DNA from: Folioceros fuciformis
Lineage: Eukaryota
Direction of reading: 5' to 3'
Assembly (NCBI GenBank): GCA_049999805.1
Contig: JBNGIO010006237.1
Location: 42,852-106,851 of the forward strand
DNA length: 64,000 nucleotides
Part shown: piece by piece, positions 1 to 64,000 of the stretch
Position numbering within the stretch: the stretch's first letter is position 1
How the letters are laid out: each line of letters opens with the position of its first letter
Made by a program: the position numbers and the translations under genes
Notes under the pieces: model-generated
The model's input: the letters and a program-made list of their open reading frames with translations, nothing else
Database searches by the model: none
What the model was told of the DNA's origin: nothing

Positions 1-1084
1 TTCAAGTTCCACTCATTTATGCTTTCTCAAGGCTACAAGCGTAGCGATGAGGATCATTGCCTCTATACGAAGCAAGCCAAGGATGGAAGCTTGTTCATTT
101 TGGTCCTCTATGTGGATGATATGCTAATTGCTGGGACTAACAGTGATGAGATTTTAGCGTTGAAGTCAAAGTTGAATGGTCGCTTTGACATGACAAACTT
201 GGGAGAGGCAAGCCATATTCTTAGCATGCGTATTCGTCGAGACAGACAGAAGCATTTGCTTTACTTGTCTCGGATTGAATACAATAACAAAGGTGCTTCA
301 ACGTTTCAATATGGAGAAGGGGAAGGTATTAAGTACTCCGTTGCCTCCATATGTGAAACTTTCGAGCAAAGATTGCCCAAGCTCTGCGGAGGACAAAGCT
401 CAAATGGAGAAGGTTCCATACTCATCAGCTGTGGGGAGTTTGATGTATGCAATGATTGCTACGCGTCCTGACATTAGGGTTTAGGGTTTTGCATTTGCAG
501 TGGGAGTGATTAGCAGGTTTATGTCAAACCCTGGCATGAAGCATTGGGAGGCAATGAAAGGAGTTATGAGGTACTTGAATGGTACAAAAGCTTTGTGCAT
601 ATGTTTTGGTGGTGAAGATGCATCTGTCGTGGGATATACGGATGCTGATTATGCAGGTGGTATTGACAAAAGGAGGTCCACATCAGGTTATGTCTTCATG
701 TGCACTAGAGGGGCAGTCTCATGGCGATCGCGTTTGCAATCGTGCATAACGCTATCTACCATAGAGGCTAAGTATGTTGCAGCGACTGAGGTATGCAAGG
801 AAGCCATGTGGCTTGCTCGTCTAGTGGGAGATTTGGGGATCAAGGTTGAGTTGCCAGTGTTGCATTGTGATAGCCAGAGTGTTATCCAATTGGCGAAGAA
901 TCCAGTGTTTCATGCAAAGACCAAACATGTGGAAGTGAAGTATCACTTCATTCGAGAGGTGTTGGAAGACAAGAGGGTACACCTTGTCAAAGTTCACACC
1001 AGTTAGAACCCTGCAGATGTTCTTACCAAGGGGCTCTCTTCGGAGCAATTCGCACAAGCTCGGACACTCATGGGCATGAGGTAG
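1..1084 (+). mobile_element. Ty1/copia LTR retrotransposon pol 3' part (RT + RNase H), degenerate; runs off the window start
   Basis: LYVDDML RT motif (ORF 19..471), YSSAVGSLMYAM..TRPDI, GYTDADYAG..DKRRSTSGY, CDSQS, HAKTKHVEVKYHFIRE RNase H motifs. Frameshift near 275; stops at 482 and 1004; natural end TAG 1082-1084. Confidence 0.95.
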
Positions 1085-1115
1085 ACCACTCTCCTATAAA
1101 GGTAAATTGGCCTTT

Positions 1116-1126
1116 AAGTGGGAGAT
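1116..1126 (+). promoter_or_regulatory. Polypurine tract of the copia element
   Basis: AAGTGGGAGAT just after pol and immediately before TG at 1127. Confidence 0.8.
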
Positions 1127-3235
1127 TGTAGAGTTATTAAAGCCCAATGTGCTTAGACTAATGTGTTTAGTCTAAGATTAGTGTCTAGTTAAGTGTCATT
1201 AGTTTAGTTTAGCTTAAGCTAATTTGTAGGAAGCTTGTTGTGCAGCTTCCTGTGGGCTTCTTGTGAAGCTTCCTAGGGAGCTCTTCTAGAGGGTATAAAT
1301 AACCCCTTGAGCTCCCTTGTATTGTGAGACTCAGTGTGAGAGTGTGACCTCTCTTTCTCCTCTCCTCCTTGCCTTCTCCTCTCCTCTCCTTCACCATGCT
1401 CCTCTAGCGACCCTTTCAGCTACCTCGGTCGTGGACCTGCTACTCCATTTAGTCTTTCCGTTTTCTTTCACCCGGCTGCGGGTCTCATTCCCGTTCCCGT
1501 TTATACCGGTCCGTAAGTTTTTGGACCTTCTCCACTGCAGCCGCCTCCTACTCCTGTGCCCTCAACAGCTCTTGTTGCATCTCCTGATTAGCTTCATGAA
1601 CCTCCTTGACTTGAGTCAAGAGCAGCTCCTCCTGATCCTTTAGAGTTTGCATCTCCTCCTGAGCTCGGTGTACTTCCTCCTCCGCCTACTCCTTGGCTGC
1701 ACTCAGGGCCTGTCAAGCTTCCTCAAGTTGCTCCCGCCTTACTTTTGCCTCAGATAGCTTGGCCTGTGCCTCCTCCTCCTTCTGCCCTTGCATGCTCAGC
1801 CAAGTCAGTGCCCGTGCAGCTTGGTCTAGCATGTTCGTATGTGCCCAAACCAGGGCCGCTGTCAGGCCTGGTAAATCCACATGTTGGGGTGCGCCTCCAG
1901 TAGCCATTCCCCTATCCAAGATTCCCCTTCCCAACAGCGTGCGCACCCTGGCCAAATCCTCCTCCTGCAAATTCGCCACCAAGGGGGTGGCTCTGAAAAT
2001 CTCTTCCCAGCCCGAAAAAGGCTCTTCCCCCGAAGTCCTCCCTAACTTCCCTACCACCTCAGCTGGTCTCGCCCCCTCTGTTGGCACTGATTCCTTGAGT
2101 TCAGTCAAAGGGGTGCCCGGTTGCCTTTCGCATACTTACCGGGCAGAATCATGTAGCGCCGAATTTCCTGCTGCTCTAGTGGTGCGCCCACTGACCTTCC
2201 TCTTCTTTGCGTGGGTCTTCCGCCCGGTCCATGCCTTCCTCTTCCTACTGGCAGTTGTCTCCTCTTCCGAACTCCCTATGGCCCCAGACTCCCAGCTGCT
2301 GGACTCGGCCTCCTCCTTAGGCTCCTCCGGCTTCCACTTGACCTCCCAAACTGGCTTCCACATATGCTGGGAAGCAACCACTTCTATCTCTGGTAGACTG
2401 TTAGCATAACAATACAAATGGACCAGGAAGGGTGAGATTAGAGACGGACGGGGAGTGGGAGAGGTCATATTCTGCCTCTCCTTATTCAGTCAGTCGTAAA
2501 TAATCTTCCCCCAGTCGATCTTGCTCCCCTTGACCACTTTGTGCAGGAACAACAGCATGTGGTCCAACAAGTAGTCTTGCTTCCTGTTCTGCAAAAAACA
2601 CAAGAGCCACCTAGCCAGTCCCATGAGCTAGGCAGACGCCATCTCTCGTGCCAGCCAGCCGTTGGCCTCCCTTCCGATGCCAGCCTTGAACAGCGCTGTT
2701 GCCGCAATCGTGGTGCTGCGCTTCCTCAGGGACTCGATCACAAGCCCCCCAGCTTCCTCCTGACTAGCTTGACGTCCCAGTCCTGGGGCCTCTCCCTGGT
2801 CCCTTCCCCCTTTGTCCAGTTCCGCAGCCAATGCACACACTCCTGCACCAGAGCAGGGGTCACATGGTTCCATCTCTAGGCCATGAACCCAAGGCCTAGC
2901 TCCTCCACCAGCCCTCCGGCTCTAGCCTTCCAGTGGTCCATATTTGGCCAGAAGGCTACCTCCACCTGAGGCATCGACTCCTGCGCTGCATCCCCAGACG
3001 ATTCTGCCGGCGCCAGCTATGTGGTCGTTCCCTCCATCAGGCTCCACTCCATCGTCACCCTGGCGCCGCCTCCTCTCCTAGTACTGGCGCGCTTCACATC
3101 TCCCCTGATCTGCCTCAATGTACACTCTCACATATAGTCTTTAAGCAATTTAGCCTAGCAGCCATCTAATTGCACAAGGGTTTGGTTTATACTTAGTGTT
3201 CCAAAGGCAAGCTAACATGTAATCATTTCCCTACA
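1127..3235 (+). mobile_element. Putative 3' LTR of the copia element (~2.1 kb)
   Basis: Starts TGTAG right after the PPT; TATAAATA at 1294-1301; candidate end CTACA at 3231-3235 (reverse complement of TGTAG). The 5' LTR is outside the window, so the end is unconfirmed. Confidence 0.6.
1420..3053 (-). pseudogene. Degenerate antisense coding region inside the putative LTR (basic/acidic segment plus coiled-coil C-terminus)
   Basis: ORFs 2136..2468 and 1713..2108 share a frame, which continues past isolated stops as EEEVHRAQEEMQTLKDQEELL...MQQELLRAQE. GC-rich with coding-like composition. Confidence 0.5.
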
Positions 3236-3834
3236 AGATCACATCTCGATAAGTTCTAGGCCTGATCAAAGAACCCAAGGAAGGCACAAATATAACCTAG
3301 TTCTTAAAAACAAATGTCCTATAACATCCTCTTTAAAACAAAGGCAAAGAAACCCTACACCTTTTGGGAAGCCTGTGCCTAGCCTAGCCCAACCTAACCT
3401 ACGCATCTCCAGCTCAATTCACAGCCTCCACTTCTGCAGCACCCTGTTAGATAATTGCCCTCAGCTTCGACACATATACTTTTGGGGACTCCACCATGTT
3501 GAAACTATTGTGCAACCCACGTATCGCATCTGCTAACTTTTGGGTCAAGTTTCGAGCATCTTGGCCTTCTCCTCCTAATGTGCTCCACCATGCACGCTCT
3601 AATAAGGCAACAAGTCCCTTGTTTGCAAAGGATTATCGACATCCTCTCGAGGAGGGTGGCTCTAAGTAGGAAAGCTCCCATTGGTATCTTGGAAACCTAT
3701 AGCCTTAACTAAAAAATATAATGTGATAGTATTAGAAAACAAAGGTTGGTCATAAGTAGAAATGTTGTATTAGAAAACATTGGTTGCTCACTATGAAAGT
3801 GTGGCGAAAAATTGTTTTGGATAGTGTACAATTT

Positions 3835-4400
3835 CTATTTTTTTATTATTGAAAAAGAGATGAAAAGTCCCATCTACTCCAAAGATTGGAGGAACAACTC
3901 GAATAGGACCAAAAGCCAAAAGGGTATTGGCCCCTTCGATTATCATTCTCAAAAACTACCTACTGCTCCCAAAATGTCAGGATGTAGAATATCGGAAGGC
4001 CTACCTACCATCGGTGCTGTAGAAGCCACTTGACCTGCGCTTGTTGCTGTTCTAAAAACCACTTTGGCCAATGCTCTTTGCAAAGCAATGGATACGTGTT
4101 GTGGAAAGAAGACCACCATAAACAAAAGAGGGAGAACACCATTTCTATGACTTTGGTAAACCTTAGAACACTCCTTGATAAACCTTGAAAAGTCTTTGCC
4201 CATAGCCCCGTGAGTCTCAAGAACAAGGCATGAAAGTATGCCTGTTTTACGGTGAAGAATACTTATGGACTTTGGCGCTTGCAAAACCCTCTGCCACCCA
4301 ACCAAGGGGCTGATGATGATGCTGATGCGCTCATAGATCAAATCCCTAGTGGGAACTGTAACAACCACATGAGTGATACGAACTTATTTCTCTCTAGTGA
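3835..4400 (-). mobile_element. 3' remnant of a non-LTR retrotransposon with restriction-like endonuclease (CRE/R2-type C-terminus)
   Basis: Across frameshifts: VVVTVPT...AKVHKY...HTFMP / LVLETHGAMGKDFSRFIKE...QHVSIALQRALAKVV, the layout of RLE domains. It is followed by an A-rich 3' tail near 3835-3850. Confidence 0.65.
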
Positions 4401-5319
4401 ACAACTTGTAGAAGACGGGATGGCTTTAACTAAGCTCACATTAAACCCTAAAAGATGTATAAAACCAGAAGATGCCATAGAAGATTCGAATACAACATAT
4501 ACTAAAAAAAAAAAAAAGCCCATATGGTATTCCATATAGAAGTTTCTTGGAGTCTAACCTTATTCTATTCTTTCATATAGCTACATAGATGTGTATGTAT
4601 GCATAAAGCAAGTACTGCAAGTAGTGTAAAGACGAGATTTCCAGGTCATAAATGTCCTGACCGTCAGCGGAATCTTTACATGCATGTACATATATGCATG
4701 GGGCTATGCAGGCATGTACATATGTACGTCTTCTTTGACTTGTCTTTGCGTGAATCGATCGGCTGTTACGTCCGCAGGTTTGGGAGATGGCTGATAGGAA
4801 ACTGCAGGAGACCTGATAGGCACGTGCTATTCCATGGTGGTGCTGCCTCCCTGCTGCTGCTGGTTGCGTATAACGTGGTTCCAGCAGCTTCCAAGGATCT
4901 TGTAGGGAGGCTGCTTCTGCAACAGCAATAGGCTAGTAGCAGTAGCATAGCAGCCTGCAACAGCGTACTATGCAGTCGGCTTTACGCTTCAGCCACCAAG
5001 GAGTCTCCATGTAGTCAAAAGTGGAAGAGAAAGGCAGAAGCTCCTTCAGTCAGTGTCAACCATCGCATCGTGTGCAGTTTACCACAGACACATTGCAAGA
5101 AAGGAGGCAAAGGTGGAGCTTTCAGTCTAGCTCAACATATCCAGTGTGCGCGATGATCACCCGCGCGAATATTCTAAAACTCAAGTTACCTATCTCATCC
5201 CTTCAAGTCCACGTTCCTCCCTCCAGCAGTTTCACACCCAATAACCGCCACCCCAGGAATGCACCGTTCACCTTCAGCGTCGATGCCGAAAACAAAGGAC
5301 TCAGGCGAGAATTCACACG

Positions 5320-6160
5320 AAGTCACAGGACCCCACAGTTGTGACTGACTGGATGCATGCACAGCCTTGTCTTGTCACATGAAGTAGAACATAAGACGAT
5401 GAGAGCAGCAGCCGAATATGCGCTGGAGTCATACAGCCGGTGTGGATGGACAAAAACCAATGACCGACAGTGTGTGGAGCCGACCAATTTGCAGAAGCAA
5501 TTCTTATGAAGTTGCGAGGATAGGATGAGCCCCGTCCATAATTTTGGATATCCTTCGAGAAGGCGTACGATATGATCTATTTCAAGCAAGTGTAGCGCCG
5601 AAAACTACTACTACCTACGAGGTGTGCTTCGTGCGACTGCAGACTATTGGCCGCAACGTGGAGGTCAGAAACTCCGTGTCCGCTTCCTTGAAGCCAACTT
5701 CGTCGACTCACAAGGCCCCAATGCCCGTAAGACCTCAATGGACTCGGCGGTCGAAAGCTGTACATATATCCGATTCCCACGGCGGAGATTCCCGATCTCG
5801 CCAACGGGGCAGCCTGCAGGCAGTGCGTCAGAACCCCCGTTCCGCCTGGGTCCCGTCTATTGGCTTAAAGCACTCTCCGCAAGTCTGTATTACCTGGGTA
5901 TCGCCCATGAAATTTGGCCCTCTTCCACGCACAAATGCTGTAATGCCGGTTGGTTGCTTGCCAAAGAAAGTAAAGTGTGGTCTGGTACCTCTGTAAAATG
6001 CAAGCTGGACATATTCTGGCAAATGTCCTGAAAGGGTGTCTTGTCAGTGATGTTGGTATCTTCTGGACCGTGCTCCACTGTTGGTGGGTGCGTGTCACCA
6101 CGGACAGATGACTGATGATGCTCTGCCAAAGCAGTTCCAATGGAATTCAAATCCCCCACA
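5320..6160 (-). pseudogene. Possible decayed F-box/LRR-like gene
   Basis: LELLWQSIISHLSV...QWSTVQK (F-box-like) and MSSLHFTEVPDHTLLSLASNQPALQHLCV (LRR-like) occur in different frames; no intact ORF. Confidence 0.25.
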
Positions 6161-6736
6161 TCACTCTCATCCCTTTTTGATTCACAGCTGGGCGGATGGA
6201 ACTGCTGCCAATGGCTGCAAGTGCATACTTGGGGATCTTTATCTCAGCTGTTGGGGAGTTTGAAACCCATCACATCACTCTCACTGGTTTCGTTTCACTG
6301 GTGCTTGGATGGGACTGTTGGCCATGGCCATATGTCAATAGAGCTATCGGATGTTGCTTCTCACACATCCAGGACCGTCACGCATGCTGCACACATTGTC
6401 AAGGATTGGAGCCTGGAATCTGGCGACATAGAACTACAACGAGGATAGACAAATGGAGTGTGGTAGTGACGCTGTTTTCCTTTTTTCGTTTGTTATGGTT
6501 TTGGTATGGGCTTAATCCTACAAGCCCTCACGAAAATTGGATGTACACATGCTGCAATATGTTGGGCAGCAGCAACACGGAAGAACCTACAACACTATGC
6601 AAATGATCACCGTGACAGTATGCTAACTACGAGGGTGGAAGACGGGAGTTGGAGGAATGCACAAGCATTATAATGTCTGAGAAGAATGGAGGAGGAGATC
6701 TACAGCTGCTCTACCCTAGTACCGGTACCAGCTAAG

Positions 6737-8026
6737 CTACCGATTTCTAACAGAAGCAGGTTGAACAGTTTCGGATCTCATGAACTTGTCCCTAGCTTCA
6801 GACGAAGAAACGGCAACGGATTTTTGCATGAACTTATCTCTGAACGTATCCGGAAGCTCCGGGTAGGAAGCCTGCTTGGGGGTGGACCTGGTAGAAAGCC
6901 CCGCCCCGTTCTGATGATCCACGGGCAACGTCTGGCTTCTCTTCACTGCCGGCGTGTGAGCGTCGTCGTCTTGGTGATGAGCCTCGGCAGCAGCCTCCCG
7001 GGCTGCGAATCGGGACCTGGCAATCCGCAGAGGGACCTTGTGAGTGATCTGCAAGCTGGGACGGCCGCGCTTTTGCAGGAGGGTCCTCCCGCCGTGGTCA
7101 CTGTCGCTGGCGGAGTCGGAATCGTCCGTGTGCCTCAAGATGGAAGGAAGGCTGGGGAACCTGCTTGCAGGCCGAGATGTGGCAGCTGGGGACTCCGCCT
7201 CGGACGAGTCTTCCGAGGCCGCGCTGCTGCTGCAATCTTCCTGGTCCATGAACTTGACCCGCTCCAAGCGTTTGAAGCTCGGACTGGGGACAAGCGTAGG
7301 TCCCGCCTCTGGTGCAGGGGGAGCAGGAGCAGGAGCGGGTTCATGATGAGGTGCCGTGACGAGAGGAGCAGCGATCCCCTGCTGCTCCGCGCTCTTGCTG
7401 CTGGCATGCTCCAAATCCGTTGGCGCAGGGGGAGGCCGGGTGTCCACCAGCCGCGAGATGCTGTCCACCTTGAAGCTCCGGCTGCGGATGTCGCTGTTGG
7501 TGTGGCCGCGGATGTCGCTCTTGGTATGGCCGTGGCTGAGGCTGTGGCTGCGCGGAGAGGCAGAGTGCCGGCTTCGGCGGCTGCTGCTGACGCTGCTGGG
7601 GCCGAGAGTGCGGGCCATGTCCGCCTGGGAGGAGGCCTCACTGTTCATAATCATTGCGATCCCGGTCCCGGGCCTGGCCGCCTCCGTGGAATCTGTCTTG
7701 ACTAAGTGCAGGAGGAAATCCAGGAGCCCGTGAGTGGCCTTTCGAAAACCCCCCGCAGAATACACATACATGACCAGCACTGCGAGCAGCACCACAAGCG
7801 GGAAATTGAACAGCAGCCACACCCCCGCGCCTACGCAGGGCGCAATGAGGAAGGTGAACCAGTCGGGAATAGCGTTGTCGTAGTCGTGATGCGACACCAG
7901 CGCAGCCGCCCCGAATCCCACCAGCACGTACCCGTAGCTCATGAGGCTGAGCCAGGCGTGGCAGTAATTGAGCAGCCAGAAGGTGGACGTGAAGATGAGC
8001 CCCCGGGTGACGCTTTTGTGCCTCAT
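6737..8026 (-). CDS. Single-exon uncharacterised protein: N-terminal hydrophobic helices plus long Ser/Pro/Arg-rich disordered tail
   Basis: Within the 613-aa ORF 6737..8578. The likely ATG is at 8026 (MRHKSVTRGLIF), followed by 2-4 hydrophobic segments. The upstream CT/CAC-rich part looks like 5' UTR. Confidence 0.65.
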   Translation of the reverse strand: MRHKSVTRGLIFTSTFWLLNYCHAWLSLMSYGYVLVGFGAAALVSHHDYDNAIPDWFTFLIAPCVGAGVWLLFNFPLVVLLAVLVMYVYSAGGFRKATHGLLDFLLHLVKTDSTEAARPGTGIAMIMNSEASSQADMARTLGPSSVSSSRRSRHSASPRSHSLSHGHTKSDIRGHTNSDIRSRSFKVDSISRLVDTRPPPAPTDLEHASSKSAEQQGIAAPLVTAPHHEPAPAPAPPAPEAGPTLVPSPSFKRLERVKFMDQEDCSSSAASEDSSEAESPAATSRPASRFPSLPSILRHTDDSDSASDSDHGGRTLLQKRGRPSLQITHKVPLRIARSRFAAREAAAEAHHQDDDAHTPAVKRSQTLPVDHQNGAGLSTRSTPKQASYPELPDTFRDKFMQKSVAVSSSEARDKFMRSETVQPASVRNR

Positions 8027-9729
8027 GGTGCTTGCTCTTGCTCCGCGGGCTTGCACTTGGTGCTCGGAGTCCGACCAACTCTTCAACAGCCTTGCTGTTC
8101 TTGCGCTTGCAACTTGGTGGTGGTGGTGGTGGTGGTGCTGATGGAGAAGAAGATGTCGAGAGCGCTTTCGAGCTGGGCAGCACCAGCACCTCCTTTGAAG
8201 CTGTCGTTGTGTGTTGTCAGTTCGTATGTCTTGGCGTGTGTCCTCCTCTTCTCTCCCTCGCTCCCTCCCTTCGGATGCGCTGCGATGCGGTGCAGAAGCA
8301 GGAGCGTTAAGGAGACAGAAGAGAGGAAGCGAGAGTTTGCTAGTCCTGGGAGCCTCACAGCCCAGGAGCGCGGAAGCAAATGCTGAGAGTGAGACGGCAG
8401 AGAAGGCGCAAACGGAGGCACAAGAAAAGGGAAGAAGTAAGGGTTTTATGAAGAGAGAATACGAGGTCCCAGTCCTGCAGCCAGGCGCGGATTCCAGGAA
8501 ACGGGCCGCGCAAGCATGCCCCGCGGAGGGAGGGAGAAAAGGACGGGCAGCTGCAGGAAGAAGCTTGGCGGCTACCAAATGCCCGGACCGGGCAGGGCAG
8601 AGTAGGGCCGGGCCGGGCCGGGCGGCTGAAGCACGTCACGGCCTCAGCCTGGCACCAGGTCAGTCGTACAGGGTGGCGTTCTGACGCGGGGAGGGAGCAT
8701 ACATCCCCTTTTGATGAGATAGTTCCCACTCCAGTCGCCACTGGCCAATGGGCCAATACCCGCATCGTCATTTATGGCTCTGGATAAAGGATGGCCAAAG
8801 CATTGGGAAACCATATCAAGCGCGAACGAAACGCGACTGCACGCCCCCGCTCTGGAGAAATGGTGGTCAAGGGCGAAACGGGTTCACAACGCGTACGAAT
8901 CGCGACTCGACGCGGCTTCCTGCGCGTCCAGGCCTTAAGCTTGGGCTTTGCGTGCAGACAAACGCAAGTGATGTCACTGCGCTTCCGGTACCACTGTACC
9001 GCTCAAACACTACATACATTTTACATACATACAAATGCAAATACAGTACCTAGTTGTACTAGACCCACATCATAAGTACAATTACCTGCACGTGCACAGT
9101 GTGCAGTTTGCAGGAGCCTCAGGGGCTACCAGCCTAGCAGCCTTGCATCCCAGCACTCACCATGGTTCCCACATTTGCTCTGGACGCATTAGCTTACTGC
9201 ATCTTGCATAGGGCAGAGAGCTCACCAACTGCACCACTTCTCTCTTTCAAGCCCGAGGTCCCCCCACTTCTCTCTCTGTGGGCGCTGCCCTCTGCATACC
9301 CGTGTCAGCACACTCCGTAGCGCGACCATCGTCTTGTACCATCTCACGTGCCTCAATAAAAACTACATTTATCTACCTATGTATGTACATGTACATACAC
9401 CTGTCACATAAACTGAACATACCACCTTCTGTCGATAGCAATACCTTCCTATTGTATATGAAGTAAGGACGTAGTGGGGAGCGGACACAGGTCACTGGGC
9501 GGGCGCCACCTAGCCTGCACAACATAACCCGCTCAACGGACAGCGGCCTGCTTCGGGCCGGGCAGCTACGCGCCTGGGCTGAGGGGTGCGCATTGACTCC
9601 TGCCCGAAACCTGTACCTGGAGTAGGCACCAAGCAAGCAATCAATAGCTGGAGCCAAAGAAACGAGCTGGTCGCTTGGTCGGTGTCTTCACAACCAACCC
9701 TCCTGAAATTAACTTCCCTTGTACGGCAT

Positions 9730-11551
9730 CTATTCTACCGGGACCAGCTCCCGGGCCGGTACGCGGAGAGAGTCGACGTTGGTCCTGCCATCCAGCTTTC
9801 TACCGAAATAGAGCGCCACGTAGTCCGAGAAGAGCACGCTCCTGTACCCGGCGGGGCCTGCGCTATCCACGGGTGTCACCAGCGCGGTCAGCTCCGGCTG
9901 GAAGAAGGTGGCGAGCGACACGCGAGACCCCGCCTTGCACACCACAGCTCGGTGCTCCACGCTCTTGTACTTGCCATTGCTCGCCACCTGAAGATGAAGA
10001 GCAGCAGCAGCACCAGGCAGCAGCACCAGCCGCGGCGAGGTGGACGTGAGACAAGTGCTTCACCGTTCGTGTCCATGTGCCTGCAGCTGCAGCGGCAGAG
10101 CAGGATGAGGTGACAGAGGAACCTAACATCAACGGACAATCACCTACCTCCAACATGTCCCCGACGTTGAGCACCAGCGCCCCGGGCACAGGCTGCACCG
10201 CCAGCCACACGCCGTGGTGGCGAATCTCCAGCCCCGTCACGCCCGGGCTCTGCGCCAGCACAGTCAGGTACCCCCCGTCCNNNNNNNNNNNNNNNNNNNN
10301 NNNNNNNNNNNNNNNNNNNNNNNNNNNNNNNNNNNNNNNNNNNNNNNNNNNNNNNNNNNNNNNNNNNNNNNNNNNNNNNNTCAGGTACCCCCCGTCCGAG
10401 TGCGGGCTCAGCCCTAGCACCGACTCCGCGCGCGGGCACGCCGGGTAGAAGTTGATGCGCAAAGACGCCATGTGCTCTTGTCCGAACGCGTCCTGTAAGC
10501 AGGAGCCTGGTAGACCTAGGCTGAGCGACACCATTTCCAGCACCTGCCTCGCCAAATGCTGGATCCCGCGGCCATACTCCTCCATGACTTGCCTGACATG
10601 CACAAACACCGCACCACGAACAAGAGAAAAATTGTATCCCTATTCTCCTGCTCCTTCAATTCTATCCTCCTGCTCCTTCAATTCTATCCTCCTGCTCCTT
10701 CAATTCTATCCTCCTGCTCCTTCAATTCTATCCTCCAATCCGAGCTGCACTCACCTGTAGGACGCCGGCTTGCGAGGCCAGTGCATCTCCACCTTCTTCA
10801 TGGACTCCGGCATTAGGTTATGTCCCAACACATCCACCCAGTCCCGTGGAGCCCCCTCGTGCTCGAACACCCTGCCATACCCCTGGTACTCCCCGGGCCT
10901 GATGGCCACCTCCTGCTTCACGTCGAACGGCTGCAGGAAGAACTCCTCCGCCACCTTCAATGCCGCCTCCACACTCGACTCGGGCATGCCATGATTCACC
11001 ACCTGCTCCACCACGCCTCACCATTGAGACCGCATTCGGGGCCATGCCAACCCTACGTTAAACCACCACCACCACACCACCACTANNNNNNNNNNNNNNN
11101 NNNNNNNNNNNNNNNNNNNNNNNNNNNNNNNNNNNNNNNNNNNNNNNNNNNNNNNNNNNNNNNNNNNNNNNNNNNNNNNNNNNNNCGTTAAACCACCACC
11201 ACCACACCACCACTACACACGCACCTGGAAGAACCCCCATTCCTCGCACGCCCTGGCCACTTCGCTCCGCACCCTCTCCCTGTCCTCTCCCGATGTCCAG
11301 CCGCTCAGATCTATCACCGGCACGGATGCATCCTGCGACCCCGCCGTCCGTGCCTTCTCCAGCTTTGCTGTGCGAATGAACTGGCTCGGCACTTCCCCGA
11401 TCTCCGACATGGTCTGCACCATTTTCTCCTTCTGCGCCGCCGAGGCATGGAATTCGTGCGCTTCGAATCCGTATGTGGATTTGGAACTGCCATCGCCACC
11501 CGAGCTCCGAACTGCCGTCTGATTGAATCCCATCCTGGCAGTATCCTCCAT
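9730..11551 (-). CDS. 2-oxoglutarate/Fe(II)-dependent dioxygenase (DOXC class), 4 exons
   Basis: VPVIDLS, ACEEWGFFQVVNHG, LRINFYPACP, HSD iron motif, NVGDMLEV.SNGKYKSVEHRAV and RVS 2OG motif. Exons approx. 11225-11551, 10755-11003, 10147-10593, 9730-9988. Confidence 0.93.
10281..10380. other. 100-N assembly gap, probably spurious (further 100-N gaps at 11086-11185 and 37382-37481)
   Basis: Identical TCAGGTACCCCCCGTCC on both sides; collapsing it restores HSDGGYLTVL. Confidence 0.9.
10645..10738. repeat. 22-bp intronic minisatellite (TCCTGCTCCTTCAATTCTATCC x~4)
   Basis: Direct tandem copies in intron 2 of the dioxygenase. Confidence 0.9.
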
Positions 11552-12169
11552 TGCAAGGCGAGGCAGGTCTTCATCTTTATCAATCTCCAAATTTCTCTGC
11601 TGTCCCCGGTTCCTGCCAACTGTCTTCTGGTTTCTGCCAAGTGTCTCCCGTCTCATTGGCAAAAACCACTGCCCGATCCCAACACTCTGACAGCGTCTCG
11701 TGGGCCAGCGTCCGCACTGAAGAAAATCCCCGATCCTTTGTCCAATTTTGTTTTTTTCTGTCTACGTGCATTATTGTTTTTACGAGAAAACAATTCCAAT
11801 TATGTCAGCTGAAAGCTGGTTATGAGATTCACCGATGTTTTTGAAATGATCGGATTTTATATTTTAATCTTTTCTAAGGGCCATGAAAAAAAAAACAAAC
11901 ATGTTAGAGGTATTAAGTAATATGAACCGACCAACCATAATATGGAGAGAAAACGAATTTAAGGTTTCAAGTTTCGTTTTTAAGGTTTGAGGGTATGGAA
12001 TACCGGACAGGGACTATATAGTCATGTTTTTTTTTAATATGTATTTTATATATAAATATTCCATGGCATCTCAAGAATATTCCTCTACTATACCTTGCCA
12101 CATTATCCAACCCTATGTACACACTATATACCAAATTTTTTTTAATACCTCAAACCACTTTGTGTCCCG

Positions 12170-13222
12170 TATGGAATACTGATACGGACAGGAGTTCTTT
12201 CATAGATATTTAAGGGCGGCGGTATACGGTGCAAAGATATGGGACATAGGGTTTGTGCTCGTTTCGGTCATAGAGCAGAAAGTAGGTGTCCCGATTGGGG
12301 CACCTACTTTCTTCCCTTCATCACACTCACACTCACTTTTTTTTTGTAAGTTAGTTAGGACACCGATGACGAAGAGGGCACACCCATAACCGATGAGGTC
12401 GATTGCGGCAAGTCACTGGACGGCACGGAGGGGCGAGTTTTGGAGACAGTTTTTGACATCGCTAACGACTGCCCATCCTCCCCAGACCTTGGCAGTGGCA
12501 TCTCGCACTCTCCAGTGGCCTTCGACCCTGAGCTGTGGCCAGGCCCCGTGCAGCGCAGCACATCGCTCTTTCCACCGGTGTTGCTGCTGCACTCGGTGGC
12601 CCAGATGTTCCCACAAGGGAAGTGGCTAGGTCTGATGGGCGCACTCCCCCGGCGCCGCACCGCGATCCTCACACTCGACGTGTCCGCCATGCATGTAAGT
12701 AGCCAACGGAGGGAACAAGAAGAGGCGCTTCTCACAACGTGGTAGTCAACCTTCCTGGCCGTGGAGGAGTTGTGCAGCATCATGCTAGATGCAATGAAGG
12801 GGAAGAGCAAGGCAGGGACAAGCCACAGCGGTGGCCGAACCGCAGCAAACACTGCACTCTTCTTTGAGATCCTTGGTAGCTTGCTAGAACGTGCTGCAAT
12901 AACGAACGAAGGGGATGCGGACACCGGAGCTGATGCCCTCACCAAACTCCAATACACCAAGCTCAGAAACTTCACACACTTTATCTCATTGGACAGAGTG
13001 TGTTAAGTTCTATAATTCTTTAAAGACTGTGTCCCTTTCGGGACTGAAAGTGGTTAGAGATATTTAAAACAATTTGGTATATGGTATGTACGTAGGGTTG
13101 GATAATGTGGCAAGGTATAGTATAGGAATATTCTTGAGACGCCATAGAATATTCACGTATAAAATATGTATTCCAAAAAACAAACATGACTCTGTAGTCC
13201 TTGGCCGCATCGGTATTCCATA
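12170..13222 (+). mobile_element. Non-autonomous TIR DNA transposon copy E1, nested inside E2
   Basis: Termini TATGGAATAC / GTATTCCATA; TSD GTCCCG (12164-12169) / GTCCTG (13223-13228). Removing E1 restores the family right-end motif CCACTTT..GTCCCGAAAGGGACAC of E2. Confidence 0.85.
12359..13006 (+). pseudogene. Cargo of E1: ~215-codon reading frame with one internal stop, unknown product
   Basis: ORFs 12440..12745 and 12761..13006 are in the same frame, separated by a single TAG; GC-rich between AT-rich element ends. Confidence 0.5.
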
Positions 13223-13299
13223 GTCCTGAAAGGGACACAACAATTTTCTTAAGTTTCTGGCATAGCATCTTGGAATGGGGCGGCCTATTGCGAGCCGGA

Positions 13300-13640
13300 G
13301 CGATGGGGGCAGGGCGGAAGTGGTGGGCTTAGAGCTGGTGGCGTTGATCGACCATGTGGCGCGAGTGGGCATGCCAATTCTAGAGGCGGTGCTCGAGGAG
13401 GATGGGGGCAGCCTGCGCATGAGTCGGGAGGAGTTGGAGCTCATCATGGAGGGTGTGAAGGGCCAGGGAGAGTAGACGATGCGCATGCTTGCGGGTGGGA
13501 GCGTAGCCAACACGATCAGGGGCTGGCGGGGCTCGGGGTGCGCTGTGGGTTGGTGGGCGCCAGAGGGGACGATGCTTGCGGGGATATGTTCGCGGCCGCC
13601 ATGACCGTGTGTAAGGTCGGGCTGAAGAATCTAGGAGGGT
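13300..13640 (+). pseudogene. Captured fragment of a plant pfkB-family carbohydrate kinase gene
   Basis: VALIDHVARV...GGSLRMSREELELI...MLAGGSVANTIRG / LGVRCGLVGARGDDACGDMFAAAM, the pfkB signature 1 region. Stop at 13473-13475 and a 1-nt frameshift near 13520. Confidence 0.8.
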
Positions 13641-13823
13641 GCCACTCCCCTGCTCACTGCTCACTTGGCCTACACCTTTCGGTCATAGGGAACAAAGTAG
13701 GTGTCACGATCTTTGTGCCCTATGACTGAAAGGGGCACAAACTCTATGTCCCTTATCTTTGCACCGTATACCGCCGCCCTTAAATATCTATGAAAGAACC
13801 CTTGTTCGTATTGATATTCCATA

Positions 13824-13947
13824 TGAGGGTAGGGCTGTGATACGTTTTGTTTTTAGGGTTTGAGAGAAGGGCTGTGACACGTTTTGTTTTTAGGGTTTGA
13901 GAGAAGGGCTGCGACAAGTTTCATTTTTAGGGTTTGAGGGTAGGGCT
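13824..13947. repeat. 37-bp minisatellite containing TTTTAGGGTTT (telomere/telobox-like)
   Basis: GGGCTGTGACACGTTTTGTTTTTAGGGTTTGAGAGAA x~3; a related unit lies left of E2 at ~11960-11993. Confidence 0.8.
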
Positions 13948-14144
13948 TCCTAGATCGTTCCACAATGGGCCACAATATTGACTGTGTTAAAGTCTTGTAC
14001 TAAAGAAATAAGGCTTGTGACATAGAACTTTAGAAGACATGTAAAAACGGTAGATGCATAGGCATATTTTTGTATAATACATAATCGAGAAAAAGATAAT
14101 GGACGTGGAGGTTGTCTCTACCGTATTCCATAGATATGAATCTT

Positions 14145-14922
14145 TATGGAATACCGATGCAGACAGGGGTTCTTTCATAGAAATATTAGGGTGGCGGTAT
14201 GCAGTGCAAAGATGAAGGACATAACCTTTGTGCTCGCTTCGGCCATAGGGCACAAAGTAGGTGTCCCGATCAGGACACCACTTTGTGGGGCGAGCCCTGC
14301 AATAGTAGCTGGCCAGCCGTTCCACTTGCGGAGCCCGACTGCTGCATCCAGCTCGGGCCCGGCATGCTCATCGCCGCAGATCCGATTCCGCACTTGCCGC
14401 TCACCGTCCATCCCGCATCTAGCTTGGGTCCGGCATGCCCGGTGCCGCGGATTCGATTCCGCACCCGCCATTCACTGTCCATCCCATACCACATCCATGG
14501 GACGAAGGCGGACCACATCCATAGGACAAAGGCACACCCACCATCAGAATGCTGGGGTGCCGAGGCGAGCTGCGCTGCTCGGGATGATTCTTTAAAGACC
14601 GTGTCCCTTTCGAGGTGAGCTGCGCTGCTCGAGACGATTCTTTAAAGACCGTGTCCCTTTCGAGGTGAGCTGCGCTGCTCGGGCCGATTCTTTAAAGACC
14701 GTGTCCCTGTCGAGGTGAGCTGCGCTGCTCGGGACGATTCTTTAAAGACCGTGTCCCTGTCGAGGTGAGCTGTGCTACTTGGGACGATTATTTAGCCAAT
14801 TAGATGCCACAAAATATTGCGCTGCTCAGGACGATTATTTAGCCTAATAAAGGAATATTCCTTAGATGCCACAAAATATTCATATATAAAATACGTATTC
14901 CAAAAAAAAAACATATTCGATA
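14145..14922 (+). mobile_element. Non-autonomous TIR DNA transposon copy E3 of the same family
   Basis: Left terminus TATGGAATAC (14145), right terminus ATATTCGATA (14922); TSD AATCTT at 14139-14144 and 14923-14928. Left ~140 bp and right ~70 bp are homologous to the E1 ends. Confidence 0.8.
14561..14790. repeat. 50-bp tandem repeat (~4.5 copies) inside E3
   Basis: CGAGGTGAGCTGCGCTGCTCGGGACGATTCTTTAAAGACCGTGTCCCTTT recurs at 14561, 14611, 14661, 14711 and partially at 14761. Confidence 0.92.
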
Positions 14923-15606
14923 AATCTTTGCTTTATAGATAGGAATTTATTTTATCCAATTTTATTTTTTTTATGAAGTTAAGTATTAAGAAATATAACT
15001 CTCCTTTGTTGCTATCACAGCATATTCTATCCATTTTATCCAATTTTATTCCTTTTTAATAAAGTTAAGTATTAAGATATTTAGCTCTCCTCTGCCTCAA
15101 TCCAAGAATATTAGCCAAACATATGCCTATACAGCCAGCATGTACGAACCCATTCGGCATTTTGGAGAAATTTTCCTAATTTCAACATGATCTATTACAA
15201 ATTTACAGAAATATATTATTTCGCAAAATATCAAGGTTGTTAACAGAAGGTGAACCTGCACCCGCTTCTAACACCAAACTCTAGAACATCTGCAAGTTAT
15301 TTGATAAGTTCCGAAAGTTATCTTGATGAGTTCTTTTAATTCAAGCTCTGATAAATTTTATGTCCGTCTCTGAAGAGAGATTCCTATGAACCAAAATATC
15401 TAAGCACTTGTGGACGAGTTACGTGATGAATATCCCGACCAGGTTGGAAGCTAGTCAATACCTACAGTAGGTGTACAAAGTTGAGGGACCACACGGCCGA
15501 TGACTCAGAGAGCCCATTGCTTCTCCGATCATCTCTGCCTCTCCGGTGGCAAGTGGATACCGATTTCGAAGTAGCCCGCATCTCCTTCAGCATTCATCGT
15601 TGCGCT

Positions 15607-17971
15607 TCAAATGTACCGCAGCAACCTGGGTAGAGTCAGAGCGCCTGGTCCAAATCCATCGATGGCCGCCCGGGCTGCCGGGTATTCTGCCCTGGCAGTC
15701 ACACTGGCCAAGAAGGCGCGGGGGAGCGTTAGTCGGACGGATCAACCCTATTCGCACAGTGACCAAGGCAAGGACACTTCTAGAAGGAAAAGCATAAAGC
15801 CATGGATCATTCCAGAAAACGCAGTCCGGAAGGACGTGCTCACCTGCTTCGCACAACAACGCAAGGCATGCCGATCTGTGCGGCAGCCTGTATCCCGACG
15901 TAGCTGCCAGAGAGCAAAATGCAGTTGTGAGGCTCCACGCCAGCAGCTTCTGCTCCTGCTCGTATTGCGGCCACAACCTTTTTTGACCTGCCACGCCACC
16001 ATCGAACATGTCATATCGAGAAGATTTCCAGGTTGAACTTGAAAGACACGCTATTGATGGAAGAAATAGAATGACTCCTTACACTTCGGTGAAACTTGAG
16101 TCAAGTTCGACGCTGAGCTTTAAGAGAGAAGCCACGTCTTCGGCCATCCGCTGCTTCTCTGCAACAACTGGTGGTGAAAGAAAAGGGTCGATCATTTCAG
16201 CTGAAGCTTGTGAAAGTTCGTTCCAGCATCACTTGTAATGCGTCAGACTGACATACCAGCTTTGGCTGCCTCCGCCGCTAACTGCTCGTCCGTGTCGTTC
16301 AAAATCCCCGACCCAAAAACAACTTTCCCATAGGCGCTGCTTTCCACTTCGGCTTCACCTACAACCTTAACCCTTTGGCTGCGCTCCTTGCCCAGCTTGT
16401 CCACGATAGAACTGTGTCAACAGCACAAAGAAACACATCTCTTCAGGCTCGTGTCTGGTTTCACAGCACATCAAGGGCTGGGAAAAAAACCATGCGACAA
16501 GGATGTGGCGAAGGGACCTGGCAATAGACTCTCCACATCTGCTGTATGCGGTGATAATGACTAATGGCAAGTCTGCTTGTAGCACTTCATCCACAAACCT
16601 GTAGAGCGCTTGAAGGATGCGATCAAGTTATGAACAAAGCGTCAAGACTGCACACCGAAACAACCAAGCACACACCAGTTGGCTTTCCAGCATCTGTCTG
16701 AAGCTCACTTGTCAATCCCTGGGCGTAAAGGAAGGGTTTCTGTTGTTGCAAGTTTCTTAAGTGCTTCTTTCTGCAAGAGCATGCAAGGGTGTGAGCACTG
16801 CTTCTTCAGGTAGTAATGTTCGTGGCAACGTTCGAATTAAGCAGGGAGGCTACCCCTCACCTTTGCTGCCACTAGTTTACCAGCGAATACATCTTTCTCC
16901 TCACTGGGTAAAGAAGATGGCCACCCTATCTGCGTTTTCAAAACCCCCACTTGTAAGATTGCAACGGAGAATTCGGGAAACGAACAGAGTGGGCACCAAC
17001 AAGTCACGTGTCTTACCTGATCGAAAAACAGATGCAGCATCTTCTCTTCCACTCCTCCACTGCGTCTGCAAGTATCACCCCGATAACAGTAACAATGAGC
17101 ACAAAGTCATTTAGATGAGAAAGCGGCGTTTGCTTCCAGTGTTCGAACCTCAAGAGGTCAAGGTAAACCGGCTCGCTCCAATTCGCACACTCCAGTCCTA
17201 ACTCCTGAAAACCTGCGACATTCCCACGAGCCGAAAGAATGAACAAGCCGAAGGTCGTGTATCTCGCCAGCAAATGTGGAAGGGGCACTGCTTCGTGAGG
17301 GCACTGTCACATGAGCAGTGCACAAACCATAGCGTGTTGCAGGAGCTTGAGACTTGTCCCACCTACATTGAAGGCAAGACGGTGCCCAAATCGATGAACA
17401 TCTGACAGGACCCTGTGACAAATGAACGCAAATGAGGTACGACCCAAAACGTGGCTCCTCTCATTCGATAAGGACCTCTACGTGGGACCATCACATCACG
17501 TCAGAGGAGATACAAGGCCCTATTGACTGAGCATCCTGTCATGAGATGGGGCCTAATTCTATGTCATCGCAACAGCAGCGCCATGGCAATTGCCAACCAG
17601 TGGCAGGATCTCATCAGTGGCGCATGATCCTAACCAATCAAACACATGCAAAAGCAACGAGACACGCACCCTTCCACCTCCATAAGCACAGCGTGGTCAG
17701 CAGTGGGATGGTTTCCATTCCGCGAAGCAAAAGCTCTTCCCGCGCTGCCAAACCCAGACGCTCCCCCTGCCTTGCTTCTTGAAAGCAACGAGGATTGCGA
17801 CCAGCGAGCATCCTCTGACCCACAGCTGGCGGCACAGACGCCGTCCCACGCCAGTGGGTGCGGCAATGTGGCCGCTACCACGCTACTGCTGCCCGCGACG
17901 AGCTTGGGTAGGCAATGCTGCTGCGATGGTGGGAGGGCAGCGAACAACGGGCGCATCGCCAGAGTCTCCAT
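15607..17971 (-). CDS. CbbY-like HAD-superfamily protein, plastid-targeted, multi-exon
   Basis: Spliced peptides: AVLMEVEG; AFQELGLECANWSEPVYLDLLR; IGWPSSLPSEEK; LPLRPGIDKFVDEVLQADLPLVIITAYSR; AEKQRMAEDVASLLKLSVELD; NCILLSGS...IGMPCVVVRS; TARAEYPAARAAIDGFG. These match the plant family recalled as Arabidopsis AT5G45170-like. Confidence 0.85.
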
Positions 17972-19449
17972 CCCGCCAACACAAATTGCCGCAGGTAGAG
18001 CACCCAGGCAGCGACAACCTGGACCTTGTCTCACCGACAAAGAGACAGCAACTCCATTATACATTTGTGGTGTAGCTCAATTCCACAACAGGATTCCAAA
18101 CTTGCTCATACAACACGCAATCGGGGGGAAGACAAAAGACATACATAAAACAGGCAGCAAGCACCACCACTAACAGAGCTGTAGCAACACCAAGGAAAGA
18201 CGACCGCTCAAGCTTTCGTCTATTTATCGTCCTCACCTTCATTCCATTATCCCGAGGTTGCATGTGACTCATGGCATCTGCATGACGCTTCACTTCATCG
18301 CGGCAGCATGATGGGGTAAGTAGAGAGAAGCCCAATGGTTTAGTATTTGCAAGAACCAGGGAGGCGAAGGAGCGAAGCGTGTTGGTGACGAGGGGGACCA
18401 TTCTTGAAATCACTGGGCAGATTAGCATCTCTACGGACGGGCCCATGAGGATGAAAGCGCATGCTAATCTTGGCATGTCCAAGCTCCGGCTCTGGACTTC
18501 CAGGGATGTTGTATGCCCATGGCTCTCATGAACTGTGTGGATTTTCCAACACCTGGCGTTCAAGCGCTGCTGGTGGGGACTTGGAAGAAGGTGCTCGCCA
18601 CTGCTGCACTTTGCCTCTCACCTACCTAGTCTAGGGAAGTGATGTCACCAGAATGATCCGCAGCTTTGGACCAAGAAACCGGGTGCATGCACCGGATTCT
18701 GCTGGTGGCGGGATTTGGGGATTCTTTTGCTCAAATTCGTCGTCGTCTCTCCACCACTTCTCTGATGCCAGCGATTTGAAGGGTGTGGGAGAGACCCTTG
18801 ATCGCTACTCGTTTCTTGAGATGCACTGAAGTTGACCCGCAAGAACAGCCAGGCAAGGCCAGTTCAGGAGATACTCCTTTTACCTTGCTCTGAGCAAATC
18901 GTTTTTCCCTCTAGATGTCTTGGGGGGGAAAAAAAAAAAATCTTCGAATAGCCCATCATGTGAGTATGCCACGCATTGCTTTCTCACATGCAGTGCACTG
19001 CAATTGGGTGTGATAGTCCAGAAATTTCAATACCACAAGTTGCTGCCTCTCATCTTAAGGGACACCAGCAATAATTCACACACACCCACAGTATATGGAT
19101 TTAGGGCCAAATAACATCGGCAAAGGCGATGGAAGCAACAAGGTGCCCCTTGCTGGACAAGGGCTGGACGGGCACGCTTACGACGTTCATCCATATTCGA
19201 AGTCTGGCAGTCTTGAATTTCCATCTGCTCGCAGTAGCTTTAGCTGTGCATCATACTACCAAGGGTGAGCAGATTTGCAATTTGAGTCAGCCAGGATTGC
19301 ACTGCATACGTGAAACTTTTGTTTAATCATCTTTGACAAGGAGTCTGCAAATTCGTGGTGTGCTTCAGCAGGGGTAGTCAGGGGTGCCGTAGATTTCGGT
19401 CTGTGCGAAGATCTGATGAGCTTTGCCACCACGTTGCCTTGCACCCGAC

Positions 19450-21114
19450 ATGGCTCCCAAGGCCAAACCGAAAGGCAAGGACAAGAATAAGAAGAAAGAC
19501 CCAATGGCACAAATGCAGGAAGAGATGGAAACAGTGAAGGCAGCCATGCTATCGAAGGAGCTCGAGATCTTCTGCCAAGTCGACAAGAACGAGAAATTGG
19601 AATTGAGATCCATGCACTTGTGCCAGACAGTTGAAACCATGAGTGAGGAAGCTAAGGCAGAGATAGACAAGCTGACGGAAGCCATATTCCATGTCACCCT
19701 GGAGAGAGATGTCCGAGAAAGCAAGCTTACGGCCTTAGACGCAGCCTTCAATGCGTTGAAGTTGGAAAACCAAACTGAGGTCTCGGCACTATTACAGCAG
19801 ATCCAGAAAATGAAAGATGGATATGAATTCAAAGTAGCTGACCTCCAGTTACAGCTGGACGACGCTCACGTTGAGCTACGAGACATGCACGATTTCTCCA
19901 TGAAGAGAGCTGCCATGGAAGCGGAGTTGGCCGGGCTCAGGGAACAGCTTGAGAAGGAACACAAACAACACCAAGAGGCGGTCAGTAATGCAGAGAGGAC
20001 AGCAGTTCAGGAGAAGGAGAGGCTCAAGAACGAGATGGCTCGGCGGATCCAAGAGACCATCGAGGAAATGGATAAGACTAATGACCAAAGACTGAGTGAG
20101 AAAACCAGGAAGGCAATGGCTCAGAACGACCATATGACCATGGAACTGGCATATCAGACAAGGCAAACAGAGCTGCTTCTGCACAAAAACGAGCTGCTGA
20201 CTAAAGAGAACGTCCAATTCCATCGAACTTGCCTCCTCCACAGGGAGATTGAGGAGGACCTGGGAAAGCGAATCCACATGTACCAAAAGACCATGCGTCT
20301 GCTGGTCTTCAAGCTACGGGCGATGCAGCATTCAGAAGAACAGCTCAAGCACGTGGTCTATGAGTCCGAACTGGAGAAGGAGAAGATGAGTCAGGACCTG
20401 GAAGCCCAGCACCGTGTGGCGGAAGGCCATGCTCAACCCGTCCGCAGGGACTCAAAGCTGAAAGAAATCATAGAGGAAAACTCTAAAAGAGCAGGCCACA
20501 TAGCAGAGGAAGCTGTGAAGTTCCTCTACGCTTGTCTCGAAGACAACGAGCTGGAAAGGCTCACCAGAGGTCACGACATTGGTGAGCAGAGCACCAGACC
20601 CAAGGCAGAAGATGTGACAGAGCTGCCCACAAACTTGAACAGCCTGGAGGATCTCACTACCTCACAAAGACGAGGAATTCTCATAGGCTTGTTGCGCACG
20701 GCCATCTCCTTGAGAGCTGTCACAATTCCTAGACTGTCCCAAGCTCCAGAAGGTGATCCAAGCTTGGCTGGAGAGAAGCCATTGAACCTCGGGGTCGAGC
20801 AAATACTGGCAATGGATGTGGACGCACTAGGATTGGACGACACCGTTCTCCTGGGCAGATCAAACAAACACCCGGTGTCAGTGGGAGTGCAAGTAGATGC
20901 TAAGGGCCTGCAACCTCGCCATGTCCGTATTCTCAAGTCCTACCATAGCCATGAAACCTCTTCAGAAGAAGGGACCCTGCATGCCCAGGAGCCCAAACCC
21001 ACCTTCGAATCAAGACGCGGTTCTCACCGGCCGCAGATTCATCACCATCACAGTTTGCATCACCACCACTCAGGCCATGTTCATCATCATGCCCATCACA
21101 ACCAACCGAGATAA
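19450..21114 (+). CDS. CFAP157: Cilia- and flagella-associated coiled-coil protein, CFAP157-like, single exon
   Basis: MAPKAKPKGKDK N-terminus, long coiled coil, EKERLKNEM...KTRKAMAQNDHMTMELAYQTRQTELLLHKN...EEDLGKRIHMYQKTMRLL, resembling recalled algal CFAP157. His-rich tail. Confidence 0.7.
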   Translation: MAPKAKPKGKDKNKKKDPMAQMQEEMETVKAAMLSKELEIFCQVDKNEKLELRSMHLCQTVETMSEEAKAEIDKLTEAIFHVTLERDVRESKLTALDAAFNALKLENQTEVSALLQQIQKMKDGYEFKVADLQLQLDDAHVELRDMHDFSMKRAAMEAELAGLREQLEKEHKQHQEAVSNAERTAVQEKERLKNEMARRIQETIEEMDKTNDQRLSEKTRKAMAQNDHMTMELAYQTRQTELLLHKNELLTKENVQFHRTCLLHREIEEDLGKRIHMYQKTMRLLVFKLRAMQHSEEQLKHVVYESELEKEKMSQDLEAQHRVAEGHAQPVRRDSKLKEIIEENSKRAGHIAEEAVKFLYACLEDNELERLTRGHDIGEQSTRPKAEDVTELPTNLNSLEDLTTSQRRGILIGLLRTAISLRAVTIPRLSQAPEGDPSLAGEKPLNLGVEQILAMDVDALGLDDTVLLGRSNKHPVSVGVQVDAKGLQPRHVRILKSYHSHETSSEEGTLHAQEPKPTFESRRGSHRPQIHHHHSLHHHHSGHVHHHAHHNQPR

Positions 21115-21455
21115 GGACCAGGCTAGGTAGGATGCTAGCCACCTAGGAGCATGGACTCTGGTGGAGTTTGAAACTCCCCAGCGCAGCCTAATGAAAGACA
21201 GCGTGGCCCGGTCCCAAGATCAAATCCCGAATCTTCACTCCCTACAGCAGGCCTTCAACAAATATTCCTACAGACTAACAGAAAACACGTGGAGTGAAGA
21301 AAGACACACAAGTCGTTTGTGTCATGGGTTGCCCGCATACACTTTGAGAGTCCCGTTGCAAGCGGCTCTATCTTTGCGGATCTCAAGAGGGGGCGACCAG
21401 CGGAGGTCCAACAGAAAGTGTCCGGATTCTGGCTATCAATTTGATGGTAAGCCCC

Positions 21456-23204
21456 ATGGCTGCCGAATGCTGCAGCAGCATGCTGTGCGGGCGGGCACCG
21501 TCTGCTCAGCAGCAGCTGCGGTCGTCGTCATGGCTTCCCAGGAGCGCCATGCTGCCTCGGCCGTCACGATCCCGTGTGTCCATGGCCCTGCCTTCCCTAC
21601 CCGGTCCCTCCAGTGACCCCTTCCTTGCCCGTCTGGCTGCTGTGGCTTCGACCGAGGAAGGGAAGGAGCAGCTGGCCCAGTCCAGGGGCGGTTATGAAGA
21701 CAGACCTCCTCTGCTGGATCTTGTGGCTGACACTAAGCTCATGGCAGCTCCAGCCCAGGTAGGCCGCTTCTTCCTTCGCCGCTTCATCCTGTTCTTTCGG
21801 CTGTTCTTGATGGACTTCACCCGAGGTTTATGCCTGAGGAATGGTGCAGGTTGAACGCTCAACTTCCTATAATGAGCACAGGCCTCGGCGGCCCCCTCCA
21901 GATTTGCCTTCTCTTCTCCTGAACAGTCGGATTGTGTACATTGGCATGCCGGTAGACCCCCTTACCATTCTAATTCGGACTTCGTCTTGGATGCCATGGC
22001 TGTGAGTGACTGACCTTGGTTCTTGTTTTGGAGTAGCTGGTACCAGCAGTGACAGAATTGGTGATAGCAGAGCTCTTGTACCTGCAATGGTTGGATCCAC
22101 GACAACCCACTTATGTGTACATCAACTCCACTGGAACCTCGAGGGCTGACGGTGAAACGGTAACGAGGAAAGCTAGATGGTGGCTGGGGCTTCCTAGATA
22201 GATCAAGTGTCCCCCCAAGGTTTAATGATTTTCGAGTCCATCAACAGGTTGGAATGGAGACCGAGGGTTTCGCCATCTATGACACTATGATGAACGTCAA
22301 AAACGAGGTGTGCGTTACCCGCCTGCAACCCCGTGCTCCTTACTCTGATAGGTCTTCGTTTCATCTAAATTTCGTCATGTCTTTGGTTTTACGTTGGCAG
22401 ATTCAAACAGTAGCCGTTGGGGCTGCCATTGGACAAGCCTGTTTGCTTTTGGCTGCCGGTAACAAAGGCAGGCGGTTCATGCTCCCTCATGCAACAGGTT
22501 GTTATGCTCGTGTTGCCTTTTACTTCTGTCAATAATCGGTTTCTGTTAGATGAAAGAACTGAAATGCGCAGTTCTCTTTGAGCAGCCATGATTCAACAAC
22601 CCCGACTACCGTCAACTGGTCAAATGTCAGCAATTGACGTTCATATTCGAGCCAGGGAGGTACTTCTGTGACCTCTGGTCGCATTGTGTCAACTGCTATA
22701 TCTGGTCTGGATTAATTTCTCTTGCGCATTCGTGGCAGGTTATCAACAACAGGGACACACTTGTGGAACTACTCGCCCGCCATTCAGGCAATGTAAGTAG
22801 CATGCTTTTGTCCATCCTGAGTCCATAATATGTGTGCAGAAGCCAGGGGTCATGTTTCAAGTTTCCTTTCCCTCGACTTGGCAGTCTTTCGAGAAGGTCT
22901 CCAAAGTCATGGAGCGGCCATTTTACATGAACCCCAGGAAAGCCGTGGAGTTTGGTGTTGCTGACAAGGTGATCTTCATATGCCTTGCTGCCTTCAAAAG
23001 TTTCCAATGATGCCCATATTTCGAGTGCAAATGGTGTCGAATAATGTCAAATTGTGTCGCTGTGTACAGATTTTGTGGCGTGGTCAAGAAGCAATGGCAG
23101 AAACTTTGAAGGCCGAAGAGTGGGATCAAAGGGCAGGTATCAGAATGATCGAGCGTCCAATGACGTACGGTACACCCGAGTCGTCGGGATCTGGCCTCGG
23201 GTAA
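21456..23204 (+). CDS. CLPR3: Plastid ATP-dependent Clp protease non-catalytic subunit ClpR3
   Basis: Transit peptide; PPPDLPSLLLNSRIVYIGMP, LVPAVTELVIAELLYLQWLDP, YINSTGT..DGETVGMETEGFAIYD, AAIGQACLLLAAG, ILWRGQE. Confidence 0.9.
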
Positions 23205-23375
23205 CAAGTCAGTGAAGGCTTTTGAGTGCTTGAAGTCAGCTTGATGGTCACTCATTCCAAATTACAGTTGTCTGTGAAATTGAGGTGTGACACATGTAAT
23301 AGGAGAAATCGGCTCTTGTGAAAGTAGATCTGTCAAGTGAATCATATGCTAATCCAGGATGATTATATCGATACA

Positions 23376-25598
23376 CTAAGTGGAGAGATTGTCGTGGAGT
23401 AGACAATGAAAATGATGCATTGCTTGTTCCACTCTTGGCGCGTATCGTCCTTCATCGTACGCTGGTGATGCAAGCCCAGTTTGCACGTCCTCGCACAATC
23501 TGATATCTTCCCTCTGTTGCACGAACGAAGATGAAATCCAGCATCTATCACAATCAACACGCTGTGAAATTGTAGAAGCAGTTACCTGAATTTTTTCACT
23601 CTCTTCGATGCTTCTCTCAATGAAGGCGTGGTCCTGCTGTGCAACAGAATTCACAACAAAAGTTGGATTCGGACGTTCAAGAACTCCAAACACGTTTCGT
23701 AAAAATGACTGACCTTCGTACGAGAGTCCAAAAAGAAGTCGAATATAACCCGACATTGGCTGGGTGATAACGGTAGCACGAGATTTGTGTCCATCCAAGG
23801 ACCATACCTGACATACCAGATACGAGGTGAGAACAGGTATCGTTGAGCTTTGGGATGCTCAAGTCTTCACATGCGATACATTGAAAGTGGCGAAGACCTG
23901 TTTATCATGAAGTTGGGGTAGACAAATGCATAGGTAGCCAGACTCCCAAGCCTATTGGCATCGTCAGAAGATTGAGAAGCTCGGCACGTCTGTATGCTCA
24001 CTCTATCATGCAGCTGATTGAGACGGGCAGCAAGTACGTCATAAAAACTTGATGCAGTGATTCAAGAGATGGAAGGTAGTGAAACTTCCAAGCTCGTACC
24101 TTAGTTGTATAACTCTTAAGATCCAGACCAGCAGCCAGGCCTTTGTGAGCGTAGGGAACATGATACCCACCATCTAAGTAGTTGTCACAGTAAACCTGTC
24201 CCACCTCCCAAACAAACGTTCCTCAGAGTGATAAAGAGGAAGTATGCACTGAGCGGATGGATATAAGCCCTTGAAAGAATCACAAAACCTACAAACGTGT
24301 TGTGCAACCTTCCAGTTGCAGTTCAGCGTGTACTCTCGCCTTGCCACATGACATAAGGATGCATCAATCCCTGCATCTGAGAGCTCTTGCGATGCAGGGC
24401 CAAGCCATTTGGAATCTATATTTGCTGTTCCCACTTCTTCAGCCTCTACTTCCATCCCCTCCCTGTGCAAGCTGATGAGCACGAAAGGACCCCATGTAGC
24501 CACTCCTATAGGTAGTAACCCGTACTCCTGTAGAATGAGACCCAGCATCAGCCACAAGTATATTGCTTCAACGCATGTCGAACGAGAAAGCCAAGCAGCA
24601 CGACTTTACTGCAAGCACTGTACTACTTGAGGTCCTCTTTGTGGAAAACATACACGTGCAGAGAAGTTTCGCATGCCTCCAACCCGAGTGGCTTTTTGGA
24701 GTCTGCCATCCAAGCCATACGTCCAGCCCTGTTTCCACAATCGGGTGGCAAACCTTTCCTACTCAGATCCTCCGTCAACAGCAGACCTCGAAAGTGGCAA
24801 AGGGCAGCAATACACACATGATACGGGCAGACAAATGCATTGGCACAGCCAGAGCCACTGGCGATAGCTGCTGCATGATGCCGACAGACATTATGAAAGG
24901 CCTGCAAGCAGCCGGCGTGGTCCCTGCAAACCACATACTTGATCTTGCCTACGCTGCAGACGAATCCACGAGGCTAAATCTTAGAACCCATCTGCAGATC
25001 TACGTCCTCCTCTTCAAGGGAGACGCATCACCTACCTGCCAGTGAAGAAGCTGCCCGGCTCCTTGACTTGTTCTGAATGACCTGCTTCATCCAAAATTAC
25101 GCTGTTTTCAACGCACGAATGCCACCACACGCTGGCTTGATATCACATTCTCCACAAATCGCAAAATATTACCCACACACTGCCAGCCCCGGCAAAACAC
25201 ACGCTCCATCTCTACGGCAGCAAATGATTCGCTCGTGTACCAGGAACTAGGAGGCGTGCATGCCTCTTCCACAGACAGGGACCTGTCGAATCTCATCACC
25301 TGGAACAGGAAGTCTTGTTCCTCTGTCCTCTTTATCCGTGACGGAGAACTGAAATCGCAGCTTACTCCTGCACATCAAATAGGTCCCATCCTCCCCGTTA
25401 TCATCCTGCTAGACGAATCCTGAAGCTCACAAATTGGGCAGACAAGGATATCAAACCGCTGCCGTGTGCAGGGACCGCTTTTGAAGCAGACGCACGGAGC
25501 AAATTCAGGCTCTGTTTCCTGCAGCCCAGTCTCTGCGCAAGGAGACTGGCGAACTTGCCACCTTCCTTCCTACCCAGTAAGGCCCCCGAGCTCGCCAT
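23376..25598 (-). CDS. CMO: Choline monooxygenase-like Rieske oxygenase
   Basis: EACTPPSSWYT, AFHNVCRHHA...FVCPYH Rieske motif, CNWKVYCDNYLDGGYHVPYAH, EDIRLCEDVQTGLASPAYDEGRYAPRVEQAMHHFH. Confidence 0.92.
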
Positions 25599-26087
25599 GC
25601 TCAGATGTTGTGGGAATCGAAGTCCAAAGTTCAGTGAAGGGATTCGCGGAGGAGGAAGGTCTGCTTACAGACATACTACGTACTGTAGGTGAATTGCGTT
25701 TACTGTAACCTGGAGGTTTAAACTTCCTATCCCCCTTGGCGAGGCATACAAAGCACGTTCACGCCCTGACATCGATCTAAACACTGCACAGGCGAGGAGC
25801 CATCGATCCCGCGGAAGACACGGCTGCCTGGATTCGCTGCAAATTTTGCGCGTGAAGAGAGCTTCCTTTCGATGTGCAGATGAGGAGGTGTGGTGCGGGC
25901 TGCAGTACGGCCGGTTGCAGGATGCTGACCAAGGTGGAGCCAAGTGGGCATGGACATAATGCTGGATCCGGGGCGAGGAGAGCTCAGCTATGCTTCTAAA
26001 TGCGGGGCAGCCTGTCCAGGTTCTGTGTCGGTGCCAGGAGGAATATGACTTGACTGTCTCTTTGGAGTGCTGCGACAAAGCGGCACG

Positions 26088-29000
26088 ATGTTGAAGTTTT
26101 TGAAGGGAGTGGTTGGATCGGCCGGGGGCATCAGGGATCTGCCTTATAACCTGGGCGAGCCGTATTCCGAGGCGTGGGGGGCCTGGACTCATTACCGCGG
26201 CACGTCTAAGGTAGTCTCCCTTGTTGCCTGAGGGAAAGCAGATATGGCCACAAACCTGGATCCACAAGCCAATTGCCAGTTGCACGATCCTAACGTAGTT
26301 TGTACTTTGAACCGCCCCACCGTGTCACTCAGCTCGGGATTGTGCTGAGGATTTGTTATGGCTTGCCGGAAGCTGGATGCAGTTAGCTGAGAATGGGTTT
26401 CTCCGTGCCCGAAACTGCTTCCGGTTATGATCTGCCTGAGTTGCGAATTTTTTCCTTTCCTTCTTGACTCTTTAGTCAGAGCACATAAGAGCGTGGGGTG
26501 CCCTCTTCTCTGTTTGTGGGCAGGAGGATAATACTCCTGTGTCTATATTCTCATTTGTGGGGAACAGCAGTCAAGATGGTCGAATGGTGGCAGCTCGCAA
26601 CGGAGTCAAGCGTCTTCGGATGGTAACTGTTGAGCGAACTAAAAGTGATCTTAGAATCTAGTGATGAGCCCAAGCTGTTACTCATCGTCAGCAAATATTG
26701 CTATTGTGCAGGTTAGACATCCAAGTGTTCTGTCATTTCTGCATTCTACAGAGGTGGAAACAAATGAAGGTGGTCTTGTCCGACCTACGATCTACCTTGT
26801 TACTGAGCCCGTCACCCCATTATACGAGAAGCTGAAGGAGCTCAATTTGCAAGGCAGTCAAAGGCATGTAATAAGAACTCCGTGGATTATCATTCAAGTT
26901 CTTGATAGAAAAGCCATGGTGGTTAACTCTTTTGGGGTGATGCTATCATATCTATCTTTGCTGTGTGTGAAGGGATGAATATTATGCATTGGGCCTCCAT
27001 CAAATTGCCAAGGCCGTCAGCTTTCTGAACAATGACAACAAGCTGGTTAGCGCTCCGTTTCTCTGGGGTTATCTTCTCAGCTGTAGATGCTTTGCAGTGA
27101 AGTTGATTTATTCTGGGAGAAAAGTCTCAAGGGTGCCTGTTTGTATTCTTGGCAGGTCCATGGGAATGTGTGCTTATCATCTGTAGTTGTTACACCAACT
27201 TTAGACTGGAAGCTGCATGCTTTTGATGTTCTCTCAGAGTTTGATGGACAAAACCCAGCTGCAGCGGGTCCCATGCTAGTGAGTGTCTTGCCGTGGGATG
27301 ATCATAGGTTGGGCATTCTTGGAGTGGTTGTGCTTATCATAACCTGTTTGTGCACATGCAGCCTCATGAGTGGCTTGTAGGATCACAATATAAGCCTACC
27401 GAGCTGGGAAAGACTGACTGGGCTACTATAAGGAGGTCCCCACCTTGGGCTATTGACTCATGGGGCTTAGGTGCATACATCTAGCTTCCCGATGGGCAAC
27501 AACCTATCTCTCAATCGCATTGTCCACCTTGTTAGAAGAAAAGACTCCGCTAGACTCCTCTTTGAAAGGAAGCCAATCCTGTTGCTGTGCAGGTTGTTTC
27601 ATTCATGAGCTCTTTTTTGGAACTAAGCTTTTGAAGACTGAAGATCTGCGAAACACTGGATCTATACCTAAGGTTGTGAAGTTTAAACAACATGTGATGC
27701 ATAGAAGCACTGTTCGAAGCATTTGTTTTCATGTGCTTGATTGCGAGAAGACTGTCAAATCACTAGTTCGACTGGCACTACAGTGGCATGCATGCCCTCT
27801 TTGCCCACAATGCATGCGTTTTGTAATGTGTGTGCTTGTCACGCAGAGTCTTCTTCCAGACTATCAGCGGCTTCTGCACTCTGCTCCAGCAAGCAGGTTA
27901 AATTCTGCAAAGCTCCTGGAGAACCATGGTATGAATCTTGTACTTGTCATGAAAAGCTACTTATGAGCTCATTCACAGCTTTCTCCATGTGTCAGTGCCT
28001 CGCATGTCAATGTGCTCATTATCAGTTTCACCACATGCTGATTTTGATTCACAGAATATTTTCAGAACAAGTTGGTGCAAACTATCCAGTTCATGGAAAC
28101 TTTGAATCTGAAGGATACTGTAGATAAGGACAGCTTCTTTCGGAAACTACCGACATTAGTGGAACAGCTGCCAAGGGAGATCGTCACTCGGAAGGTACTC
28201 CAGACTCGTTTGCTTGCTGTCTCTTAGACCACTCTCTAACTCTTGTGGCTCATCCGCTTTTCATTCTCAAGCTGATGAGTCGCACATTGTATGTTTCTCA
28301 GTTGCTGCCACTTCTTGCTTCGGCCTTGGAGTTTGGTTCTGCTGCAGCACTTGCTCTTACTCCTCTTCTTAAAATGGGATCATGGCTTTCAGCAGAGGAG
28401 TTCAATGCCAGGGTATTCATTGCCCTCCCCCCGATTGCTGAATTTGATCATTGAATTTGTCCGAACTTACCTTACACTTGGCCTACAACGCAGGTCCTAC
28501 CAACAGTTGTGAAACTGTTTGCTTCCAATGACCGGGGTATCCGGATCGGGCTACTTCAGCACATTGATCAATTTGGGTCGTCCTTGTCCACCACCGTGGT
28601 TGATGAGCAGGTGGATTTGCTGACTGTAGTAGTGCAATGAGTCTTACTTTTCATTGAACTGCCACTCTTCACTTGGCTGTGTTGGTGGTTGGTACAGGTG
28701 TGAAGTCTGGTTGAGTCGTTTCATTGTAGTTGTCTACCTGGATTCACTTATACCTTTCTGTTACCCGGAATTTCAATGAGACTTCCTTTTGGCACAGATT
28801 TTCCCACACCTGTCAACTGGGTTCTCAGACACAGCAGCAGTTGTTCGAGAGCTCACTCTGAAGTCAATGCAAACACTTGCTCCGAAGGTGCGCAGCTGTG
28901 TAACCCGTCCTCATGATGTTGAAGGAGACTCTCATATGGCGGTAGGAAGGTAGACCTTGTTGTGGCTGCCCTTTGAACCTGATGTGCTTGTCTGATGCCT

Positions 29001-30969
29001 GCAGTTATCTCAACGGACTATCACGGGCTCTCTGTTGAAGTACTTGTCCAAATTACAGGTATACCATGCGACGTAGATTACGACCCTGCTCACTGGAGCG
29101 TCTGGGTTGCTGGATCGGGGATATCCAGCATTTCTCCATTCAGAGAGGGAATGTTGCAAGTGCTGTTTCAGACCTTAGGTGTTCATTTATGCATGACCTC
29201 AGTTTGTTAGATATTGTAAGCTGTCCATCCCTGTACATACTGTTGCATGGTGGGTTCCAGGTGGATGAGGAAGCAGCTATTCGAGCAAATACCACAATTT
29301 TACTTGGCAATATTGCGTCACATTTTAATGATGCGGTATGGTCAGTACGTTCTGCTGTACTGTTGTGGAAACTGTCACTGGTTGCAAAACTTCATCGTTG
29401 GTACTCATCTGTGATAGTTTTGCAGACCCGAAAGCGTGTTTTGATTAATGCTTTCACAGTGAGAGCTCTTCGTGATGGGTTTGCACCTGCAAGGGGAGCA
29501 GGTACGAAGCGATCAGAGGAATGACAACTGCTGCAACGTAGTTGAGCAGAGCATAAATCGTGTAAAAATCGTCATTCCCAAACTCGATGGATGCATGAAG
29601 TTGTTGGTTGCTGGGTTTGCAGGTATCATGGCTCTAATGGCCACGAAGGAATATTATGATGTGACGGAAGTGGCGACTAGGATCCTTCCCCATCTTGTGG
29701 CTTTAACAGTGGATGCGGACACGTACTTTTCTTCTGCCCATACGTGAAGTGGTTTGGTGAGTATGATGGCGGCTGTGCAGGTGAAAACCGGTGCTGACTG
29801 CGGATCCTGTGGCAGTGATGTGAGGGGAAAAGCATTCCAAGCTGCAGACATGTTTTTGCAGTTGGTCAAGAAGTATCATGAGAAGGTAGTCCGCAAGTCT
29901 TCTGTGTAGCGAGCAGGGAACCGTACTTTTGGATTTGGCTCAGTGACTGTTGGAAATCGTGCAGCAAGATTCGGGAGATGTCTCTACCACAAGTATTACA
30001 GCCCCAATCGGAGGAGGAGCTGTTGCAGCCTCTGGACTTCTGAGGTTTGTAGCTGACACCGGTGTTTTCATCTGGTCCAGTGGGGTATGTTGGCCGACAT
30101 TTGTTGTTGCGTTGTAGCTGGGCTGTCAGTTCCTTCGCAACCAAGGCCAAGGGCGCCGAGCAAACTAGTACCACGACTGGCGTAATTATGCAAGCAAATG
30201 TTGGTGCCAATGCGCAGCCCGTAGCTAGCACAGGTGAGAAGTACAGAATCACGGAAAATGTCATGTGGTGCTGAGAAACGTAGCTGTCCCCCCTGACTTC
30301 CGCGCTTGCTCGTCCTGTCCAGGTACCCTGAACCTACCGGCTGCAAGAACGGAACAGGCCAACTCGTTGTTTCCTGATTCTTCAGCCCACTTGATTCCTG
30401 ATGGATGGGGAGAGCTCGAGTCTAACGGATACCAAGCCGGGGAAGATGACAAGGGATGGGAAGACCTGATAGTCTTTGACGAGCCACCCCCGCCAGCTAT
30501 GGCCAGAATACAGGCTGCACAGCAAAGACCCGTGACAGTGCTGAAAACACCGGCCATTCCCCCTCCTCCTTCAGACGTATTCTCGAGCAGCCAAGGTGAG
30601 TCACTTCACAGCGTGAAATCTCTGATCCTCGCCCACGTGTGACCTTAGGAGTCTAAAAGTGCCTGGCTTGTGGTCCCAGCGGATGACCTGTTCCAGTCCA
30701 GCACGACAACTACAAAGAGCAGCGACGGATGGGGCAACGACGATGACGATCCTTGGGCTTCCATTGCTGCCCCTCCCCCCTCAACAACTGCAAAGCCTCT
30801 AAGCAGCTCCACGGTAGCAGGCAGAGGATCTGGTGCGCCTCGTGTGAGGCTGGCACAGCATGTCTCCATACACGGTGACTCTGGACCCAAAGTGGGGGTG
30901 GGTAGAGCCCGTGGTCGAGCGGGACCTCTCAAGCTTGGCGTCCAACGCATCAATCGCACAACAGAGTAG
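26088..30969 (+). CDS. SCY1: SCY1-like pseudokinase with HEAT repeats (SCYL1 type), many exons
   Basis: MLKFLKGVV..DLPYNLGEPY, VRHPSVLSFLHSTE, IYLVTEPV, LDWKLHAFD, SPPWAIDSWGLG, DEEAAIRANTTILLGNIA, KRVLINAFTVRALRD, PLKLG C-terminus. Confidence 0.92.
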
Positions 30970-31192
30970 GCGTGTAGCGTTGTCCGTGTATTCCCACATT
31001 AGCAATTCTATTTTGTCCGTCGCGGATGCCCATTTCGTGCACATGAACATGTGCTTGTCACTGTGCAAGATTCAAAATTCTACGTGTCGTACAATGGATA
31101 AGACAGACAGCTCAGGATCTGTATCTAAGCGTCAGTTAGTGCACACATGATGCCCAGTGTCTTACAGTTGTCCATTTGTCGGAATCGGACAC

Positions 31193-31367
31193 CGCCTCGG
31201 CTGGCTGTCTCGTGTCAACTGCCTTGAGATAAGGCCACCTCGGCTGGCTGTCTCGTGTCCACTGCCTTAAGATAACACGTCGCTTTCTACATACTCGAGG
31301 GTAGTTTTTCTCAACTGCCTGCCCGGAGATAACACGTTGCTTTCTATATACTCGAGGATAGTTTTTG
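31193..31367. repeat. Two pairs of short direct duplications
   Basis: CCTCGGCTGGCTGTCTCGTGTC.ACTGCCTT.AGATAA x2, then AGATAACACGT.GCTTTCTA.ATACTCGAGG.TAGTTTT x2. Confidence 0.8.
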
Positions 31368-31394
31368 TGTAGACGGAAGCTTATGTAAAAAATA

Positions 31395-31855
31395 TATTTT
31401 TTATTATTGAAAAAAAGATGGAAAGTCTCGTCTACTCCAAAGGTTGGAAGAACAACCCAAAGTTTAGGATTAAGGGTTAAGTGTTAAGGATTAATTAAAT
31501 TAACTTCATCTATACTATTATTGTATTATATATAAGAATATATGGATAGGAGACCATATCATAAAAGGTACTTCAAATCACATATGGTTTTTTTGTCCCA
31601 AAAATATCAGGATAGGAATACAAAACAATCATGTAAGAATTCAAAACACGTAACATGTACAGTATATACATATCATAACTATTCATTAAAAGTAAAGATT
31701 TCATAACAGTCTACATTAAACATATCATATTAGTCATTGACGGGACTAGTACCCTTTTTGACCTTTGGCCCTTTTGCTTTGGTTGTTCCTTCTATCTTAT
31801 CTTTCGAGTAGTTGGGACTTTCCATCTCTTTTCTTAATAATAAAAAATAATATTT
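31395..31855. repeat. Two short, oppositely oriented copies of the RLE retroelement 3' end seen at 3840-3930
   Basis: TTATTATTGAAAAA.AGATG.AAAGTC.C.TCTACTCCAAAG.TTGGA.GAACAAC at ~31400-31460 (+) and as reverse complement at ~31741-31855. Confidence 0.75.
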
Positions 31856-32169
31856 TATTGCATATATCATAATACATAGAGTTAATATGAACATTGAATA
31901 TTTCCAATTTTATTACATTATATAAAAGATATTTTATTCTTTACTTCAAAAAGATGTATTAAATATTCAAATTTAAATGTATTTCTATGACATTAAATCA
32001 AGGGTACTTCATTATTGTAATTTGAAGCATAACTTAAGCATTGAAGTGAAAACGCATGGAAGGAACATACTATACCTTGAGGAGTGATTCGGTATTAAAT
32101 AATTATAATTCATAGATATTGAAATTTTAAATTTTATTACGATGTGAATGCCGAATGTGATAGAAATTA

Positions 32170-33410
32170 GTTTGGAGAGATGCTGAAAACGAGGTTGCAA
32201 AAGGGCAGGGTAAGACATGCTTAGATCCACACATGCAGGTGTGAATTGACATGTACAAGAAACCCAGAAGTATGACGGATACAAAGCATGTGTTCGAGAG
32301 CTTAGAGCAAGAGATGAGAGCATTTCAATTGTACTCCAGAATGCAAGAGGAAGGTGCAATACCAGATAAGGCCACATATTTCTCAATGCTCAAGGTTTGT
32401 GATGGCATTGGAGCCTCTATGTTGACATAGTGAAAAGCGAGCTCGATTCAAAGCTGAGTGTGGGAAACACTCTTATTCAAGCATATGCAAAATGTGGTAG
32501 TTCGACTAATTCAAGGCTTGTTTTCAACTCCTTGACCAAGGGAAGTTAGATTTCATGGAATGCCATGATTGTAATGCATATCTTGTAGGGTGACTACGAT
32601 AAGACCATGGAGCGCTTTCAAGAAATGCACAACAGACACACGTTGAGTTGGTTGCTCATGTCTAGTATAGCCGTGTAGGAATGTTGTACAACGGTTTGTA
32701 CTGCTTCCAGTACTTGGTGAGAGACTATGGCATCGGTGCAACATACAAGCATTGTGTCAGCCTCATTGACCTTGTTAGCCGGGCATGACTCCTCCATAAG
32801 GCATAGGACTAAATGATGCACAGGTATGACCTACCTGGCTTCACAACTTGGATGTCTCTCCTCAATGTGTGCAAAATCCACTATAGTGTTGTGCTGGAAA
32901 GATGTGCATCCGAGCAAGCCGTGAGGCTGGAGCCGAAGCGCAATGCTCCATACATGATCATGGAGAACATAGATGCCCAGGAAAAAATGTGGGATTGTGC
33001 AGACAAAGTGCTTGAACTGAGAGCATAGTCACTTATGAACTTAGGTTCGAGAATTGAAGTTCTGGAAGCTTGGAACCATAGATTTGATCTATGGGCGCAA
33101 TGGGAGTGGGAAAACAACCCAGCTGATTCTTCATATCTAGTTCCTTGAAAGGTAAACCTTCAGCTCATTATGTCATGCAGAAAGCAAGTCTCTTTTTCAG
33201 GGTGTAGAGCTTCCCTTGGATTGGCTGACTTCTTACATTGTCAACAACTTTGGTGAAGGTATTTTTTGACTAACATGATTAAGGATGAGCTTGTGTTTGG
33301 ATGTCCACAACTCACTGCTAATGAAGAGCGACCACTGGCATAATAGTTATCTTGCAGGGATTTCTTACAGAGAATTTCTAGTAGCAGCTACTTTGTAAGG
33401 GTCCCATTGG
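32170..33410 (+). pseudogene. PLS-class pentatricopeptide repeat gene (E domain, decayed DYW region), pseudogene
   Basis: AFQLYSRMQEEGAIPDKATYFSMLKVC; VGNTLIQAYAKCGS...ISWNAMI; HCVSLIDLVSRA; TWMSLLNVCKIH...LEPKRNAPYMIMENI; CLDVHN remnant. Many stops and frameshifts. Confidence 0.85.
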
Positions 33411-33549
33411 ATTCTAAACAGTCCTTCAAAACATCAAAACTTCATCGAAGAATCCTTCAAAACTTTCTTCAGCACTATTGGATTAGGGCAGCATGTTCCA
33501 TAGATAGTCAGTCCATCTTAGATTTATAAATAGTTTGTCCACTATCTAT

Positions 33550-35560
33550 CTACCATGTCTTCATGAATGTTCTAAAGCTCCTGCAAATTTCTATTCCTCC
33601 TAGCTAAGTGTTTCATTCATTTTAACTTTGGTTGGCTTGAAAGGCGGTGCTACAGCAGATCCACTTGTTGAAGCTCTTTAAGTTGCCAAACATTTCTTGT
33701 TCACATCCACCACCTCATATAAGTAGTCTTCATCATCCTCTTCCCCTTCAAGTTCATGTTTTTCTTCGACATTGTTCAAAAAATTCATTTGTTGTGGAAA
33801 AAGAGAATGTTGTCGAATTTGTTTCCATTGCGTTTATTTGAAAATTTGAGTTGAATGCCCTTCGAAAACTTATTTTTTCCCACCCATGTCTAATCGTTTC
33901 CTACATCATGCAGGAAATCATCAAATGTTTTAAACATGATGTTTAAAAAGTGTGTCCATGCATTGAATAGCTACTCACACACCTTGGGCTTCAATGTGTT
34001 TCAGTACCCCTTTTCCACCTTTCTTCAGCTGCTCTTAAATAGTGGTAGCTATCCACTTGATGAACTCACATTTAAAAGCATGCTTCAAAAGGATGTTGAG
34101 CAATAACATCAGCAGGTTATAACTTGATGCACCTTATAACTTGCTGGTGCATCTAGCAGGAACAAAGAGCACATAGATCATGGGGTTTGTATTTTTAAGC
34201 CAATCACATAGATCATGGGGTTAGTATTTTTAAGCCAATCAAGGAACTGCTTACTTTTTTGAACACGCCAACAATCTATAATCCAAATAATATTTTGTTT
34301 TGTGCCTAATTGTAATATTTCCAACTACCTTTCATAGTAGGGGAATATATTCTTCACAAAGGTCTTTGATGACTCTAGTGTAGACCAATGTGTGTTGGAA
34401 TATGTTGACTAAAAACTTGCCTTCTCACATAGCTTAGCACTGTCATGTGCTATCATGTGCTTTGGAAATTTGGCCTACTTCTTGTTCCTATGAAAATGAT
34501 CTATAGTAGTATCAAGCAACCTATTGTGAACGAAGACACCATTGCAGTCATTTGTCTTTTGTCCTGCACCCTAAGCACTTTCATTTATTTTGTCCCCTTA
34601 ACCTCCCAAGTGCGCTCTCCCTTTGTAGGAAGCAAGTGGATTCCTGTTTGATCAGTCTTGATCACAAGTTTCGGTGGAACACCATATGCTCGTGATAAGT
34701 AAGTTGTTATATATGCCATCAATTTTCCTTCATATTCCCATGTTTCTAGAAACTTGGAAGCTGCTATAGTAGATGCTAGATAGGACCATAAGAGTTCCTT
34801 CTTCATGAACTTTCTTGTCCAATCAATGCTAACTACAAATGTTCCCTTTCCAAGGAGTTCAGGTGCCCTTACTTGAATTATATCTCTCAACATGGGTTAG
34901 ATAAGAGGAGCTACAATTGCTTGTCCCTTGTCCCTTAAACTTCTCAAAAAATCACCAAGCTCTTTCTTCAAAACAGGTATGCCTTCTAAAGGACCCATGT
35001 TGATGGTTGATGATTGTTGATTGATGTTGTTGATTTTTTACTAACTGCAAGCTTGTATGCAGGCTTCAACTCCCATGTCTTCGAGTCAAAGCAAGTGTAT
35101 AAGGACCCACTCGTGAGCTTAGTGTATGAGTTGTCCATTCTTAGCTTTCCATAGGCAGTCTTTAGAAAACAGAAAGCATTAGAAAAGTTTCTATGCTTTC
35201 TAACACTTGCTTCTATAGAAGGCTATAAAGGATCTTGAAACCAATTAGTATAAGGACCTCGTTTCTGGTGTCGAACTCCCTTGCCATCCTCTTCTTCTTG
35301 TTTCATCCTCTTCATAGGTAAAAGAACTGCCTCACAAGTTGTCTTGCGCAGCCTTTCTATAGGTCGGTTGACAAGTGTTGACTTCAATACTTGCTCTTGT
35401 GTGGCAGCTACACTTGTAATAAACAAGTGATTGTCTCTCATAATTTTCACAATTTTAGCATCCCTCTCTTCTCTTTCAATGTTCTGAAACATGGATGTAA
35501 ATAAAGATTGCTTACTGGCTACCATGTTTGATTGCTTGCAAAACACCAACTCTAACAAAA
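33550..35560 (-). mobile_element. Degenerate DDE transposase (pogo/Tc1-mariner, DDE_1-like)
   Basis: RGPYTNWF; YGVPPKLVIKTDQTGIHLLPTKGERTWEVKG; IIWIIDCWRVQ; VPARCTSKL...QPADV. Multiple disruptions and a ~37-bp internal duplication at ~34169-34242. Confidence 0.8.
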
Positions 35561-36589
35561 AAAGAAAGGCTCCAAGTAGGTAGTTCTTGTTTAAGAAACT
35601 AAAGTTAATTCATAAACCTAGCCCTAATCTTGGGAACTAGGTCTTGTTTACAGAAAAACAAAAGTTTGTTTGAGAAACTAGAAAATGTTTACCAAACTAG
35701 GGCTTATGTCAAACTAGAGCTATACCTACATGTCTTACATAATATTGAATGTTGAAATTTAATAAAATTATTTAAAATAAATATTAAAATTCTAAAAATA
35801 TGGATTCTGATGTTCAATCTCTAAGCTTTTTAAAAAATAATTATGTCGACATTACCCCGTTGAACCACCTCGTAGGGTATAGTATTCATAATTACATGGT
35901 TATTAGATATGATATTCACAAGCGATTGGTATGTATGTTGAGCAGTACCAATTCTATAATATTAAATCAAAAGTACTTCATTATCGTACTTGAAACTTTA
36001 TCTGATCACAATTACTTCATTATTGTGCTTCAAAACATCATCTAAATACTCATGTTTAAACATATTGAAGAATCAACTTATAAATAAATCAAATATGATT
36101 GTTGAATCTAACATAATAAATATAGTTGGCATAGAATGAACTTTGAATAGTATCAATTCCATTCCATGACACTAAAACAAAAACACTTTATTGCAATACT
36201 TCAAAAATGATGTATAAATTTCCATTTAAATGTATTGAAGGATCATATTCATAAACCTATCACATATGGTTGCTGAATATGACTTATTATAGGTTGCTAA
36301 CAAAAACTAATGGTACCAATTTTACGACATTGAATCAAAAGTACTTCTTCATTATACTTCAAAAGATTATTGTACTTCAAAGTATGGTATGATCATTCAA
36401 ATGCATTGAAGGATCACATTCAAAAACATATCATATATGGTTGTTGAATATGACCTATTAACTAATAACTAATATTACATATAATTTACATAACTTACTA
36501 ACTTACATATAACTAATATTAACACATAAATAATTAGTTCATTAGAGTTGATTTAATATACGATAAATTTGTGCTTGTAGATAAAGTAA

Positions 36590-37030
36590 TATCTTATACT
36601 TAACTCATTGGAGTTTGGTAGTTAAGTAATTCTCTAATCCTGTCACTATAGGAATGCCATCTATACTAGTCATCATTGATCACTCTTTGCTCATTATAGT
36701 TTGGTGGCTAAGCAATCGTCTAATCTCATCACCATACGATTGTCATCTATACTAGTTATACCTCATCACCCCTAGCTCTTTGCAATTTGGTGCTTAAGCA
36801 ATCCCTTACACCATACGATTGTCATCTATAATAGTTATACCTCATCACCCCTAGCTCATTGCAATTTGGTGCTTAAGCAATCCCTTACTCTCATTGCTTA
36901 GATAATAGGATATCTGTCATCTCTCATTACTCTTAGCTCATTGCAATTTGGTGCTTAAGCAATCCCTTACTCTCATTGCTTGGAGAATAGGATATATGTC
37001 ATCTCTCATTATTCTTAGCTCTAGTAGGAA
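36590..37030. repeat. ~80-bp degenerate tandem repeat (TAGCTCATTGCAATTTGGTGCTTAAGCAATCCCTTAC core)
   Basis: Near-identical units from ~36730 and ~36810; related units recur at ~38180-38350. Confidence 0.8.
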
Positions 37031-37069
37031 ATACATTGAGTGGGAAATACTTTATGGCTATACTTCAAA

Positions 37070-37662
37070 GAACCACATGTATTCAAAAGCGCTTCATGTA
37101 CTTCAAAGGAACATTTTTTGCACATGATTGTAATTCAAAGGATCACATAAAAGTGTTGAAGCATCACATTCAAAAGCACATCATAATTGTACTTGGAAGG
37201 ATCACATAAAAGTGTTGAAGCATCACATTCAAAAGCACATCATAATTGTACTTGGAAGGATCACATGAAAGTGTTGAAGCATCATAATCAAAAGCACTTC
37301 GTGATTGTACTTCGAAGGATCATATGCAAGTGTTGAAGCATCATAATCAAAAGCACGATTGTACTTCTTCGTGTACTTCGANNNNNNNNNNNNNNNNNNN
37401 NNNNNNNNNNNNNNNNNNNNNNNNNNNNNNNNNNNNNNNNNNNNNNNNNNNNNNNNNNNNNNNNNNNNNNNNNNNNNNNNNAAGCATCATAATCAAAAGC
37501 ACGATTGTACTTCTTCGTGTACTTCGAAGAATCATATGAAAGTGTAAAAGTATCACAATCAAAAGGACTTAATGATTGTACTTCAAAGAACTATATTAAA
37601 GTGTTAAATTATTACAATCAAAAGCAATTCATGAATGTACTTCGAAGGATCGCATGAAAGTT
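37070..37662. repeat. 59-bp satellite-like tandem array (AAAGTGTTGAAGCATCA.A.TCAAAAGCAC...TTGTACTTCGAAGGATCACAT), spans an N gap
   Basis: Exact 59-nt period at 37141/37200; degenerate relatives at ~35960-36450 and ~31550-32030. Confidence 0.85.
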
Positions 37663-39066
37663 TGAAAACTAGACAAGAACTATCATGTCAAGCAATGCAT
37701 AAGAGGGTGACCTCGCAAAGTCCTCATCCCACTATACGAAGCTAGAATAGTCGTCATAATGGCTCAACAATGCAACGTAATAAGACAAACGATTTGCAAA
37801 TTATCATATTTTGAACTTCATGGTTTTGCACAACGTTTCTTTAGGTGATTTTTCCACAAGGCCAAAAAAAATGTTTTACATTGGAGACACCTTTAGGAAA
37901 TTATTTCTCACTCAACATTCTTCAGCTACATTAGAACCCTTTGCAAAATATGATGTTATATGTGGAACTTATCTACACAAACTAAGAAGAACAATTGACT
38001 TAAGCCCTATAGGCCCAAAAATCTAGACAAAATATGCACAAACCTTCTTATTATATGCTTTGTTTCTATGCAATGAATCATGTTCAAAGTAGACAAGCTT
38101 TAAGGTGTGACATATTTGTGCCTATTGATTAAGCGACATCTTATTCTATGTCCTCCTTTGATGCGTGACACATAAATACTTAGCTCATTGGAGTTTGATG
38201 GTTAAGTAATCCTCTTATCTCATCGCTATAGATACGTCATCTATACCAGTCATCCCTGTCACTCCTAGCTAGTTAAAGATCGGCAGTTAAATAATCCTTT
38301 GGTCTCATTGTTGTTATGATAGGATACCTTTCTTCCCTCACTACTCCTAGATCTTGGTGGCCTTTGTAATCTAGAGTTATTCAAGGTCCCTCACTATAGG
38401 ATTTCTTTGTCTCACCTAGAAACAAGTCCCTATTGTTCCGAAACCTTATGGATCGTTGGTTAATGATCTTTCATTGACTAACCCTCGAGAGGGACTTTTT
38501 TCTGTAAAGGTTTGAACGGTATGAAGCCCTCCAAAAGATTATCTCAATTGTCTAGCTTATAAAGAGAGCAATTTATGTAAGAATAAGAAGCTCTACTTTA
38601 TGTATTGTCCTTTCTGAAAAAAATATGTTGTGAGGTTAGGCTAAACTCTAGGGCAGCAATGGATCACTCGTATTGTATTTTGTGGTTTTAGGAATTACTC
38701 TATTTACTAACTCAAATTTCTATCCATAATAATTGTAATCCAATATTAAGACTTCATAAAATATTATAGTCATGACTATTTACACTTGTCCCTAATGGAA
38801 ATATTTCATTGAAAGAATTGTGTACATAAACAAGAAAGTGTCATCCTCAACAAATGCGGACGGTGTTCACAGAATGTGGGAGTGCAACGGCTGGCTAATT
38901 TTGTCGTGGGATCCGTCTGATATTTCTTATATGACACCATAAAAGAGAGCCAGCCGTTTGCCATTCTGTCTTCCCGCTCCCTCGTTATTGTCGCCAAGTG
39001 AAATCTGAGAAGCACCGATTTGGCAGCGACAATAGCGCGTACGCACATTGCTCTTGAGAGATCGCT

Positions 39067-40472
39067 ATGGGTACTGCGTTGGAGTCTGCGTGGCTGGTTT
39101 TGACGAATAACTTTTCGGACTTTCAACTCGCTGCATTCGGGAGCTTCATCATACATGAAAGCGTGTTCTTCCTGTCTGGCTTACCCTACCTTCTGATGGA
39201 GACGTGGGGCCTGCAAAAGTATAAGATCCAGGTCTGTTTCCTCTTTTCCGTGTTCGGCGCAATGTCGTAGTCGATGTCGGGCTTTTCCCAGTTTTGACGC
39301 CAGGCATTTTTGTGAGGCTTGCGTATTGGTCCCTGTTGCATCTACAGCCAAAGATGAATACTCCAGCTGCACAAGAAAAGTGCATTGTCCGTTTGCTTCT
39401 GTATCACTTTGGAGTTAATCTACCGGTCATGGTGGCCTCCTACCCAGTTTTTAAGTATATGGGTTTCAGAAGTACACTGCCCCTGCCCTCATGGTGAAGT
39501 AACCCTCCATCAACTTCTCTGACGTTTCCAAAAATTTCGATCTCGTGCTTGACCTGCGAGTGATGTTTACGAGGTTTTGTAGGTCGACCATCTGCTTTCA
39601 AATCGCTGCATATTTTATTCTGGAGGACTTCATTTTTTACTGGGGTCACAGAGTCCTTCATACCAAGTGGCTCTACAAGCATGTTCACAGCGTCCACCAT
39701 GAGTGAGTCCATCGTGTTGAGCACTCTTCGTTAATTTGGACTGTCTGACCAGGAATTTGGCTTGTGTAATCCTAATCGAATGTACATGAATCTTGGCTTA
39801 TAGCTTTGGATGTGAACCCCCAAGATCTGATCTGTGATGGTCTTGACAATTTGGTCTCTGTAGGTATGCTACTCCATTTGGATTGACGTCAGAATATGCT
39901 CACCCTGCTGAGATCCTTTTTCTGGGTTTTGCAACCATCTTTGGGCCTGCGATCACGGGTCCCCACCTGCTTACTCTATGGCTGTGGATGAGCGTCCGAG
40001 TTTTAGAGACCGTTGAAGCTCATTGTGGATATGACTTCCCTTGGAGCCTGTCAAGATTCCTACCGATATATGGCGGGTGGGTTTTGTCTGGAACCTTGCA
40101 GTGGTCGGGGCTTGTGTGTTGATCCCGTCTAATGTGGAATGTGTGAGCAGGGCGGATTTTCATGACTATCACCACCGGCTTCTCTATACGAAATCTGGAA
40201 ATTATGCATCAACTTTCACTTACATGGACTGGTAGGTTCTTGTCTTGTCCATGGGTTTTGATATGACTGGACTGCAACGGTATGCAGAGAAGCACATCAT
40301 TTTGTAGTTCGGTTGTGTGTGTGTTTTCGAGTTTTATCCTGTGATGCTGTTCATGACGGCGTGTGCAACTCTTGTGTCCTCCTGTAGGCTCTTTGGCACA
40401 GATAAGGGTTACCGCAAATTAAAGGCGATCGCAAAGAAAAAGGAAGGTGAAAGTGCTACAAAGAGCTGCTGA
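39067..40472 (+). CDS. SMO2: Methylsterol monooxygenase 2 (sterol C4-methyl oxidase)
   Basis: FSDFQLAAFGSFIIHESVFFLSGLP, EDFIFYWGHRVLHTKWLYKHVHSVHHEYATPFGLTSEYAHPAE, EAHCGYDFPWS, DFHDYHHRLLYTKSGNY His boxes. Confidence 0.95.
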
Positions 40473-41658
40473 TGGATCGAGAACATGATAATGACGCTCG
40501 CCCGAGTGCTGCCAGTGTTGCGTACAGTGTCGGTCGCTTCCAACAGTTTCCTGGAACTCAGAATCGGCTTTGGAATGCTCACTATGATGCGAGGTGTTTC
40601 TTTCGGAGAACGCATCTACTGCGGACTCACGAACTCCCTGGGCAACACCAAATCTGAGCGGCTCACGGTTGTCAGGGATAGTCTTGCAAATGACGGGATC
40701 GTTGGCCAAGGAAGTTGCCTTGCGACACGTCCTACACCAGGAAACATCCGATCAAACAAATGTTTGAGAGGCATTTTCGCCAAGAAAGCTTTATTTGTGA
40801 CAATGTGATCTGGTTACTGGAACTTGTAAATGGGTCATCCAAATGTGTAGGGTCCTGTGGGCTTAGACAGTAGTATACAGGCGGCCTTTAAGACTGCTGG
40901 ACAGATACTACTGTGATCTTCTAGCAATCCATACCCTGTCGAGAACAAACTTGGTGGATGAGAAATGATAAGATTGTTACTTATACCCTGCAAAGGACAT
41001 AACCCTACATTTCATGGAGATGAAATATTTAATTTATGATTTCTCACTATAGGGGACTTCATTATAAATAGAATTGGGAAGAAATAAACTATTTCTCTGT
41101 CTCCTAAACCCCCCGAGTCCAACGTGAGGAAGGATGAAAAAGAGGATGACGCATGACAGCCCTCGCTCAGAGCCCCTCAGCGAAGCCTGGAAGAAACCGT
41201 CCGCAACGAAAACGAGGGTTCGTGTCCTGGTCCGCGCACCTCACTGCCGGTCCAGCGGATCCTTTAGACACAGACTTTGTGCATTTTAATATTTTGACCC
41301 TACGATGCCATTCACTCCCACGAATTTCCTGGGGGACGATTCACTTCCTCGAATTTTCTGGAGGAACTTAGCCAAGGAGGGGCTGTAGTCGATGGATTAA
41401 TCTCTCAAGCAAAGTTTTGCTGCACGGAGTCTGCTAAATCAGCTGTAGCGCATCCACCATCCCTCGGTATCACTGGCAAAGGATCTCGTTTAACAAGGGA
41501 CTCGTTCCGTTGGACGACATGTGTGACCTGGAGCCGCATTGTCACCACTCGTGACAGCTCAAATTGGAGAACCCGCCTGCTGACGCCGTCGGGAGATTTC
41601 TCTTCAGGCGCGGGTGCTGTCGAGGAATTTCGATTCGGCCAAACGTTTCCGATCCACA

Positions 41659-44600
41659 ATGTCAGGGTACAGGAGGCCTGCAGACACTTACAAACAAACT
41701 GGTCCAACGTCGACCAGACCTGCATCTGCGAGCGGTGGTATGAAGGTCGTGAATACCCCATCCGTCGAGCTCGCGCTCACCAATTGTGCATACTGCTCTA
41801 ACCACGATTTCGAGTACTTTGCGACCCGAGATCAAAGGCAGGCGCTGGCGTTGGTGAACAACAATTTGGTTCTGAGTGTGCAATATCCATCCTCACAAGT
41901 GGCATGTCGTCTTTCAATATTTTTCGCCTGCCTCAATTTTGTAGCGTCACTGTGATGGATACGGAAGTATGCATTTTTGTTGTCAGTTACGGTTTGCTGG
42001 CTGGACTCTGTTGATTGCACCATCTTGCACTTCTTTGATGCTGCGGAAGTGCGGTGTGATCGAAATTGGGAGAAGCACGTACTCCGAATTTTGGAAATGA
42101 TGTTGCACCTTGACGGCAAGCTGCACTGCTCATGAGGCCGTCCAGGATGGTCAGTTCGCCCTAAATGCTGTCCAGCGCCGGAACCTTATGGTGTCAACAG
42201 GGGATTCGTTGACAGTCGCCAGGTTAGCGCTGAAGCTGGGCATGGCATCTCATAGATGCTTTTGATTGTTGCCGTGAAGCATGAGGAAGCTCCTGTAAAA
42301 AGATTCAGATGACTATTGAGTCAGCTTCAGGTTCCACTTGCAGGGATGCCCCCGTCCACTTCACTGGAATCTGATGGACTGCATTGTGTTTCAGGTTTAT
42401 ACCCGCAGAGTCCAACTTCAAATTGGTTGTCCTTACCACAGAACTGGAATTCTTCAAACATCGTCCAGGAAAGAACGAGCAGGTTAGACTGATGATGGTG
42501 TTTCTGGCAGCTGAAGTACGTACAAGGTTGGGACTTTGCTTCACAAGCCGTGGGAGTGTTTTTCACTGATATGATGTTTTGCAGCTCGATGCCAATGTTT
42601 TGTCTGCAGAAGTTCAAAGGAGATTTGCGGGGCAGGTGTGGTGCTTGTTTGCTGGCAGCTTGTCGATTTCTGTGTTCTGCTCCAGAGGGTCACCAGCGAT
42701 TTGATGTGACTAGAGTTGGCTACTTGCAGGTCTTCACCGTGGGACAAAAGCTGTCATTTGAGTACGTCGGGACGAACTATGTCCTTGCAGTGGTGCAGAC
42801 TATTGTGGAAGGTCAACTGGACACAGATTCCTCTACCCGAGGACTTTTGACCAAAGAAACAACTGTTCTCTTTGAAACGCCAAGTAATTCTGGCATAAAG
42901 GTGAGCATGGTCTGTTGGGGAATGTTCAGGAGATCATGGGATCATCAAAGCAATGCGTGTGCAGATCTTGTACACTAAACAAGCTGATCCTTACATCTGC
43001 CCCGTTGAGCTCGTGCTGCTCTGTGCTCCAGATTTTGAATCAGCGCGGAGGTTCAGCAACTAATCTGTTCAAGTCCAAAGAAATCAATTTCACAAAGCTG
43101 GGGATTGGTGGCCTTGATGCAGAATTTGCTGATATTTTTCGAAGGGCATTTGCATCCAGGGTTTTTCCCCCACATGTGATCAGCAAGTAAGAAATTGAGG
43201 TTTTTGTTGTTGGATATCATCCCAGTTGCTTGTGGCTCTAGTTCATCAAGGCTTCTACTTTCTGGGATGAATACTTTCCTGAATATCTGTTGTGCATGGT
43301 GAGACTGGCTAGGGATAAAAGTTAGTAGCTGTTGTCTGGCTGCTTAGGTTGGGTATAAGCCACGTGAAGGGACTCTTACTTTTTGGGCCCCCTGGTACGG
43401 GAAAGACCCTTATTGCCCGACAGATAGGGAAGATGTTAAACGGCCGTGAACCAAAGGTACTGAAACATTGGGCTGTATTCTATTGGATGTCAACCAGTCC
43501 AAGGTGGCTGATGTGTAGACTAAATCAAATTTTTTCTTGAGGTCTTGTGGTGCATATGTGTGAGATGTATGGCAAGTGATGTTCAATCAATTTGTACAAT
43601 CTGCAGGTTGTCAATGGCCCTGAAGTCCTTAGCAAGTTTGTTGGCGAGACAGAGAAGAATGTGAGGGATCTGTTTGCAGATGCAGAGAGTGATCAGAGGA
43701 CGCGTGGTATGTATTTAGTGGTTTCCTATTGGGACGTGGAAGTAACACTCCATGTTGTTGGGTTTGTTTGATCTTGATAGCTGTGCTCAGTTTGTCTCAT
43801 CGTATATGTCTACAGGTGAACAGAGTGACTTACATATTATCATTTTTGATGAAATTGATGCGATATGCAAGGTTCCCTTTCCCTACCCAACCCTGACATC
43901 CCTTTTTGCGCTTCATGTGGGGAAGACTGGTGATCTATGTTCCTTTGTCTAGACGGGGGAAGTGCTAACATCCTATTCCTTGTCAGGCTCGAGGATCAAC
44001 TAGAGATGGCACAGGGGTGCACGATAGCATCGTAAACCAACTTCTGACCAAGGTACTATCAGATCGTCTGTGTTGTCGTATGCTCAGATACTCTGCTTCT
44101 CTTTGGCTGTGGTCGTTTCTATGGGACTTGATATTCTTGAGGAACTTTACAATCCCATGTCTGTGCTTATCGTGAGGTGCTCTCAGATTGATGGAGTGGA
44201 GGCCTTGAACAATATCCTTCTTATTGGAATGACAAACAGGAAAGATCTGCTCGATGAAGCTCTGCTACGGTAAGACATGGATAGAACTTCAGATGTTCCA
44301 ACTAACGTGATAATTTCGGTGGAACGTGGATGTGAATCTGCTGCACGGATGTAGTGATGCCTTTGGCCAAGCAGTTGACCGTTTCCTCACTATCTCCCTG
44401 GGTAATAGTTGAATACAAAATGATGTACAGGCCCGGCCGTCTGGAGGTGCAAATTGAAATAGGACTGCCAGACGAAAAAGGACGTCTTCAGATACTTTCA
44501 ATACACTCGAATCGAATGCGAGAGAGCTCCTTTCTTGCTGCAGATGTCAGTCTGGAGGAACTGGGTAAGTCCCACACACTCATGTTGGCATCATATGTCC

Positions 44601-46392
44601 AAATGAGGACCTCTTTTAACGACTGCGCTTATTACTATTTGTCCTAAGCAGTTCTGCAAGTTTACTGATTGACAAACAATTGTGATCTGCATTGAGTGTG
44701 ACATCTTGTGCTTCCATTCTCAGCTGCTCGAACGAAGAATTTCAGTGGAGCTGAGCTAGAAGGTCTGGTGAAAAGTGCAGTATCATTTGCCCTTAATCGG
44801 CAAGTGAATGTCAATGACTTGTCCAAACCCCTGGATGAGGACAACATCAAAGTTACCATGGACGATTTTATTAGTGCTCTCCAGGAAGTAGAGCCGGCGT
44901 TTGGAGCTGCCATCAATACACTAGATTTGTGCAGGTTTGAATTCTAATGGGGTTCTAAATATCACAGTTTACCGCTCATAGGTTGCATTTTATCACTGTT
45001 ATAAATATTTCTGACATTTCTTGTTATGCATAACAGGGTCAATGGGATGCTAGACTGCGGTGATGAGCATTCTCACATTCAACGGGTAGTGATGACCCTA
45101 GTTGAACAGGTCAAGAGCAGGACTCCTCTTGTGACTTGCCTGCTTGAGGGGCCAAGCGGAAGGTATGCTAAAATTGGACTGAGGCAACTGGCTTTTGTCA
45201 AATGGGCTAGGTTAAAGCATTGGACTGTATTTGTATGTGCAGTGGGAAGACGGCTTTGGCAGCTACGATTGCAATCGACAGTGATTATCCTTTTGTGAAA
45301 GTCGTAAGTGTCAATTGGTTTCAAAGATTATTATCTCCAGTAAGCTTTAAGAACACATAGGACAGTTAACATGGATTTAAATGCTGTGCCGCAGATTTCA
45401 GCTGCAACCATGATTGGATTGTCAGAACATAGCAAGTGTGGAATAATTGCGAAGGTACGATTCTGAGTTTGGTGGCTTGTCTTTTGTGTTCGCAAGTTGC
45501 AAAGACTGTAAACTGACGACGGTGCTGATTAAACTGTGTATGTATAGGTCTTCGATGACGCGTACAAGTCTCCTTTGAGCATCATCATCATTGATGAAAT
45601 TGAGAGGTAAGTGCGGATGGCTGAAATTTATTTTAATCGGAGCCAAAACGGAAGTGCATGATGAGATGTTCATGGTCTCGATACCTCGGCAGGTTAATTG
45701 AGTACGTGGATATTGGACCTCGCTTCTCGAATCTTATTCTGCAGGCAATTCTAGAACTTGTAAAACGCATCCCACCGAAGGTAGCTACGTGACGAGCCTT
45801 TAGAAGTCCTGCTTTTCAATTGGATGCTGTGAAGTTTGTCTGACTTCTACGTATGCCGGAGAAAACCTCAGGGAAGGAAGCTACTCGTCATTGGTACAAC
45901 GAGCGTTGTCCACGTCATGGAGTCGTTAGGTGTGGTTGGGGCTTTCAACGTGCAGCTAAATGTTCCCAATCTGCGCCAGAAAGACATAAAGTTGGTAGGG
46001 TTTGATTTCCTTTTCACTCTTGACTCGATGTAAGGTGCAGCCGGCTTCTTGCTCTATATCTGACATGGCCCATGGCAACATTTCAGGTATTGTCAGGTCT
46101 CAATGTCTTTGCAGCTCAAGATCTGGACTCAGCAGTGGACGCTTTGCCCAACGAGGTATATGTCGATTCGGCCCTCGATCTTTGTACATGAATGAGTTTG
46201 AGAGGGAGTCATGCACTGTTGTCTGAGTTGTGTGGGTGGAGAATTGGCTCTTCGCAGGTACCTGTGAAGAAGTTGCTGATGCTCGTGGAGATGGCTGCGA
46301 GTGGGAAGGAAGGAGAGGCCGATGCGATATATTCGGGCCAATCAAAACTCAGTTTAAGCCGCTTTTACGACTGTCTCCGGGACTTCTTTTAG
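41659..46392 (+). CDS. NSF: Vesicle-fusing AAA+ ATPase NSF/Sec18
   Basis: [92 protein letters not shown]2 GPSGSGKT. Confidence 0.97.
41883..42126 (+). other. AT-AC (U12-type) intron 1 of NSF
   Basis: 5' ATATCC, branch CCTTGAC at 42108-42114, 3' AC. Splicing gives [24 protein letters not shown] in frame. Confidence 0.85.
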
Positions 46393-47788
46393 TTTCCAAC
46401 GTGGACTGGGACTGGGTCTGGGAATGAGTCCTCACACTTGAGGTGACTTTTATGCATGGACCATTGCAGCGAGACGTGGGAGGACACAGTCCACTTGAAA
46501 CAGATTTACGGCTCGCTAACATCAGCACGTTAGACTTCCGTGCCATGCAGATACGGCACGCTAGCTGGCGATCACGCAGCTGCGCATACGTCTCCCAGAC
46601 GCTTGGTTGCTTCCACGCAGTTGGTTGCAACGATGGGCGCATTGCACAGTGCAGCTTCCCAGATTGGTGGTGCGTATTGCAATCTGCACGTCAGGGTCGT
46701 CCCCTTGTGATGGCGCCTATGAAATGTAGTCGTAGGATCGAGGAAATGTGGTAGGTAGACGAGCGTCCTTGAAGCCTGTGAGCCTCGGGGGACGCACCTT
46801 TCTGGAACCTGCCCAGCATCAGCATAAGTCAGGACAAGTATGATGACGAGAGCGGGATGATACTCCCGGGCCCACCTGCGTGGCACGTGCGAACCTCATC
46901 CCGGCCTGGGCGTTTGGGCGGTAGGAGGGGAACTTGTCATCTGCCGTCATCCGCATCCGCCAGCCTATGCAAGTACATACATGCATACATAGATGTATGT
47001 ACATACATGGAGTTTTGTACATAGCCAGTCCACGAATGTTATCCGTCCGTAACTACCTACTGCACGACAACATAGAGCCAGCTGTCAACCAGCTTGACGG
47101 TGACGGCGGCGTCCATGGAGGGACCTAAAGGCTCCGTATTTAAGTAGCGAGTCTCCCCGAAAACAGGGCCCGTGTCGGGACTCCCCGTAAATAGGGCCTG
47201 TCCGGTAGACACTTAAAGGTAGCCGAGCCTCGCCATTCGACAGCAACTTCAAGGAAAAAAAAACATGCTTTCGGAAAATCTGCTACCTGGGAATTGGGGC
47301 TCATGTTCTTAGCTTCGCACTCGCAGAAGAGCCAGAACTAGGCACAAACTGCCATTGGAATCTCCAGCTACACCAGGCGCATACACCACCTGAATTCTTC
47401 CCTCCACCGAAAGGAGACAAACGCTTCCCCTAATGCGATGCGATTCACCAGTCGCCGCACACCACTTCCAAGTTATTATCCATTCACCTCACTTGAACCT
47501 CACGACACGACCTAAACACCACTACTCTGAACAAACGACGGCAGCTGTGTGTGTGCCAAGATCGGGGCTCACGGCACAGTTACGAGCAAGGATTGTCAGG
47601 GACGAACTTCCAAATTGTCACGCATTCACCACATCTGAACATTTACAATTTGTGAACACACGTGGCTCATGAACCATTCTAAATCATCGGCAGCAGCCAT
47701 CTGCAGAAAGAGCCCTTGGGGCAAGGCAACCGTGTCTTACGTAGGGCAGCAGAGACAGGACTTCACGCACTCTGAAAACGTAGAATCC

Positions 47789-48432
47789 TCAGAAACCTCT
47801 GCAAAACCCGTCGAACGTTAGACGTAGCCCACAAGCAAAGGCTTGCAACATCACTCCACAGGCATGGAAAGGCATAGAGCAGGACCCAACCTGGATCGCC
47901 TGTTCATGATCCATTTCAGTTTGAATCGGAACTCCCTCTTCGCCATTCTCAGGTCCCGAGCTTTGCGATCCAGCACCCGCTGCTCAGCGGGCTTGATGCA
48001 GTAGCGCTGATCTCGGTAGAGGGACAAGAGGCCCTCTTCCCTCATCTTCCTCTTCCACTTCCGGAGAGCAACTTCGACGTTGTTGTCCTTCACGTCAATC
48101 ATGATATGCCTCAATTGCATACCCTTCAGATGCTGAAGGCCGGCAAGCACCACCCCTTCCCCGCCTTTCCCTCCCAAAGCACGTCCACCATCTGCACAAA
48201 ACCCTAGCCCCGACGTCCCTGCACACCAGCTGCGGGGGTGCCAAGCCGCGTCTCTTGCGCAATGCCACGATCTACATGTAACCAGTTGCTCACTTCCTGC
48301 TACGGATTTCCGCACGGATGGAGCATCTGCAGCCAAAGCCTGCCTCACCAGCGGAACGTGGCCCCACGATGGTTGCGACTTCAAAACCGCCGCCCGGAGA
48401 ACAGAAAGACGGCTTGCACCTGTCCTCCACAT
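47789..48432 (-). CDS. Mitochondrial ribosomal protein bS21-family protein
   Basis: Presequence, then IMIDVKDNNVEVALRKWKRKMREEG...CIKPAEQRVL...FRFKLKWIM. A small terminal intron gives RSRGF-stop at 47789. Confidence 0.85.
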
Positions 48433-48606
48433 CTCGATCTCGCCCTAATAATCCAAGAGCTGGACTGAAGCTTGGGGGAAGGCTGGTTCATCACCCGTGC
48501 TCCCACGGGCGATCGTGAACGCTCGCTGCCAAATAGTGCAACATAACACATGAACTGAAGACAGAGTGCTAAAACCCTTTCCACCAACCACAATGCACCT
48601 GCTTCA

Positions 48607-50420
48607 CTACACATCTGTGTTCGCAGCGCCTTGGAACCCTACCCAGGAGGCAGAGGTCCTATGCGGTCGTCCACCTCTTTGAAATTGGGGAGGGTTGAGT
48701 GCGCCAAGAGAATACAAACACTTGGTGTTCGACATTGGAGGATTGTTGCTCACCTGGAGTACCACTGCAAACGCATCTCCCTTGAATCCCGAGACATTTC
48801 GGAGGATCATCCGGTCAAACATGTGCCATGCGTGCAAGATGGGACAGATTTCTAAAGGCGAATTTGCCACAGACTCGCCGACAGGTTTAGATTGCCCCCC
48901 GCTGACAGCAAGTTGGCTCTCGAGGGACCCGGAGACAGACACTACACGCCCGACAACCGACATGGTAGCCTTTTGTTCAAGAAGTGAATCGCAGAAACTT
49001 GGATAATTCAACTTTCAGCATGTCCAACATAGGGAGGCAGGACTGGCCGTGTACGCTCCCGCAGTTTCCAGATTTTCTGGACAACCTTTGAGTAGGTATC
49101 TCCCTTCTGGGCAGAGATGGAAAGCGCAAACCTTAACTGGAGTTTTTCTAGCCTGTCTTCGAGGAGGCCAAGATTGAGCCTAAGGACACCATCTCCACCA
49201 GCGATACCGCTGGAACATAGCGAGTGGCTCAGGAGCTGGTCTTCAACTATGTCCCACACCGGAACGTCGATGAGACTATGCAGCAAATTGCTACTCTGCT
49301 TCCACATTTTGTCCTACAGTAAACAGTCTGGCGAGGAAGGTCCTCTGGAAATTCTGCTACTTACACAGAGGATTGGAAGGAAAGAAAACCCGGCTTGCAC
49401 CCGGCTTGGAAATGAAAATGAAGACGGCTGCCACATCTAAAAGCTAGTCCCTGAAGTTGCTTCCTGACCGCGCAGTCGGGATGGATTTGGAGCGAGATTT
49501 AGGTGCCGATCTATACAATATTAACCTCCAGAAGAGGGGCTTCGGCAGCCTGGTCCAGCTCAGCAGAGGAGCAGCCCTCGTGAGTTACACTGCAGGCATG
49601 TCCTTGGCTCCAGACTGCAACAATCGCAGGGCTTACCAAGGAACAAACGATCAAACCTGGAAAGGTGACCAAAATGTACGCACTACAAAGATGCGTTGCA
49701 AGCCAGACATTCCCTCCCCAAATCACTGCCACAAAACCGAGCGACAAGCGCAATGACATCGGTACCAACACCGAATGAAATGCTCGAAAAAAGCAGGCCA
49801 AGAAGAAAGTCCGCATCTTACCAGCTGATGCGAGAAAGAAAACGAATTTGGTAGTTCCGTTCACAGAGCCAATACTTGCCCAGGACTCGTGGAACAGAGA
49901 TATGCCCAAAGCTGCACCAACGGAGAAGACGAAGTGCAGAGGATCGTATAGCATCAAGCTGAAACAGACGGCACCTCCCACAACCGGCATCAAGGTGCCG
50001 GCAGGGGACAGGGGAGGGTATTGGTACGAGGCTCCCGCAAGAGCCGTCACGACGAGAAGGCCCCCAAAAACCAAGACCCTCGCGTGGGGAGCATGCGTAA
50101 CAATGTGCAGCAACAGGTCAGCGTAGAAGCAGCGGGTGCACTTATTGAGCAGCCACAGCAGCAGAGCGTAGCAAATCCCTCCAAGTAGGCCACAGGCAAT
50201 ATAAGCACAAGGTTCACAGTTTCGAGAGCTCTTCCCACGCAACAGCAGGCTAGAGAGCACCATCATCCCCGTCTGTGCAAGTCATGGGTCAGTCCCCTGC
50301 ATTTCAAACACCCAGAATTCCGGAGCGTCAGGGGGAGAAGCAGACGGTGCCCCCCACCACTGAGTCCACACCCATTGTACCGAAACGTTACAACCAAGTC
50401 CACATCGCACTAGCAGGCGG
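48607..50420 (-). CDS. Uncharacterised multi-pass membrane protein or decayed gene; structure unresolved
   Basis: Co-oriented ORFs 49511..50266 (several hydrophobic helices), 49008..49307 and 48607..49011; no recognised motif. Confidence 0.35.
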
Positions 50421-53211
50421 GGGACATCGCCCATGCCGCAACTGCAGCCCGCCCAGAAGTTCTCTACGCCTGCTGTGGTGCACAGCCAGTCTAGAACCTA
50501 ATGGCCTCACCGCCTCAAACGCATTCTTGCCTCTCAAGCAAGCCAGCCTGCTTGCGACGATCTGATCCCATCCGGCATCCAGGCTAGCAGCCCATTCTTC
50601 CCCCCCTTCATAAAGCTGACTTGTTCAATCTGGAGAAATTTAGAGTGGGCGCAGTGCCTCGGAAAAGTGATTCCCAGGCGGGACCAGTACAGCGGACCCG
50701 GCAGGGTCGTGCCTCACCGGGATAGGGCCCACATTCAACTCAGTATGCAGGCGAGGGAAGCTTGACTTGCGCACTGGCAACATGCCAAAGTGTCTCGAGA
50801 TCTCGGCACTTGCCCGGCAGTGGTGGGTGCAGGAATCAGTGCGCTGGAATGTCATACTCTATCTACATCATTGCCTCTCTTTATGGATGTCAGCATCTGA
50901 CGCTTCCCTGCCTTACAGATACATCCGGATCGTGCTTGTCCTGGGAGGCCGCCATTTCAACGTTGGCCCTTGCAGGCCACACCATGCATACATGCATACA
51001 CACACATACCATACATGCACGCATTCATGTGTACGTACGTACGTACGTGAACCTCGATACATATGTATAAACAAGTACAGGTTTCCGCAGTCGAAGTAAT
51101 TCGGCGTCTGCGCATAGATAACGCCATCGCCTTGGGAAGGGGAATCGCTCTGAGATCACAAGGAACAGCTACACAGTGCAAACAAAGAACAACAAACTGC
51201 TCCCGATGCTGTATCGACGTCTCGTCTCGGACTGGACGCGTGTAAGGATGTTGGATGCTGGAACCCGACACTCCGGTTCCGGGGAAAGACCTCGCCGACA
51301 CTCTGCAACCCTAGAAGGCTCAAGAACCAGGAAACGCCGATTGAAGCGCCAGAGCAAAGCGCCGGAGCAAAGCGCAGCATGTAGACAGATCGGTCGCAGC
51401 CCCACACGATGTACCAGTGGATGCTACCGAATAACGCTCTGCAAGTGAACACGAAGCACGATGCGGCAAATCATACGTGAAGCCGAGGGACTTCCAGGTC
51501 GGACAGGTCTGGTGCTGAGCTTTAGTGCGGACCTCCGTTGATGGCAGCGGAGAGGACTAGGACTCGAGTGGGCACGGGGTTGGTATGGCTCCAAAAATCT
51601 TCGAGGAAAAGCGTCGGGTGACCGTAAACACTGAGCAAAGGGGAAGGGAAGCCTCGGGATAGTGTGCAGAATTGGTGCAGTTGGTTCAGCGGAAGCGGAC
51701 AAACGTTTTTTGTCTCGGAAGAGAATGATTTGACACACACTTCGACCTGAACGATTTAGTTCGTGCCCATGTGAAGGCGCAGCTGAACTCCCAGTGCAAC
51801 TCCGTGTCCTGCCAAACCCAGGAACAGCCTTGCATACCTCGTCTTCAGGTTCTTGCGGATCGGTTGAAGGCAGTGAGGGAAGCCCTCCTCTGACTCCTTC
51901 CTTGCTCAGGAATTCTGCCACCAATTTTGTCGTTCCTGGGAGAGACACGGGCCTCTGCAGGGGCTCCCACACGCTTGTCTTGGTTACTGAGCGAGAACCC
52001 AGGAGTGGACGCTGAGATCTGGGAGGGAACTGGCTAGGGTTTTATCCAGATGCAGAGCACCAGCGGACAACAGCGCGAGCAACTCTCCAAGAGGTGGCCG
52101 CGTAGCCTGTTGACTACTTTCGACGAAATTAGCGAATGCAGTATCTGCAATGTGAGCGTAGCTAGCACTAGCGCTCATCTTCAAGAGCACTCTGGAATAG
52201 TTCAGGCCTTAGAGCAGTTAGGCCCAGGGCCAGCTAGCTGTGGTTACAAAGCAGCTGCTGAATTGAGAGCTGGTAACGTCTCCAGACTGTTGAATCCGTT
52301 GTGCGGCTTAGCGGCGTACCCCTCGCTCAAACGCATCACCCACGTCCGGGATCGTGAGAAATAATGCACCGACAGAGGCTAGTTGATGAACTCAAGCAAT
52401 TGGGTGTCGTCTGGCCAATCAGGTGTTGCCAATGATCTCACATGGGTGTTGCCAACGCTCTTACGTGTTTAACTTGTAACAACACAACGAGCAACTGCAG
52501 TTAACGTGTCTGTAGATGCCTTGGACACCCATCACATAATTCGGCCACACAGAACAGAATATGCATTATGCTGACCAAGCTCTATGCCTAATATCGGGTG
52601 TGCACACCAAACTTGCGAGTGTCTTCCAGCATAGCCCGTGGATGGGACACACTGGTCAACTTCAATCAATCAATCTCTCTCTGCCGTACAGGTCCAATAT
52701 CCTGTGCTTGCCTTTGGAATGATCCGTAAGCAGCAACAACATCAACGTCATCATCAGGATAACTCATTCCTACAAAGAACAAGCAATGCATCAACCACTT
52801 TTTCGGTAGACAAGTTGCTACATGCCACCAACTCCACAGTGTCAGCACCTCAGCAGGTGCAAAGGAAGTGAAAATACTTTGGCACCTATATCTTAATTAC
52901 AAATTGGACCACCTTTAAACATGTCGCCAAAACGAGCATTAGACTGCAACACAAGACGTAGTACCACGTTATTGATAAGGACTTTTGAGCTGCTCCCTGT
53001 CTACGAGGAAGGTCGAGTTGTCGGAACGAGTAATACACCCAGATAAAAAGCTTCTCCCGGGATCCCAGGCAGGGGCTTGTGCTACTTGATTCAATGTTTG
53101 CCCGTACGGCATAGAATTCGAGCATTCTGGGGTCTGTGTGGGTGACGAGCTCCAAGAAAAGCTGCTCAAAGACCGGAGCCGCAGCGGAGAGTGCTTCGCA
53201 ACGTCGAAAAT

Positions 53212-55428
<2,217 letters not shown>

Positions 55429-56440
55429 AGGACAAGTCATCGTTTGAAGAGGCAGTGTGCAGTTCACTGCTGCGCGGGGAGCAAGTCTGAAGAGAAGGTA
55501 CAAATGACTCACTGGTGTACATGTACAGGACCGTAGGCCACCCTCCAGATGTATGGTAGTTTCTTCGATGGAGTGGTTATTACGACGTGTAAATGACTGG
55601 AGTCCTAGTCGTCTATGACACTGTTTGACATTCCTGGACCTGTATGTGGTACATGACACGCCTACCAAGGTACTCTGCTTCAATGCACCACTCAAAGAGG
55701 TACTTCAAATTGAAGCCGATTTATCTAGGAACGTCAGTGAAAGGCTTTGCAAAGCTCTGTTGTATATTAAAGTAAAGCAATTCCAGGAGTTAGAGTGGAG
55801 TGTAACCTGCCTGCCCGAGGATTCGCGTTCTCAGCGGACTATTGAGCCCCTAGCCAGTTGATTCAATATGCATCCACAACCTGGAAGATGGACTCGCCTG
55901 ATCCTCTGACGTTGTGGGACTGAGATCACGATTCACTCTAGAATACCGTGTCCATCATAAGGTGCAAAAAAAAGAATACTGCAACACTACTTAAATCAAA
56001 ACTGTGAACCACCCCCAACCATATCATGTGTTCACCGTCTTCGACTATCGCACTACCAAGATGACTCCCGCGCTTTCGAGCCCACTCAGAAGAGCCCCGC
56101 GCGCCTTGAGGAAGCTCGCGACCGATTCGGCCCGGCTATGGGTAAATCCTGGATCTCATGTTTGCTGGTCCATCAACGTGACTAGCTTCGCTGTCCGTGA
56201 TCTGGCCAAGCGGAGGATCTATATTGGCTGATCCGGACGATGTGATTGTTTGTTCCGACCTATGGAAACCACTAAATGGCTGCTACCAACACTTCTGAAG
56301 AACGGACTCACACGTTGATGTCTTAGACATTAACGACGTTGGATCTTCAAGAAGTGAAGAGCATCATCTGCGTCTCATGCAATTCCCTACGCCTATGGCA
56401 TCCCGTAATTGGATCTTAAAGAAATTTTATGGAATGAGAC

Positions 56441-59098
56441 TCAATGGCCTTCTTCGGTGTCAGCATCGCCCCATCTCACCTTGTACTTGGCAGCAAAATA
56501 GTGAGCTCCGGCGGGGCCTCGGCTGCCGTAAGGATAGAGCTCTGGTGGCACCCGCTTGGACTCTAACTCCTTCAACAAGGGAGAGAATATGGCCCAGGCG
56601 GCATCCAGCTCGTCGCTTCTGATGAAAAGCCGCCGCTCCCCTTCGATGGCGTCCAGGAGCAGTCGCTCGTAGGCGTCAGGAATCTCGCCGGAGTAACTGT
56701 CAGCGTAGTGAAGGTTCAGGTTGTTCCGGTCTAGTCTCAGGCCCAGTCCCGGGATCTTGTTGTTGACCTTCAAATAGATGGCCTCATCCGGCTGTACTCG
56801 GATCACCAGCTCGTTGGTTGCCTGGTCTAAGTCACTGCCGAAGTTCCTCTTGTATATGTTTCCAGGAACATGCCTAAACTGCACCCGGATTTCGGCCCTA
56901 GCAGCATAGCGAGATAGCTGATGAGTGCTCGTCATGACGGATAAGAGTTTGCTCAACGGACGCTGGCCAAAGGAGTCTTGTCAAGGCCTTACCGCTTGTT
57001 CTGCAGAGCTTTTCCCGCTTTCATCAAGAAAGGGACTCCATCCCACCTTGCATTGTCGATGAACAGAGCTGCAGCAGCAAACGTGGCCGTCATGCTGTCG
57101 CTGGGAACAGTGACATCGTCTAGGTAGGCAGGATATTTCACTCCGCCCCTTGCATGACCCTTGTACTGCCCGATAACTACGTCTTCCAGATGTAATGGCC
57201 TCATCGACCTCAGTACCTTCACCTGCCGACCATTGCAAGACAGATCAGCGAGATCAGTGGAGTGCATTGGTTAATTTAAGGGACACACCAGCGAATCACA
57301 CACCTTCTCGTTTCTCACGTGCTCTGCATCCAAGCTCACTGGCGGTTCCATGGCAAACAAGGCGAGTATTTGCAGCAAGTGATTTTGCATGATATCTCGA
57401 ATTATGCCGTAATTGTCAAAATAGCTGCAGAGGCATCTAGTCAGCTTTTCATTGTGAGAGATGTTGTGCGTGGGTTTTCAGACCATTACCCTCCACGTCC
57501 CTCAGTGCCGAAATCCTCAGAAAAGATGAATTGGACATTCCGAATGTACTGCCTTGACCACAAAGGTTCAAAAACAAGGTTAGAAAACCGTAAAATTGAG
57601 AGGTTCTCAACCAACTCCTTGCCCAAGTAGTGGTCAATCCTGCAGCATGGAAAAACAGTTCACAACCGCGTCAAGTGGTGAACGTACTAGAACGCTGGAA
57701 CATAGCAGCCAAGCTCATCCCTTTGTTTTACAACCAACTCAACAATAGCCAGAAAAGCATCACCCACCTATATATCTGATCTTCTGCTAGATGCTGCTTG
57801 AGGCCTCTTGTTAGCTCTGCTGAAGATTCAGAGTCACGTCCAAAGGGTTTCTCCACGATAACGCGGGTCCAGCCTTTAGAAGATGAGGTGTATTCACTTG
57901 CACATCCTGCTACATCAACAAAGATATTCGGCGGAATCGACATATAGAATAATCTATTCGCCAACTTGCCGCCCTACACATACAGGACAGCACACTTTGG
58001 AATTGTGTAACAGACAGAAACACTGGAGTCCCACACCTGCTCGAACAGTTAACCTTGAGAAACGGCTATTTCATATCCTCAAACTAGGAGGAAACAGCTT
58101 CAACGGATCAAACAACAGAAACGAGGTCTACCTCATGCTTTTGTAGTTGGCTATTTAGTTGTCTGAAGCTTTTCTCGGAATCATACTGGCCAGACAAATA
58201 AAAGCATCGTGACAAAAAGTGCTTCGTCTTCTCCTCGCAGCTCGCACTGTAAAAAATTGCCACGAACAGAAAAACTGAACAATCAACTCACGAGGTCCAA
58301 TGCGACACTATTCTCGCACAGCGCTCAATCCAGCGCAAACAGATGTGATCCAGGTAGTCACCTATGGCCAACTCTACACTTGAGCGTGCCACCGATGATG
58401 GTTCGAAACTCGGCATCCGTAAGGTTGCTTCTTGCGTATCCATAAATTGTGAAGTGCTGCATACGATTAGGGAGGAAAACACACTGACATCAGTTTGCAC
58501 ATGCAACTAGTGGAGTACGCAGGTCACAGACGACTTGCGACCAGAAGTACAATTCACGAACGATCATGCGTTCTTTTCAAGAATTACAGGATCGGGTATG
58601 CGCAGACCTTTGACAAGCAGCCCTCCGAGTAGAGGGCGAAAAGCGCTGGAAAAATTTTCTTCTTGGCCAAGTCTCCAGAGGCGCCAACTACAGTGATGCT
58701 TAATGTTGACTCGTTGCGTCCGTCCACAGACTTAGCATACAGTAAGCTTGGGTTGGCCGACTTCTCCCGAGTGTAGTCCACTGAGGTGCGCAGCAAGCTC
58801 GGCGTTCCGTCTGCGAAGTTTGCATGTAAAGCGAAAGAATTTCGAACAAGAGATCCAGCAACACGAAAAAGGGAGCGTATATCCTTGAACAGGAGGGAGG
58901 GTAGAGACCCAGAGTCATGGCGGAATCACGCACGCTGGCGACAATTTCTGTAGACTGTGCCACGTTGTGGCCAGAGTCGGGAAAGGAGAGACGAAAAGGG
59001 ACTGTGGAAGAGGTGCTACAGCTGCTAAGGGAAGGCATGGACACACAGGGCTTCAGGCCTGCCCACTGGCGCACCATAGTTGCATGTCTCACTGCCAT
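56441..59098 (-). CDS. G6PD: Glucose-6-phosphate 1-dehydrogenase, plastidic type
   Basis: Transit peptide; [87 protein letters not shown]. Confidence 0.97.
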
Positions 59099-59320
59099 GA
59101 TCGCTACACCAGCCACACAGGTCCGCAACTGCGAACAGAGCCTCCCCGACCACCCAAGTCAGCAACCACGGGACATGAGATGCTGTAGAGAAACGGCCGC
59201 ATTTATTAGGACTTGGCCAAAGCTTGTTCCACTTCAAGAAGTGTTGCTATCTCTGTCTGAGCAGGAACTTTACGTAATGTATGCCTAGCTAGATCCAGAA
59301 ATGGTGACCCGCCAAAATTG

Positions 59321-62300
59321 TCAATCAGCCTTCAATTTCCCCCTCCGATAACGCCGGAATATTTCCTTCAAAACTGCGACGAGGACGTGCGACAGCACCG
59401 GTACGAAGAACGGCTGCAGGAATAACGACGCCAGTGTGAGGCAACGGAGGAGGAAGCGCAACCGGCATGCAGCGGAAGGCAGACTCACAGTGTAAATTGC
59501 CAAATGATGTTCCAAGGGGAAGTACTGTAAAGACATGAAGGACGGCTGGAAAAATGCGTCCTCTGCTAATGCCCTTGCCCGCCTGACCGCATCTGGTCAG
59601 GACAGCAAGCAACATGACGTTACGGTAAGTATAGGTTTGCTCTACGGGACAGGCAAACGACATGAAACGTGTACAAAATTTACCTCCTGTTGCAAAGTAG
59701 GCGCCCCTGGATGCTTGTGACCTTGCGGCGTTGGCAGCCTCAAGGGACATAGATACCTGTGGATGTTCAATGCGGATATTCAGCTGACTTCAGGTCATCG
59801 TCAGGGTAACCGCTAGCTAAAGTTTCAACAAGACCAGAAGCAGCACCTGTTCAGCAATCTCGTCCTCAATAACCATGTTTGGAAGAGACTGCACCTACAA
59901 GATAAACAAGTGGGGGCATAATTAAAGCATGCAAAATACTTGGTTCACCCTCTGGACATGTGCAAATCGCAGGGGTAGAACACTACCAGCTCGGACAGGG
60001 AGGTCAGTGTTGCTGCCGCAGCTAACTCATCCGCGGCAATACGTCTTCGCAGCAGCACGTCGATCTCCCTGAAGAGTGAAACACCAGTTAGATATGCTTG
60101 CAAAGCAGCAGCTGGCACACTAAGCTATTCTACATGCACGGACTCCATACCAATCAGCAATGCCAGTGGTGACGGCAGGGACATGGTCCAAGCCAGATGT
60201 GTTGTTGAATTCTAGGGATGGCAATCCGAAGAGAGCACGAAGTTGAGCCACAATGATTCCCATCAAGCCTTGCATATCCTGGATACACACAAGGGGCAAG
60301 GTCTGAGTGCCAACTTTCCGGATAGGATATCCTTAGAGGAGAGTGACAAATCACGGTAAATGCCACCTCGACATCAAGACGCCGGGGGGCAGGCTTGCTG
60401 CCTTGTCTCCCTGTTTCACACGTTGGGGGATTCCAGATCGTCACACCCCCCCATCCCTGCCACAGACAGAGCAACGTCAAAGCAAAGGCTGTGACACAGT
60501 GGCAAGTGCAAACACATGCATCGGAGAGGAAGCCATGGGAATCCAGAAAACGACTTTGATCATTCAAGTAGCTAAGCAAGCCGCAAGAGATGGGTGCTTA
60601 CAGGTGAGGTGAATCCATTTATCAACGATTGACCACTTGCATGCTTAATCCGAAGTGGACTTTCGTCCGAGGCAGGTATGTAGCTGCATGAGGCATAAAA
60701 CCACTGAGCGAGTCCTAGGCAACCTGCGAGCGTCATGACGAATACGAAACAAGGCACTGTACAAAGCTTATACTGAGCAGTACATCACAAAATGCAGGAG
60801 CTTCGACCGACCAACAGATGCCGTTGAGGAGTCCAGGGGCCACTCTCTAGAATTCACCTAAACAGTCAATCGTTGTTGTCAGGTGATTTGAACCAAAAAT
60901 ATGATAGCCTGGCAGGTTAGCCACTCACGAAAAAAGGAAGCTTGTCTGGAGTTAACGCGTAAGAACCCAAATTTGTATCCCAAGCTGCCTGGACTCCCTT
61001 GCGGGTATAGTGAAGGACCTGTAGACATGAAATCTGTGTCACTGAGTACTCAAATGTCGGTAAACTCCAGATATCATGTATGGAACAGCGCAAAAGTTCA
61101 GCACCAGGTTCCATGTTCTCGTCTTTGACTGACTGTTCATGCGGTTACCTGACTTTCAATGCTCATCATTCCCACAGGTGACATTGCCTTCACTATTGGC
61201 TTCAGGAATTGCATCTCCAGAGTCTTGAAATCCCTGGCCACTCCATAGTCCAAGGACTTCAGTAAATTTGTCAGATGCAGGCCTCAGATTGATGGTGTGC
61301 CAAACCCAAGCGGCTTATTTGACTTCCTCACCAGTCATAGATCCAGTCCTTCGGCTCTGCATTTAAAAGACTGAACGACAGTACAACTTTGCCATCTGCT
61401 CCAAGTGGCATGCTAACCACTTGGCCATGTTCCTCTACAGCCACATGTGCATTTCTTCTGTGGTCGAAATAGACATGAGCAATCTCGCGAATGAGAGGAA
61501 CGACATCAAAGTCTTTGGCCACAGATATCCAGGCATGACGATGCTTCCCGACGACCGCTGCTGACCTTGGCAGGTTGTTTCCACCAGTATCACTATCTGC
61601 AACCACCCACAGATAGTATTCATTGCACATGACGTCAGACCAAGTGAGAACAGATAGCAATGGCTAAAGATTAGGACTGTACCTTCCACATCAGATCTCA
61701 CTATGATAGAGTACTTCCCACCCTGATCTGGCCCTCCAGGATTGCTCGGGTCAAGCACAGAATATTTCCAAAGCAGTTCATCCAATTCGTGGTCAGTAGC
61801 TGTTCTGAAAGCACGGTCCATGGGCGCACCGGCCAGACCACAAGGCCAGACAACAAAACCCTCATGTTCCCCAGTTCTGCGGCAGCCGAGATGAGAGTCG
61901 ACACTAACTAGTAGCTTGAAGCCAGAGCCACACGTGTCGACAGCAGAATGCAGAGAAGCTAATATGTCCTCCCGGACACTAGCGGCCCATGCCTCCAATT
62001 GTGCAGCTGCTGCAGAACCCCCTTTTACAATGAAGATTACGTGCAAATGGCAAGGAAGAAGAAGCGGTTGAGACGAAACATTCTCCGAGTGTTCCTTAAT
62101 AACGGCGAAAGGAATTGGTGATCGATGGATCTCTGTAGTCCACCACCACACAGGAATTCCTGCGGTTGCAACAACGAGTCCACCACCTTAACACAGATAG
62201 TGTACCAAAAGCATTTGGAGGGAGTTTGAACTGGCAGCTCACCTGAAATGAAAGCAAGAAGAATCGAAATCGTCACCAGTAGACGCTTATGCCCCTGTCG

Positions 62301-62321
62301 TCGGCTTGTGCTGTCCGCCAT
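59321..62321 (-). CDS. PIGS: GPI transamidase subunit PIG-S
   Basis: N-terminal TM, WWWTTEIHRSPIPF, VVGKHRHAW, LSFSLLNAEPKDWIYDW, ESQV, WGGVTIWNPP, AEDAFFQPSFMSLQYFPLEHHLAIY, PFFVPV. Confidence 0.9.
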
Positions 62322-62424
62322 AGGCTTCAGGCGAAAGGTCGAAGAGCAGTGCAGCAGGTATGTCTTTGTTTTGAGACTTAAAAGGTAACTTTTATTGGAA
62401 AATATAGCACACATTACCCAAGTA

Positions 62425-62498
62425 GACCGCATAGCGCAGTGGATTAGCGCGTTGGACTTCGGATCCAAAGGTCGTGGGTTCGAATCCCATTGTGGTCG
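62425..62498 (+). tRNA. trnR-UCG: tRNA-Arg (anticodon TCG)
   Basis: Acceptor stem GACCGCA/TGTGGTC, anticodon stem TTGGA/TCCAA with loop CTTCGGA, T-loop GGTTCGAATCC; upstream AT-rich box and CAA; TTTT at ~62543. Confidence 0.95.
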
Positions 62499-63801
62499 AC
62501 CCGTGATTGTCGACTCAAATCGTCCCCCCTGCTGATGGGAGGTTTTCCCCCTCATGAAGGTCGACACTTCTTAAGTCCCGTGCGTATACTGCTATATCTC
62601 TTGCACTGAACATTCCTTTTACCATTGCATGTTATTCTTGCACTTTTGCATGTTTTTGGTTTTGGTAATCCTATTTGGTTGTATATTAAGTATTTAGTCA
62701 CCTGTTCCTTTAATTTTTGGAAATTCCCCGGTGAGTGTGAACCCTGGAACGGTAACGCGGGCACTCAGGCGTACAGCGCTCGTCGATTCTGTAAAAATGT
62801 GTCGGGCGGGGCTTCCGAACAACAGCCTGTGTGAAATGGGCGCAGAAGGGTGTGAGAGAGAAAAGTCACAATCCCCGCTGGATCATTCTGAAGTGCATGC
62901 CACCAACTCTTAAAGGAGGTGAAAGTCCCAGTCCACAAGAGCGCCTACCGCCACCTAGCGGGATGTCCTTGGACTACGTCTAAGCATCCGATGTCTCCCG
63001 TTCTCTCCATGTGTTCTGGCCGGAAGGTAGTGAAGCAATCGCAAGCGCTTCCAGCCCTCCGTCTGTGCTACAGCCGCAATGAGTGTGAAGTGCCTCTCAT
63101 GGCCACCTAATTGCAGCTTACCATGTGCGGCATATACGGCAGATGGACATTGCTCTCAGCCCACCGTCCTGTGAGCTCCACTGTCGCCAGTGCGCAGCCT
63201 AGGTACGGGCTACGGTGAAGCAAACAGCTACCACGCGCACCTTGCAGAAGCGTGAGACAGCGAAGCCAGCAAGGCGCTACAGCTCGAGTCGCTGCTGTCT
63301 GATGGACTCTCTTAGCAGCAGATTACGACATGAGAGACTGCCGAACGTTCTCCAAACCCCCTGTGACTGTCACCAATGGTTCCGTCTCATTCCGAGACGC
63401 TAACTCGAACACGACTGGCTGGTACGACATTACACTGTCCAAACCCTCTCACTGGCTGCACTGACTCCCCCTTAATGCCAGACTCTAATGAGAAAACCGG
63501 TACATACGCACAGATGTACTTAGCTGGCATTTCCAACGTAACTATCCATTTCTCCCATGGATCGATTCTTGTGGAGGATTGCTGTGTAGTAACCACTTTC
63601 TTGCCACATCATATGTATGCAGCGGCCTGGTGGTACGTCCCAGGCTAAGAACTTCGATTCTTCGAGAGTGGTTTGTAAGTGTAGAACACGGTCAGCGCCA
63701 GTGTGAAGACTGTGGCAGAGGCAGTTGAAGAACTCACTTTGTGCCACCAGGAGAATTAGTAAGTAGCGGGTTCACACAGGAAGCGAGGCACCAGCGCCGC
63801 A

Positions 63802-63963
63802 TCATGATCTCTGCCAGTCAAAGTCTACATTGTTGACCCTGCGTAATTGCCTCCAATCCTGTTCAGAGGGACAGCCAAACCAACGCTCGACAGAGTGCCG
63901 GTAGAATTTACTGCAGCCCCTGCGAATAGGCGCTCACCTCACCGAGAGTTGTTCCGAATACGA
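63802..63963 (-). CDS. Last two exons of an unidentified gene entering from beyond the window end
   Basis: Canonical AG/GT sites define exons 63938-63963 and 63802-63858, reading ...VFGTTLGEDWRQLRRVNNVDFDWQRS-stop. Confidence 0.45.
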
Positions 63964-64000
63964 CTGTGAAGCAACAACAAAGACGGAACGCTTAGCCTAA

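Follow-up and report, generated by a model that had tools for sequence, protein, structure and literature searches.

Three non-autonomous terminal inverted repeat (TIR) elements are found in the window, i.e., the whole stretch of 64,000 nucleotides that was analysed: element A in reverse orientation, element B nested in A, and element C separate, see Table 1. We suggest that they belong to one multi-copy, non-autonomous cut-and-paste family in a seed-free land plant, most likely of the IS3EU/GingerRoot lineage with its integrase-like DDE transposase, and that their interiors were acquired by the capture mechanism proposed below. This reading as a whole, mechanism included, is probable. At present, the elements document well a phenomenon already known and form no new class. 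Novelty seems limited to minor traits, namely the short size of the elements, the dissimilarity between their two arms, and the long palindrome with which the left arm ends. Capture of gene fragments by DNA transposons reshuffles coding sequence by a mechanism that is still unclear, and the layout of arm, palindrome and cargo offers well-defined junctions, which could be compared over many copies for testing template-switch models.

Three elements and their target sites

All three copies reported in an earlier note on this DNA were found at its positions, and the element size is 0.77–1.05 kb. TIRs and a target site duplication (TSD) are present and no transposase lies within, as in Pack-TYPE elements. 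The ends share the motif TATGG...C(C/G)ATA. In its own orientation A has the ends TATGGAATAT...GTATTCCATA, B has TATGGAATAC...GTATTCCATA and C has TATGGAATAC...ATATTCGATA. At the right end of C, ~27 nt are absent directly inside the terminal ATTCGATA, which corrects the earlier description.

Table 1. Features of the three elements and of their surroundings (positions in the window).
Feature	Position	Strand	Remarks
Element A	11994–13823	reverse	interrupted by nested B
TSD of A, copies 1/2	11988–11993 / 13824–13829		TGAGGG/TGAGGG, 6/6
A right arm, outer 176 nt	11994–12169	-	similar to B's 13039–13222; nhmmer E 2.7e-42
A right arm, inner remainder	13229–13262	-	carries on the short-hairpin stretch that B and C also have in their right arms; cargo boundary approximate
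A cargo	13275–13633	+	start codon to codon 125 of a carbohydrate kinase gene (pfkB family)
A left arm	13675–13823	-	includes palindrome 13675–13733; 81% identity with the left arm of B over 148 nt
Element B, 1053 bp	12170–13222	+	nested in A; contigs of other copies stop exactly at 12170 and 13222
TSD of B, copies 1/2	12164–12169 / 13223–13228		GTCCCG/GTCCTG, 5/6; copy 1 within A's right arm
B subdivision	left arm ~12170–12317, interior ~12318–13010, right arm ~13011–13222	+	
B palindrome, closing left arm	12272–12317	+	16-bp stem, -15.9 kcal/mol, z -6.2; equal stability in 0/200 shuffles
B interior frame	12359–13003	+	215 codons, single TAG; GC at codon positions 1, 2, 3: 0.59, 0.47, 0.66
Element C, 778 bp	14145–14922	+	contigs of other copies stop at 14145
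TSD of C, copies 1/2	14139–14144 / 14923–14928		AATCTT/AATCTT, 6/6
C subdivision	left arm 14145–14287, interior 14288–14560, outer right arm 14845–14922	+	
C palindrome, left arm	~14250–14287	+	z -5.6
C interior repeats	within 14288–14560		71-bp x2 and 24-bp x2
C cargo/right-arm junction repeat	14561–14794	+	50-bp x4.7
37-bp tandem repeat	13824–13947		opens with A's second TSD copy
Truncated right arm of another family member	4400–4536	+	GTATTCCATA at 4527–4536; 77.8% over 45 nt, E 7e-4
Solo right arm of one more member, degenerate	14035–14132	+	GTATTCCATA at 14123–14132; nhmmer E 0.007, weak

The flanks abutting each element were compared at k=3 to 10, and k=6 alone matched in A, B and C; at k=8, there are only 3, 2 and 2 matching bases, respectively. 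Each copy thus has its own 6-bp TSD, as had been claimed. Among random 6-mer pairs of the window, the probability of a 6/6 match is 0.00036 and that of at least 5/6 is 0.0049; together, these frequencies give a probability of ~6e-10 for the three TSDs.

Two paralogous empty sites within the window confirm the insertions of A and B. The target of A is one unit of a 37-bp tandem repeat, of which an uninterrupted unit exists elsewhere in the window: 11968–11998 is 90% identical to the intact unit 13915–13945, where TGAGGG is single. The target of B is the right arm of A, and without B and one TSD copy, this arm runs colinear with the corresponding stretch of the right arm of B itself.

The 10-mer terminus, with at most one mismatch, occurs 9 times in the window compared with 2.9 expected, and none of 100 shuffles reached 9. 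In the literature, this 10-mer occurs in 29 papers, of which the 10 listed look unrelated by title, and the abstract shown is a primer table.

That the copies are solo LTRs or chance repeats, and not transposons, is extremely improbable. TA..TA or TG..CA ends with 4–6-bp TSDs are found in LTR elements too, according to the cited part of PMC6839031. However, TIRs are present here, the interiors are unrelated and one is a gene fragment, and both the arm similarities (E 1e-25 to 1e-52) and the joint TSD chance of ~6e-10 speak against it.

Arms, palindromes and further copies

Between copies the arms are 81–88% identical while the interiors are unrelated, and GC is 0.56–0.63 in the interiors vs 0.22–0.48 in the arms. 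The earlier picture of conserved but mutually unlike ends around different GC-rich interiors is thereby borne out, and arms and TSDs support the view that these are non-autonomous elements of one family. The left arm, ~140 bp long, ends in a long palindrome, and left arms show 81–83% identity over 113–148 nt (E 1e-25 to 4e-38). The right arm is different and has ~185–210 bp; between A and B its identity is 83.7% over 184 nt (E 1.5e-52), while the likeness of C's right arm to the others is confined to the outer 70 nt (84%). The only part common to left and right arms is the imperfect TIR of ~21–24 nt. Each copy has a TIR of ~25 bp opening with TATGG, in which 10 bp are perfect and 21–24 bp are 86–88% identical; this is shorter than the published values compared (100–150, >30 and 36–43 bp).

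A palindrome is present in all three left arms (z -5.6 to -7.3). That of A has -17.2 kcal/mol and z -7.3, with equal stability in 0 of 200 shuffles. The hairpin of the right arm does not reach significance as a fold, with z -1.5 in B and z +0.9 in C, and it is retained only as a motif common to the copies. Rfam and tRNA scans gave no match inside the elements.

The source genome has many more copies ending at the same bases. The window was compared with contigs from a single sample (two runs), which is probably its source. The summed depth of these contigs, which does not equal copy number, is 50–257 on the arms vs 3–9 on the flanks. At 12170, 13222, 13823 and 14145, 5–12 contigs per terminus depart from the window exactly there, and the mutual agreement of their flanks is just 0.42–0.51. 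Some regions have no contig cover, e.g. 13946–14079 in X1 and X2.

Two degraded right arms of further members lie in the window, see Table 1. No left arm was found upstream of the remnant at 4400–4536, whose profile score is circular, as this piece is itself part of the model. Arm similarity and profile searches found no autonomous copy in the window. Among JGI metagenome contigs, two exact patterns from conserved left-arm blocks gave no matches each, a search that is insensitive at ~15% divergence between copies and has no bearing on how widely the family is distributed.

Interiors and captured cargo

The interior of A is the 5' portion of a host gene for a pfkB kinase, decayed to a pseudogene fragment. 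A protein search gave 68 matches at E<=0.001, all with PF00294 (best 52% identity, E 3.3e-12), and tblastn with a Marchantia paleacea protein aligned residues 1–90 and 91–125 (E 4.5e-20). The damage consists of one in-frame TAG (13473–13475) and one frameshift near 13529–13532. No parental locus was found within the window. The cargo is covered by contigs that are 85–90% alike, and in one contig, from another sample with the same species label, the right arm of the family is directly joined to 13228–13356, with B absent. Together, these contigs suggest that the element spread after the capture.

The earlier note had proposed captured host sequence in every copy. Judged from sequence similarity, this holds for one copy of three, namely A, and is not established in B and C. 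No credible homologue of the B interior was found by Pfam, protein-sequence searches or the ESM Atlas. Its 86-aa ORF had 253 word-sharing candidates, of which none scored. In the ESM Atlas, the top matches of this ORF reach 0.88 at low recognition and belong to helical-repeat families (Dopey, HEATR5A, BIG2_C), which is a lead only. The 128-aa ORF had no match above 0.78 there. Against 1.84 billion representative proteins, it gave two matches (E 2e-7 and 3.5e-5), both judged spurious, as they are bacterial cadherin-/adhesin-type repeat proteins repeatedly hitting one 30-residue stretch. The ORFs of the C interior matched no known protein or family in Pfam. Among 10 interior or neighbouring ORFs, nothing reached the Pfam family cut-off, and the sub-threshold DUF5612 (E 0.076) and UBM (E 0.1) are taken as chance.

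It is possible, if doubtful, that the same family of the same superfamily does not generally swap cargo, i.e., that the interior of B, and perhaps that of C, derives from an autonomous element by deletion, and that A is a single capture. The B interior matches no known protein, and its contig depth (37–125) is near that of the arms and well over that of the A cargo (25–58) and the C interior (12–16); this interior may thus be internal sequence that belongs to the family itself. One contig joins the first ~100 nt of the B interior to the right arm, skipping 696 nt, and resembles a further deletion derivative, while the C interior is built of tandem repeats. However, the interiors of A, B and C show no similarity on mutual comparison. 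Where the left arm meets the interior (12310 and 14279), 5–8 contigs diverge from the window with a mutual agreement of 0.56–0.64, and this low agreement indicates that several different interiors exist. Further, a conserved transposon protein in B should have relatives among the 1.84 billion proteins, where only the two spurious matches were obtained.

For the preferred reading, with exchange of interiors, we infer a route of capture in which the palindrome also has a role. The transposase would come from an autonomous IS3EU/GingerRoot element elsewhere; it would bind the TIRs and arms, excise the non-autonomous element and integrate it through cuts staggered by 6 bp. In the repair of the excision gap, template switching could let foreign DNA take the place of the interior, with stalling or switching likely at the palindrome on the inner border of the left arm. 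Further transposition would then copy the captured fragments around the genome.

More tentatively, and rather improbably, the family could be a lineage of short elements specialised in cargo, a "Pack-GingerRoot" with a cargo bay of its own, in which the conserved left palindrome and the hairpin motif on the inner border of the right arm act as stall or template-switch sites of repair synthesis and interiors are exchanged repeatedly. If true, this would offer a first approach, at the sequence level, to the way in which host genes are acquired by DNA transposons of the integrase type, and the insertion of B in the loop of A's hairpin would be a hint of targeting guided by structure.

Superfamily and known relatives

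Mutator-like elements such as Pack-MULEs have TSDs of ~8–11 bp and long TIRs, while here there is no flank match at k=8 to 10 and the TIR is ~25 bp. The TSD is ~9 bp in Pack-MULEs and ~3 bp in Pack-CACTA elements, which have CACTA ends. In these Pack elements of seed plants, host gene fragments take the place of the interior of a non-autonomous TIR element that goes on transposing, and A, at least, works alike; the 6-bp TSD and the TATGG ends are different.

A hAT lineage with 6-bp in place of 8-bp TSDs is a quite unlikely source. The hAT superfamily is abundant in plants, and Ds-like elements typically combine short TIRs with long, unlike subterminal arms, a layout that the short TIRs and unlike arms here resemble. 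The terminal consensus of hAT is YARNG, which TATGG fits at 4 of 5 positions. Nevertheless, an 8-bp duplication is found in none of the three copies. Families with 5-, 6- and 7-bp TSDs are known, but the hAT5 and hAT6 groups described in the cited part of PMC12730594 belong to an animal hAT lineage, and 6 bp with TAYGG..CCRTA is reported there for IS3EU.

IS3EU/GingerRoot is the most likely assignment, for which the 6-bp TSD and the 5-nt terminal motif are the two characters used, and both support well the earlier guess of an IS3EU-like superfamily. The 6-bp TSD is found in all three copies, and the TA..TA ends take the form TATGG...CCATA in A and B, with CGATA at the right end of C. In the cited passages of Kojima 2023 (PMC10045372), complete IS3EU families always end in TA..TA, and their TSDs are usually of 6 bp; in GingerRoot, TSDs are of 6 bp and the ends mostly TA..TA, and a bootstrap of 99% unites the two as one lineage. 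Rust-fungus IS3EU has TAYGG..CCRTA ends and TIRs >30 bp, according to the part of Kojima 2025 cited here (PMC12730594). The TATGG...CCATA of A and B fits this motif exactly; given TA, a chance match of YGG is expected in ~1 of 32 cases. The IS3EU-related Styx/REP9 of Zymoseptoria has TIRs of 36–43 bp and 6-bp TSDs in 33 of 36 copies (PMC10853768, PMC8232023). The elements resemble IS3EU as described in Repbase and in these passages by their 6-bp TSD and TA..TA ends; the TIRs described there are short as well, at lengths above the ~25 bp found here. However, IS3EU, including Styx/REP9, comprises autonomous multi-gene elements of fungi and animals, while only non-autonomous copies, compared by their ends, are present here.

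The window copies lack a transposase and their arm architecture is unlike that of published GingerRoot, as would fit a superfamily new to plants that mobilises the family, the IS3EU-like ends being coincidental. This is unlikely, as both diagnostic end features agree with IS3EU/GingerRoot, and this lineage is already known in seed-free plants.

Cerbin, Wai, VanBuren and Jiang (2019; PMC6839031) described GingerRoot from mosses and from a lycophyte, Selaginella lepidophylla. In the passages cited, the S. lepidophylla elements have 6-bp TSDs and TA..TA ends, are 3.9–12.9 kb long with TIRs of 100–150 bp, and lie mainly in gene-poor regions. Gene fragments are reported in 22 of 77 intact elements, 16 of the 22 without DDE; the captured fragments are partial genes diverged from their parents, and the authors call the capture mechanism unclear. 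The earlier suggestion that gene fragments are shuffled here in a seed-free plant by a route not yet described does therefore not stand, since IS3EU and GingerRoot are one lineage and gene-carrying GingerRoot elements were published in 2019.

Seed-free host, 6-bp TSD, TA..TA ends and, in A, a gene fragment are shared with the S. lepidophylla elements as described there. In contrast, the elements here have 0.77–1.05 kb, ~25-bp TIRs, two differing arms and a palindrome at the cargo edge. They also lie between genes, while GingerRoot is mostly in gene-poor regions; the comparison draws on the published description. If the IS3EU/GingerRoot assignment is confirmed, gene-carrying members would extend to small, MITE-sized elements, and may extend to a host other than Selaginella. 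The best protein matches are from liverworts, a fern and a lycophyte, at 35–52% identity, with no Selaginella protein among the matches listed. A 2OG-Fe(II) oxygenase fragment lies ~1.3–2 kb upstream of the elements.

Termini, duplications and arms of the elements

Reading of the region 11700-15200, together with a repeat search, confirms three elements of one family (A, B and C in the table) with shared termini and 6-bp duplications, as claimed in the earlier note. When the flanking sequences next to the two ends of each element were compared at lengths 3 to 10, a target site duplication (TSD) was seen at length 6 only, for all of A, B and C. Random 6-mer pairs from the window agree at 6/6 positions with a frequency of 0.00036 and at 5/6 or more with a frequency of 0.0049; the three TSDs jointly are far beyond chance.

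Elements, related remnants and neighbouring fragments, with the agreement of the bases abutting the termini at lengths (k) of 6 and 8
Feature	Position	Strand	Remarks	TSD	k=6	k=8
Element A	11994-13823	-	termini TATGG...CCATA	TGAGGG / TGAGGG	6/6	3/8
Element B	12170-13222		nested in A; termini TATGG...CCATA	GTCCCG / GTCCTG	5/6	2/8
Element C	14145-14922		starts TATGG, ends CGATA	AATCTT / AATCTT	6/6	2/8
Truncated right arm of the family	4400-4536
Weak right-arm match of the family	14035-14132		12 bp upstream of C
2OG-Fe(II) oxygenase fragment	9866-10279
Copia-type retrotransposon fragment	1-1003		reverse transcriptase (RVT_2) part 1-468, E 5e-13

The insertion point of A is a 37-bp tandem repeat (13824-13947, 3.4 units, plus 11968-11993), and a part-unit is found on the far side of A because A inserted into one unit. 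The uninterrupted counterpart of the split unit (11968-11998) is the unit at 13915-13945, in which TGAGGG occurs once; their identity is 90%. B is inserted in the right arm of A, which, minus B and one copy of its TSD, is colinear with the right arm of B, the uninterrupted site in this case. The 37-bp units also hold motifs similar to TTTAGGG, i.e., of the plant telomere type.

The left arms, about 140 nt long, are pairwise 81-83% identical (E 1e-25 to 4e-38), and A and B share 83.7% identity in their right arms across 184 nt (E 1.5e-52). In C, the right arm is reduced to its outer 70 nt, with about 27 nt missing next to the terminus on the inner side, and the junction between cargo and right arm is amplified into a 50-bp tandem repeat (14561-14794, 4.7 copies, 94% matches). 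Within a single element, the left and right arms have only an imperfect terminal inverted repeat (TIR) of 21-24 nt in common. The arms are AT-rich (GC 0.22-0.48), while the interiors are GC-rich (0.56-0.63).

A strong palindrome closes the left arm in all three copies (-15.9 to -17.2 kcal/mol, z -5.6 to -7.3), and in each copy none of 200 shuffles was equally stable. Its pivot and the length of its second arm vary among the copies, and the cargo starts after this second arm. The right arms have a short GTCCC..GGGAC motif in common at their inner edge, the fold of which is not significant in B or C. The loop of this motif in A is the site into which B inserted, in the single case seen. Directly downstream of C there is an 86-bp AT-rich tandem repeat (14949-15112, 1.9 copies).

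Origin of the interiors

The interior of A contains the 5' part of a pfkB-family carbohydrate kinase gene. The frame 13266-13604, with an X placed at its single stop, matches 68 of 741 candidate proteins at E<=0.001, and all 68 carry PF00294 (pfkB). The best matches are liverwort proteins (52% identity, E 3.3e-12). With a Marchantia paleacea protein in tblastn, residues 1-90 align to 13275-13532 and residues 91-125 to 13529-13633 (E 4.5e-20), starting at the first methionine, with one in-frame stop, one frameshift and no intron-like gap. The match covers about 80% of the sequence between the arms of A, and its sense strand runs opposite to the orientation of the element. The parental gene was not found within the 64-kb window.

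In the interior of B, one stop interrupts a frame of 215 codons that has a coding-like GC content at codon positions 1, 2 and 3 (0.59, 0.47 and 0.66). This frame is without a credible homologue: the Pfam search of the interior gave no match, a word-based search with an 86-aa part found none among 253 candidates, and only leads below 0.9 were obtained in the Atlas. An exhaustive HMMER scan with a 128-aa part gave two matches, both bacterial repeat proteins, which were judged spurious. The interior of C is 273 bp long, is made of two 71-bp and two 24-bp repeats, and had no match in Pfam. Host-gene capture is shown for one of the three copies; the proposed Pack-type, i.e., gene-capturing, nature of the family is thus shown for A, through its pfkB fragment.

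Further copies in sequencing-run contigs

The stretch is present in two runs (X1 and X2) of one sample, which is probably the source of the window and hence gives no independent support. At a likeness threshold of 80%, 246 contig pieces from X1 and 289 from X2 match the window; 185 and 223 of them, respectively, are less than 95% alike and thus come from paralogous copies. The summed contig depth is 50-257 over the arms versus 3-9 over the unique flanks, a figure that shows repetition and is not a copy number.

At 12170, 13222, 13823 and 14145, between 5 and 12 contigs per terminus turn unlike the window exactly at these positions, so the copies in the genome are homologous up to the proposed termini and no further. 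Beyond them, the mutual agreement of these contigs is only 0.42-0.51, i.e., they sit in different flanks. Where the left arm meets the interior (12310 and 14279), 5-8 contigs diverge with an agreement of 0.56-0.64, and the genome holds more interiors than the three in the window.

The interiors themselves are covered by diverged contigs, with summed depths of 37-125 (B), 25-58 (A) and 12-16 (C). A second sample bearing the same species label yields one contig in which right-arm sequence of the family runs straight into 13228-13356 with B absent, a junction read from a 25-letter loose contig end. That further A-type copies exist, i.e., that the element spread after capture, is suggestive only. 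For another run, X3, most differences between its contigs and the window (11400-15400) are C>T (132) or G>A (145), as expected from bisulfite-converted reads; over the pfkB cargo of A, all X3 contigs show T at the listed C positions.

Superfamily, relation to GingerRoot and genomic surroundings

Complete IS3EU families are described as always having TA..TA termini and usually 6-bp TSDs, GingerRoot as having 6-bp TSDs and mostly TA..TA termini, and the two as one lineage with 99% bootstrap (PMC10045372). Rust-fungus IS3EU elements are given 6-bp TSDs and the ends TAYGG..CCRTA (PMC12730594). For Styx/REP9, TIRs of 36-43 bp and observed transposition are reported, and 33 of 36 copies are flanked by 6-bp TSDs (PMC10853768, PMC8232023). 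Both the 6-bp TSDs and the TA..TA termini are found in A, B and C, and the earlier guess of an IS3EU-like superfamily was a good one. Judged from these two features, it is fairly likely that the family belongs to IS3EU/GingerRoot. An assignment to hAT fares worse: families with 5-, 6- and 7-bp TSDs are known there, but hAT5 and hAT6 are placed in an animal lineage (PMC12730594). The characteristic features of MULE and CACTA were not found in the comparison of TSDs and termini.

GingerRoot is present in Selaginella lepidophylla (Cerbin et al. 2019, PMC6839031), and SRA matches to its DDE motif are reported there from 18 Bryopsida and 3 Lycopodiopsida species. In S. lepidophylla, 72 of 77 intact elements have TA..TA termini, the TSDs are mostly 6 bp, the TIRs 100-150 bp and the elements 3.9-12.9 kb. 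Fragments of ten genes, introns included, are carried by 22 of the 77, only 6 of which keep the DDE motif, and the authors call the capture mechanism unclear. It is thus already on record that this superfamily shuffles genes in a seed-free plant, and the earlier idea of an undescribed route is not upheld; the family adds to a known kind of gene-carrying transposon. As far as the description of GingerRoot in PMC6839031 goes, which may exclude or list similar short forms, the elements in the window differ by their size (0.77-1.05 kb), their short TIRs, the dissimilarity of the two arms, the palindrome bordering the cargo, the genic neighbourhood and possibly the host.

The anatomy of TIRs and TSDs, the nested insertion, the many copies in the source genome and the capture of one, now decayed, gene 5' end are shown. 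We suggest that an integrase-like DDE transposase could mobilise the elements in trans, with cuts staggered by 6 bp. The interior could then be replaced through template switching in gap repair, perhaps promoted by the palindrome, and transposition would go on after capture.

The element cluster is located between genes. A long single-exon ORF (about 19420-21111) resembles cilia- and flagella-associated proteins from liverwort, fern and lycophyte species, with matches in Marchantia (35%), Ceratopteris (39%), Calypogeia and Diphasiastrum, and suggests that the host has motile sperm. Taken together with the pfkB matches, this ORF identifies the host as a seed-free land plant. Neither a close protein nor one from Selaginella is among the matches listed for this ORF or for pfkB. 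Three 100-N assembly gaps are present (10281-10380, 11086-11185 and 37382-37481). The second, about 800 bp upstream of the cluster, has identical 30-mers on both sides (11056-11085 and 11186-11215) and looks like a scaffolding artefact. Another short repeat family is found at 3839-3941, 31397-31456 and 31736-31847 (60 nt direct, 90%; 112 nt inverted, 75%), the latter two of which could be the ends of a MITE-like element of about 450 bp (31397-31847). The block 34001-38000 is AT-rich (GC 0.30-0.36 versus an average of about 0.49 elsewhere in the window), and a tRNA-Arg(TCG) gene lies at 62425-62498, where Rfam and ARAGORN agree.

Follow-up and report, generated by a model that had tools for sequence, protein, structure and literature searches.

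The stretch of DNA analysed here, 64,000 nucleotides in length and referred to below as the window, contains a dense locus in which six transposon termini and a stub at 14123-14132 are crowded within 3 kb. The termini pair up as the ends of three small elements, designated X, Y and Z, each bounded by short target-site duplications; the two kinds of terminal unit that they contain are termed O and I. Element Y extends from 11994 to 13823, which amounts to 771 bp once its nested guest, X, is subtracted, and it encloses a stretch homologous to the 5′ end of a pfkB-type kinase gene. The features are listed in Table 1.

Table 1. Features of the locus, in window coordinates
Feature	Position	Strand	Basis or detail
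Y left target-site duplication, TGAGGG	11988..11993	.	6/6 with 13824-13829
Y O end, terminus starts TATGGAATAC	11994..12169	+	84% inverted match to 13039-13222
X left target duplication, GTCCCG	12164..12169		within Y's O end
X, 1053 bp, nested in Y's O end in opposite orientation	12170..13222	-	I end 12170-12310 (plus), cargo 12311-13038, O end 13039-13222 (minus)
X right target-site duplication, GTCCTG	13223..13228	.
Inner part of Y's O end and short stretch before the fragment	13229..13271	+	first 11 nt continue O-end sequence
pfkB kinase fragment, probably captured	13272..13632	+	phmmer, tblastn, Pfam of homologues, parent-like contig, composition
54-nt spacer between the fragment and Y's I end	13633..13686	.	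parent-like contig diverges at 13632; I-end homology from 13687
Y I end, terminus at 13823	13687..13823	-	reads TATGGAATAT.. on the minus strand
Y right target-site duplication, TGAGGG	13824..13829	.
37-bp tandem repeat, 3.4 copies, TTTAGGG motif	13824..13947	.	proposed target of the Y insertion
Z left target-site duplication, AATCTT	14139..14144	.	6/6 with 14923-14928
Z, 778 bp	14145..14922	-	I end 14145-14284 (plus), cargo 14285-14844, O end 14845-14922
Second host-derived piece, in Z	14287..14415	.	partly duplicated as 71-bp repeats at 14344-14485
Z right target-site duplication, AATCTT	14923..14928	.

Extent and homology of the pfkB fragment

The fragment corresponds to the first third of the gene and includes the start codon; it begins 3 nt 5′ of the ATG (13275) and continues for about 120 codons. 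Frame +3, read from 13266, gives ..MGRPIASRS..VVGLELVALIDHVARV..GGSLRMSREELELI.., then a TAG at 13473-13475, which is the single in-frame stop, and then ..MLAGGSVANTIRG..; frame +2 gives ..GLGVRCGLVGARGDD.. and continues ..GLAGLGVRCGLVGARGDD..MFAAAM..GLKNL. A 1-bp deletion between 13522 and 13523, defined with the parent-like contig described below as the reference, accounts for the frameshift. A first-pass annotation of this DNA had reported the motifs LIDHVARV and AGGSVANTIRG, both of which are found in frame +3 from 13266, and had counted one stop and one frameshift, which are the two lesions just located. It had also placed the fragment at 13262-13680; a fragment is indeed there, but the limits have to be redrawn, the homologous stretch being 13272-13632. 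The composition changes sharply at this stretch, with a GC content of 0.65 in the fragment against 0.32-0.46 in the element ends, and AT-rich repeat units flank it on both sides.

The read-through of the fragment, with the stop written as X, was compared by phmmer with 1.84 billion representative proteins at a threshold of E≤0.001. Thirteen matches were returned, of which 10 are pfkB-like plant or algal proteins; the remaining three are repeat proteins (two RTX-repeat proteins and one other) and were taken as spurious. The best match, P0004, is a protein of 378 aa whose alignment starts from its Met1 (E 2.3e-12). The pfkB family PF00294 is detected at E<0.001 in nine of the 10 pfkB-like matches, seven of them above the gathering score, and in all 68 homologues listed by a word-indexed search for longer proteins. 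Among these 68, liverwort proteins come first, with 52% identity, followed by AT1G19600-like or “slr0537-like” proteins from many land plants. Across the matches to the pfkB fragment and to an aminotransferase exon of the window, the best proteins are from liverwort, moss, clubmoss and Closterium, at 52-84% identity.

When seven full-length homologues were searched against the whole window by tblastn, residues 1-90 of P0004 aligned with 13275-13532 in frame +3 and residues 91-125 with 13529-13633 in frame +2, giving an E value of 2e-19 over residues 1-125. All other matches of the seven homologues in the 64 kb had E≥0.8, so that the remaining two thirds of the 378 residues, including the C-terminal part of the kinase domain, are absent from the window; the flanks, which had been named in advance as the place where the rest of the gene might be hiding, do not contain it. 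Judged by these E values, the similarity of the fragment to pfkB kinases is far beyond chance, and the earlier assignment to the N-terminal part of such a kinase is borne out by phmmer, by tblastn and by the Pfam content of the homologues.

A direct match to the pfkB profile, which had also been anticipated, was obtained for the homologues and not for the fragment itself: neither its separate frames nor its read-through matched any Pfam family at E≤1 or 0.1. The part of the protein represented in the fragment reaches no further than the N-terminal extension and the beginning of the domain model, and the frameshift breaks it in two; in P0004 the PF00294 model starts only at residue 64. The family assignment of the fragment is one that rests on its homologues. 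Among solved structures, a phmmer search with the read-through did not pick up any pfkB kinase; the top match there, 2q0t_A (E 0.0025), is an unrelated decarboxylase subunit and was taken as chance. In relation to the plant pfkB-like family (AT1G19600-like or “sugar kinase slr0537”-like; PF00294), the N-terminal 125 residues align at 44-56% identity with full-length members, and the conserved ..LAGGSVANTIRGL.. stretch is also found in the fragment. Unlike those members, however, it represents a third of the protein, carries a stop and a frameshift and lacks the remaining kinase domain, and it is not a working member of the family.

Three related elements and their contents

Comparison of the window with itself resolves the O and I units at the positions and in the orientations given in Table 1. 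Both units open with the same ~24 letters, TATGGAATAC.., past which the O and I ends differ. Since X, Y and Z each have one O end and one I end, O and I are two unlike subterminal regions of a single family. The I end of Y matches 12170-12317 at 81% and 14145-14257 at 80.5%, in both cases inverted. The O end of Z has an internal deletion near its tip; its match to the O unit (minus strand) covers 14845-14914, and the right terminus is recognised only by eight of nine terminal letters and by the duplication. Five of the six termini begin TATGGAATA, the right tip of Z reads TATCGAATA, and TA is the start of all six. An arrangement in which O and I together form one MULE-like inverted repeat of ~320 bp was considered for these ends and dropped, as the order of the right-hand pieces is wrong for it; pairing by the 6-bp duplications accounts for every terminus.

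Directly outside the termini, the adjoining 6-mers are identical in Y and in Z, and agree at five of six letters in X, where the mismatch is a CpG-to-TpG change. Twelve pairings of left and right termini were compared; the three that define the elements match at 6/6, 5/6 and 6/6, and the other nine at 3/6 or fewer. Random pairs of 6-mers from the window match completely with a frequency of 0.0004. Duplications of 3, 8 or 9 bp, or of TA, were looked for by eye in the 12-nt flanks and none fits all three elements. The TA is inside the element, as it is the 6-mers outside it that match; a TA duplication is not fully separable from this arrangement.

The order of insertion can be read by removing the elements. 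When the flanks of Y are joined, a unit of the 37-bp tandem repeat is restored (11968-11998 matches 13915-13945). When Y is joined across X, the O-end sequence is recovered as it stands in X's own O end; X thus lies nested within Y, and of the two it inserted later.

Contigs from public sequencing runs were compared with the window at 80% likeness. Runs X1 and X2 are DNA from one sample and contain 70-72% of the sampled words of 11200-15600; run X3, a 2017 run carrying the same organism label, contains 14% of them and is RNA only by guess. Contigs of the DNA runs part from the window at 12170, 13222, 13823 and 14145 and run on into differing flanks, with six to seven such contigs at 13823, as is expected if these positions are element tips present at many sites. 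Up to 7 contigs in X2 and 4 in X1 lie over position 13393, in the pfkB fragment; summed contig depth is not equivalent to copy number. One X2 contig (record 13; 13232-13510, 86% identical) joins 13232-13271 to the pfkB piece, and this contig, along with several diverged ones, suggests that there may be more than one copy; a second full copy with a duplication of its own could not be read from them.

The three elements are 0.8-1.1 kb in length and have no transposase inside them; six ORFs or read-throughs within X, Y and Z match no Pfam family. A scan of 55 ORFs of the window found no DNA-transposase family. The sole mobile-element match among these 55 is a Copia-type reverse transcriptase at 1-468, and no autonomous copy, which would define a sense strand for the element, was seen. 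As the family to which Y belongs has no coding capacity of its own, its transposase would be encoded elsewhere. The inserts are not alike. That of X (728 bp) is without a detectable relative, its read-through (12359-13006, stop as X) matching no protein at E≤0.001 among 2401 candidates. The piece at 14287-14415 in Z is 88% identical, with 15 other letters over 129 nt, to a contig of run X3 (record 19; 1217 nt, depth 261) that continues unlike the window on both sides of the match. The family thus carries varied inserts, as Pack-type elements do.

The pfkB fragment is situated between the O and I ends of Y and inside its 6-bp duplication; that it lies wholly between the ends of an element, as the first reading had it, is confirmed by termini and a perfect duplication that enclose it. 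Y accordingly displays the features that define Pack-TYPE elements, namely TIRs with a target-site duplication, an insert that appears to derive from a host gene existing elsewhere, and no transposase inside. Taken together, the sequence comparisons support a real capture of a piece of host gene by a transposon, which would be an ordinary case of a known process.

Alternatively, the fragment could be the relic of an old local pfkB pseudogene, or of a local duplicate, that came to lie between unrelated truncated transposon ends and was never cargo. In such a dense patch of element ends a chance arrangement is conceivable, and the stretches of 43 nt and 54 nt beside the fragment have no assigned origin. 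A perfect 6-bp duplication, however, brackets exactly one O and one I end round the fragment, a build that X and Z share, and the tandem-repeat unit is restored when the flanks of Y are joined. Nor does the window hold any further pfkB exon in its 64 kb, and the link between 13232-13271 and the pfkB piece recurs in a second, diverged copy (X2 record 13). We consider a local relic very unlikely, and capture is the reading adopted in what follows.

A parent-like locus and the decay of the fragment

Run X3 shows no differences from either of the flanking genes of the window (records 15 and 21) and so is from the same organism. One of its contigs (record 17; 2070 nt, depth 160) matches exactly 13272-13632. 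Over these 361 nt it is 92% identical to the window, with 28 other letters and one gap, and it extends beyond the match by 189 nt upstream and 1519 nt downstream, neither of which matches the window. The C behind 13522 that is missing from the window is present in this contig and restores the reading ..ANTIRGLAGLGV..; after 13632 the contig stays in frame with ..LRVGRGPTGQC, where the homologue P0004 has ..LRVTSGSTGQC... Record 17 is likely to have been transcribed from the parent gene or from a paralogue very close to it; even if X3 were a DNA run, the contig is an intact-looking locus extending past the fragment on both sides. Among the X3 contigs none is identical to the window's own pfkB copy, and no RNA data set is listed as containing that stretch, which says nothing either way about its expression.

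The contig from the DNA runs that most resembles the parent (X1 record 5) has the same extra C and is collinear over 13272-13625. Its depth of 6 is near that of the unique flanks, and its 390 upstream letters are unlike the window. At some positions, 13445 among them, its letters are not those of X3 record 17, and there may be more than one parent-like locus. The first-pass annotation had proposed host gene capture and had named two outcomes that would tell against it, the discovery of the rest of the gene in the flanks and a failure to find a parent; the flanks proved empty, the search for a parent produced the 2070-nt contig, which extends both ways and shows coding continuity, and the proposal survives both tests.

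A comparison of introns had also been suggested as a means of separating uptake of DNA from uptake of RNA. Since the DNA contig is collinear with the RNA-like one, the captured stretch probably falls within a single exon and the absence of an intron says nothing; the check looks uninformative. The same observation bears on the possibility that the fragment entered through an RNA intermediate, as a retroposed piece of cDNA. An intronless stretch collinear with the RNA-like contig is what such an origin would leave behind, but the parent-like DNA contig is just as collinear over 13272-13625. The piece, moreover, represents the 5′ end of a message, starting 3 nt ahead of the ATG and stopping at codon ~120, with no poly(A) tract and no 3′ end. 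Retroposition is thus an extremely improbable source of the fragment, and uptake at the DNA level remains the preferred reading.

The changes in the fragment were examined against X3 record 17, using the 21 of the 28 base differences that were among those listed, so that the proportions are provisional. In 16 of the 21, a C or G in the parent-like contig has become T or A in the window, and 13 of these 16 are in a CG or CHG context. The 21 differences are distributed over codon positions 1, 2 and 3 as 9, 5 and 7. Provisionally, this pattern of decay is as would be expected for an unconstrained, cytosine-methylated repeat and not for a gene under selection. The drift of the fragment from its parent since capture amounts to about 8%. 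With its frameshift and a stop that was probably gained in the copy, it encodes nothing, and for annotation 13272-13632 should be recorded as a pseudogene piece and not called a kinase gene.

Changes of C>T (128) and G>A (141) are in excess in a further run, X4, which may have been treated with bisulfite. Among the X4-only C>T places listed in 13328-13488, 11 of 11 are CHH, in contigs that are not assignable to one copy; of the plus-strand cytosines in 13320-13490, 14 of 30 are in CG or CHG. The restriction of the listed X4 changes to CHH fits CG and CHG methylation of pfkB-like copies, and is not counted here as evidence.

The carrier family and the proposed history

MULE target duplications are usually ~9-10 bp and those of CACTA elements 3 bp, and the cargo of Pack-MULEs is biased to the GC-rich 5′ parts of genes. 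In the present elements the duplication is of 6 bp in all three (five of six letters in X), where hAT elements would have 8 bp, and adjoining 9-mers match in no pairing, the agreement stopping at 6; the long TIRs of Pack-MULEs are likewise not found. The available excerpts of PMC8903248 give duplications of 8 nt for hAT, TA for Mariner, TTA/TAA for PIF and 5 nt for CACTA, and those of Kojima 2023 (PMC10045372) give 4-10 bp for MuDR. The combination of 6-bp duplications with a TA start at six of six termini is instead that described for IS3EU and GingerRoot. In the same excerpts of Kojima, TA..TA termini are constant in complete IS3EU families, whose duplications are usually of 6 bp, and GingerRoots have 6-bp duplications and mostly TA..TA ends (PMC10045372); in the clubmoss Selaginella lepidophylla, 72 of 77 intact GingerRoots have TA..TA ends and 71 of 77 a 6-bp duplication (Cerbin et al. 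2019, PMC6839031, in excerpt).

Other points of likeness to GingerRoot/IS3EU concern contents and host. As far as the excerpted text of PMC6839031 goes, 22 of 77 GingerRoots carry gene fragments 79-98% identical to their parents, a range that includes the 92% found here; in both cases the inserts are internal host fragments and the elements that carry them are without transposase. Among plants, GingerRoot is confined in that excerpt to bryophytes and lycophytes (Cerbin et al. 2019, PMC6839031), and the host here looks to be a non-seed streptophyte.

The differences are also clear. GingerRoots are given as 3.9-12.9 kb long with TIRs of 100-150 bp (PMC6839031, in excerpt), whereas X, Y and Z are of 0.8-1.1 kb and the two ends of each share only ~24 nt, so that the long TIR of this group is not seen. 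X, Y and Z adjoin expressed genes, while GingerRoots are reported, in the portion of PMC6839031 available, to be far from genes. Finally, the elements here are known without an integrase-like transposase tied to them. Weighing these points, we place the carrier in IS3EU/GingerRoot with a confidence that is only somewhat better than even.

It is possible instead that the capture is real and that the carrier is a Pack-MULE, a hAT or a member of some other classical TIR family of plants. MULE and CACTA supply the best-known Pack-type elements, and others have been described for hAT, PIF and Mariner (PMC8903248 and PMC13317346, both in excerpt). The ~24-nt TIR and the subterminal repeat motifs resemble hAT or CACTA more than GingerRoot. 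The Pack-MULEs of rice, maize and Arabidopsis (Jiang et al. 2004, via excerpts of PMC13317346 and PMC8903248) are, like Y, non-autonomous TIR elements with an internal region taken from host genes; they are mostly non-functional and lie near the 5′ ends of genes. In duplication, TA termini and short TIR, however, the present elements depart from Pack-MULEs, whose TIRs are long. Duplications of 6 bp in all three elements do not agree with the 8 nt of hAT, the TA of Mariner or the TTA/TAA of PIF, even though the range for MuDR does not formally exclude 6 bp, and the TA start of six of six termini is a constant of the complete IS3EU families and of 72 of 77 GingerRoots. A classical TIR carrier is on these grounds rather unlikely, and IS3EU/GingerRoot is the assignment carried forward.

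The locus as a whole is best explained, and with good confidence, as the dead 5′ end of a host pfkB-type gene that entered a small non-autonomous TIR transposon, Y, by uptake of DNA. This account is built on features read directly from the sequences: the homology and extent of the fragment, the contig that resembles its parent, the termini with their duplications, and the nesting of X in Y. Y would have been moved, most likely, by an integrase-like transposase of IS3EU/GingerRoot type. With the fragment already aboard, it would have inserted in the 37-bp tandem repeat upstream of an expressed dioxygenase-like gene; its sister element X would then have inserted in Y's O end, and the third element, Z, would have landed 320 bp away. 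The ~8% drift after capture, mostly C-to-T at CG and CHG sites, would be what methylation leaves in a silenced repeat. The assignment to a superfamily, the sequence of events, the past methylation and the route of uptake are the proposed parts of this history.

Two routes of uptake may be envisaged. The fragment may have been copied in by template switching while a gap was being repaired. Alternatively, two related elements may first have inserted near each other, and an aberrant excision may then have joined their outer ends around the DNA between them, as in the model for Pack-CACTA elements (Catoni et al. 2019, via an excerpt of PMC13317346); Pack-TYPE elements of hAT and PIF are likewise reported to make local insertions within one cluster (PMC8903248, in excerpt). 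Three related elements within 3 kb, one of them nested, are the starting state that such a model needs. On the other hand, the elements described here have neither the termini of CACTA nor its shorter duplications, and no hybrid-forming excision is seen at the locus. The local and nested insertions are raw material for the aberrant-excision route and no proof of it; the clustering only makes the route plausible.

That DNA transposons capture gene fragments has been known for a long time, and Y leaves that picture unchanged. What it offers is a clean, fully bounded example, with termini, duplications, rebuilt empty sites, an order of nesting and a candidate expressed parent. The carrier seemingly belongs to a rarely annotated superfamily, with a 6-bp duplication and TA ends, and standard plant annotation pipelines, designed for MULE, CACTA, hAT, PIF and Mariner elements, would overlook it or assign it to the wrong group. 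More tentatively, these could be the first miniature “Pack” derivatives (0.8-1.1 kb) of IS3EU/GingerRoot in a non-seed plant other than Selaginella, with different host-derived inserts in at least two of the three local copies, and with insertion next to or into one another at the 5′ side of a gene. An integrase-like transposon may in that case be shuffling the 5′ ends of genes at high frequency, and a methylated pfkB copy of this kind could feed small RNAs directed against its expressed parent.

Repeats and cargo in the transposon cluster

The insertion target of element Y, the non-autonomous TIR transposon carrying the pfkB kinase fragment, is a 37-bp tandem repeat (see table). In the cargo of element X, which is nested in Y, the frame tabulated is matched on the minus strand by a further frame of 215 codons that is fully open; neither of these frames has a protein or Pfam relative, and the cargo is itself repeated, being found in DNA contigs at ~85% identity.

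Every unit of the 50-bp repeat within element Z, which lies beside the other two, contains the motif CTTTAAAGACCGTGTCCCT, and this motif is found once more at the O end of element X (13012-13040), one of the two unlike subterminal regions of the family. It may be that its occurrence in the repeat represents an amplified subterminal motif, a putative binding site. A fourth right-hand terminus was also observed as a stub at 14123-14132 (GTATTCCATA), where the terminal homology extends over only ~11 letters; it lies 12 nt ahead of the left tip of element Z, and could be what is left of a truncated element, or else a relic of excision.

Base changes in a public DNA run

When X4, a DNA run from the source-like sample, was compared to positions 11200-15600, a strong excess of C>T (128 places) and G>A (141 places) was seen, as would be expected from a bisulfite-type library. 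Among the places listed, the conversions in pfkB-like copies were at CHH sites throughout.

Neighbouring genes and the rest of the window

The 5' end of a 2-oxoglutarate dioxygenase-like gene has the three-element cluster ~250 bp upstream. The start of this gene lies by an N run (11086-11185), and positions 11222-11560 within it show 0 differences from an RNA-like contig, assembled from a run guessed to be RNA under the same organism label. Further away, the surroundings of a 59-bp tandem array are very AT-rich, with a GC of 0.30 across 36-38 kb. The window is gene-dense, and the five exons listed belong to ordinary host genes.

Features of the window and their positions
Feature	Position	Strand	Details
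Copia-type reverse transcriptase fragment	1-1003	+	At window start; RVT_2, E 5e-13
2-oxoglutarate dioxygenase-like gene, start	11216-11761	-	DIOX_N, E 1.2e-08
37-bp tandem repeat	13824-13947 and 11968-11993		3.4 copies; TTTAGGG motif
Element X cargo frame	12359-13006	+	215 codons, single TAG
50-bp repeat within element Z	14561-14794		4.7 copies
Rieske-type ring-hydroxylase domain	23379-23858	-	Host gene exon
59-bp tandem array	37129-37720		Encloses N run 37382-37481
Ribosomal protein S21	47854-48444	-	Host gene exon
Class-III aminotransferase (alanine-glyoxylate type)	54624-55073	+	Host gene exon
Glucose-6-phosphate dehydrogenase C-terminal domain	56444-56980	-	Host gene exon
PIG-S	61438-62187	-	Host gene exon
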